A DNA stretch of 46,557 nt from Flavobacteriales bacterium (GCA_023145275.1 JAGLEB010000055.1:1-46557); one strand, 5' to 3'; counted from the stretch's first letter, positions 1 through 46,557 are shown. Notes: generated by a model not told the origin, from the letters alone. Made by a program: numbers and translations.

Positions 1-70
1 TGAACGTAGCGCTAGCGAAGAGAGTTTTTTTCCTTTAGCCAATGAGGATTAGAATTTTAGACACGTTCCA
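1..70 (+). repeat. Possible 3' fragment of the same repeat family at the window edge
   Basis: Shares AGCGAAGAGA and ...TAGACAC with the tails of copies A and B. Truncated by the window. Confidence 0.3.
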
Positions 71-433
71 TGAAGTCTTGATTGTTTTGTTTCGTTTTTT
101 GATCAAGCAAAAAATGAAAAAACAAACTAAAAATGGAATAACGTAATCAGCTGACAGTACGTTCTTTAATTTAATCGTATTTATTTATAGTATTGATTAT
201 CAGATATCGTTCTTAAGTGCGAAACTTTAGTTCTTTACATAGTCTTTTATCATCTACTTCGTTATTGAAATACTCATTTAGCCCAGATAAACTACGTTTT
301 TAATGTCTCGTATCTGAAAAAAAATACAATGCAGATATTTAAGTAGTTTTTAGAGGCACACTAAAGTAGTTTTGCCCTCGATTTTCTAACAAAAAAAAAC
401 AGACGCCCGATAATAATAATCATTAATTGATAT

Positions 434-441
434 TATATTTG
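434..441 (+). promoter_or_regulatory. Bacteroidota -7 box TAtaTTTG (idi)
   Basis: TAnnTTTG 23 nt upstream of ATG 465. Confidence 0.5.
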
Positions 442-464
442 CGCCATTCAAAAAAAAAGGGAAG

Positions 465-983
465 ATGTCTTTAGAGAAAGTTGTATTAGTAGATGAGAGT
501 GACAAAGTGCTTGGCTCGATGGAAAAAATTGAGGCACACGAGAAAGCATTGTTGCACAGAGCTTTTTCGGTCTTTGTTATTAATGCAAAAAATGAACTTA
601 TGCTTCAGCGCAGGGCTTTAGATAAATATCATTCCCCAGGATTGTGGACAAATACTTGTTGCTCACATCCAAGAGTTGATGAATCTTATGAAGATGCAGC
701 ACATAGACGTATGCACGAAGAAATGGGTTTCGACTGTGACCTAAAAGATGAGTTCTCGTTTATTTATAAGGCACCTTTCGAAAATGGACTTACAGAGCAC
801 GAACTCGATCATGTATTTGTAGGTTATAGCGAAAAAACACCAACTATAAATACTGAGGAGGTTGATAGTTGGAAATGGATCGCTATGGATGATCTAAAAG
901 CTGATATAATAGAAAACCCTGAGAACTATACTGCTTGGTTTAAAATAATTTTCGAAAAGTTCTCAGAATACTTCAAGTCATAA
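465..983 (+). CDS. idi: Isopentenyl-diphosphate delta-isomerase, type 1 (Nudix fold)
   Basis: 172 aa. Contains HRAFSVF...LQRRA..K...PGLWTNTCCSHP and the EHE acidic motif typical of type 1 IDI. A TAtaTTTG box lies 23 nt upstream. Confidence 0.9.
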   Translation: MSLEKVVLVDESDKVLGSMEKIEAHEKALLHRAFSVFVINAKNELMLQRRALDKYHSPGLWTNTCCSHPRVDESYEDAAHRRMHEEMGFDCDLKDEFSFIYKAPFENGLTEHELDHVFVGYSEKTPTINTEEVDSWKWIAMDDLKADIIENPENYTAWFKIIFEKFSEYFKS

Positions 984-1103
984 TCTTTATAATGAGTCAA
1001 CTTTTTTTTAGCTAGTGGCTATAAGGTAGTTTAATAAGAGGTACTAATTTAGTACAGCTTTTATGACAATACCGTTTAGTTAAGGAATAATTGCAAAATA
1101 AAA

Positions 1104-1157
1104 AATCGTACATCAATCCTTTAATACCCGTCGACAGGCAAGGTTTGATGTACGATT
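1104..1157. terminator. 13-bp inverted repeat between convergent idi and the cytochrome b gene (bidirectional terminator candidate)
   Basis: AATCGTACATCAA (1104-1116) pairs with TTGATGTACGATT (1145-1157). A-run upstream, AT-rich downstream. The 28-nt loop is large. Confidence 0.45.
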
Positions 1158-1172
1158 AATTTATATTAGCTT

Positions 1173-2141
1173 TTAAGTTGTAGTATCAATATCTAGCATA
1201 AAGCCTTCTAATCCAATAATCTTATCGTCTTCATGAATTGGGTTTATTGATAGAACATGGCTTTTTATTTCACCATCGAAACATTTTCTTTTAGTTGTTA
1301 TACCACTAAAGCTTTCACCATTAAGAGCTCTATCTATATATTCTTTTACTCGGTCGGAATCTTCCGTATTTCTACAAGTAGAATAATGCTTCCCAAGAAT
1401 ATTAGATTTTTCCTTACACTTGTACATATCTAGCCAAGCTTGATTTACGTCTAAATAGTTTCCACATTTGCTAATTCTATAGTAGCCAGCGCCAGAATCT
1501 TCGATTGTGTGAATCATGCTATCCTTTCTAACTTCATCGTCATCAACATCTATTACTTCCCAACCAGTTAACATAGCTTGTATGCTCTCGGTAGGTTTGT
1601 CTCCAGTTGTAGTTAAGTAAACGTGAGCTATTACGAATGCCATCAATACAAAAGCACCAAATGTATGCACCAGAGCAGTGAACTCTAATCCTTGAGTATG
1701 CCATACGCTACCAGGATATAAATAATACAAGAATGCAAATCCAGTAAAAACCTGTACAGGAATCACTAATATTTTCAGACCTAGATAAATCATCCTCTGT
1801 AAAGGGTTGAATTTATTGTAGATAGTTTTATGAGTAGGGTGGGGAGAACCTTTAAAAATTCCGAATATGTAATAATTTATTTGTGCACCAATAAGCTTAG
1901 TTGTTGGTATGTACTGTTTCCACTCACCAGTTACAAAGTGCCAAAATACGGCAAAAACTATTAATACAAAAAATGCCCAACCTGCAATGTTATGCCATTC
2001 TACAGCATCTTTAAAACCAAGGATTCCGAATGAGTAATGTACTTCGAATCCTGTAAGCGCAAGAAAGAAAATTAGTAATGCCTGACTCCAATGCCAGAAC
2101 CTTTCAAAACTTCTATATATATATGTATTCTTTTTCATCAT
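1173..2141 (-). CDS. Di-heme cytochrome b (PF01292-like, 4 TM) fused to a C-terminal cytoplasmic PAS-like domain
   Basis: N-terminal RFWHWSQALLIFFLALTG plus three more TM helices. An HTFGAFVLMAFVIAH pair has His residues 14 apart. The C-terminal ~115 aa (GYYRISKCGNYLDVNQAWLDMY...IIGLEGFMLDI) reads as a PAS fold. The gene starts 16 nt downstream of the octaheme cytochrome gene on the same strand. Confidence 0.75.
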   Translation of the reverse strand: MMKKNTYIYRSFERFWHWSQALLIFFLALTGFEVHYSFGILGFKDAVEWHNIAGWAFFVLIVFAVFWHFVTGEWKQYIPTTKLIGAQINYYIFGIFKGSPHPTHKTIYNKFNPLQRMIYLGLKILVIPVQVFTGFAFLYYLYPGSVWHTQGLEFTALVHTFGAFVLMAFVIAHVYLTTTGDKPTESIQAMLTGWEVIDVDDDEVRKDSMIHTIEDSGAGYYRISKCGNYLDVNQAWLDMYKCKEKSNILGKHYSTCRNTEDSDRVKEYIDRALNGESFSGITTKRKCFDGEIKSHVLSINPIHEDDKIIGLEGFMLDIDTTT

Positions 2142-2156
2142 ATTTTTTTTTAGACA

Positions 2157-3773
2157 CTAAACTTCTTCCGATTTCTTTCCTTTAAATATTCTAATACTAG
2201 CATGAATACTGACTCCAATTAAAGCGCCAATAATCATAGCAATACCAATCCAGTCTAACAGAGAATTTGAATCTCTCCCCGTCATGTAGAATCCGTCAAG
2301 ATTTTTTAATCTACCATTTGGTGAGTGGCATTCTCTGCACGATAAGGCTTCAGAACTTTTTGAAACCATGTGATTTATTGGCCAATACATTTCTGTTTCC
2401 AAGAATGAATATTTTCCGCTATAAGGAATATTTAGACTCTCCATACCTGTTCGAGAGGCTTTATCCCAATCAAAGTTTTTCCAATAAGATGTACTGTCTT
2501 TTCCAAAAAGATGAGGGACAATTAAGGTTTCATTAACAGGATCAAATATCTGTTTACCTCTGTGAACTTTAACAGGGATAATTTTTGATTTTGGATCGTG
2601 ATAATCACCAAATAAAGTGTTTAGTTGAAGAACTTTTGTAGAGTCAACCTTATCTCCCAACATGTAATGCTTAGCTTTTCCATTAGACCAAACATATTCT
2701 GGAGACACATTTTTGGCCCATTCAAATGCTCCCTTTTTCGTATGGTAGGTCATATTACCCATACTATCTTTTATAACTATTTCGCTTCCATCAGGATTGA
2801 ACTTACCTGCTTGGCTCCAATCCCAATTCATTTTTGTAGCATTTACTTTTGCATATGTTGGGATGTGACACGTTTGACAGGCAATCTTATTTGCATGGAG
2901 ATTTAAATGATCATTTTCGTGAGGATCTTCTGAGTGGCATTGAGAGCACATTACTCTTTGAGAATCTTCAGAGGAAACAGAGTATAATTGACCCGAGATT
3001 TTGTGATGTTCAGTAACGTGACAAGCTGTACAAGTCATGTCTTTTCCATCAACAGCCATATGTACATCTACTTCCTTTGTGATGTTGTTTAATTCATTTG
3101 CAATATCGCCGTGCTTAACGTTGTTTCCACCGCCCCCCGTAAAATGGCATGCTCCACAATTCTCTTTTTTTGATAAACCTATATTCTGTGCTATATAAGT
3201 ATAGTCAGGTGGAAGAAAAGTTTTACTTCCAAATTTTTTCTTTTCTGTGATTGGCATACCAGCTCCTGCAGGAGCTTTTTTATAAGTTCCAGTTTGATCA
3301 TGACATACAATACAATCAATATTCTCGCTCTTCTTGAAATCGAATTTATCGTCTTTCCAACCAAAACCGATATGACAACTAGTGCATCTAGGTTCATTTG
3401 AAGATGTGCCAATACAGAAGTTGTTAATTATATTTTTCTTACCAATTTCTACAGTGTCACCTTTTTCATTAAGCGTTTTTCGAGACCAATTCCAGTGAGA
3501 AGTCATCATAATGTCATGGTCTGCACGGTTATGACAGCTCAAACATGCTATTGTAACATCTTGAGGCCTTTTAAACTCCTGTTTTAGAACATCAAATTCG
3601 GAGTGATCTACTTTCTGTATAGTATCAATTTTGTAGTTTATCTCTTTAAAATGTTCCACTTTGCTGTATTCTCCTTTATCGGAATCGTTAAGCATTAAGG
3701 TTGCAATTATCCAAGGTAAGAAGATAGCTATAAAAGTAAATAATACTTTAAAAAAGCTCTTTTTTGTATTCAT
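2157..3773 (-). CDS. Octaheme c-type cytochrome, tetrathionate-reductase (OTR)-like family, membrane anchored
   Basis: I count eight CXXCH motifs: CLSCH, CTSCH, CIVCH, CGACH, CTACH, CSQCH, CQTCH, CRECH. There is an N-terminal signal anchor. The HSEF..L...F..P.DVT.ACLSCH...HWNW start resembles OTR. A C-terminal TM helix is also present. Confidence 0.85.
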   Translation of the reverse strand: MNTKKSFFKVLFTFIAIFLPWIIATLMLNDSDKGEYSKVEHFKEINYKIDTIQKVDHSEFDVLKQEFKRPQDVTIACLSCHNRADHDIMMTSHWNWSRKTLNEKGDTVEIGKKNIINNFCIGTSSNEPRCTSCHIGFGWKDDKFDFKKSENIDCIVCHDQTGTYKKAPAGAGMPITEKKKFGSKTFLPPDYTYIAQNIGLSKKENCGACHFTGGGGNNVKHGDIANELNNITKEVDVHMAVDGKDMTCTACHVTEHHKISGQLYSVSSEDSQRVMCSQCHSEDPHENDHLNLHANKIACQTCHIPTYAKVNATKMNWDWSQAGKFNPDGSEIVIKDSMGNMTYHTKKGAFEWAKNVSPEYVWSNGKAKHYMLGDKVDSTKVLQLNTLFGDYHDPKSKIIPVKVHRGKQIFDPVNETLIVPHLFGKDSTSYWKNFDWDKASRTGMESLNIPYSGKYSFLETEMYWPINHMVSKSSEALSCRECHSPNGRLKNLDGFYMTGRDSNSLLDWIGIAMIIGALIGVSIHASIRIFKGKKSEEV

Positions 3774-3841
3774 TTAGAGTATGATTATGGTGATTGTTAG
3801 TCTAAAATTTTATTAATTTAATAATCAGTAATAATATACTT

Positions 3842-3849
3842 CAAAAGTA
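3842..3849 (-). promoter_or_regulatory. -7 box TActTTTG on the minus strand (octaheme cytochrome operon)
   Basis: The + strand reads CAAAagTA, 68 nt upstream of start 3773. Confidence 0.45.
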
Positions 3850-3903
3850 TTAATATGTGTCTTCTCATGTTAAAAATGTGTAGTGATGTTGCTTATTATA
3901 GAT

Positions 3904-3919
3904 TGTGACATTTATCACA
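3904..3919. promoter_or_regulatory. Perfect CRP/FNR-type palindrome TGTGA-CATTTA-TCACA
   Basis: Read directly from the divergent intergenic region between the octaheme cytochrome operon and the fnr-like gene. Confidence 0.7.
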
Positions 3920-3927
3920 TAACTAGC

Positions 3928-3943
3928 TGTGATATTTGTCACA
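3928..3943. promoter_or_regulatory. Second perfect CRP/FNR-type palindrome TGTGA-TATTTG-TCACA
   Basis: Its centre lies 24 bp from the first box, in the same intergenic region. Confidence 0.7.
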
Positions 3944-3994
3944 GTTAGTTGTTATTTAAATTGTGAGGAGTAATAATATTTGAATAATTAGTGA

Positions 3995-4002
3995 TACTTT
4001 TG
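3995..4002 (+). promoter_or_regulatory. -7 box TActTTTG (fnr-like gene)
   Basis: 21 nt upstream of ATG 4024. Confidence 0.5.
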
Positions 4003-4023
4003 CATGTGTAATTTATACTCTCT

Positions 4024-4722
4024 ATGAAAAATATAGTTAATCACAATAATAACTGCATAAGCTGTACAGAGAAATCTTGTGCGAGCAAAGTTCTTAGTGT
4101 CGAACATCTTGATGTGCTCGGGAGTAGTTGTACAACCTTAGAGATTGCTAAAGGCGAAACTATATTGCATGAAGGTACACTAACCTCGCATGTAATATAC
4201 TTAAGGAGTGGTCTAATAAAGGAGACAATGAAAGGTATAGATGGTAAAGAACAAATATTTAGAATAATAAAAGATAAAACTTACTTAGGTCTTTCTTCAA
4301 TATTTGGTGATAAGGTGAATCATTTCTCATATAAAGCATTGAGTAATTTATCTGTTTGTCATATTGAAATAGATACATTCAATAAGTTGATGCTTGACAA
4401 TTCCGAATTCACTTATAAAATTATGTCGAGCATGTGTAAAGATAATCTACATAATTATGATAAATTATTAAAGCAAGCACAAAAGAAGATATTTGGGAGG
4501 TTAGCTGATATTATACTGTATTTTTCGGAAGATATTTTTCAGAGCACAAAATTTACTATGCCATTAACTCAGCAAGAGATAGCTAATTTTATTGGTACAT
4601 CTAGAGAAAGTGCGGCTAGGGGGCTTTCGAACTTTAGACAAAATAAAATCATATCTCTTGAGAGTTCTAATATTGAAATACTCGACATAGATGCATTAAT
4701 CCAAGTGAGTAGAACAGGCTAA
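4024..4722 (+). CDS. Crp/Fnr-family transcription regulator, FNR-type Cys cluster
   Basis: cNMP-binding-like beta-roll plus a C-terminal HTH (QQEIANFIGTSRESAARGL). Carries N-terminal C11-x2-C14-x4-C19 and C112 in the context VCHIEIDTF, compared with E. coli FNR VCEIPFETL. Confidence 0.85.
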   Translation: MKNIVNHNNNCISCTEKSCASKVLSVEHLDVLGSSCTTLEIAKGETILHEGTLTSHVIYLRSGLIKETMKGIDGKEQIFRIIKDKTYLGLSSIFGDKVNHFSYKALSNLSVCHIEIDTFNKLMLDNSEFTYKIMSSMCKDNLHNYDKLLKQAQKKIFGRLADIILYFSEDIFQSTKFTMPLTQQEIANFIGTSRESAARGLSNFRQNKIISLESSNIEILDIDALIQVSRTG

Positions 4723-4741
4723 TGCTTAATTTTGGAGTAAT

Positions 4742-5032
4742 TTAATATTCGTAATCAACAACAGCTCTTCCTGTAGCTCTAGCTTTTATTTTCTTACCAA
4801 CCTTCATGTGTTCCGGATGTTTCTGATAGATGTCTAAAGCTTCCTTATCCTCAAAATTAGCTATAAGAGATAAATCGGGCATGCTCTCATCTTCGATATA
4901 GCTAATGCCTATTTCCATAGATTTTAATTCGTCTATAGATTCTACAAGGTTTTCTAACTCAAGTTTAACTTCTTTCATGAAGTTCATCTTGTCCTGGCCA
5001 CTTAACTTAAATAGAACTATGTGCTTAATCAT
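4742..5032 (-). CDS. Dabb (stress-responsive alpha/beta-barrel) family protein
   Basis: 96 aa. MIKHIVLFKL start and a HP.H....K central motif typical of Dabb domains. Confidence 0.8.
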   Translation of the reverse strand: MIKHIVLFKLSGQDKMNFMKEVKLELENLVESIDELKSMEIGISYIEDESMPDLSLIANFEDKEALDIYQKHPEHMKVGKKIKARATGRAVVDYEY

Positions 5033-5112
5033 AAATAGTGTTTTTTTATGTTGTTAAATAAAAGATAATTATATCTTTATCCCATAACCAAATCTTACAA
5101 TTTGATTTTCGA

Positions 5113-5490
5113 ATGTCGAAATTAATTAGTTTTATAATATTAACAAGTTATTTTCTGGTAATTAGTTTCCAGAGTATGCCGGTGTTTGAATATTTAGCTA
5201 ATTATAAGTACATAAGTGAAGAATTATGCGAAAATAAAGACAAACCAGAATTAGAATGTAATGGTAAGTGTTACCTTATTAAGCAAACTAGAGCACAGTC
5301 TGAAGATAAAGAAGAGAAAGAAGCTATTATTTCTGAAAGATTAGGCTTAGAATATTTTGCATTCGATAACTTTTCATTCTCAATAATGAATGATTTTGAG
5401 CTTTTTGCTAATAGTTTCTTTCCTTATCATGAAAGGGATTATCTAGTATTCAATGAATTTCCAACACCTCCTCCAAAAAATATCGTTTAA
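5113..5490 (+). CDS. Hypothetical small membrane-anchored protein with a C-x9-C-x3-C motif
   Basis: 125 aa. N-terminal hydrophobic helix, then LCENKDKPELECNGKCYL. I recognise no family. Confidence 0.5.
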   Translation: MSKLISFIILTSYFLVISFQSMPVFEYLANYKYISEELCENKDKPELECNGKCYLIKQTRAQSEDKEEKEAIISERLGLEYFAFDNFSFSIMNDFELFANSFFPYHERDYLVFNEFPTPPPKNIV

Positions 5491-5626
5491 GCTTACTAAG
5501 TTCACAATGAATAATAGTAGTTTGATGATTTTTCTTTTGGAATTTATTGTAGATAGACCTGTGTTAATGGGCTACCTATAATTTATTCTTAAATTATTCA
5601 CATCAAATATTTTCTGTAAAGCATAA

Positions 5627-5644
5627 TAGTTTTGTATTGATTTG
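5627..5644 (+). promoter_or_regulatory. -7 box TAgtTTTG fused to TATTGATTTG (TonB receptor promoter/operator candidate)
   Basis: The 14-mer TTTGTATTGATTTG is identical to 8037-8050. TATTGATTTG repeats again at 5655-5664. Confidence 0.45.
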
Positions 5645-5896
5645 CTATGTGTTTTATTGATTTGTTCTAGGAGAGCACGCAACGCTAACCTTCTGCTATT
5701 ATTCATTCCAATATTTTGGGATAACTAGATTATTAACTTCAGTTATTACTATAAATAAATCTCATTTGATACTTGCATGATTGATTGTTCTCTCTCTATT
5801 GAACGAATTATTATTTCGTGTAAACACCAATCTTGCTTAGGTAGCTTGGTCAGGGAGATTAAAAACACACACAAATAATAAACAGATTAAACCGGC

Positions 5897-7924
5897 ATGA
5901 AACAAAAATACTTTTCTGCTCTTGTCTTACTTATAGCTGGAGCATATTATGGGACCAATTCATACGCACAAGAAGTAAGTGTGTTAGATGAAATTGTTCT
6001 TACAGATAATAAAAAGGCATCACCATTGCAATTGAGTATAATAAACAATAACCTGTCAAAAAGAAAGAATCACGATGCTGGGAGTTTGTTTTATGGAATT
6101 CCAGGTTTCGGTATTGATAAAAAGGGTGGCTATGCTATGGATCCTGTTTTTAGAGGGTTTAAAAATGAACAGCTAAATATTCAGTTTGATGGAGGTACTA
6201 CCGTAGCTCCAGCCTGCCCTAATAGAATGGATCCCGTAACTACACATATTACGCCAGAGGAAGTTGAAAAAATAGAGATTATTAAAGGACCATATTCTGT
6301 TAGATTTGGGTCTTCACTCGGAGGGGTTATTAATCTTGTGACTAAAATACCTGAGTTCAACCCTAATAAGATTTATAGGGGATCAATAGAAGGTGGCTAT
6401 GAAGCAAATGGATCTAGTTGGTTTTCGGGTGTAAAGGCTAGTGTAGTTAAAGAAAAATGGTTTTTTCAGGCTGATGGTGCTATAAAAAGATTTGGAAATT
6501 ACGAAAGTGGAAACGGACAAGAGATAATAGCATCATTTAATACAAATGACTATGCGCTAAAGGCAGGGTATAAAATTGATCCTACTCAGCAAATTAGAGT
6601 TTCTTTTAGGCAGTCATTTGGAAGAGATATCATGCATCCTGGTTTGCCAATGGATACTGATATTGATAATAGCACTGTATCTACAATAGATTATGATAAT
6701 AGGCTCGGAGATGGATTTTTTAGAAATGTAAAGGCGAAAATGTACTACGCGGATGTAGAGCATGTAATGTCTAATGATGGTCGGCCTTCAGTAAAAAAGA
6801 TGGGGCTTGCTACATCAACTACCTATTCTCAAACCCTTGGTGGAAAACTTGAGATGGAAATGGGGTTAGATGATGATAATTTGTTTTATTTAGGAATGGA
6901 CCTTAGGAATATTTCTAATCAAGGAGAAACTGTTAAGGTGAAGAATGACGTAGAGGTTGGGCGAAAACAAGTTTGGCAAGATTCTTATGTAAATGATTAT
7001 GGCTTATTTGCGCAGTACAATCTGCATGTAAATGATAAATTTTCAGTACAAACGGGAGTAAGAATGGACTATATACAGTCTGACACAAAAGATCCTGATC
7101 CAAAATTTGAACATGGCAACCTTCCTGAAGGCGTGCATCCAGATGACGAAGTAAATTTCTCTGCTAATATTTCTGGAGCTTATTGGTTTAGTAATGTTTG
7201 GAATACAAAACTATCTATAGGTAGAGGAGTTCAGACTGCTAGTATACAGAAGAGGTATGTAAATACTTTACCTGTAGGAAGAGATGCATTTTACTATATT
7301 GGAAATCCAATGTTGAATGCAGAGGTAAACAACCAAATTGACTTAAGTTTTAATAGGGTTGATGATAATTGGTGGTTTGGATTGAATGGATATTATTCTA
7401 TTGTAGAGAATTATATCAATTCTGAAATAGTAAAAAAGCCACAGCCCGGAATCCCTGGAGTAAAGAAATTTATTAATATTGACGAAGCAAATATTTATGG
7501 TTTTGAGGCTAGCTTTGGTTTTCAGATTGTTGAGTTTTTAAAATTAGATGTTTCTGGCTTCTATACTCATGCACAAAATATAGATTTAGACGAGCCTTTA
7601 GCCGAAATCCCTCCTATGGAGGCTAATGTCTCATTAATGTATGACAATCAGAAATGGTATGCTAAAGTTAATCAGCGTCTTGTTGATGAGCAAGATAGAG
7701 TAGCCGTAAGTGTTTCTGAAACTACATCGCCAGGATTTGGAGTAATGGATGTTTTTGGAGGATACGAAATAAATAAGCATATAAGACTTGATGCTTCTGT
7801 TACTAATGTTTTCAATCTAAATTATTATGATCACCTTAATAGACCATACAAGAATATGGATTCGCAAAGCGAGTATTATAATATGGGAAGAAACTTTATG
7901 ATTAGCGCAAAGCTTAGTCTTTAA
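5897..7924 (+). CDS. TonB-dependent outer-membrane receptor, OprC/NosA (copper)-like
   Basis: Signal peptide ending SYAQE. Plug domain (IEIIKGPYSVRFG) and a C-terminal beta-barrel ending ...ISAKLSL. A CPNRM (CxxxM) motif sits in the plug region. Confidence 0.85.
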   Translation: MKQKYFSALVLLIAGAYYGTNSYAQEVSVLDEIVLTDNKKASPLQLSIINNNLSKRKNHDAGSLFYGIPGFGIDKKGGYAMDPVFRGFKNEQLNIQFDGGTTVAPACPNRMDPVTTHITPEEVEKIEIIKGPYSVRFGSSLGGVINLVTKIPEFNPNKIYRGSIEGGYEANGSSWFSGVKASVVKEKWFFQADGAIKRFGNYESGNGQEIIASFNTNDYALKAGYKIDPTQQIRVSFRQSFGRDIMHPGLPMDTDIDNSTVSTIDYDNRLGDGFFRNVKAKMYYADVEHVMSNDGRPSVKKMGLATSTTYSQTLGGKLEMEMGLDDDNLFYLGMDLRNISNQGETVKVKNDVEVGRKQVWQDSYVNDYGLFAQYNLHVNDKFSVQTGVRMDYIQSDTKDPDPKFEHGNLPEGVHPDDEVNFSANISGAYWFSNVWNTKLSIGRGVQTASIQKRYVNTLPVGRDAFYYIGNPMLNAEVNNQIDLSFNRVDDNWWFGLNGYYSIVENYINSEIVKKPQPGIPGVKKFINIDEANIYGFEASFGFQIVEFLKLDVSGFYTHAQNIDLDEPLAEIPPMEANVSLMYDNQKWYAKVNQRLVDEQDRVAVSVSETTSPGFGVMDVFGGYEINKHIRLDASVTNVFNLNYYDHLNRPYKNMDSQSEYYNMGRNFMISAKLSL

Positions 7925-8032
7925 AAAGTTGGAAACATGATTTAGAATATTTTTTTAGTTGAATTTTATTATGATTTATTTCCACTAAAGTGTATAAATT
8001 TGTAATGTATTAACCTTGTATTAGGAATAATA

Positions 8033-8050
8033 TATCTTTGTATTGATTTG
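8033..8050 (+). promoter_or_regulatory. -7 box TAtcTTTG fused to TATTGATTTG (second copy of the shared promoter/operator string)
   Basis: Same 18-nt architecture as 5627-5644. Followed by the palindrome TGACAT-GATA-ATGTCA at 8049-8064. Confidence 0.4.
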
Positions 8051-8115
8051 ACATGATAATGTCATAATAAGTATTCCGGGGCAAATCGCAAACTTGTCTC
8101 GGATTCTTTTTTTTT
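8046..8115 (+). ncRNA. Candidate ~70 nt small RNA (promoter-to-terminator unit)
   Basis: Bounded by the -7 box at 8033-8040 and the T9 terminator at 8073-8115. Holds two hairpins and no ORF. Purely structural inference. Confidence 0.3.
8073..8115 (+). terminator. Rho-independent terminator (TonB receptor gene and/or candidate sRNA)
   Basis: Stem CCGGGGCAA / TTGTCTCGG (9 bp including 2 G-U pairs), followed by a T9 run at 8107-8115. Confidence 0.6.
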
Positions 8116-8141
8116 ACGGGCTTTCAAGTGTAAAATTGTTT

Positions 8142-8149
8142 TATATTTG
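8142..8149 (+). promoter_or_regulatory. -7 box TAtaTTTG (LamG-EEP gene)
   Basis: 22 nt upstream of ATG 8172. Confidence 0.5.
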
Positions 8150-8171
8150 CGGCCTTTAAAAACGTGATAAT

Positions 8172-9659
8172 ATGAAGAGGATAATTGCTGTACTGATAAT
8201 CGTTTTTTTTCTGCCTGCTGAAATGTTTTCTCAACAAACAAGTTGGGATATTAGATTTGATGGGAAAGATGCAAAAGAGTTGTATCGCCGTTATGATGTT
8301 ACTTCTGAAAACAATATTCATGTTTTAGATTTCTCAAGACTAGCTAGAAAAAGAAAGCCACTGACATTTGAATTAGATAAGAAGGAGGCTCCTAAAGCTT
8401 CTTTTTCAGCTTTTGTGTGGGTTAAGGCCCCAAAAGGTGTAGAGCAATCGTCTGTTATTTTAACAAATAAAAAATCAATAGATGGTGATGGTTGGGAAAT
8501 CAAAGCTAGTGAGAATGGTTCGTGGAGCTGGACATTCAAACATGAGTCTAATATTATAGCTGAATATAACGCAACATTTAAGAGACAGAGTATTAATGAC
8601 GGTGAGTTTCATTTAATAGGTATATCATATGACTATACTAAAAATCAAGTTTGGTTGTACTTTGATGGTGAAAATGTTGGGATTGTAAATGTTGGAAAAG
8701 GAGATCTATCAAATTTTAAAAATCTTACGATAGGAGGTGTTGGAGAAAAAGAAAAATATTCTTTTAATGGATACTTTAAAGCAATTTTCCTTTTTAAAGA
8801 CCATATTCACAATGGTAGAGTCGTAAAATTGTATCGTAATAATTCTATATATAGTGGTAATATTGGTGTAAATGGTACTTTTTATAAAACTGTAAAATTT
8901 CTTACGTGGAATATTTCTGATGGAGGAATGAGTCATGGAACATTAATTGGACTTAATAGAACACTAGAAGTAATAAAAGAGTCAAAAGCTGACATTATAG
9001 CATTACAAGAAACAAATGGCTCGGGAGAATATTTAGCAGACGAATTAGGCTATTATTTTTACTCTATTAGTAGAGAATTGTCAATCTTAAGTAAGTTTCC
9101 CATTAAACGAACTGTAAAGCTTTACAAAGCTGAGATGAGTGGAGGAGTTGAAATTGTAATTTCGAAGGATCAATATATTTATTTTTTCAATGTTAAACTT
9201 GATGAAACCCCTAATTGGAATAGCCTAGAAAAAGCTTATGCGGATGCTAGTTTTAGAGCAGAAGAGAAAAAGAATCGAGGAGTAGATTTAAATGAGATGC
9301 TAGAGCAAATTCAAGTACTTCTAAGGCCTAATGGTAATACTTCAATAATATTTTCAGGAGAGTTAAACTCCTTATCTAATCTTGATAATGGCGGAGATGT
9401 AACAAAATACCCAGTCACTAGCTTAATGTTTAAATATAGCTATAAGGACTCTTATATGTCACTGCATTCTGATGGGGAAAAGAAACCTGGAGACACTTGT
9501 TGTGTTGATTTAGCTGCTGAAAAACGTGGAAGAGTTGATTATATTTATTATAAAGGTAGTGAGATAAGCGTTCAGGAGGCAAAAGTAATAAATCACCATC
9601 CTATTAGGTTTCCTTCAAAACACTATGGAGTGTTAACAGAGCTTAAGTGGAAAAAGTAA
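8172..9659 (+). CDS. Secreted LamG/concanavalin-like domain fused to an endonuclease/exonuclease/phosphatase (EEP) domain
   Basis: Signal peptide present. The N-terminal half carries FHLIGISYDYTKNQVWLYFDGENVG (LamG_3-like). The C-terminal half carries FLTWNISDGG...ADIIALQETNG...VDYIYY (EEP motifs). Confidence 0.75.
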   Translation: MKRIIAVLIIVFFLPAEMFSQQTSWDIRFDGKDAKELYRRYDVTSENNIHVLDFSRLARKRKPLTFELDKKEAPKASFSAFVWVKAPKGVEQSSVILTNKKSIDGDGWEIKASENGSWSWTFKHESNIIAEYNATFKRQSINDGEFHLIGISYDYTKNQVWLYFDGENVGIVNVGKGDLSNFKNLTIGGVGEKEKYSFNGYFKAIFLFKDHIHNGRVVKLYRNNSIYSGNIGVNGTFYKTVKFLTWNISDGGMSHGTLIGLNRTLEVIKESKADIIALQETNGSGEYLADELGYYFYSISRELSILSKFPIKRTVKLYKAEMSGGVEIVISKDQYIYFFNVKLDETPNWNSLEKAYADASFRAEEKKNRGVDLNEMLEQIQVLLRPNGNTSIIFSGELNSLSNLDNGGDVTKYPVTSLMFKYSYKDSYMSLHSDGEKKPGDTCCVDLAAEKRGRVDYIYYKGSEISVQEAKVINHHPIRFPSKHYGVLTELKWKK

Positions 9660-9692
9660 TATGATATTTAAACTTTATATAATCCTAAATTG

Positions 9693-9700
9693 TATATTTG
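9693..9700 (+). promoter_or_regulatory. -7 box TAtaTTTG (response regulator)
   Basis: 19 nt upstream of ATG 9720. Confidence 0.5.
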
Positions 9701-9719
9701 AATCCATTCTTACTTAAAA

Positions 9720-10322
9720 ATGATTCAAATGGGCTTAAGAATTGCTCTTATTGACGATCATAAAATGCTGATAGATTTATTAGCTAAAGATATCGTCAAT
9801 TCGAAGAATATAGATAAAGTTGATAAATATTACAATGGTTATGATTTTCTTGCTGCCTATAAAGCAAAGAATTATGATTTAGCTGTAATAGATTTGCAAA
9901 TGCCCGAAATTAATGGCTTAGACTTAGTCGGTAAAATACGAGAAGAAGACTCGTCAATAAAGATCATGATTCTTAGTGGGGTTGAAAGTGATGGGGTTCA
10001 GCCTATTCTAGAAAAAAAAGGCATTGATGGTTTAGTCACCAAATACAATCATATTGATGTTATTATTAATGCAATCGTTACAATAGGTTCAGGAGAAAAG
10101 TGCTTTGTAAACGATTTTCGCGAACATGATTCTCAATTATCTTCAAGAGAGATAGATATTGTAAGGTTGATGGCTAAAGAAAATACTAATAAAGAAATTG
10201 CCGAAAATCTTTTTATTAGCGAAAATACTGTTAAAACTCACCGCAAAAACATAATGAAGAAGCTCGATGCAAAAAATATAGCTTCGGTTATTGGTTATGT
10301 ATATAAAAACCACCTAGTGTAG
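9720..10322 (+). CDS. Response regulator, NarL/FixJ (LuxR HTH) family, no adjacent kinase
   Basis: Receiver domain (IALIDDH..., DLAVIDLQMPEINGLDL) followed by a LuxR-type HTH (LSSREIDIVRLMAKENTNKEIAENLFISENTVKTHRKNIMKKL). Confidence 0.85.
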   Translation: MIQMGLRIALIDDHKMLIDLLAKDIVNSKNIDKVDKYYNGYDFLAAYKAKNYDLAVIDLQMPEINGLDLVGKIREEDSSIKIMILSGVESDGVQPILEKKGIDGLVTKYNHIDVIINAIVTIGSGEKCFVNDFREHDSQLSSREIDIVRLMAKENTNKEIAENLFISENTVKTHRKNIMKKLDAKNIASVIGYVYKNHLV

Positions 10323-10461
10323 ACTCAAAAAAATATTTTGTTTGTATAGTCTAATGCCTTGAGTTGTAGTTGATTGTTAAGCTTTTTAATCTCTCTTCAG
10401 AATGTTAAAAACTAAGTGTTAAAACTGTAGTAATTGCTTTATAATATTATATAATAATGGT

Positions 10462-10469
10462 TATATTTG
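10462..10469 (+). promoter_or_regulatory. -7 box TAtaTTTG (gyrB, ~135 nt leader)
   Basis: 139 nt upstream of ATG 10609. Confidence 0.4.
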
Positions 10470-10608
10470 CTCGTTATTATCGAGTAAAAATATGTAACTT
10501 TCACGATTGAGAAATCAGTTAGTTGAATATGTAATGCTATATGTCTTTTCAGCATTTTTTTTTTGAAGAATGGCTGTAGGCTTAGTAGCTAAAAGCAATA
10601 TAAAATAG

Positions 10609-12558
<1,950 letters not shown>

Positions 12559-12637
12559 TATTATATTAGAGTGTAAGTTTAACACTTATTTGATTAGGTA
12601 AGTATGCAGAGTAAAAACACATATAGTATTATAAAAA

Positions 12638-12666
12638 GGGCTTCCAGTTTTGGAAGCCCTTTTTTA
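12638..12666 (+). terminator. Rho-independent terminator after gyrB
   Basis: GGGCTTCCA-GTTT-TGGAAGCCC followed by a T-run. Confidence 0.85.
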
Positions 12667-12948
12667 TTATCTAATATTCAAGATATATAGATAAGAAAAT
12701 AGTTAAGGATTACATAAAATACTGATATAAATCATTGCATTTTTTTTTGAATTGAAAAGGTAAATTTTGATCTTACACCATCGAAAAAAAATCAAATTTT
12801 AGCAAAGTCGGGAATATTGTAAGCATTATTAAATGAAAATGCGATAAGCTTGGAAATTTGATTTTTAAAGAAGAAAACAGAATTATAATAAAATCAGGAA
12901 TAAGGTATTTCTGTAAACATAGAATAAACACAATTAAATATAATAAAA

Positions 12949-13878
12949 ATGAAAGTAACAATCGTAGGAGCAGGAGCTGTAGGGGCAAGTTGCGCTGAGT
13001 ACATTGCAATTAAAGATTTCGCAGACGAAATAGTTTTAGTTGATATTAAAGAAGGATTTGCAGAGGGAAAAGCTATGGACTTGATGCAGACAGCATCATT
13101 AAATGGATTTGATTCTACTATCACTGGTACAACTGGAGATTACTCTAAAACTGCCGGAAGTGATGTAGCTGTTATTACGAGTGGTATTCCTCGTAAGCCT
13201 GGTATGACTCGTGAAGAGCTTATTGGTACTAACGCAAGTATCGTTAAAACAGTAGCAGAGAGTTTAATTAAGCATTCTCCTGAAGTAATAGTTATAGTTG
13301 TTAGTAATCCTATGGATACTATGACATATTTAGCTGCTAAGGCATTAGGTCTTCCTAAAAACCGTATTATTGGTATGGGTGGAGCTCTTGATAGTGCACG
13401 TTTCAAGTATCGTTTGTCTGAAGCAATGGGATGTCCAGCTTCTGAAGTTTCTGCTATGGTAATAGGAGGTCACAGTGATAAAGGAATGGTTCCATTAATT
13501 GAAAAAGCGTCTCGTAACAGTATTCCTGTTTCTGAGTTCATTTCTGCTGATGTTCAGTCTGAAGTTGTTGAAGCTACTAAAGTTGGTGGTGCAACCCTTA
13601 CTAAATTACTAGGAACAAGTGCTTGGTATGCTCCAGGTGCAGCTGTATCAGAAATGGTTAAGGCTATTGCTCTTGATTCGAAAAAAGTTTTCCCATGTTC
13701 TGCCTTACTAGAAGGTGAGTACGGATTAAACGACCTTTGTATCGGTGTGCCATGTATTATTGGTAAAAATGGTATCGAACAAATTTTAGAGATCGAGCTT
13801 TCTGATGCTGAAAAAACAAAATTAGCTTCTTCTGCCGAAGGTGTAAAAGGAACTAATGGAGATCTTAAGAATATTTAA
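12949..13878 (+). CDS. mdh: Malate dehydrogenase (LDH-like type)
   Basis: MKVTIVGAGAVG Rossmann start, GIPRKPGMTREEL and SNPMD motifs. Confidence 0.95.
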   Translation: MKVTIVGAGAVGASCAEYIAIKDFADEIVLVDIKEGFAEGKAMDLMQTASLNGFDSTITGTTGDYSKTAGSDVAVITSGIPRKPGMTREELIGTNASIVKTVAESLIKHSPEVIVIVVSNPMDTMTYLAAKALGLPKNRIIGMGGALDSARFKYRLSEAMGCPASEVSAMVIGGHSDKGMVPLIEKASRNSIPVSEFISADVQSEVVEATKVGGATLTKLLGTSAWYAPGAAVSEMVKAIALDSKKVFPCSALLEGEYGLNDLCIGVPCIIGKNGIEQILEIELSDAEKTKLASSAEGVKGTNGDLKNI

Positions 13879-13889
13879 TTAGGGACTCT

Positions 13890-14068
13890 TAGAAAACTAT
13901 CTACTTTTTTTAGTGATGTATAAAAAACTTCACGGTAGATATGAGTGAAGATTTAGTAGTTAGGAGTTTACTTTTGTAAATGCATGTTCTGAGCATTGTC
14001 GAAGTAACTGATTGCAAAATCAAGATCAACGAAGAGATTGGTGTTTTCTTATAGACACTAATTAGATA
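13890..14068 (+). repeat. Dispersed intergenic repeat, copy A (downstream of mdh)
   Basis: Aligns with copy B: GTATAAAAAACTTCA..., GGAGTTTACTTTTGTAAATG and ...AATCAAGATCAaCGAAGAGATTGGTGTTTT. Carries an extra 25-nt hairpin insert. Confidence 0.7.
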
Positions 14069-14361
14069 TATTCAATGCCTTGAAGGTATTGATGAATTAT
14101 TAAGTCACCCTCTCGTCTATCATAGAAACTTTGATAGATGTGGGGGTGTCTGCTTTTTTTATTGTAAACTTTTCTTCTACAATATATACTCTTGTATGTC
14201 TTGCAGGTAGATAACAGAATACGATATATCGAATATTGTAGAAACAGTTGATAGTCATGTTTATAATAGCAGAGAGCTAGGCGTTTTTCTTTCGGCAAAT
14301 GAGTATGAAACTTGACTTAAAGTAATCACTTGAACTCTAAAGACTTTTACTATAAAAAAAT

Positions 14362-14369
14362 TATATTTG
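14362..14369 (+). promoter_or_regulatory. -7 box TAtaTTTG (acyl-CoA ligase)
   Basis: 28 nt upstream of ATG 14398. Confidence 0.5.
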
Positions 14370-14397
14370 CTCTCACAAAACAAATAGAGAAAATATT

Positions 14398-16326
14398 ATG
14401 AGTTCAATTTTAAATCAGTTAAATGTAGCTGCCAATACCTATGGTGATAAAGCATATTTATTTGATAAAACAGATGAGGGTTGGATTCCTAGTTCATATA
14501 AACAAGTAGAGGAGAGTGCAAAATTTCTTTCTGCATCTCTTCATAAGCTAGGCTTAAATAGAAAAGATAATTTTGCGATTTTATCTGAAGGTACTTCTCG
14601 ATGGGTGATTTCAGAATTTGCAATTGTGTTTAATGGTGCGGCTTCTGTTCCCTTATCAGTGAAATTGCTTCAGGACGAGCTTCCTTTCAGGCTAAATCAC
14701 TCAGATTCGAAAGGAATATTCGTTTCTAAAAATCATCTAGATAAAGTTGTAAATATTTGGAGCCAGATTGAAAAAGAAAATTTCTATTTGATTTACCTAG
14801 ACGAAGATTTAGATTACCTAAAAAGAAAAACAGATTCTGCTAATATACCATATTCTCAAGTAAAGAGTTATTTATCATTATTGAAGGAAGGTGAAATTAT
14901 TTATAATAACAATTTCTCTGAAATGAGAGCCATCGTTGAAGAAATCTCTATTGATGATGTTGTTACTATTTCATATACTTCTGGGACTACTGGAAGTCCA
15001 AAAGGTATAATGCTTTCTCATAAAAATTATTTTTCAAATAGTGCAGATGGTGTTAGAATGTTTAAGGCAGATGAAAAGTTGAAAACGCTTATCATTCTTC
15101 CAATCGATCATTGTTTTGCTCATACCGTAGCCATCTTTGGAGCTTTGTTTAGTGGAATGAAATTATATTTTCTGGATACTAGGGGAGGGGCTTTGAACGC
15201 TATTAAAAATATACCAATAAACTTAAAAGAGGTAAAACCTGATTTCTTACTCACTGTTCCTGCTCTTTCGGGTAATTTAATGAAGAAAATTACTGATGGG
15301 ATAGCTGCAAAAGGTGGTTTTGTCGAGAAGCTTTTTAACGCTGGTCTAGAAGCTGGAATAAGGATTAATAGAGATGCTTTTCAGAAAGCTGAATTTTGGA
15401 CATATCTAAAAGATTATCCAGCATATTTTCTTGCTAAAAAAATTATTTTCTCAAAATTGAAAGGTGTTTTTGGTGGGAATATAAAATATTTAGTAGGGGG
15501 AGGAGCTTTGTTGGATATAAAACAGCAACAGTTTTTTTATACTATCGGAGTGCCTGTATATCAGGGTTATGGACTTACTGAAGCAACACCAATTATTTCG
15601 TCTAATTCCCCGTTTCAACATAAACTTGGAACTTCAGGAGTAATAATGCCCTCAGTAAAATGTAGTATTATTTGTGATGGAGGTACAGTTGGACGACCTG
15701 ATGAAAAGGGTGAGATAGTTATTGTTGGCGATAATGTTATGCTTGGATATTATAAAAATATAGAGGCTACTGACGAGGTAATAAAAGACGGAGTACTATA
15801 TACAGGAGATTTAGGATATTTCGATCGCGATGGTTATCTTGTTGTTACAGGCAGAGAAAAAGCTCTTTTAATATCCGAAGATGGAGAGAAGTATTCACCT
15901 GAAGAAATAGAAGAAGGTCTTGTTTTTCATTCGAGACTAATCTCTCAAGCCATAATTCATAACAGTCAACGTAAATTCACTAGTGCTATAATTACTTTAG
16001 AAGGGGCAAATGTAAAATCATTAATAAAAAGTAATAAGATTGTTGATGCCCAAGAATTGTATGAAGTTATTGAAAGAGAGGTAAAAGCTTTTAGAATGGA
16101 CCCTGTTTATAAAAATAAATTCCCTTCAAAATGGATGCCTTCGATGTTTTTTATAGCTCCAGAGTCTTTCAATGAAGATAATTTGATGATGAATTCTACT
16201 TTGAAAATTGTAAGATTCAAAGTAGAGGAAGTGTATAAAAAAGATATTGAAGATATGTACGCTTCAAATGGAGCGGAATTCACTAGAAATATTAATATAG
16301 CAGTACTGAAAAAGTTATTTTTTTAG
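14398..16326 (+). CDS. Long-chain-fatty-acid--CoA ligase (AMP-binding enzyme)
   Basis: YTSGTTGSPKGIMLSH AMP-binding signature, QGYGLTE and YTGDLGYFDRDGYL motifs. Confidence 0.85.
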   Translation: MSSILNQLNVAANTYGDKAYLFDKTDEGWIPSSYKQVEESAKFLSASLHKLGLNRKDNFAILSEGTSRWVISEFAIVFNGAASVPLSVKLLQDELPFRLNHSDSKGIFVSKNHLDKVVNIWSQIEKENFYLIYLDEDLDYLKRKTDSANIPYSQVKSYLSLLKEGEIIYNNNFSEMRAIVEEISIDDVVTISYTSGTTGSPKGIMLSHKNYFSNSADGVRMFKADEKLKTLIILPIDHCFAHTVAIFGALFSGMKLYFLDTRGGALNAIKNIPINLKEVKPDFLLTVPALSGNLMKKITDGIAAKGGFVEKLFNAGLEAGIRINRDAFQKAEFWTYLKDYPAYFLAKKIIFSKLKGVFGGNIKYLVGGGALLDIKQQQFFYTIGVPVYQGYGLTEATPIISSNSPFQHKLGTSGVIMPSVKCSIICDGGTVGRPDEKGEIVIVGDNVMLGYYKNIEATDEVIKDGVLYTGDLGYFDRDGYLVVTGREKALLISEDGEKYSPEEIEEGLVFHSRLISQAIIHNSQRKFTSAIITLEGANVKSLIKSNKIVDAQELYEVIEREVKAFRMDPVYKNKFPSKWMPSMFFIAPESFNEDNLMMNSTLKIVRFKVEEVYKKDIEDMYASNGAEFTRNINIAVLKKLFF

Positions 16327-16376
16327 ATCGAGTTTAGGGCTAATATTAATTGCTTTATGAAATTATGTATAAATAT

Positions 16377-16694
16377 CTAAATCAGAATAACGTCCTTAAT
16401 TACTTCCTTCCCCAAAGCTTCGTTGAGATGCGTTCTGATTTTGTCTTTTGCATAATTTAATTCTTGCTTCAAAACTGACGAATTTAAGGATATTCTAAGT
16501 GTACCATTGTACATTTGGATAGAAGTAGTTTTGTTGCTAATGGCTTTTCCCATTATTTCTTCCCACTTATTTGTTATTTCAACTAGGTCAAGGTTGTCTT
16601 CAAGTTTGTACTCTGAGTAAATGTTTTTCAATCCATCTTTTAGGCTTATAGGTTCGTTTCTGCGATATCCGAAAACTGATTTCTTTTTATACAT
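16377..16694 (-). CDS. DUF721 domain protein (recF-associated)
   Basis: 105 aa, immediately downstream of recF, which is the usual position of DUF721 genes. Sequence includes W..I.G..I...T........G.L.I...SSV..QEL. Confidence 0.75.
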   Translation of the reverse strand: MYKKKSVFGYRRNEPISLKDGLKNIYSEYKLEDNLDLVEITNKWEEIMGKAISNKTTSIQMYNGTLRISLNSSVLKQELNYAKDKIRTHLNEALGKEVIKDVILI

Positions 16695-16705
16695 AACTTT
16701 GTTTT

Positions 16706-17785
16706 TTATAGCTTGAATATTTTGTACTCCTCATTAATCTTTTTGATAATGTTTTCTGTCCTTTCCGGATGGGTGTCGGAAATAAAAATTTGTCCAAAAT
16801 AGTGTTGATTTACTAAACGAACAATTTGTTCAACTCTACTCTCATCTAATTTGTCAAAAATATCATCTAAAAGTAATATAGGAGTATTATTCTTTAGTCT
16901 TTTTAAGTATTCGAACTGTGCGAGCTTAAGCGATATTAAAAACGTTTTTTGCTGTCCTTGTGATCCGAATTTTTTGATTGGGAAATCCCCGATATTAAAT
17001 ATTAGGTCGTCTTTATGGATTCCAATATTTGTATATTGTGACGCTCTATCCCTTTCTCTGCCTTGTCTTAGTAAATCTAGCAAGCTACTATTTTCTAGCC
17101 CTGATTTGTATTCTATTGATACCAATTCTTTATTCTCGGATATCGAATTATATCTATCCAAGAATGTTGGTAGCATGTCAGTAAGAAAATCGCTTCTTTT
17201 ATCGTAAATATATTGAGCTAATTCGCTCATTATCTCATCATAAACAATTAGACTGTCTTCATCAAAAGTCCTATTTTGAGCAAAGTATTTTAGTAGGGCG
17301 TTTCGTTGACTCAGTTGTTTGTTATAGTTTAGTAATGTTTTTAAGTATTTAGAATCAAATTGAGAAATGACTCCATCGATAAATTTTCTTCTAACGTCGC
17401 TACCTTCCGAGATTAAATCTCTATCTGATGGCGAAATAATTACTAGTGGAAACTCTCCAATATGCTCTTGAAGTTTAGGAAGTAATTTAGCATTGCGCTT
17501 TATAGCCTTTTTTTGCCCTTTTTGAACTCCACAGAATAGATGTTCTTCTCTTCCATTTTTTTCAAATAGTCCTTCTATTACAAAAAATGATTCGCCATGT
17601 CTTATATTTTGACTATCGGCAGAGTTGAAATAACTTTTAGTAAACGACAAATAATATATTGCATCTAATACATTGGTTTTTCCAATACCATTATTTCCCA
17701 AGAAACAATTTATCTGTTGAGACAACTCAAACTCGATGGCTTCGAAGTTTTTGTAGTTAATGAGACTTAATTTCTTTAGATGCAT
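16706..17785 (-). CDS. recF: DNA replication and repair protein RecF
   Basis: Walker A GNNGIGKTNVLDAIY, the SQGQQKT signature and LLLDDIFDKLD Walker B. Confidence 0.95.
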   Translation of the reverse strand: MHLKKLSLINYKNFEAIEFELSQQINCFLGNNGIGKTNVLDAIYYLSFTKSYFNSADSQNIRHGESFFVIEGLFEKNGREEHLFCGVQKGQKKAIKRNAKLLPKLQEHIGEFPLVIISPSDRDLISEGSDVRRKFIDGVISQFDSKYLKTLLNYNKQLSQRNALLKYFAQNRTFDEDSLIVYDEIMSELAQYIYDKRSDFLTDMLPTFLDRYNSISENKELVSIEYKSGLENSSLLDLLRQGRERDRASQYTNIGIHKDDLIFNIGDFPIKKFGSQGQQKTFLISLKLAQFEYLKRLKNNTPILLLDDIFDKLDESRVEQIVRLVNQHYFGQIFISDTHPERTENIIKKINEEYKIFKL

Positions 17786-17811
17786 TGTTTTTTTGAGAAA
17801 ATTATTGGTTG

Positions 17812-17819
17812 CAAAGGTA
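17812..17819 (-). promoter_or_regulatory. -7 box TAccTTTG on the minus strand (recF-DUF721 operon)
   Basis: The + strand reads CAAAggTA, 26 nt upstream of start 17785. Confidence 0.45.
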
Positions 17820-17944
17820 AAAGCAATATGTTGAAAGTCTGTTTTTTTAAAGGATTTTATTTGTAAAAGGGTGCTTCTGTATTCTCTGAAAAAAAATACT
17901 TGTAAAATTTACTCTGATAAAGTTTTGTTTATGATAATAAATAT

Positions 17945-17952
17945 TATTTTTG
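17945..17952 (+). promoter_or_regulatory. -7 box TAttTTTG (TPR-ribH operon)
   Basis: 20 nt upstream of ATG 17973. Confidence 0.5.
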
Positions 17953-17972
17953 CTCAGTTAAAAAAAAGAACA

Positions 17973-18677
17973 ATGTCTAAGAAGATAAAGAATCAAGAAA
18001 GTACTACTGAAGAAGTATTTAAAAATTTAGAAGAAACAGCTGGTCGCTCAGAACAATTTGTTGAAAAACATAAAAATGTAATTATAGGAGCTGTACTTGC
18101 AGTTGTTGTAGTTTTAGGTGGCTATATGGCGTTTCATACTTATTACATGGAGCCAATGCAAAAAGAGGCTACTAATGAGTTGTTTAATGCAAAAAAGTAT
18201 TTCGAGCAAGATTCTCTGAACGTTGCACTTAAAGGTGATGGTCAATACATGGGATTCCTCGATATAGCTAACGATTACAGTATGACTAAAGCTGGTAATT
18301 TAGCTAATTACTATGCGGGAGTTTCTTATTTGAAACTTGGAGATTTTGATAACGCTATCACATATCTTGAGAAGTTTTCTTCGGATGATAAAATGGTAGG
18401 GCCAATTGCTAAAGGTTCAATCGCAGATGCTTTTGTTGGTTTAAACCAATTAGATGAAGCATTAGATTATTACCAGAAAGCTGCTAATGCAAATGATAAT
18501 GGTTTTACAAGCCCTTTATACTTGTTCAAAGCTGGTAAAACTGCACTAAGCTTAAATGAATTTGGTAAAGCTCAAGATTTATTTGAGAAGATTAAGAGTG
18601 ATTATCCTAAATCAGCAGAGGCTGAATCTATAGATAAGTTCATTGAAAGAGCTAAAGCTGCTGAAAAAAATAGTTAA
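17973..18677 (+). CDS. Tetratricopeptide-repeat protein with an N-terminal membrane anchor (YfgM-like)
   Basis: The ORF track starts at GTG 17871. I prefer ATG 17973 (MSKKIKNQ) because a TAttTTTG box at 17945-17952 would lie inside the longer ORF. TM helix followed by TPR-like repeats. Confidence 0.7.
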   Translation: MSKKIKNQESTTEEVFKNLEETAGRSEQFVEKHKNVIIGAVLAVVVVLGGYMAFHTYYMEPMQKEATNELFNAKKYFEQDSLNVALKGDGQYMGFLDIANDYSMTKAGNLANYYAGVSYLKLGDFDNAITYLEKFSSDDKMVGPIAKGSIADAFVGLNQLDEALDYYQKAANANDNGFTSPLYLFKAGKTALSLNEFGKAQDLFEKIKSDYPKSAEAESIDKFIERAKAAEKNS

Positions 18678-18679
18678 TT

Positions 18680-19180
18680 ATGGCGACGGTAAATAATAAT
18701 TTATCTCATTATGATCAAGCTACAATCCCAAACGCTGCAAACATGCGCTTTGGGATTGTTGTTTCTGAATGGAATTCTGAGATAACAGAGAACCTGTATA
18801 AGGGTGCAGAACAGGCATTGTTAGACAATGGTGCAGTGCAGGATAATATTGTAAGATGGGATGTTCCTGGTAGTTTTGAGCTGATATATGGAGCGACTCT
18901 AATGGGAGAGAGGCTTAATGTTGACGCAATAGTTGTTTTGGGAAGTATTATTCAAGGAGAAACACGTCATTTTGAGTTTATCAGCCAAGCTGTGGCTCAT
19001 GGTATAAAGGATCTTAATATGCAAATTGATATTCCAATTATTTTAGGCGTACTAACTGACGATAATATTCAACAATCAATTGATAGATCTGGTGGGAAGC
19101 ACGGAAATAAAGGAGTTGAATGTGCTATCGCTGCTATTAAAATGGCTAAATTGAGATCTCAATTTCAAGACGAAGAATAA
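18680..19180 (+). CDS. ribH: 6,7-dimethyl-8-ribityllumazine synthase
   Basis: FGIVVSEWNSEIT, VPGSFELIYGA and IQGETRHFEF motifs. Confidence 0.95.
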   Translation: MATVNNNLSHYDQATIPNAANMRFGIVVSEWNSEITENLYKGAEQALLDNGAVQDNIVRWDVPGSFELIYGATLMGERLNVDAIVVLGSIIQGETRHFEFISQAVAHGIKDLNMQIDIPIILGVLTDDNIQQSIDRSGGKHGNKGVECAIAAIKMAKLRSQFQDEE

Positions 19181-19211
19181 GAGTATTATTTATAAAATAC
19201 ATATATTTCGG

Positions 19212-19244
19212 ACCGTTTATTCTATAAGGATAAACGGTTTTTTT
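19212..19244 (+). terminator. Rho-independent terminator after ribH
   Basis: ACCGTTTAT (19212-19220) pairs with ATAAACGGT (19230-19238), followed by a T-run. Confidence 0.8.
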
Positions 19245-19263
19245 ATTTCTAAATCAAGATAAT

Positions 19264-19911
19264 ATGAATGAATTATACACTTTTGGACTTATAGTATTTA
19301 CATCGTTTTTTACATTAATAAATCCTCTTGGAGTAATGCCGATTTTTATGACAATGACTAGTGATTTGTCTGAAAGTGATAGGCGTAAAACTGCTTTAAA
19401 AGCTTCAATAGTTTCTTTCTTCACTTTGGCAATGTTCGCATTTACAGGCCAGATTCTATTTAATTTCTTCGGGATATCAGTAAATGCACTTCGTATAGTT
19501 GGGGGTATTATATTTTTTATGATGGGTCAAGACATGTTGCAAGCTAGATTGACTAGAATAAAACTCGATTCGCAGAAAGAGGTTGATGAGTATGTTGGCG
19601 ATATATCCATTACTCCACTTGCTATACCTATGATTACTGGCCCTGGAGCAATAACAAATGCAATTGTAATGATGGAAGATGCTACAACAATTGAACTAAA
19701 AAGTATACTTATGCTTGGCTTGGGCATTGTCATGATATTGACTTTTTTGATTCTATTGAGCTCTGGAAGAATTATGAAGGTGTTGGGAGATACTGGTAAT
19801 AAAATTATGATGAGAATAATGGGCTTGATAGTGATGATAATTGCAGTTGAATTTTTCTTATCTGGGTTTAAACCAATTTTTATTGATTTAATGAAAGAGG
19901 TGCTGAAATAA
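19264..19911 (+). CDS. MarC family (UPF0056) integral membrane protein
   Basis: Six predicted TM segments. INPLGVMPIFMTMT and ITPLAIPMITGPGAIT motifs. Confidence 0.85.
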   Translation: MNELYTFGLIVFTSFFTLINPLGVMPIFMTMTSDLSESDRRKTALKASIVSFFTLAMFAFTGQILFNFFGISVNALRIVGGIIFFMMGQDMLQARLTRIKLDSQKEVDEYVGDISITPLAIPMITGPGAITNAIVMMEDATTIELKSILMLGLGIVMILTFLILLSSGRIMKVLGDTGNKIMMRIMGLIVMIIAVEFFLSGFKPIFIDLMKEVLK

Positions 19912-19917
19912 AGAATC

Positions 19918-19950
19918 TATTAAATTACAATTTACATAGAATAAAAATGG
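19918..19950 (+). repeat. Direct repeat, left copy (ATTAAAT-TACAATTTACATAGAATAAA)
   Basis: The 13-mer TACAATTTACATA (19926-19938) recurs at 20866-20878 with similar flanks. Confidence 0.55.
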
Positions 19951-19952
19951 AT

Positions 19953-20247
19953 CTATGTCGAATATAGTGGGTGACAAAAATCTTATGGGACGTCGGCGTC
20001 ATTCTGAGGCGTAAGTTTTTTTCTAAAAACCCCAATGAGCTAATGACGATTTGAATCTCGCAAAGTCGCTAAGGCGCTAAGTAAAATACGCATTGCGACT
20101 CTGCGACTTTGAGAGATAAACACAAAGTCGTCATGGGTAACGAAGCTTGCGAAATAAGCGAAGCGATTGGCAAATGCTGAATCTTCGATTTCACGATCAC
20201 TAATTAACAATGTCTCATTTTATACTACCCACTACAAACGACATAGC
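19953..20247. mobile_element. MITE-like 295-bp element with ~20-bp terminal inverted repeats and nested internal inverted repeats
   Basis: The left end CTATGTCGAATATAGTGGGT and the reverse complement of the right end CTATGTCGTTTGTAGTGGGT match at 17 of 20 positions. An internal inverted repeat ATCTCGCAAAGTCGC (20055-20069) / GCGACTTTGAGAGAT (20103-20117) is present. No ORF. Confidence 0.5.
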
Positions 20248-20334
20248 CCCATACAACTAAAGCATATTTCTGCTCAAAAAATATACGAAGTGATTCATCA
20301 TCACAACAAAGTACTATTTTTGTTAATTCCTAAT

Positions 20335-20375
20335 AAAAAATAGTTCCGTGCTCATAGCTACGGAACTATATTTTA
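20335..20375 (-). terminator. Hairpin with a T6 run on the minus strand (likely end of the dodecin transcript; weaker on the + strand)
   Basis: TAGTTCCGT...ACGGAACTA, extended by GCT/AGC. Flanked by A6 upstream and TATATTTT downstream on the + strand. Confidence 0.55.
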
Positions 20376-20443
20376 AAGTTGTTAATTTGAAAAACTTCCT
20401 AATCTGTTAGAATAAAGGTTTTGTGGTGCATTTTGATGTCGTT

Positions 20444-20625
20444 CTCCTTTTTTTCTAGATGAGTGCCACTTAGTAATCTACCTATTTCTTATGGTGGCGT
20501 ATAAAAAACTTCAAGGTCGAGTTGATCGAAAATTTAGTAATCAGGAGTTTACTTTTGTAAATGACTGATTACTAAATCAAGATCAGCGAAGAGATTGGTG
20601 TTTTATTATAGATACTAATTATGAA
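20444..20625 (+). repeat. Dispersed intergenic repeat, copy B (next to the dodecin 3' end)
   Basis: Contains a perfect 13-bp stem ATTTAGTAATCAG / CTGATTACTAAAT around GAGTTTAC-TTTT-GTAAA. Confidence 0.7.
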
Positions 20626-20628
20626 TAT

Positions 20629-20841
20629 TTAATTGTCATCCATAGTAAAACCTAATTTTATAGTTACCTGCCATTGAAATACATCACCATCTTTTAAAGA
20701 TCCTCTTGTTTCTACGACTTCGAACCACCTAAGGTGGTGAGTTGTTTTCGCAGCTCTAGAAATTGCATTTTTTATAGCGTCATCGCTCGAAATTGTTGAT
20801 GTACCAATGATTTCTACTTTTTTGTATACGTGATTGTCCAT
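20629..20841 (-). CDS. Dodecin family (flavin-binding) protein
   Basis: 70 aa. YKKVEIIGTS..S.DDAIKNAI.RA.KT...LRWFEV.E.RG......V..WQVT.K.GF matches the dodecin pattern. Confidence 0.8.
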   Translation of the reverse strand: MDNHVYKKVEIIGTSTISSDDAIKNAISRAAKTTHHLRWFEVVETRGSLKDGDVFQWQVTIKLGFTMDDN

Positions 20842-20857
20842 AGCTTTTTTTTTAAAA

Positions 20858-20888
20858 ATTAATACTACAATTTACATAAAATAAATGA
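20858..20888 (+). repeat. Direct repeat, right copy
   Basis: See the left copy. The two copies are 940 bp apart and bracket the MITE-like element, repeat copy B and the dodecin gene. Confidence 0.55.
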
Positions 20889-21096
20889 CATTATCAATGT
20901 AACACGTTGATTATTAATGATTGAGGTGTTGTTTTGTTGTGATAATGTTTCTTTTTGACAATTAAGGCAAATTGTATGAATAGTGTCTAAGCATTATTTG
21001 GATTAATTATCTTTTAGTGTTCTATGTTGAGGGATAATTATTGTATGTTTGAATACATTATATAGTGAAACAAATCTTCTATTTTTTATCTGAAAT

Positions 21097-22236
21097 ATGA
21101 AAACTGAACAATTTATTATTAGAGCTAAAGACAATGAAATTAAAGAATTTTCATTCAACCCTGATTTGATTCTATTATTTGTCTCTTCTTCATTTAAAAA
21201 CATTGATTCTTTGAAGATCTTTAGAAAAAGATATCCTGATTCTGTAATAACTGGCTGTTCTACTTCTGGTGAAGTAGAAGATATTAATGTACATGATCAC
21301 AGTGTTGTTGCTACTGCTGTTAAATTTGATAAAGCAAGGGTTGAGTACAATGAAGTTTATATAGCGTCAAAAGATAAAAGTAGACATTCTGGAACAGAAC
21401 TTGTTGAGAAGTTTGAGCAAGAAGGTTTAAAACACTTGTTTGTGTTATCTGAAGGACTGAATGTTAATGGCTCGTATTTAGTTGATGGACTTAGGCATCA
21501 AAGTAATCAGAAGTATTCCATAACAGGTGGTTTCTCTAGTGATGGAACAAGGTTTGAAGAAACATTTGTAATTACGGATGAACTTGAATTTCGAACTGGA
21601 ATGGTTGTCGGAGTTGGGTTCTATGGAGATGATTTGAAGGTTGGTTATGGAGCCCTAGGTGGTTGGGATAGTTTTGGTGTTGATAGAATTATTACAAAGG
21701 CAAAAGGTAATGTTCTCTATGAAATTGATGGAGAACCAGTACTCGATTTGTATAAAAATTTCCTTGGCGATCAGGCAAAAAACCTTCCAGCATCAGGGAT
21801 GTTATTTCCACTGAGTTTGCGATTAAAAGCTAATAATAGGCCTGTTGTTAGAACGGTGATTTCATATAGCGAGAAAGATAAATCGCTCACTTTCGGTGGA
21901 AATGTACAGGAAGGAGCCATTGTTAGGTTGATGAAAGCTAATATGGATAGGTTGATTAATGCTGCTGAAGGGGCTGCCGAATTGAGTATTGAAGAAATAG
22001 GTAATACACATACCGATTTTGCAATAATAATAAGTAGCGTTGGAAGAAGAATGGTATTAAACCAATTAATTGAAGAAGAGGTTGAAGCTGTTAGAGATGT
22101 GATTGGGGAGGATGCAATTATGACAGGGTTTTATTCTTATGGCGAAATTTCACCTTATATTTCCGGTACAAAATGCGAACTTCATAATCAAACTATGTCA
22201 CTTACAACATTTTCAGAGTCCAATATTGATGATTAA
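21097..22236 (+). CDS. Stand-alone FIST (FIST_N + FIST_C) sensory domain protein
   Basis: PDLILLFVS...ITGCSTSGEV (FIST_N-like) and GFYSYGEISP (FIST_C-like). No output domain. Confidence 0.8.
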   Translation: MKTEQFIIRAKDNEIKEFSFNPDLILLFVSSSFKNIDSLKIFRKRYPDSVITGCSTSGEVEDINVHDHSVVATAVKFDKARVEYNEVYIASKDKSRHSGTELVEKFEQEGLKHLFVLSEGLNVNGSYLVDGLRHQSNQKYSITGGFSSDGTRFEETFVITDELEFRTGMVVGVGFYGDDLKVGYGALGGWDSFGVDRIITKAKGNVLYEIDGEPVLDLYKNFLGDQAKNLPASGMLFPLSLRLKANNRPVVRTVISYSEKDKSLTFGGNVQEGAIVRLMKANMDRLINAAEGAAELSIEEIGNTHTDFAIIISSVGRRMVLNQLIEEEVEAVRDVIGEDAIMTGFYSYGEISPYISGTKCELHNQTMSLTTFSESNIDD

Positions 22237-22256
22237 TTAGAAAATAATATAAAAAA

Positions 22257-22290
22257 ATAGGCTGCATCAAGTAATTGTTGCAGCCTATTT
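22257..22290. terminator. Bidirectional terminator between convergent FIST gene and rho
   Basis: ATAGGCTGCA (22257-22266) pairs with TGCAGCCTAT (22279-22288). Flanked by A7 and TTT. Confidence 0.8.
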
Positions 22291-22310
22291 ATGTTTATAA
22301 TAATCAAATT

Positions 22311-24062
22311 CTAGTCATTCATAGAAATTAAGAATTCTTCGTTATTTCTTGTTCTCTCAATTTTACCCTTTAAATTTTCCATAGCTTCAAGAGGAGTTGC
22401 ATCAGCAAGATAGTTGCGCAATACCCACATATGTTGAAGTGTTTTTGAATCGAGTAATAAGTCGTCTCTACGTGTGCTAGAAGAGATAAGGTCGATAGCG
22501 GGGAATATACGTCTGTTAGATATTTTTCTATCCAACTGAAGTTCCATATTACCTGTACCTTTAAATTCTTCAAAAATAACTTCGTCCATTTTTGAACCTG
22601 TATCTACAAGAGCAGTTGCAATAATTGAAAGCGAACCGCCATTTTCTATATTTCGAGCTGCACCAAAGAACCTTTTTGGCTTATGTAGGGCATTCGCATC
22701 TATACCACCCGAAAGAACTTTACCCGAGGCAGGAGAAACAGTATTGTAAGCTCTTGCTAAACGTGTTAATGAATCAAGTAGAATAACTACATCATGGCCT
22801 GATTCAACCATTCTTTTAGCTTTCTCCAAAACTATATTAGCAACCTTCACATGTCGTTCAGCAGGCTCATCAAATGTAGAAGCAACAACTTCTCCATTAA
22901 CACTTCTCTGCATATCTGTAACTTCCTCAGGGCGTTCATCTATAAGAAGTATCATTAGATAAACTTCAGGATGATTTGCCGCAATAGCATTTGCAACTTC
23001 TTTTAAAAGTACAGTTTTACCAGTTTTAGGCTGGGCAACAATCATACCTCTCTGACCTTTCCCTAAAGGAGAGAACAAATCAATAATTCTTGTAGAAATT
23101 GTACTCTTCTTTTCAGCTAATTTAAATTTCTCATTAGGAAATAGTGGAGTTAAATGTTCGAAAGATACCCTGTCTCTGATGAAATCAGGCTCACGGCCAT
23201 TAATTTTTTCAACCTTTACAAGTGGAAAGTATTTTTCACCTTCTTTAGGAGGTCTAACATTTCCTCTAACAGTATCTCCCGTTTTTAATCCAAATAACCT
23301 TATTTGTGATTGTGAAACGTAAATATCATCTGGAGAAGATAAATAATTGTAGTCTGAAGAACGTAAGAATCCATATCCATCTTGCATAATCTCTAAAACA
23401 CCCTCACTGGTAATGATGCCTTCAAATTCGTGCTCAGGAGACTTAAATCTACTCTTCTTATTTTGATTGTCGTTTTGCTGTTTTCTAGCTTGAGGTGCAG
23501 GTCTGCGATCTTTATCCTTATTGTTGTCTACTCTTTTATTAGGCTGATTATTGTCGCGTTTATCGTTGTTTCCTCTTGGATTAGATTCTTTTCTTTGATT
23601 CTCGCGTGCATTGTTTTTCGGATCTTCTCTTCCTTCTCTTCTCAAAACCTCAGCTCTAGGAGTAGGTCTATGAGGTTTTTTATTCTCTTGGGGTTTAGGC
23701 TCTATATTTTTCTCAGCAAGCTTTGGTGCTTCTGTTTGTTTTACTTCTGCATTATCAATACTGGCAGCTTTTTCTATCTTTTTAGGTGAAATATTTTCAT
23801 CTTTAGAAATAGGAGCAATATTTTCTGTTCTTGCTTTGTGAACTTTTTTTACTGGAGGCTTATTTTCTTCTGCTTTAGGAGCTGTTTCTTTAATTTCTGT
23901 ATTAGAAACCTTAATGTCTTTTGGATTATCAGCTTGGAAGTCAAGTACTTTGTAGACTAACTCTAGTTTTTTGAGTTGACTGATTTTCTTAATATTTAAT
24001 TGTTTTGCAATAACTTGCAATTCAGAAAGCTTCTTCTGCTTGAGCTCTTCAATACTAAACAT
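22311..24062 (-). CDS. rho: Transcription termination factor Rho with a long low-complexity N-terminal insertion
   Basis: Rho_N ([13 protein letters not shown]), the RNA-binding OB fold ([15 protein letters not shown]) and P-loop PKTGKT. About 170 aa rich in K/E/N/P/R/Q lie between Rho_N and the OB domain. Confidence 0.95.
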
Positions 24063-24246
24063 TTGTTATTTGAATTTAATTGTGTTTTTGATCTTAACAA
24101 AAATTGAAAGATGATATTTGAATACTTTTGAATGTATCGCGAATTGATGACAGTTTACACTATTCCATGTGTAATTTAATCCACTGTCGATGCAATAATA
24201 CGACTTAATTTCAATATATACTGTATAAAGATATGAAATAATGTGT

Positions 24247-24254
24247 TATTTTTG
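24247..24254 (+). promoter_or_regulatory. -7 box TAttTTTG (DUF4293 gene)
   Basis: 29 nt upstream of ATG 24284. Confidence 0.5.
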
Positions 24255-24283
24255 CATTTCAGAATTAGAAAAAAACAAAAAAA

Positions 24284-24694
24284 ATGATTCAAAGAATTCA
24301 GTCAGTATATCTATTGATAGTTATAATTTTAGGAGGTTTAGGTCTCTATTTACCAATTTGGCATAATGCAGAAAATATTACGGTAAAAGGTTTTGAGAAT
24401 ATCTATATTTTAGTTTTATTTGCATTAGAGATAGTTCTAGCACTTGCGACAATATTCCTGTTTTCTAATAGGAAATTACAATTTGTGCTTGGACGTATTA
24501 ATATTTTGATCAACATCTTACTGTTGGGTGTTTTTGTATATTTTACACAAAGTTTTTCCGGAGAGGCTATTGTAGCTTCTGAGAAGGAAATTGGGCTTGT
24601 TATACCTTTTGTTTCTATAGTATTTTTGTTTTTGGCAAATAAAGCTATAAAAAAGGATGAAGAGCTCGTGAAATCGGTGGATAGATTACGCTAA
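24284..24694 (+). CDS. DUF4293 family membrane protein
   Basis: MIQRIQSVYLLI start and four TM helices. This family is usually found next to rho in Bacteroidota. Confidence 0.7.
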   Translation: MIQRIQSVYLLIVIILGGLGLYLPIWHNAENITVKGFENIYILVLFALEIVLALATIFLFSNRKLQFVLGRINILINILLLGVFVYFTQSFSGEAIVASEKEIGLVIPFVSIVFLFLANKAIKKDEELVKSVDRLR

Positions 24695-24728
24695 CACAAC
24701 TAGACAGCTTAGTTAATATATATGCGCT

Positions 24729-24758
24729 AGAAGAGTTCCAAGAAATTGGGACTCTTCT
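24729..24758. terminator. Hairpin between convergent DUF4293 gene and tsaD
   Basis: AGAAGAGT...ACTCTTCT arms with no strong T-tract. Confidence 0.4.
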
Positions 24759-24858
24759 TGCGTTATATAGGTTTTGCTCTATCTACTGTATAATACCAAT
24801 TAGATATTGAAATGACCTTTTGAGTATTGAAGAGCTTTCAGATTTAAAGGTGTAAGAG

Positions 24859-25896
24859 TTATAATCTATATCTAGCCTGTGCAGTTACCGAGATGTCACT
24901 AAAGATTTTTTCTTTATATTTTAAATATCCTACAATTGCAATCATTGCTGCATTATCAGTTGTGAATTCAAATTTTGGAATATGAGATTTCCATTGCCAA
25001 TCTTTTTCAGCCCTTCTAAAACGCTCTCTAATCTCGCTATTTGCAGAAACTCCACCAGCAATAGCAACCTCTTTTATCCCCGTATTTTTTACAGCATTTT
25101 TTAGTTTATCCATTAAAATCTCTGCGATAGTAAATTGTATCGATGCACACAAGTCATATAAATTCTCCTTTACAAAGTCAGGGTTTTCCTTTTCCTGTTT
25201 CTGAATAAAATAAAGAATATTTGTTTTTAGACCGCTAAAACTAAAGTTATAGGCATCAACTCGAGGTTTTGTGAATTTAAATGCTTTCGGATTACCCATT
25301 TTAGCATACTTGTCAATTAATGGTCCTCCAGGGTAGGGAAGTCCAAGAATTTTAGCACTTTTATCAAAAGCTTCTCCAGCAGCATCATCTATAGTCTCGC
25401 CAAGTACCTCCATCTCAAAATAATTAGAAACTTTCACAATCTGTGTGTGACCTCCAGAAATAACCAAGGTTAAAAATGGAAATTCGGGATTTGTCATATC
25501 TCCATCTTGAATAAAGTTTGCCAATATGTGGCCTTGCATATGATTAACCTCGATTAATGGAATGTCTAAAGACATGGATAGTGACTTTGCAAATGACGTT
25601 CCTACTAACAGCGAGCCCATTAAACCAGGACCTCTAGTAAATGCAATAGCACTAATAGCTGACTTTTTAATTCCCGATTTCTTTATTGCCGCATCTACAA
25701 CAGGTATGATGTTCTGTTGATGAGCCCTAGAAGCTAGCTCAGGTACAACACCTCCATATTCTTCATGGATTTTTTGTGTAGCTACAATGTTTGAAAGAAT
25801 CTTCCCGTTATGTATGATAGAGGCACTCGTGTCGTCACAAGAAGTCTCAATACCAAGTATATAAATATCGTCCAATTTAGTATTAATTTTTGGCAC
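24859..25896 (-). CDS. tsaD: tRNA N6-adenosine threonylcarbamoyltransferase TsaD
   Basis: ILGIETSCDDTSASI, GGVVPELASRAH, HMQGH and VAIAGGVSAN motifs. The start is uncertain: the track uses TTG 25962, and in-frame GVG 25896 or TTG 25875 would give a more typical N-terminus. Confidence 0.9.
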   Translation of the reverse strand: MPKINTKLDDIYILGIETSCDDTSASIIHNGKILSNIVATQKIHEEYGGVVPELASRAHQQNIIPVVDAAIKKSGIKKSAISAIAFTRGPGLMGSLLVGTSFAKSLSMSLDIPLIEVNHMQGHILANFIQDGDMTNPEFPFLTLVISGGHTQIVKVSNYFEMEVLGETIDDAAGEAFDKSAKILGLPYPGGPLIDKYAKMGNPKAFKFTKPRVDAYNFSFSGLKTNILYFIQKQEKENPDFVKENLYDLCASIQFTIAEILMDKLKNAVKNTGIKEVAIAGGVSANSEIRERFRRAEKDWQWKSHIPKFEFTTDNAAMIAIVGYLKYKEKIFSDISVTAQARYRL

Positions 25897-26022
25897 AAAA
25901 TATGTGCAGTTAAGTTGATAAAATATAATTTCGACTGTTATACATTTATTGACAAAGATCAAAGTGAAATGCGATAGATTGTCAAGTAAATCTAGTATCT
26001 TGCTCGGTCTAATTGCAAATTA

Positions 26023-29000
26023 ATAAAAAAGATTACTATCAAAAGATTTAGAGAAATAATACTACGTATATCGCTTGTTGTTTTAGCGATATTTCTACTG
26101 ATATCTTTTGTATTAAGTTTATCTCCTGTCCAAACAAGAATCGCAAGTTTTATCACTACAAAAGTAAACAAAACTTATGGTACTCACATGTCTATTTCGA
26201 AAGTTGACTTATCTGTTTTTGGGAAAGTTAATTTTGAAGGATTGTCTTTGCTTGATTATAAGCTAGATACGATGCTAGATGTGTCGAGTTTGAGAGGTAA
26301 TCTCGACAGGCTTGACTTAGTAGGAGGAATAGTTAAAGTAGATGATTTATTTTTGATTAACCCATACGTAAGTGTTAAAATTTATGATACAGATACTATT
26401 TCTAATTTCGATATTTTTTTAAATAAGCTAAAAGTTAAAAAGGATACTATTAAAAAAGAAAAAACATTCGATTTTAAATCTGCAGGTATCAACGTTAAAA
26501 ATTTATCATTCAAATATGAAGATCAAAGGGCTAAGCGAAAACAAAAATTCGATATATCAAATTTGGATCTTGTAGTTAATAGTATTCAAGTCAACCCTAC
26601 AGATGTTAGATTTAATATTAACGAATTAAGTTTTTTATTATCTAATGGCTTTAATTTAAAGAAGTTTAAGGGCGACTTTACTTATAGTGCAACAAATATA
26701 TTAATTGAAAATATTGAGCTAAAAACTCCAAATTCTAGTATTTATTCTGACTTGAGGATTGATTATCCATCGATAGATCACATTGTGAAAAAATCGCCAG
26801 ATGTAAAACTAGATTTTGAAATAAGATATTCTGAAATTGGCTTAAAGGATATTGGAATGTTCGTCAAGGGTATTGATACCGATGATGAAGTTAAGGTATC
26901 AATGAAGGCAAATGGGAATGTTGATAAATTGATTGTTTCAGAAATTAAGCTTAAAACAGCTAACAAAACTGAGTTAGTGGCTAAAATGGACTTGAGGAAT
27001 ATTTTGTCGAGGGATAATTTTACATATTTCTTAGATATTTATAAGCTCAGCTCAAATTATGGAGATCTAATAGATTTACTTCCCCCAAAGATTGAAAAAA
27101 GTGTGCCTAGCATTATTGAAAAGCTGGGTAATTTCGACTTGACCGGTAAAACTACTTTTAAATATAAGCAAATCAAAACTGACATATTATTTGATTCTGA
27201 GGTAGGGAAACTTTTGAGCCAATTGGAAGTAACTAGCAAAAGTACGATTGAAGAGGCATCGTATAAGGGCGAAATTACTGTAGAGGATTTTGATATGCGT
27301 GAGTTTCTTGAAAATGAACGACTCGGTTTTGCTTCATTATCTGTTAAGGTAGATGGTAGTGGTTTTTCTTTAGAAAAGCTTGATACTTTCATCGAAGGAA
27401 AAGTGACGAGTTTTCATTATAATGGTTATGAATACAATAATATTGAGGTTGATGGAAATGTTAGTAATGAGCTTTTTGTTGGTAATCTAGATATAAAAGA
27501 TGAAAATATAGAACTTTCTTTTAATGGGCTAGTTGATGTAGGGGCTAATATACCAAAGTATAAATTTGATGTATTTATTGATAAGGCTGATCTTGTAAAA
27601 ACGAACATTTTTACAAGAGATAGTATCGCATTTTTAGAGGGAACGGTGAGTATAGATCTTGAAGGGAAAACTGTTGATGATATTGTTGGTAGTATTGAAT
27701 TAGATAATTTCGTTTATCAAAATGAAAATGATTTATATTATTTCGATAGATTTAATATCACTTCAGAAAAGAAAGATCTGTATCATACAATCAGCGTATC
27801 TTCAAGTGATATAGTTGATGGTGAAATTGAAGGTGAATTTTATTTTGGGGATATAATAAATGTATTCGAAAATGCTATTGGAAGTAACTTTAAAAACTAT
27901 GAACCAAAAAAAGTTAGAGGTAATCAAAATCTAGAATTTGATATATCTATAAAAAATAAGATAATAGATATTTTTGTACCTAGTCTTCGGCTTTACTCAG
28001 GTACAAAGATTGTTGGGAGCATAGACTCCGAATCTAATCGTTTAAAACTTAAATTTGACTCCCCAGGAATAAAGCTTAATGATATTAAGGCAGACTCTAT
28101 TACTCTTTGGGTCGACAATCAAAGTGATTTCTTTAATACTTTATTAAAAGTAAAAGAGATTGATAATGGAAAGTATTCAATACATGATCTAAATCTTGCT
28201 TTGGTTAATGACGTGGATTCAATTATGTTAACTGCGAAATTTGTTGGGGGTGACTCTCTTACTGAGAGTTATGATATTAATGCATATCAAACAATGAGCA
28301 AAAGTGATGAACTCGTTTTTGGATTGCTTAATTCTAAGCTGACTATATTAGATCATGATTGGATAATAAACCCAAACAATAACAAAAGGAATAAGTTTAT
28401 TCTTGATACTAAAACAAAGGATTTCAAAATTGACTCTATAAGTATAGCAAGTGGTTTGCAAAAGATACTGTTGGGAGGAATAAAAGAAGGTGAAGATCAA
28501 AAATATTATGTGAATATCGATGATATAGATATTGAAGAGTTCATAAAAGAGAACTCTAAGATTAATCCTAAAGGAAAAGTGAATGCAGATTTAACTATCG
28601 AGTTTTCAGGGAAAACTATTAAGCCAGTGGCAAATATAAAAATAGATAGCTTAATGTTGGATTCTCATTTTATGGGAGACTTAAAAGTTGGAATGCAGAG
28701 TGATGAGGATAATGGAGTGTATAAAACATCTGTTCTCTTGTATAGGCACGACATAGAAACTTTAAATGCAGATGGGATTGTTGACCTATCTAGAGAAATA
28801 CCTAGTTTAGATATAGATGTGAATTTAGATAAATTGAAGCTAGATTTTATTAATGTTTTTACAAAGAAGCTGTTTAGTGATATTGGTGGCTATGCTTCAG
28901 GAGATGTTAATGTTTCAGGTCCATTAAAAAACCCTGATTTGAATGGCTTTTTAGATATGAAACGTGTGAGTATTGGAGTTGATTATCTCGGAGTAGGGTT

Positions 29001-30507
29001 TAATATGGAAGGTTCTCAGCATGTAACAGTAAAAGATCACTTAATTACTATTCCTTCTCTAACAATTAGAGATAGTGAGAAAGGTACAAAAGGTACTCTT
29101 GTGGGGACAATTAAGAATTATGATAATTACAAACATTGGGATCTTGACTTGAGTCTTAGTGGCAATAAACTTCTTGTTCTTAATACTACTGAAGATGAAA
29201 ATCCGCTTTACTATGGGACCGTGTATACTTCAGGTAATTTTAGCATTAAAGGTCCAACATCTAGTTTGAAATTTGATATTTCAGCAAGAACAGAAAAAGG
29301 GACAGTTTTTTCTATCCCCTTACAAAATAGTAGAACTGTTGCCGAGAGTGATTTTATACATTTTATTCCTCCAACAAAGTACCTTACAGAAAAGGAGATA
29401 GAAGAACTCGAAGAGGAGAGTGTAAGGGAGTATGAAGTAGATTTATTTAGGGGAATGGATCTGACATTTAATCTTGAAGTTACTCCTGATGCAGTAGTTG
29501 AGATTGTCTTGGACGAACAAGTTGGAGATGTAATGAAGGGTAGGGGAAATGGTGTTTTTAAACTTGATATTGATACTAAAGGGGATTTTACTATGAACGG
29601 GACTTACATCATTACAGATGGGGAGTACTTATTTACCATGCAGAACCTGATAAATAAAAAATTTAAGGTAAAGCAAGGAGGTACTATCGTTTGGAATGGT
29701 TCCCCAACCGATGCTATTCTTAATATGGAGGCTGTTTATAAAACAAAAACTCAGGTTGCCTCGTATTTAGATTATGCTCAAGGTGAAAGTTATAATAAGC
29801 TTTTGGTTAATTTGATACTCAAATTGGATGGTCCATTGATGAAACCCGATATCTCCTTTGATATAAAAATGCCAGATGCTGAAGCTAGTTTGCAGTCGCA
29901 GCTTGAGATGAAATTAAATGAAAGTGAAGAAGAGCGCAGTAGACAGTTTATTATGCTTATAACTCTAAACTCATTTGCATCTTCTACAACAGATATCTCA
30001 ATTGGGGGGAGCGTTGCTAGTAGTACAGCTGAATTGGTAGCTAATCAGCTTTCTAATATTGCTTCTGGAATTAGCGATAAGTTTGATGTAAATGTTAGTT
30101 ATACTACGGGGAGTGCCACTTCAGATATTAATAGTCTTAGAGAAGATTCTGATGAGTTGGAAGTAGGCTTGTCAAGTCAGTTATTTGACGATAGAGTTAC
30201 CGTGAATGGTAATGTTGGAGTGCCAGTTGGTAGTAGTCAGTCGTCTATAGTAGGAGATGTAGAAATATTAGTGAATATCACTAAAGATGGTAGATATAAG
30301 GGGAAGGTGTTTACGCGGCAGAATGTTGTGACTGATTTATTTGAAAGTGAAGGGTATACGCAGGGCATAGGTATATCATATCAAACCAATTTTGATACTT
30401 TCAAAGAGTTTTTAGATAACTTATTTAGACGTAATGTAAAAAACACTGAAGAGAAGTTGCCTAGCTTAGAATTAGAACAAGACACTACAACAGTGAAATT
30501 TAAATAA
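26023..30507 (+). CDS. tamB: TamB-like translocation/assembly module protein (DUF490 C-terminus)
   Basis: Very long beta-rich protein, divergent from tsaD. The first ATG is at 26188, but the frame is open from 25996 and encodes a typical TamB signal anchor (KKITIKRFREIILRISLVVLAIFLLISFVLSLSPVQTRIASF). The only start-like codons there are ATA 26023 and ATT 26032. Confidence 0.8.
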   Translation: MKKITIKRFREIILRISLVVLAIFLLISFVLSLSPVQTRIASFITTKVNKTYGTHMSISKVDLSVFGKVNFEGLSLLDYKLDTMLDVSSLRGNLDRLDLVGGIVKVDDLFLINPYVSVKIYDTDTISNFDIFLNKLKVKKDTIKKEKTFDFKSAGINVKNLSFKYEDQRAKRKQKFDISNLDLVVNSIQVNPTDVRFNINELSFLLSNGFNLKKFKGDFTYSATNILIENIELKTPNSSIYSDLRIDYPSIDHIVKKSPDVKLDFEIRYSEIGLKDIGMFVKGIDTDDEVKVSMKANGNVDKLIVSEIKLKTANKTELVAKMDLRNILSRDNFTYFLDIYKLSSNYGDLIDLLPPKIEKSVPSIIEKLGNFDLTGKTTFKYKQIKTDILFDSEVGKLLSQLEVTSKSTIEEASYKGEITVEDFDMREFLENERLGFASLSVKVDGSGFSLEKLDTFIEGKVTSFHYNGYEYNNIEVDGNVSNELFVGNLDIKDENIELSFNGLVDVGANIPKYKFDVFIDKADLVKTNIFTRDSIAFLEGTVSIDLEGKTVDDIVGSIELDNFVYQNENDLYYFDRFNITSEKKDLYHTISVSSSDIVDGEIEGEFYFGDIINVFENAIGSNFKNYEPKKVRGNQNLEFDISIKNKIIDIFVPSLRLYSGTKIVGSIDSESNRLKLKFDSPGIKLNDIKADSITLWVDNQSDFFNTLLKVKEIDNGKYSIHDLNLALVNDVDSIMLTAKFVGGDSLTESYDINAYQTMSKSDELVFGLLNSKLTILDHDWIINPNNNKRNKFILDTKTKDFKIDSISIASGLQKILLGGIKEGEDQKYYVNIDDIDIEEFIKENSKINPKGKVNADLTIEFSGKTIKPVANIKIDSLMLDSHFMGDLKVGMQSDEDNGVYKTSVLLYRHDIETLNADGIVDLSREIPSLDIDVNLDKLKLDFINVFTKKLFSDIGGYASGDVNVSGPLKNPDLNGFLDMKRVSIGVDYLGVGFNMEGSQHVTVKDHLITIPSLTIRDSEKGTKGTLVGTIKNYDNYKHWDLDLSLSGNKLLVLNTTEDENPLYYGTVYTSGNFSIKGPTSSLKFDISARTEKGTVFSIPLQNSRTVAESDFIHFIPPTKYLTEKEIEELEEESVREYEVDLFRGMDLTFNLEVTPDAVVEIVLDEQVGDVMKGRGNGVFKLDIDTKGDFTMNGTYIITDGEYLFTMQNLINKKFKVKQGGTIVWNGSPTDAILNMEAVYKTKTQVASYLDYAQGESYNKLLVNLILKLDGPLMKPDISFDIKMPDAEASLQSQLEMKLNESEEERSRQFIMLITLNSFASSTTDISIGGSVASSTAELVANQLSNIASGISDKFDVNVSYTTGSATSDINSLREDSDELEVGLSSQLFDDRVTVNGNVGVPVGSSQSSIVGDVEILVNITKDGRYKGKVFTRQNVVTDLFESEGYTQGIGISYQTNFDTFKEFLDNLFRRNVKNTEEKLPSLELEQDTTTVKFK

Positions 30508-30670
30508 TGTTGAAAGCTTAAAAATTACTGTTTAATTCTGTATACTTTAAATCTTAATATGAGTAACTTGGCATAGCAAAAAAAAAGTATTGAAAAGTAA
30601 ATCTTTTTAGTGTATTAATATTTAACAACGCTAGATTCTTTTAGTAGAATTTGCGATAAATTTTTTAATA

Positions 30671-31603
30671 ATGAAATTCGATAGAATATATAAACTAGAG
30701 GAAATAGCTAATATTATTGGAACGGAGTTTGTTGGAGATTCTAACTTTGAAGTTCATGGGATGAATGAAATCCACGTTGTAGAGACTGGAGATATCGTTT
30801 TTGTAGATCATCCGAAGTATTATAATAAAGCGCTAGAGTCGGCAGCAACAATTGTATTAATAAATAAAAAAGTAGCTTGTCCTGAAGGAAAAGCTCTGTT
30901 GATATCAGACGATCCATTTAGAGATTTCAATAAACTAACAAACAAGTTCAATCCTTTTATAGCTTCGTCATCTGCTGTTGCAGAAAGTGCTGTTATTGGA
31001 GAAGGTAGTGTTATTCAGCCTGGTGCCGTTATTGGCGAGAATGTGAAGATTGGAAAAAACTGTATTATTCACCCTAATGTTACCATTTATAAGAATGCTG
31101 TTATCGGAAATAATGTAATTATTCATGCAAATACAGTATTAGGGGGCGATGCTTTTTATTATAAGAGACGTCCTGAAGGGTATGATAGGTTGCTTTCCGG
31201 TGGGAATGTTGTTCTTGAAGATAATGTAGAAATTGGTTCTTCGTGTACTATTGATAGAGGTGTATCTGGATCTACGACTATAAAATTTGGAACAAAAATT
31301 GATAATAGTGTTCAAATTGGTCATGATACTGTTATTGGTAAACATTGCTTAATAGCTTCACAGACGGGTATTGCAGGAGCAAATGTGATAGAAGATGAAG
31401 TTACTATGTGGGGGCAAGTAGGTATTACTAGTGGAGTAACTATCGCAAAGAAAACCGTTATTTTAGCACAATCGGGAATAACAAAGTCTACTGTTGCTGG
31501 TACAAGTTATTTCGGATCACCTGCTGTTGAAGTAAGAAAAGGTTATAGGGAGTTAGCCGCTTTAAGAGACTTACCGAATTTTATTAAAAACGCTAAAAAA
31601 TAA
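30671..31603 (+). CDS. lpxD: UDP-3-O-acylglucosamine N-acyltransferase
   Basis: N-terminal LpxD-type domain (YKLEEIANIIGTEFVGD) followed by hexapeptide left-handed beta-helix repeats. Confidence 0.9.
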   Translation: MKFDRIYKLEEIANIIGTEFVGDSNFEVHGMNEIHVVETGDIVFVDHPKYYNKALESAATIVLINKKVACPEGKALLISDDPFRDFNKLTNKFNPFIASSSAVAESAVIGEGSVIQPGAVIGENVKIGKNCIIHPNVTIYKNAVIGNNVIIHANTVLGGDAFYYKRRPEGYDRLLSGGNVVLEDNVEIGSSCTIDRGVSGSTTIKFGTKIDNSVQIGHDTVIGKHCLIASQTGIAGANVIEDEVTMWGQVGITSGVTIAKKTVILAQSGITKSTVAGTSYFGSPAVEVRKGYRELAALRDLPNFIKNAKK

Positions 31604-31710
31604 AAGGGCTTAATATTTAGCAATATTTAAACATGATATTATTCATGTAATATTGCTCTAAGTTGAGTAAAAAAACATATATAAATATTTGTATGCGAAT
31701 GTAATAAATA

Positions 31711-31718
31711 TACATTTG
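31711..31718 (+). promoter_or_regulatory. -7 box TAcaTTTG (sucD)
   Basis: 43 nt upstream of ATG 31762. Confidence 0.45.
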
Positions 31719-31761
31719 TATTAAACTATGTAGAACTATAAAATAACCATATACAGATCAA

Positions 31762-32640
31762 ATGAGTATTTTAGTAAATAAAGATTCGAAGGTCCTTGTA
31801 CAAGGATTTACAGGTGGAGAGGGAACTTTTCATGCTGGACAAATGATAGAATACGGAACCAATGTGGTTGGTGGAGTAACACCTGGAAAAGGTGGACAGA
31901 TTCACTTAGAAAAACCAGTTTTTAATACAGTTGCTGAGGCTGTAAAAGAAACATCTGCTGATGTTTCTATGATTCTAGTACCACCTCCATTTGCAGCTGA
32001 TGCAATTATGGAAGCTGCAGAGGCTGGAATAAAAGTAATCGTGTGTATTACTGAGGGAATTCCAACTAAAGACATGGTTACGGTAAAGGAGTATTTAGCC
32101 GATAAAGACAGTAGACTAATTGGACCAAACTGTCCTGGAATTATTACACCTGAAGGTGCAAAAGTTGGTATTATGCCAGGCTTTGTTTTCAAATCAGGAG
32201 AAATAGGTATTGTATCTAAATCAGGAACTCTTACTTATGAAGCTGCTGATCAAGTTGTTAAGGCTGGATTGGGTGTTTCTACTGCTATCGGAATTGGTGG
32301 AGATCCTATAATCGGAACTACTACAAAAGAGGCTGTAGAGATGTTTATGAACGATCCTAAAACTAAGGCTATCGTGATGATAGGTGAGATTGGTGGATCT
32401 ATGGAAGCCGAAGCTGCTGAATATGTTCGTGAACACGGAACAAAACCTGTTGTTGGGTTTATTGCAGGTCAAACAGCTCCAGTTGGTAGAACTATGGGAC
32501 ATGCAGGAGCAATTGTTGGAGGAAAGGATGATACTGCACAAGCTAAAATGGCTATTATGGCCGAGTGTGGAATACATGTAGTTGAGTCTCCGGCAGAGAT
32601 TGGTAAGAAAGTTGCTGAGGTTTTTTCAGTAAAAGCATAA
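31762..32640 (+). CDS. sucD: Succinate--CoA ligase subunit alpha
   Basis: [23 protein letters not shown] and GHAGAIV (phosphohistidine loop) motifs. Confidence 0.97.
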
Positions 32641-32676
32641 TACGCTAATGTGGTCTAAAGACCTTAACGTGCTAAG

Positions 32677-32707
32677 CCTTCATTGTTTATTCAATGAAGG
32701 TTTTTTT
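32677..32707 (+). terminator. Rho-independent terminator after sucD (convergent with the dnaX 3' end)
   Basis: CCTTCATTG (32677-32685) pairs with CAATGAAGG (32692-32700), followed by T7. Confidence 0.85.
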
Positions 32708-33322
32708 ATATAAGTTCTAATTGAAGTTTGGCGGTTAGCTTATCTAAAAGGGGATTTTTCTCAAGCATGAACATGTATTTTTCTTTGCTAGTAAATATCA
32801 ACTTTAAATTTTCGACTTCAGTGATATGTGTTCTAAATTTGATAGAATAGTTGTTGAGGTTTTCTCTAATGTATTGAATCATTTTATTGTCTTCGGAAAA
32901 CTGTGCTGAAAGAGTTTTATTTGGTACATCGAAGTGTATCGTGTTATCTTCTAGCCTTGGTTTATCAGCAACCATCGCAGAGTGTAAAAGCGTACTGCCT
33001 TGTTTCAAAAGTATCTCTGCATAGTTATTCCACAAAACAAGCATTTCTTCATATTTAAAAGAGTCTTTAGGCATGTTGCTGATATCCAGCTCACTTTCTT
33101 TGCCTTTCTTTTTCTTTTCTTCGAAATGGGAGCTTATAGAAAGAGATGTTTTTCTACCTCTTTGTTGGAAAGATGTAGTACTTCTTTTTACTGCAACTTC
33201 TTGCTCTACTTTAGCTGGCAGTTCTGCTGGTGCTTGAGGTTTTGGAGTAACAGTTACACTATCTTGAGTTACTGAAATTACAAAGCTTGGTGCTTTTATT
33301 GGGTATTTAAACTTTTTTTTTT
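32706..33322 (-). CDS. dnaX: dnaX tau-specific C-terminal extension, reachable only by a -1 shift at the A10 run
   Basis: The -1 frame is open for about 80 codons from the A-run into the 122-aa ORF 32706..33074. The linker is P/A/Q-rich (PKPQAPAELPAKVEQE). The distal part (FKYEEMLVLWNNYAEIL...) resembles Bacteroidota DnaX C-termini. Confidence 0.7.
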
Positions 33323-34387
33323 AAACCCAGAGTCAGAGTTGATAGATGATAACTGCATTAGAGTAATTTCTACAAGAAGTCTTTGGTTTTTACTTGTTTT
33401 GAAATTAATATCACATTCATTAGTGATTTCTAATGCTTGATACAAGAAATTAATATCGCATTTCTTGGATTGTTCTAGGTATTTTTCTTTTGTGTTTTTC
33501 CCTACTTCTAAAAGTTGCAATGTTGTTTCGTCTTTAGAAACTAGTAAGTCTCTAAAGTGAGAAGATAATCCTGCAATGAAATTATGTACATCGAACCCTT
33601 TATTTAATATTTCGTTTAACTGATTTAAGGCTCCAGGAATATTGTTCTCCAAAACTAAATCAGTTGTTTTGAAATAATAATCGTAATCTAGAACATTAAG
33701 ATTTTCTGCTGCATCTCTTGCGGTAATTTTATTTCCCGAAAAACTTACTACTCTATCAAACATCGAAAGGCCATCTCTCATTGCTCCATCAGCTTTTTGA
33801 GCAATAATGTGCAGGGCGTCATCTTCTGCCTCAATACCTTCTTCAGCAGCAATCATTCCTAGCTGTTGTTTCACATCGTCAACTCCAATTCTTTTGAAAT
33901 CGTAAATTTGACACCTCGAAAGTATGGTAGGAATAATTTTGTGTTTTTCAGTTGTTGCTAATATGAAAATAGCATGAGCAGGTGGTTCCTCCAATGTTTT
34001 TAGAAAAGCATTAAATGCTGATTGAGATAGCATGTGTACCTCGTCAATAATATAAACTTTAAATTTTCCTATTTGCGGCGGAATTCTAACCTGATCGTTC
34101 AAAGATCTAATATCTTCAACAGAGTTATTTGACGCTGCATCTAATTCGAAAATATTAAAGGCAAAATCATCATCGGGATCTGTGCTAGTATCTTCGTTTA
34201 TTTTCTTAGCTAGAATTCTGGCACACGTAGTTTTTCCAACTCCCCTAGGTCCAGTGAATAATAATGCTTGAGCAAGGTGATTGCTCGCTATTGCATGCTC
34301 CAAAGTGTCAGTGATAGCTTTCTGGCCAACTACATCTTTAAATGTTTTTGGTCTGTATTTTCTTGCTGATACAATGAAGTTTTCCAT
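33296..34387 (-). CDS. dnaX: DNA polymerase III subunit gamma/tau, frame-0 product (gamma-length, 363 aa)
   Basis: ARKYRPKTF, GPRGVGKTT Walker A, IIDEVHML and the SRC motif (LSRCQ). The ORF stops 5 codons after an A10 run. Confidence 0.9.
   Translation of the reverse strand: MENFIVSARKYRPKTFKDVVGQKAITDTLEHAIASNHLAQALLFTGPRGVGKTTCARILAKKINEDTSTDPDDDFAFNIFELDAASNNSVEDIRSLNDQVRIPPQIGKFKVYIIDEVHMLSQSAFNAFLKTLEEPPAHAIFILATTEKHKIIPTILSRCQIYDFKRIGVDDVKQQLGMIAAEEGIEAEDDALHIIAQKADGAMRDGLSMFDRVVSFSGNKITARDAAENLNVLDYDYYFKTTDLVLENNIPGALNQLNEILNKGFDVHNFIAGLSSHFRDLLVSKDETTLQLLEVGKNTKEKYLEQSKKCDINFLYQALEITNECDINFKTSKNQRLLVEITLMQLSSINSDSGFKKKSLNTQ
33313..33322 (-). other. A10 homopolymer (T10 on + strand): candidate slippery site in dnaX
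   Basis: Minus strand reads GGG TTT AAA AAA AAA AGT TTA AAT ACC CAA TAA. Confidence 0.8.
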
Positions 34388-34407
34388 TTGGTCTAAATTA
34401 TTTTGAA

Positions 34408-34415
34408 CAAATATA
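34408..34415 (-). promoter_or_regulatory. -7 box TAtaTTTG on the minus strand (dnaX)
   Basis: The + strand reads CAAAtaTA, 20 nt upstream of start 34387. Confidence 0.5.
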
Positions 34416-34466
34416 ATTGCTCATTCTTACTATGGCAAGAATTGTGTGTGATTTTTTATTATCAAT

Positions 34467-34482
34467 TGTGATAATTTTCACG
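34467..34482. promoter_or_regulatory. Near-consensus CRP/FNR-type site TGTGA-TAATTT-TCACG
   Basis: 9 of 10 half-site positions match. Located in the dnaX / lolD-like divergent intergenic region. Confidence 0.3.
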
Positions 34483-34678
34483 ATATGATAAATGTGATAT
34501 TGTGAAGAGATATCCGTATTTGTAGCTTTTAGCTCTGTTGTATATGTTTAATGCTGTAAATGATTATTGAAATTTGGATTCTACCAATTGACAATCGTAA
34601 TTTTTACAAAGCCTTTTTTTTATTTCATTTAGTAATTGTAGAAAATGGATTACTATATTTACGGAAATAATATTTTGA

Positions 34679-35347
34679 ATGATAATAGCAGAAAATATAC
34701 ATAAGTATTATGGTGATTTACATGTTCTTAAAGGTGTAAATGTTCATATTAAGGAGAAGGAAATAGTTTCTATAGTAGGGAAGTCTGGAGCAGGTAAAAC
34801 AACCTTTCTTCAAATTTTAGGAACTCTTGATGCTCTTGATGATAAGATTGATTCGAAGCTACAAATTAATAATAAGAAAATTATTGGTCTAAAAGACAAG
34901 GAGATGTCGAAATTTAGAAATGAAAATATAGGTTTTATTTTTCAATTTCATCAGCTCTTGCCCGAATTTGACGCTCTAGAGAATGTTTGTATTCCTGGAT
35001 ATATTGCAGGTAGGGATACAGTAGAGGTTGAGAATAGAGCTAAAGAACTGTTGAGTTATTTGAATTTGACAGATAGAATGCACCATAAACCATCTGAGCT
35101 TTCTGGGGGAGAACAGCAGAGGGTTGCTGTTGCAAGAGCACTAATTAATAATCCATCTGTGATTCTGGCAGATGAACCTTCTGGAAATTTAGATTCGCAT
35201 CAGGCTGATGAATTGCACAGGTTGTTTTTTAAACTGAGAGACGAATTCGGACAAACTTTTGTTATTGTAACGCATAATAAAGAACTTGCAGATATGGCTG
35301 ATAGAAAATTAGTTATGCAAGATGGAGAAATAATAGCAGGACATTAG
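34679..35347 (+). CDS. ABC transporter ATP-binding protein, LolD/MacB-like
   Basis: Walker [10 protein letters not shown], signature [15 protein letters not shown] and Walker [12 protein letters not shown]. Confidence 0.9.
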
Positions 35348-35790
35348 AAGACGAAGGTGAAAAGCTCGAAGTAGAGAAGCTCGAAGCTCAAAGTATAAAA
35401 GCTCGAAGGTGAAAAGCTCGAAGGTGAAAAGTTCGAAGTAAAAAGCTCGAATGTAAAAAGTTGAAAGCCTAAATGTAAAAGCTCGAAGGTAAAAAGTTCG
35501 AAGTAAAAAGCTCGAATGTAAAAAGTTGAAAGCCTAAATGTAAAAGCTCGAAGGTAAAAAGTTCGAAGGAAAAAAGCTCGAAGTAAAAAGCTCGAAGCTC
35601 AAAGTATAAAAGCTCGAAGGAAAAAAGCTCGAAGGTGGAAGCTCAAACCGACGAAGGAGGTTCGTCAAGCAGCAATTGAAAATGGAAGTGCTAGAGAGGT
35701 AGAGGAAAAGCTGAAAGCTAGAATGTAAAAAATTGAAAGCCTAAAGGTAAAAGCTCGAAGGTGGAAGCTCAAATTTGAAAGCTGAATGTA
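35348..35790. repeat. Degenerate 14-15 bp tandem repeat array (GAAGGTRAAAAGYTC-like) with higher-order 65-bp units
   Basis: I count GCTCGAA 13 times, plus GTTCGAA, GCTCAAA and GTTGAAA variants. Segments 35431-35495 and 35496-35560 are identical 65-mers. Confidence 0.85.
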
Positions 35791-35807
35791 TTACGACTAA
35801 CCATTTT

Positions 35808-35917
35808 GTAACAAGCAACCAGAAACTAGTAACCAGTAACAAGCAACCAGCAACCAGCAACTAGTAACAAGCAACCAGCAACCAGCAACCAGTAACAAGC
35901 AACCAGCAACAAGAAAC
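35808..35917. repeat. CA-rich tandem repeat array (CAACCAG heptamer nested in ~27-bp units GTAACAAGCAACCAGCAACCAGCAACYA)
   Basis: I count CAACCAG 7 times. The array ends 5 nt before the ATG of the TIGR02757 gene. Confidence 0.85.
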
Positions 35918-35921
35918 TAAA

Positions 35922-36686
35922 ATGAACAAAGAACAACTAAAACACTACCTTGATTTAAAAGTGGAAAAATATAATCAGATAGATTTTATTGATTCAGATC
36001 CAATTCAGATACCACATAGATTTGATAAGAAAGAGGATATTGAAATAGCTGGGTTTTTAGCAGCCACAATAGCTTGGGGGAATAGGAAGATGATTATTAG
36101 AAATTCTAATAGAATGATGGATTTGATGGATAATTCGCCATTTGATTTTATTATGAATTATGAGGAGTCAGATTTGTTAGCTTTCGAAGGTTTTGTGCAC
36201 CGTACGTTTAACAGTAATGATTTTATTCAATTCGTAAAATCTCTCCGGAATATTTATGTTAATCACGGTGGGATAGAGTCTGTTTTTACTAAACATCAAG
36301 GAGAGCACAATATGAAAGAGGCTATTTATCAGTTTAAATCTGTGTTTTTCGAAATAGATCACTTACAAAGAAATACTAAACATATCTCTAATCCTATGAA
36401 GGGTAGTGCTGCCAAGCGTATAAATATGTTTTTACGTTGGATGGTTCGGAAAGATAATTTTGGAGTAGACTTTGGAATATGGAAAAATATATCACCCGCA
36501 AAATTATCAATTCCTTTAGATGTTCACTCTGGAAGAATAGCTCGCGAACTTGGGATGTTGTTAAGAAAACAAAATGATTGGAAGGCCGTTGCTGAGCTTG
36601 ATGAACAATTGAGATTGTTGGATCCTGCTGATCCTGTGAAGTATGACTATGCACTATTTGGAATTGGAGTTTTTGATGATAGGTAA
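35922..36686 (+). CDS. TIGR02757 (DUF2400) family protein
   Basis: SDPIQIPHRF..KEDIEIAGFLAATIAWGNRKMII and FVHRTFN motifs, recalled from this family. Confidence 0.75.
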   Translation: MNKEQLKHYLDLKVEKYNQIDFIDSDPIQIPHRFDKKEDIEIAGFLAATIAWGNRKMIIRNSNRMMDLMDNSPFDFIMNYEESDLLAFEGFVHRTFNSNDFIQFVKSLRNIYVNHGGIESVFTKHQGEHNMKEAIYQFKSVFFEIDHLQRNTKHISNPMKGSAAKRINMFLRWMVRKDNFGVDFGIWKNISPAKLSIPLDVHSGRIARELGMLLRKQNDWKAVAELDEQLRLLDPADPVKYDYALFGIGVFDDR

Positions 36687-36922
36687 GTCGTGATAATACG
36701 CTTAGATGCTTTTTCTCTCATCGATTAAAATAACATAAATATTATTTTTAGTAGTTATGTCTGTTTGTATGATAGTTATTTTAACTATCTTTTAGCTAAA
36801 TTTAATTATTACCTTAAATCTGTAAATGAGTATCTATTGTAATGCTGTACTGCATGCTATCATTAGCATGTTTAAGAATAACCACTAGAAGAATTGAGGT
36901 ATTATAATATAATGTAAACAGT

Positions 36923-37831
36923 ATGATTAGTTATAAGAATGCATTTATGTTGTTTTTCATGATTATTTTTACTTTATCAGAAGTTAAAAGTCAGGAATTA
37001 GAACCTCGTGCATTGACGAATCTTCCTTTGGGGACAAATTTTTTCGTTGCTGGATATGCTCACAGTAGAGGGAATATTTTGATGGATTCTTCTTTGCCGG
37101 TTGAGGATTATTATGGAAAAATTCATTCAACAGCATTTGCATATGCTAGGTCTATTAATTTCTTTGGTAAATCGGGGAAGATAGATGTGGTTTTGCCTGT
37201 TGCAACTGGTAATTGGACAGGGAATTATCTCGGGAAATACTATGACGTAAACTCACTTGGAATAGGTGATGTACGTGTCAGGGCTACAATTAATTTTACA
37301 GGAGCTCCTGCCTTAGGAAAATCAGAATATAAAAATTATAAACAGAAAACTGTTTCAGGGTTAAGTGTCCAACTAATAATCCCTACGGGTCACTATAATT
37401 CCGATCAACTACCAAACTTAGGTGGGAATCGTTGGGCTCTTAGATCTACATATGGTATTTCTCATACATTCAATAAATGGATATTTGAGGCCTATGCTGG
37501 GGTTTGGCTATTTACAGATAATCATGAATACTTGAAGGAGCATAATTTCTCTCAGCCCCCATTTTGGGTTGTTAAATTACATCTAACTAGAATCATTAAA
37601 AGAGGTATGTGGTTGGCTGTTGATAGTGGATATGGTTATGGTTCAGAAGCAAGAGTGGATAAAGAAAAGAATGAAGTGGTTTTGTCAGGGATGAAAGTTG
37701 GGCTTACATTTGCTCTTCCACTTAATAAATTCCATACTCTCAAATTTGCTGCTGTGGGAGGTTTTCGTTTCCAGCAAGGTGGTGACTTTGATAGGTTTGC
37801 TGTTGTTTATCAATACCGTTGGAATGATTAA
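36923..37831 (+). CDS. Outer-membrane beta-barrel 'transporter' family protein (MetA-pathway-like, PF13557-type)
   Basis: Signal peptide, then QELEPRALTNLPLGTNFFVAGY. Alternating beta-strand pattern and a C-terminal aromatic residue. Confidence 0.6.
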   Translation: MISYKNAFMLFFMIIFTLSEVKSQELEPRALTNLPLGTNFFVAGYAHSRGNILMDSSLPVEDYYGKIHSTAFAYARSINFFGKSGKIDVVLPVATGNWTGNYLGKYYDVNSLGIGDVRVRATINFTGAPALGKSEYKNYKQKTVSGLSVQLIIPTGHYNSDQLPNLGGNRWALRSTYGISHTFNKWIFEAYAGVWLFTDNHEYLKEHNFSQPPFWVVKLHLTRIIKRGMWLAVDSGYGYGSEARVDKEKNEVVLSGMKVGLTFALPLNKFHTLKFAAVGGFRFQQGGDFDRFAVVYQYRWND

Positions 37832-37924
37832 TCGATTTTATTCATCAAACAGGTGTTTATCCAGTAAATAAAACCATCATAAAACTCAGTATACTATTCT
37901 CTTTGTCATAGTAAACTCATTTAC

Positions 37925-37932
37925 TATATTTG
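37925..37932 (+). promoter_or_regulatory. -7 box TAtaTTTG (alpha/beta hydrolase)
   Basis: 27 nt upstream of ATG 37960. Confidence 0.5.
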
Positions 37933-37959
37933 AAAATAAATATTCAAAACCCATTAATA

Positions 37960-38961
37960 ATGTCTTTTCAAAAAATTATTTTAGCACTAGTTTTTATTCT
38001 CTTAGCAGTCTATTTTTTTGGTCCTAAACCAGATAAGCCAAAATATGATTTGTTCTTTCCAAAAGTTTCATCTGATCTTGTGTTTTTGGCGGATTCTATT
38101 TCTAAATCAGAAAAGGATCTTGGAAATATTAAAAAAGATAACGAAGCAAAAATCATTTTTGCCGATGATAGTTTGAAACAAAAAACTGAATGGGCTTTAG
38201 TTTATATTCATGGATTTTCTGCTAGCCAGATGGAAGGAGATCCTATTCATAAAGAGTTTGCTAAGAAATATGGAATGAATTTGTATTTGGCTAGAATGTC
38301 CGATCACGGTATTGTTACCGATGAGGCATTGAAAGATATGACGGCTGATAGATTGTGGAAAACTGCTAAGGACGCTTTGGCTGTAGGAGAAAAACTTGGG
38401 GATAATGTTATTCTAATGAGTACTTCTACTGGGGGAAGCTTATCTCTTATGTTGGCTTCTAAATACCCCGAAAAAGTTTCGGCTCTAATTAATTTTTCTC
38501 CAAATATTAGAATAAATGATCCATCAGCATTTTTACTAAATGACCCTTGGGGCTTACAGATTGCTAGATTAGCTATGGGTGGAAATTATCGTGTAACGGG
38601 AACAGAAGAAGAAGAGTCTGCAAAATATTGGAATAATAAATACAGACTCGAGGCCATTGTAAATCTAGAAGTGTTAGTAGAAACATCAATGACAGAAAAG
38701 GTATTTGAGGGAGTTACTTGTCCATCGTTAACCATAGGATATTACAAGGATGAGGAGCATCAGGATTCTACTGTGAAAGTTGAAGCGGAAGAATGGATGA
38801 ATGAAACTATATCTACACCAGAAGATAAAAAGAGATTTGTGAAACTGCCAAACGTGGGGTCTCATCCTATAGCATCAGGCCTCTTTTCTAAGGACTTAGA
38901 TTCAGTAAGGGAAACTGTAGAATCTTTTGCAGAAGAGGTTTTAGAACTTCACTCTATGTAG
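37960..38961 (+). CDS. Alpha/beta hydrolase (esterase/lipase-like), membrane anchored
   Basis: I prefer ATG 37960 (MSFQKIIL...) because a TAtaTTTG box at 37925-37932 lies inside the TTG-37930 version. YIHGFSAS oxyanion-type motif and an STSTGG nucleophile elbow variant. Confidence 0.75.
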   Translation: MSFQKIILALVFILLAVYFFGPKPDKPKYDLFFPKVSSDLVFLADSISKSEKDLGNIKKDNEAKIIFADDSLKQKTEWALVYIHGFSASQMEGDPIHKEFAKKYGMNLYLARMSDHGIVTDEALKDMTADRLWKTAKDALAVGEKLGDNVILMSTSTGGSLSLMLASKYPEKVSALINFSPNIRINDPSAFLLNDPWGLQIARLAMGGNYRVTGTEEEESAKYWNNKYRLEAIVNLEVLVETSMTEKVFEGVTCPSLTIGYYKDEEHQDSTVKVEAEEWMNETISTPEDKKRFVKLPNVGSHPIASGLFSKDLDSVRETVESFAEEVLELHSM

Positions 38962-38963
38962 GT

Positions 38964-40895
38964 TTGGAAAATCTTCATTTTGTATATACAAATCATTTGT
39001 GGGGACTCCTGTTTCTGATAGTTCCTGTGTTAATTCATTTATTTAATTTTCGTAAGGCAAAAATAATATACTTTACAAGGGTAGATTTACTAGAGGAGCT
39101 GAAAACAAAAAAAAGTAGCTTTTCTTCACTGAAAAAGAGGCTTATCTTATTTTCAAGATTAATGACAGTATTCTTCGTTGTCATAGCTTTCACATATCCA
39201 TATTTTAGCGATTTAGACTTGTATAGCAAGAACAAAAGAGCTGTATTTCTTTGTATAGACAATTCTTTTAGCATGCAAGCTAAAGCTGCTTCAAGTGAGT
39301 TGTTTACTCTTGCAAAGATTGACATAACTGATGCTTTTGGTGTTTTTTCAAATACAAATTCAATTTATTTATTGAGCAATGATAGAGATATGATTGTTGA
39401 TGAAGAGAATGACTTGGCAATAAAGTTAAGTAGCATAGATTATAGTGCAGAAAGTTTTTCTTCGTTGAAATTGAAAAGTAGGGTTAGTGATATTATTGAA
39501 AGAGATGGATTGTCGGAGGCCAAACTTATTGTTTTTTCAGACTTTAAGGAAGAGATGTCCAAAGATGATTCTCTATTCTCTTCAATGGATATGATTAGAA
39601 AATATTACAAAGCTGAAGATAACTTAAATATATCAGTAGATTCTATATGGATAAAAAAAGTAGAATTGGCATCTGACAGGTTTACCGTAAATTACCGAAT
39701 AAAAAATACTAGTTCTACAAATAAAATAGAATATCACGAACAAATTGTTTTAGATGGAGTTGTTCAGCAATCATTAACTAAGGTATCGGATGCTTATAGA
39801 GATAGTGTTTTTGAATTAGATCTAGTGATTCCTAAATCACGTAAGGTCTCAGGAGTTATAAATATAGAAGATAACGCCCTTGAATATGATAATGATTTGT
39901 TCTTTTCTGTTGATTTCACAACAAAGTCTAAAGTTTTGTTTGTTGGGGGAAATGTACCACATAAACTAAAATCTCTTCTTAATGATGCATTTATGAAAAT
40001 GGAATATGCTGATGTTAGAGCATTAAGAAATATTGAATTATCTGAAGAGCATTTTTTGATTTTTGTATTGTCACCATCATTAAGCTCTAAAGATTTATCC
40101 ATAGTTTCTAATTATATGTCGAGTGGGAGGGACTTGTTGATTGTTCCCGGGGAAAAGTTATCCAGAATTGAATTTAATAGTTATCTGTCTGATCTTGGTA
40201 TTGGAAGTGTTTTGCGGAAAATTGGTGAGCAATATTTATCGCATATAGATTATGAGAATGATTTTTTCAGTGATATTTTTAATTCTCGAGTTGATAATTT
40301 TGAATATCCACTTATAAAAAACACGTATTCTATTAGTTCTCCTAACTCTCAAAAATTATTAGAGTTAGAGAATGGAGATGGATTTCTATTAAATAAAATC
40401 ATGGGTAATAGTACTGTTTATATTTTTTCTTCAGATGTGTTTTCGAGTAATTCTAAATTTTTAGAATATGATTTATCTCTGCCAATATTGTACAAAATGG
40501 TTAGTTTGAATTCTAAGAATAAGATGTATGGTATTGTGGGAGAACAAATTGACTTAAGTAGTGATAATAGTAATTTACAAATAAAAATTGGAGAAGAACT
40601 TATTCCATTTAGCTATATGGATAACGGGGTATTATTCTTCCCTAAGATTGAAAATAGTGGTAATTACAAAATAGTTTCAGGAGATACTATTGAAAAATAC
40701 ATCAGTGTGAATTATCCTAGAAAAGAAAGCGATTCATATGTAAAAGTAGAGGGATTAGAAAAAGAAATTATCTCATATGATGAAATTAGTGAGGAAAGTT
40801 CAGTTGAATATTTATGGAAATGGAGTCTCACACTTGCTTTTATGTTTTTATTGATAGAATTATCGTTAATTTTGTTTTTTAAAGAGAAAAGATAA
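38964..40895 (+). CDS. BatA-domain (aerotolerance-regulator N-terminal double-TM) protein
   Basis: N-terminal F..P..LWGLLFLIVPVLIHLFNFRK...YF pattern. C-terminal TM helix. TTG start 2 nt after the upstream stop codon. Confidence 0.7.
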   Translation: MENLHFVYTNHLWGLLFLIVPVLIHLFNFRKAKIIYFTRVDLLEELKTKKSSFSSLKKRLILFSRLMTVFFVVIAFTYPYFSDLDLYSKNKRAVFLCIDNSFSMQAKAASSELFTLAKIDITDAFGVFSNTNSIYLLSNDRDMIVDEENDLAIKLSSIDYSAESFSSLKLKSRVSDIIERDGLSEAKLIVFSDFKEEMSKDDSLFSSMDMIRKYYKAEDNLNISVDSIWIKKVELASDRFTVNYRIKNTSSTNKIEYHEQIVLDGVVQQSLTKVSDAYRDSVFELDLVIPKSRKVSGVINIEDNALEYDNDLFFSVDFTTKSKVLFVGGNVPHKLKSLLNDAFMKMEYADVRALRNIELSEEHFLIFVLSPSLSSKDLSIVSNYMSSGRDLLIVPGEKLSRIEFNSYLSDLGIGSVLRKIGEQYLSHIDYENDFFSDIFNSRVDNFEYPLIKNTYSISSPNSQKLLELENGDGFLLNKIMGNSTVYIFSSDVFSSNSKFLEYDLSLPILYKMVSLNSKNKMYGIVGEQIDLSSDNSNLQIKIGEELIPFSYMDNGVLFFPKIENSGNYKIVSGDTIEKYISVNYPRKESDSYVKVEGLEKEIISYDEISEESSVEYLWKWSLTLAFMFLLIELSLILFFKEKR

Positions 40896-40946
40896 CATAG
40901 TTTTGTGTTTCAAACGAAGCCGAAATAATAAAAAAAGATTATAGTA

Positions 40947-42212
40947 ATGAAAGTCCTTATAAAATCTGCAAAGGTTATTGAACCGTCAAGTACGTTCCAC
41001 AACAAGACTGTTGATGTATTAATTTCGAACGGTAAAATAATTGAGATTTCTGACGCTATTGAAGCGAAAGATGATGTAATAATTGTAGAAAAGGATAATT
41101 TACATATTTCAGCAGGTTGGTTTGATCCTACAGTGAGTTTTGGAGAACCAGGATTTGAGGAAAATGAGACTTTAGAGTCTGGTATGGCAGCCGCTGCAGC
41201 TGGTGGATTTACTGCTGTTGGAATGTTGCCGAATACAAATCCGTCTATTGATAAGAAGTCGGATGTAGAATTCTTGATAAAAAGGAGTTCTTTTAATGCT
41301 GTTAGTATATATCCAATTGGCGCATTAAGTAAAAAATGTGAGGGCAAAGAAATATCTGAGTCGTTTGACATGAGTAACTCTGGAGCAATTGCTTTTGGAG
41401 ATGATAAAAGTATTGAGAATGAAAAGTTAATGGAAGTGTCATTGTTGTATAATAAAACAATTGGCAAACCTATATTGTCTTTTCCGAAAACAGAGTCTAT
41501 TTCTCATGGTGGACAGATGAATGAAGGCGTTAATAGTACTAATTTAGGACTTAAAGGTATTCCTAATTTATCTGAAGAGCTTAGAGTTTCGCGAGATTTA
41601 TTCCTTACAGAATATACAGAAGGAAAAATTCACTTCCAAAATATATCAACTGATAAGTCGGTTGAATTAATAAAAGAAGCCAAGAAAAAAGGTTTAGATG
41701 TTTCTGCACAAGTTGCGGTGTATAGTGTGTTTATGGATGATTCAGAACTGGAAGAGTTTGACACTAGATTTAAGCTAAATCCTCCTTTAAGAACGCAAGT
41801 AGAAATAAAAGCACTTATAAAAGGGTTGAAAGATGGCACTATAGATTTTGTAAGTTCAGATCACAGGCCAAAGGATATTGAAAGAAAGTTTAAGGAATTC
41901 GATCACGCTTCTTTTGGATCAGTAGGTTTAGAGTCTGCTTTTGGAGCTCTTAACAAAGTATTATCGAGTGTGATGGATTTAGAAGATATTATTGCATTGA
42001 TAAGTTCAAAGCCTAGAAAAAGATTTGGATTATCTCAACCGAAATTAGAAGTTGGTGTTAGTGCCGAGTTAACTCTTTTCAACCCAGAAGAAAGCTTAAT
42101 GTTTGAGGAAAGTCAAATTAAATCGCTTTCAAAAAACTCAGCTTTTGTGGGGAAAGGCCTAAAGGGAAAAGTTTATGGAGTTGTTTCTAAGGGAGAGATG
42201 GTGATGAATTAA
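40947..42212 (+). CDS. Dihydroorotase-like amidohydrolase with degenerate metal-binding motifs
   Basis: Overall DHOase layout: GEPG, AAAAGGFTAVGMLPNTNP, AFGDD, NPPLR, SSDH. Where an HxH motif is expected the sequence reads PTVSFGEPG. Confidence 0.8.
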   Translation: MKVLIKSAKVIEPSSTFHNKTVDVLISNGKIIEISDAIEAKDDVIIVEKDNLHISAGWFDPTVSFGEPGFEENETLESGMAAAAAGGFTAVGMLPNTNPSIDKKSDVEFLIKRSSFNAVSIYPIGALSKKCEGKEISESFDMSNSGAIAFGDDKSIENEKLMEVSLLYNKTIGKPILSFPKTESISHGGQMNEGVNSTNLGLKGIPNLSEELRVSRDLFLTEYTEGKIHFQNISTDKSVELIKEAKKKGLDVSAQVAVYSVFMDDSELEEFDTRFKLNPPLRTQVEIKALIKGLKDGTIDFVSSDHRPKDIERKFKEFDHASFGSVGLESAFGALNKVLSSVMDLEDIIALISSKPRKRFGLSQPKLEVGVSAELTLFNPEESLMFEESQIKSLSKNSAFVGKGLKGKVYGVVSKGEMVMN

Positions 42213-43899
42213 TGACCTTTGAATAGAATCCATCCTTTATATCATCAGTTCTCATCTGTGGAACAACATGGTAACTCTCTTTAAACCATTCATATTGCTT
42301 TTTGTTTAAGGCTGGTAATGGAATGTCTCCTGTTCCCCAAAAGAAATCAATTTTTGTGGGAGAATTAAACTCTATATTTTCTCCTTTTATTGATTCGTAT
42401 TTTTTAGAATACCTTGTGTTCTCATGCGGTGTAGTTATCTCACTTATTGATAAAGTTGGGTTTGTTAAGTGAAAATTATTATTAGTAAGTTTAGATATAT
42501 TATTTAAAAATAAAATTGGAATTAATGTAATCGCAGTGCCTAATATTAAAAATGAACAGTATGTACTTTTGTTTTTGATGAAATATGTAAGTATGATTAT
42601 AGAGAAGAAAAGTAGAAATTGATAATAAAATCGGTATTGTGGAGAAGTGACAAACAATAAAAATAGATTAATGATAGATAATATATATATGATTATTATT
42701 GATTTTTTTACTTTTTTAAATGCTGCTAAAATTGGAAATATAGTTAAGATTATTAATAATAGATTATTAAATAATCCATGAAGTTTTGGCATGCTAATCC
42801 ACGTAATAAATAATTCAAACCCATTTCTACTATTATATTCATCTTTAGTTAAATAGAAACCAAATATTTTGGTCATATCATAGAAGAAAGAATTGATTGT
42901 TTTTGGAAGCGACCATGTTGTATTAATAATATCAAAACTGGCTATCGGATATAAGATATTTCCTGTAATAATAATATTCTTTAATATGAATAGAATTAGA
43001 GTAACTCCTCCAAAAAAGATTATTTTTTGCAATTTAATTTTTGGATTTTTAACATTTTTAATAAAAATATAGGTTGGAAGAATGATAAAGGGTAACGATG
43101 TTAATTTGTTTAATACAATAAAAAATAATAAAATTGAAATCGTAAAGAAATTAACATAGCTGTATTTATCCATTAATTTAATGAATAAATAGAAAATAAG
43201 AAAGGAAATAATATAAACTGGAATATCCGGTGATGGTGCACTAATAAATTGAAAAAAGAAGATATTTGATAATGGAAATAAACCAATTATTAGATCTTCA
43301 ATTTTTTTTGATGAATTGTAGTATTTATTAAACTTAACTAGAGAAAAGAAGTTTGCAAAGATTATAGCTAATCCATTTAAGTCGTTAAACTTATCATATA
43401 TAAAACTAAAATTAAAAGCTGCTTGTAAAATATGCCATCCCGAAGTTTGACCTAAAAAAGGATGAAGGTTTACCAGTCCTTTTACAAAACCATATTCATT
43501 AATCCATTTAATGGTTTGGATATAATATGATTCATTGTCAATAAGATATGGTGATGTGGCCGATTTTGCTAAAGCTAAAAATGCGATTAATATAAATAGT
43601 GATTTTAATGGCAATGATAATTTATAAAAATCTGTTTTAATATTTTTATAAAAAGCTTTTATCTCATATCTATTGTGAAATGCAAGAATAATAGAAGTTG
43701 ACAATGTAACTAAATGAAACTCCCAATTAACTCTATAGAAAATTGCCCAGAAACCTGTGAAGAGTGTTATGTAAAAGAAGCCTAGAAATAGATTAATAAT
43801 GGGGTCTATCTTATTCAATTTAAGAATTGAATTAATACCTACTGCTATAGTTGAAGTAATAAGGAATATGTAAATCCAAGAGATAAGTATAAGTAGCAA
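42187..43899 (-). CDS. Polytopic membrane protein, possibly GT-C/O-antigen-polymerase-like
   Basis: 570 aa with more than 12 hydrophobic helices. An acidic loop motif IDNESYYIQTIKW follows the early TM helices, and the C-terminal ~100 aa are soluble. TTG start with a CAAAagTA (-7 box reverse complement) 37 nt upstream. Confidence 0.55.
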   Translation of the reverse strand: MLLILISWIYIFLITSTIAVGINSILKLNKIDPIINLFLGFFYITLFTGFWAIFYRVNWEFHLVTLSTSIILAFHNRYEIKAFYKNIKTDFYKLSLPLKSLFILIAFLALAKSATSPYLIDNESYYIQTIKWINEYGFVKGLVNLHPFLGQTSGWHILQAAFNFSFIYDKFNDLNGLAIIFANFFSLVKFNKYYNSSKKIEDLIIGLFPLSNIFFFQFISAPSPDIPVYIISFLIFYLFIKLMDKYSYVNFFTISILLFFIVLNKLTSLPFIILPTYIFIKNVKNPKIKLQKIIFFGGVTLILFILKNIIITGNILYPIASFDIINTTWSLPKTINSFFYDMTKIFGFYLTKDEYNSRNGFELFITWISMPKLHGLFNNLLLIILTIFPILAAFKKVKKSIIIIYILSIINLFLLFVTSPQYRFYYQFLLFFSIIILTYFIKNKSTYCSFLILGTAITLIPILFLNNISKLTNNNFHLTNPTLSISEITTPHENTRYSKKYESIKGENIEFNSPTKIDFFWGTGDIPLPALNKKQYEWFKESYHVVPQMRTDDIKDGFYSKVINSSPSLP

Positions 43900-43936
43900 G
43901 ATGTAATTGTTTTTTTGGCTATTATTTTTCTAAAAA

Positions 43937-43944
43937 CAAAAGTA
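43937..43944 (-). promoter_or_regulatory. -7 box TActTTTG on the minus strand (polytopic membrane protein)
   Basis: The + strand reads CAAAagTA, 37 nt upstream of TTG 43899. Confidence 0.4.
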
Positions 43945-43949
43945 AGCAT

Positions 43950-44078
43950 TTTAGTAAATTTCCTTTATACTATTGAATAAATATTACTTCGTGACAATAG
44001 TAAAATTCTTATGACTATGGTAAACTCTTTGTTAATAGTCCTTCGCTCAAATATACCTTGAAGTTTTTTATACGCCAT
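43950..44078 (-). repeat. Dispersed intergenic repeat, copy C (diverged, opposite orientation)
   Basis: The reverse complement begins GGCGTATAAAAAACTTCAAGGT, a 22/22 match to copy B. It keeps GAGTTTAC inside a different stem (GACTAT/ATAGTC). Confidence 0.6.
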
Positions 44079-44154
44079 TGCTTAATATATATAGCTTTAT
44101 AAGAGGCACGATATACTAATAATAAGTTCTATAATAACACTTCAAAGAAATCAT

Positions 44155-44162
44155 TATCTTTG
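44155..44162 (+). promoter_or_regulatory. -7 box TAtcTTTG (methyltransferase)
   Basis: 13 nt upstream of TTG 44176 and 19 nt upstream of ATG 44182. Confidence 0.45.
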
Positions 44163-44175
44163 TACGAAATAATAA

Positions 44176-45246
44176 TTGCTGATGATTTCGGATATAAAAG
44201 TAAATAAACCAGAACCTATTGAATATGTAGTGGGGACTGAAACATTTAAAGGGACAGATTTAAAGCAAGCAATAGAGGTGCTAGAATCGGGGAGTCCAGT
44301 TTTGATTAAGGGCTTTTATAGCAATGGATTGTCTCTTATTAAAGAGTTGCATACTCATCTAAATAAAAAACTTCCGAATAAAACATTTTTAGAGCAACGA
44401 AAGTATAGAGTTGAATTTCACAAGTTGTCAAGTCTTATTTTAATACAGATAATTGGTCATAAAATAGCAGTAAAGAGGTCTCCATCCATAGGGTGGTTAG
44501 AAAAACTTTATCCAGAAAACAGTGATTTCTTATTGCCATTTACTAAGGTTCAAGGTTTAAATAGTTCATGGCAGTGGTTTCTTAACGGAATTACTATTCC
44601 TGTACTTCGAAATAAATTACACCCATATTACGGAACTTACTTTCCTACTCGTTTCGAACATTTAGAGCTTTTTGATAATTGGTTGAAGCGTTACGATGGC
44701 CCTAAGAAATCTGCTATTGACGTTGGTGTTGGTAGTGGAGTACTTTCTTTACAAATGGTAAAACATGGCTTTCAAAAGGTGTTTGGAACTGATACTAACC
44801 CAAATGCTATAGTTGGTTTAACTGAGTTTATGGGAGATACAAAGTTGTCTAGAAAGATAGAGTTAGACTTTGGTAATCTTTTCGGTAAGTGGAAGAAACA
44901 GACAGAACTTATTGTTTTCAATCCGCCATGGTTGCCAAAACTACATAATTTAGATAGTATTGACGAAGCTATTTATTACGATGAAAATCTATTTCCCGAT
45001 TTCTTTTCAGAAGCAAAAGAAAGGCTTTTACCAGAAGGTAAATTGGTTTTGATATTTTCAAATTTAGCTCAGATAACCAATGTAACAAAAGATCATCCTA
45101 TTGAGAAAGAGTTAGCCGAAGGTGGAAGGTTTAAGTTGGAAAAATGTTTTAAGAAACGTGTTAAAACTGCTTCTAGTAAAACAAAACGCGATCAACACTG
45201 GCGTGCTACCGAAGAGGTTGAACTTTGGGTTCTTACTAATAAGTAG
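44176..45246 (+). CDS. Class I SAM-dependent methyltransferase, HemK-like (NPPW motif) with an N-terminal extension of unknown function
   Basis: Motif I DVGVGSGVLS and motif IV IVFNPPWLP. The start could be TTG 44176 or ATG 44182. Confidence 0.8.
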   Translation: MLMISDIKVNKPEPIEYVVGTETFKGTDLKQAIEVLESGSPVLIKGFYSNGLSLIKELHTHLNKKLPNKTFLEQRKYRVEFHKLSSLILIQIIGHKIAVKRSPSIGWLEKLYPENSDFLLPFTKVQGLNSSWQWFLNGITIPVLRNKLHPYYGTYFPTRFEHLELFDNWLKRYDGPKKSAIDVGVGSGVLSLQMVKHGFQKVFGTDTNPNAIVGLTEFMGDTKLSRKIELDFGNLFGKWKKQTELIVFNPPWLPKLHNLDSIDEAIYYDENLFPDFFSEAKERLLPEGKLVLIFSNLAQITNVTKDHPIEKELAEGGRFKLEKCFKKRVKTASSKTKRDQHWRATEEVELWVLTNK

Positions 45247-45389
45247 AGAATTAATCAAATATACCAATATTTGTGGATGTTAATTTGCCTAAATTTAGGT
45301 TAAGTGAATATATTATAGTCTAATAATTACCATCGTTTTTACTCTTAAACTTTTCTTCAAAAAAAACTTTATAAGTTTACTAGAAATAT

Positions 45390-45397
45390 TACTTTTG
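45390..45397 (+). promoter_or_regulatory. -7 box TActTTTG only 3 nt before the guaA ATG (possible leaderless mRNA)
   Basis: Sequence reads TACTTTTGcgcATG. Confidence 0.4.
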
Positions 45398-45400
45398 CGC

Positions 45401-46557
45401 ATGCAAGAAAAGATACTTATTCTCGATTTCGGATCGCAGTACACACAACTAATAGCACGTAGAGTTCGCGAGCTAAACATTTACTGTGAGATTCACCCTT
45501 ACAATCACTTACCTGATAATATTGACAGTTACAAGGCAACAATCCTTTCAGGAAGTCCTTTCTCGGTACGTGACGAAAAAGCACCTCAGATAGATTTGTC
45601 TAATATCCGTGGCGAAACACCTTTATTGGGAGTTTGTTATGGAGCACAATATTTGGCACAAACTAACGGTGGTGAAGTACTACCTTCTAAAATACGCGAG
45701 TATGGTAGAGCAAATCTTGCACAGGTTGACAATTCATCTGACTTGATGAAAGGAATTGAAATTGGTTCTCAAGTTTGGATGAGTCACGGTGATACCATCG
45801 CTACGCTTCCTAAAGAATTTAATATAATTGCTTCTACAGCCGATGTAGAAGTTGCAGCGTATAAAATTGAAAACGAAGATACTTACGCTATTCAGTTTCA
45901 TCCAGAGGTTTATCATTCTACGGATGGTAAGCAATTGCTTGAAAACTTCTTGGTAGGAATAGTTGGTTGTTCACAAGATTGGACACCAGACTCTTTTGTT
46001 GAAACTACGGTGTCAGGCTTGAAAAAGAAGCTAGGTAATGATAAAGTAATTCTTGGTCTTTCGGGTGGTGTTGATTCTACAGTAGCGGCAATCTTGTTAC
46101 ACAAGGCAGTAGGCGATAATCTTACATGTATTTTTGTTGATAACGGATTACTTCGTAAAGGAGAATTCGAAAGTGTGTTAGATCAATACCAACACATGGG
46201 ACTTAATATTATTGGTGTAAATGCTAAGCAACGTTTTTATGATGCTTTGGCAGGAGAATCAGACCCTGAAACAAAACGTAAAGCAATTGGTAGAGTATTT
46301 ATCGAAGTATTCGACGATGAAGCAAATAAAATTAAAGGAGTTAATTGGTTAGCTCAAGGAACAATTTATCCTGATGTTATAGAATCTGTTTCTGCTACCG
46401 GAGGTCCTTCGGCAACAATTAAATCTCACCACAATGTAGGAGGTTTACCTGATTTTATGAAATTGAAAGTTGTTGAGCCACTAAATACTTTGTTTAAAGA
46501 TGAGGTAAGACGTGTTGGTAAATCAATGGGTATTGATGCTGAGCTTTTAGGTCGTCA
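45401..46557 (+). CDS. guaA: GMP synthase (glutamine-hydrolysing), 3'-truncated by the window end
   Basis: My own translation: [34 protein letters not shown]...GVCYGAQ...QFHPEV...LSGGVDSTV. The ORF is open to the window edge, so it is absent from the ORF track. Confidence 0.95.

Follow-up and report, generated by a model that had tools for sequence, protein, structure and literature searches.

A dnaX gene split at an A10 run in a Flavobacteriales bacterium, and the probable recoding of tau by RNA polymerase slippage

The tau product of dnaX is an essential protein, and tethers the polymerase and the helicase to the clamp loader. In Escherichia coli, tau is encoded in frame 0, and gamma arises by a -1 ribosomal shift on A_AAA_AAG (PMC5009743), which is accompanied by a Shine-Dalgarno-like element and a 3' stem-loop and which terminates translation one codon later. 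In Thermus thermophilus, RNA polymerase slips at an A9 run with stops nearby in both of the other frames (Larsen et al. 2000, cited in PMC5009743), and both gamma and tau are made from the resulting mixture of mRNAs; this slippage is reported mostly to add bases (Atkins et al. 2016, PMC5009743). A further arrangement was described by Antonov et al. (2013; PMC3711429), whose GeneTack dnaX cluster includes genes of Flavobacterium johnsoniae, F. psychrophilum, Cytophaga hutchinsonii, Capnocytophaga ochracea, Chlorobium spp. and Coraliomargarita akajimensis, in which dnaX is divided into two adjacent ORFs that meet at a poly-A run, A10 in nine of the genes, and are offset by -1 in the DNA. Standard decoding of these genes yields gamma, and recoding is required for tau; transcriptional realignment was proposed for this step, although dnaX itself was not tested (PMC3711429). 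Atkins et al. (2016, PMC5009743) restate the two-ORF dnaX, citing only unpublished work on one Chlorobium candidate, and in the literature searched we found no experimental test of a two-ORF dnaX.

Here we describe a dnaX gene of this kind in a stretch of 46,557 nucleotides from a Flavobacteriales bacterium (GCA_023145275.1, JAGLEB010000055.1:1-46557; hereafter the window), with all coordinates counted from its first letter. The gene lies on the minus strand, and its frame-0 ORF (33296..34387, starting at ATG 34387) encodes 363 aa spanning the AAA+ ATPase, lid and domain III. This frame ends ...GGG TTT AAA AAA AAA AGT TTA AAT ACC CAA TAA, such that the stop (33296..33298) lies five codons past three AAA codons and terminates the gamma-length product. 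The A10 homopolymer (33313..33322) is the putative slippery site at which the frame must change for tau, and a run is found at the equivalent gene position in relatives. Reading-frame analysis places a TAA of the -1 frame (33321..33323) across the start of the run, whose two leading A's it includes, and from inside the run this frame is open for 202 codons (KKKFKYPIKAPSF...LELI) up to a stop at 32708..32706. It contains a predicted tau-specific linker without a start codon (33075..33320) and a predicted tau C-terminal domain (32706..33074, stop included), and the first ATG, GTG or TTG of the -1 ORF is ATG 33074, about 80 codons past the run. The +1 frame is closed by a TAA at 33307..33309. The run is therefore the only stretch in which frame 0 can pass into the long downstream frame. 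An opening of 202 codons was not obtained in any of 20,000 shuffles, the off-frame stop density in dnaX being 7.5–10.5% per codon. The preliminary description of this DNA had reported the split at 33322-33313, the 363-aa frame-0 product with its stop five codons on, and a -1 frame open for about 80 codons into the ORF 32706..33074; all of these details hold on rereading the sequence, with the last extended to 202 codons in total. Between the end of dnaX and a convergent CoA-ligase gene there is a 12-bp hairpin with T/A tracts (32674..32703), which is likely a bidirectional terminator; the interval between the dnaX ORFs has no terminator-like site on the minus strand, which is the coding one, and neither Rfam nor tRNA searches of the window gave a match.

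The identity of the encoded protein is well supported in its N-terminal part, which scores above the family cut-offs for PF13177, PF00004, PF22608 and PF12169, and matches TIGR02397 (dnaX_nterm) with 385.8 bits against a cut-off of 250. A single added A yields a joined product of 560 aa, which matches PRK05563 with 418 bits (cut-off 400) over residues 9-515 and is borderline for PRK14971 (684.7 bits, cut-off 685). The joined product aligns end to end with the single-ORF tau proteins of Lutibacter, Polaribacter and Aureibaculum, and stays colinear with them from the junction through the linker motif to the C-terminal domain, bearing out the earlier suggestion of a product of about 560 aa with a DnaX C-terminal domain. 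The AlphaFold model of the C-terminal domain is moderately confident (mean pLDDT 77.5), and a Foldseek search of the PDB with this model, made to see whether it has the fold of tau domain V, the part that binds Pol III alpha, found nothing at E <= 0.001; the best match is a weak one to DnaA domain I (4tps_D, E = 0.027), and the E. coli tau fragment 5fku_E ranks 20th (E = 0.52, TM 0.33).

An alignment with dnaX genes of close relatives, which the preliminary description had proposed as a check, shows that the A run and the frame break are both conserved. In a search for similar proteins, the joined product had eight closest clusters, drawn from NCBI, JGI, ENA and Logan sources, which share 86–90% identity with it and are all 359–363 aa long; the next relatives (<=61% identity; Lutibacter, Polaribacter and Aureibaculum) are single proteins of 560–590 aa. 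The DNA of all eight clusters has a run at the equivalent place followed by an out-of-frame ORF, with the downstream homologues assigned to PF28557/DUF8439 in precomputed tables. There are two frame types within this clade. First, in the window (TTT-A10-GTTT) and in the loci L004 and L005 (GTC-A11-TTT) the tau part is in the -1 frame, and one extra A is needed to reach it. Secondly, in L001-3, L006/7 and L089-93 (GGGGTT-A10-TCTA) the tau part is in the +1 frame, and would be reached from an A9 or an A12 mRNA. Thus the earlier statement that a -1 shift is needed stands for the window, but the direction is not fixed, with sister lineages carrying tau in +1. Two species of the +1 type were found in the window's own metagenome. 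Conceptually repaired products of the clade are 560–574 aa long.

The downstream frame has been maintained across this clade. Its linker carries the motif R-K-x-S-L-S-I-S-S-H-F-E-E-K-K in the window, where it lies upstream of any start codon; the conserved form RRxSxLSxxSHxEEKK is kept in the clade members and is recognisable in the single-ORF tau of Lutibacter, Polaribacter and Aureibaculum. Between clade members pS is 0.6–0.9 (0.64–0.94 for the C-terminal domain), and as synonymous sites are thereby saturated we compared only pN with pS and not dN/dS ratios; pN is 0.03–0.08 in the N-terminal part versus 0.10–0.34 in the C-terminal domain, and in the linker too pN is below pS. Saturated pS together with low pN implies that the downstream frame has long been under purifying selection while out of frame, and indicates that it is translated.

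These comparisons also bear on whether the break is real. Homopolymers are error-prone and a single extra A would restore one ORF, and the preliminary description had kept a homopolymer sequencing error as an alternative; the true gene could then be one continuous ORF obscured by a sequencing or assembly error, or by a recent inactivating mutation. However, a contig from a second sample (SAMN18200486) is identical to the window contig over 1750 nt with the A10 included, so that two independent sample assemblies agree, and out-of-frame runs occur in eight diverged lineages and in 28 of the 70 run-bearing species genomes among the matches listed. The dnaX run is the sole homopolymer of at least 9 bases within a long ORF of the 46.5-kb window, and no other gene broken at a homopolymer was seen there. 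We regard a sequencing error as excluded by the identical A10 in the independent assembly and by the retention of the split in every close relative. A pseudogene is excluded as well, with the C-terminal domain under purifying selection and the run and downstream ORF persisting despite saturated synonymous divergence. Error and recent mutation together have a negligible probability as the source of the break.

A second alternative is that the gene is truly split, encoding a gamma-like protein together with a C-terminal protein that has its own translation start (ATG 33074, or a position further upstream in relatives) and acts in trans. Gene callers do provide a separate downstream ORF of 83–198 aa in every relative examined, and ATG 33074 precedes the conserved domain. 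However, the called starts vary between relatives, and the approximately 80 codons between the run and ATG 33074 are open in all clade members and hold the conserved peptide motif with pN below pS. Moreover, the -1 frame opens exactly in the run with the other two frames closing within 1–5 codons, the run is also found in the single-ORF tau genes of 42 species among the matches listed, and the tethering role of tau needs a covalent link. We consider separate initiation very unlikely. The two-ORF dnaX is, judging from its sequence, probably functional as a recoded gene, giving a 363-aa gamma-length subunit by standard decoding and a tau of about 560 aa by recoding.

For the recoding itself we favour RNA polymerase slippage (programmed transcriptional realignment) as the main route to tau, with a probability of roughly 0.6. 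In the proposed mechanism, the nascent RNA would realign on a template homopolymer that is about as long as the 9–10 bp RNA:DNA hybrid, with a mixed mRNA population as the outcome. The A10 mRNA would encode gamma ending KKKSLNTQ, A11 (or A8) mRNA would encode tau with the junction GFKKKKFKYPIK, and A9 or A12 mRNA would encode a second gamma-length product ending KKKV, at the +1-frame stop. Two features fit this reading: A10 orthologues in the clade need opposite shifts, and there are close stops in both non-tau frames, as in the dnaX of Thermus thermophilus. The features that serve as criteria for transcriptional realignment in the work of Antonov et al. are present, with orthologues shifting in different directions at one motif, and an A/T run of at least 8 nt (here A10) at the frame junction. 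We infer from these patterns that slippage occurs, as well as its level and efficiency. There is also a point against it: were slippage chiefly to insert bases, as is reported for Thermus, relatives of the +1 type would have to gain two nucleotides, which implies a lower yield of tau in those lineages.

The principal competing explanation is programmed -1 ribosomal frameshifting on a uniform A10 mRNA, in which two Lys-tRNAs slip back on A_AAA_AAA. This heptamer is present in phase within the run (the E. coli A_AAA_AAG is not), as it is in any run of at least nine A's whatever its phase, so that the sequence by itself is compatible with a ribosomal -1 shift in the window. The E. coli dnaX shift takes place on A_AAA_AAG, and A-rich heptamers are shift-prone, but A_AAA_AAA is reported to be much less so than A_AAA_AAG in E. 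coli (PMC5009743). In the 2016 review, dnaX genes with reversed roles are described in terms of ribosomal frameshifting, and a single Chlorobium candidate is mentioned as having stimulators like those of E. coli (PMC5009743). Such stimulators were not seen at the window locus. The 70 nt past the run fold with -8.5 kcal/mol (z = -0.94), no better than shuffles, in agreement with the earlier impression that there is no strong hairpin 3' of the run, and over 83 loci the corresponding mean z is -0.31 with 4% of loci below -2. Neither GGAG nor AGGAGG, nor any other GGAGG-like element, occurs in the 20 nt upstream (TCAACTCTGACTCTGGGTTT). Upstream of the run the folding z-scores average -0.67, which is mildly negative, and no helix recurs among them; a 110-nt fold has z = -2.45, but depends on pairing of GGGUUUAAA with UUUAAAUACCC, in which the run takes part. 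Close relatives with A10 whose tau lies in the +1 frame are beyond the reach of a -1 ribosomal shift, and the strong preference for a run of precisely ten A's over any stretch of seven suggests the length of the transcription hybrid and would thus fit slippage better. The preliminary description had likewise leaned towards the polymerase over the ribosome, and the opposite shifts in orthologues and the missing E. coli-type stimulators strengthen that preference. A ribosomal shift as the main route is therefore possible but rather unlikely, although -1 ribosomal slippage on the in-phase A_AAA_AAA would give an identical tau and may contribute to it.

A broader view of the run comes from a scan of one genome per species, which gave 80 Bacteroidota loci among the matches listed, with the clade at 86–90% identity absent from these 80. 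Several patterns emerge. First, an A run is present at the boundary of domain III and the linker in 70 of the 80 species among the matches listed, and is exactly A10 in 63 of these 70, at loci with G+C contents from 0.30 to 0.62; the run is absent from nine or ten of the listed loci, mostly in the Bacteroidaceae. Secondly, 76% of the loci among the matches listed have a stop in each non-tau frame no more than five codons from the run, compared to 12% at control positions within those genes. Thirdly, the frame in which tau is encoded varies, being frame 0 in 42 of the listed species, -1 in 24 and +1 in four (L020, L032, L052 and L080). One locus counted as frame 0 (L073) is doubtful, with an extra A approximately 140 nt upstream. 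A neighbour-joining tree built from the N-terminal domains implies 16 or more switches of the tau frame, a figure to be taken as an order of magnitude given that the tree is rough. The run, its length and its flanking stops thus form a conserved device, and the DNA-encoded frame is labile. The window is <=75% identical to any named genome among the matches listed, and a metagenome search with the C-terminal part, which was dominated by the low-complexity KKKKFKYP, gave one distant locus among the matches listed.

Long homopolymers are also hypermutable, raising the alternative of DNA-level phase variation, in which replication slippage toggles between subpopulations with gamma-only (A10) and tau (A11) genotypes. 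Run lengths do range from 9 to 13 among the species in the matches listed, and L020 has an A9 between flanks that hold A10 in other Flavobacterium. However, the length is nearly invariant, at ten in the large majority of run-bearing species as given above. Moreover, tau is essential, so that cells with A10 could not survive unless the gene were recoded, and every assembly nonetheless has A10 as its consensus. We regard phase variation as highly improbable. An interpretation that we favour by a small degree is that the Bacteroidota A10 is an efficient, frame-agnostic slippage device, such that whether the DNA encodes gamma or tau would be nearly neutral.

The relationship of the window dnaX to the described systems can now be summarized by its similarities and departures. 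By its sequence it has every sequence-level feature of the two-ORF class of Antonov et al., with adjacent ORFs, a poly-A junction and a -1 displacement at the DNA level, and the arrangement is already published; the layouts of the Flavobacterium loci L021-L023, L026 and L030 equal that of the window. The preliminary description had presented the gene as the reverse of E. coli, which is correct insofar as frame 0 gives the gamma-length product and tau needs a -1 shift, but this reversal is not new (PMC3711429, PMC5009743). The window differs from the Antonov set in representing a different, uncultured Flavobacteriaceae-like lineage, and its closest relatives include +1 types, whereas only -1 is reported in that set. 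As far as the literature searched extends, three aspects go somewhat beyond both papers: the occurrence of +1-type genes, a run length that is nearly fixed at A10 in single-ORF genes too, and the split share of about 40% with repeated flipping in the Bacteroidota among the matches listed. In the Thermus dnaX, as in the window, domain III ends at an A run and stops follow closely in the non-tau frames, but its run is A9 rather than A10, and its DNA frame encodes tau with slippage leading to gamma, whereas in the window the DNA frame encodes gamma and slippage would have to give tau. Shared with E. coli are the position after domain III, the common N-terminus of the two products and a slippery sequence rich in lysine codons, with the roles of the frames reversed.

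In Shigella mxiE, IS-element transposases, the poly-A frameshifts of Buchnera and Blochmannia, and Citrobacter tssM, a full-length product likewise needs a transcriptional indel at an A/T run. We know of no case among such slippage-rescued genes in which the short product is a functional subunit of the complex, whereas one complex is expected to contain both products of the window dnaX as subunits.

The window adds a lineage to a known phenomenon rather than a new principle, and there are consequences for annotation and for replication. In every relative examined, gene callers annotate the essential dnaX as two genes, one called 'gamma/tau' and the other an orphan DUF8439 ORF, and this annotation problem touches about 40% of the run-bearing Bacteroidota species among the matches listed. 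In these organisms an essential replisome subunit would hang on a decoding 'error', presumably one that occurs at a high rate. The occurrence of -1-type, +1-type and in-frame orthologues with a common A10 offers a way to measure the slippage spectra of Bacteroidota RNA polymerases, and the coexisting frame types would allow conservation of the gamma:tau stoichiometry to be tested. If the frame-agnostic reading is true, the default frame has flipped many times, about 40% of the run-bearing species among the matches listed need recoding for tau, and the clade that contains both types at 86–90% identity would be a natural test bed for a constant gamma:tau ratio.

Of 80 Bacteroidota species, each represented by one genome among the matches listed (loci L008–L087), 70 have an A run at the boundary between domain III and the linker of dnaX, and in 63 of these it is exactly A10. 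Within this same set of listed matches, the run-bearing loci include 42 single-ORF dnaX genes and genomes with a locus G+C as high as 0.62, and in 76% of loci both of the frames other than the tau frame (that holding the linker and C-terminal domain after the run) meet a stop within five codons. At least 16 changes of tau frame are seen on the neighbor-joining tree. The run is absent from this position at ten loci (L042, L046, L047, L049, L054, L060, L064, L079, L083 and L087), which are mainly from Bacteroidaceae and other Bacteroidales; their linker is not K-rich at this point. In L046, an A10 occurs some 300 nt downstream, the Pontibacter locus L049 has AAAAAAAG, and the frame-0 ORF of L083 is short (383 aa), without a run.

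The dnaX of Flavobacterium sp. YO12 (L020) has an A9 at nt 1060, and the same flanks, GATGGAG...GTTGAGCAAT, enclose an A10 in other Flavobacterium species; the A9 places tau in the +1 frame rather than the -1 frame. Either this is natural variation in run length, or the assembly is wrong here. In locus L073, one more A than in L038 is present some 140 nt before the run (CAGAAAC, compared to CAG-AAC), so that the N-terminal frame is broken at codon 316; this is a second frameshift or an error in the assembly. The records of both loci are titled Chryseobacterium ginsenosidimutans, and their low DNA identity (81%) suggests that they are from different species.

A predicted 110-nt fold spanning the run in the window (33263–33372, minus strand) has a z-score of -2.45, owing to pairing of GGGUUUAAA, which precedes the run and extends into it, with UUUAAAUACCC on its 3' side. 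The relatives repeat a G-rich element before the run and a C-rich element after it (GGGG...CACC), which may be a mere consequence of the encoded amino acids. The predicted C-terminal domain (window 32709–33092) has its best, albeit weak, structural neighbors among DnaA domain I structures, namely 4tps_D (E = 0.027), 2jmp and 2e0g. The E. coli tau fragment 5fku_E ranks behind these (E = 0.52). A 12-bp hairpin (32674–32703), with A/T tracts on both sides, lies between dnaX and the convergent succinyl-CoA-ligase-like gene and is likely a bidirectional terminator. All other homopolymers of at least 9 bases in the window (391–458, 2143–2151, 8107–8115, a T10 at 10555–10564, 12740–12748, 20845–20853 and 30578–30586) lie outside ORFs of at least 90 aa. 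The 1.2 kb at 19912–21096 contains no ORF of at least 90 aa and no Rfam or tRNA match.

In the closest dnaX relatives of the window (L001–L003, L006/L007 and L089–L093), two of which (L090 and L091) come from metagenome ERZ23498500, also the source of the window, the tau part follows an identical A10 in the +1 frame, with the junctions about 1065–1090 nt into dnaX. For two-ORF dnaX genes, Antonov et al. (2013) describe the -1 arrangement only. The N-terminal proteins of L006 (JGI 3300005264) and L007 are identical, and L006 lacks about 40 C-terminal-domain codons (KEYTYDAML...PKLEN) present in L007, as either a deletion variant or a misassembly. With tau in the +1 frame behind an A10, these relatives would require A9 or A12 mRNA for its synthesis.
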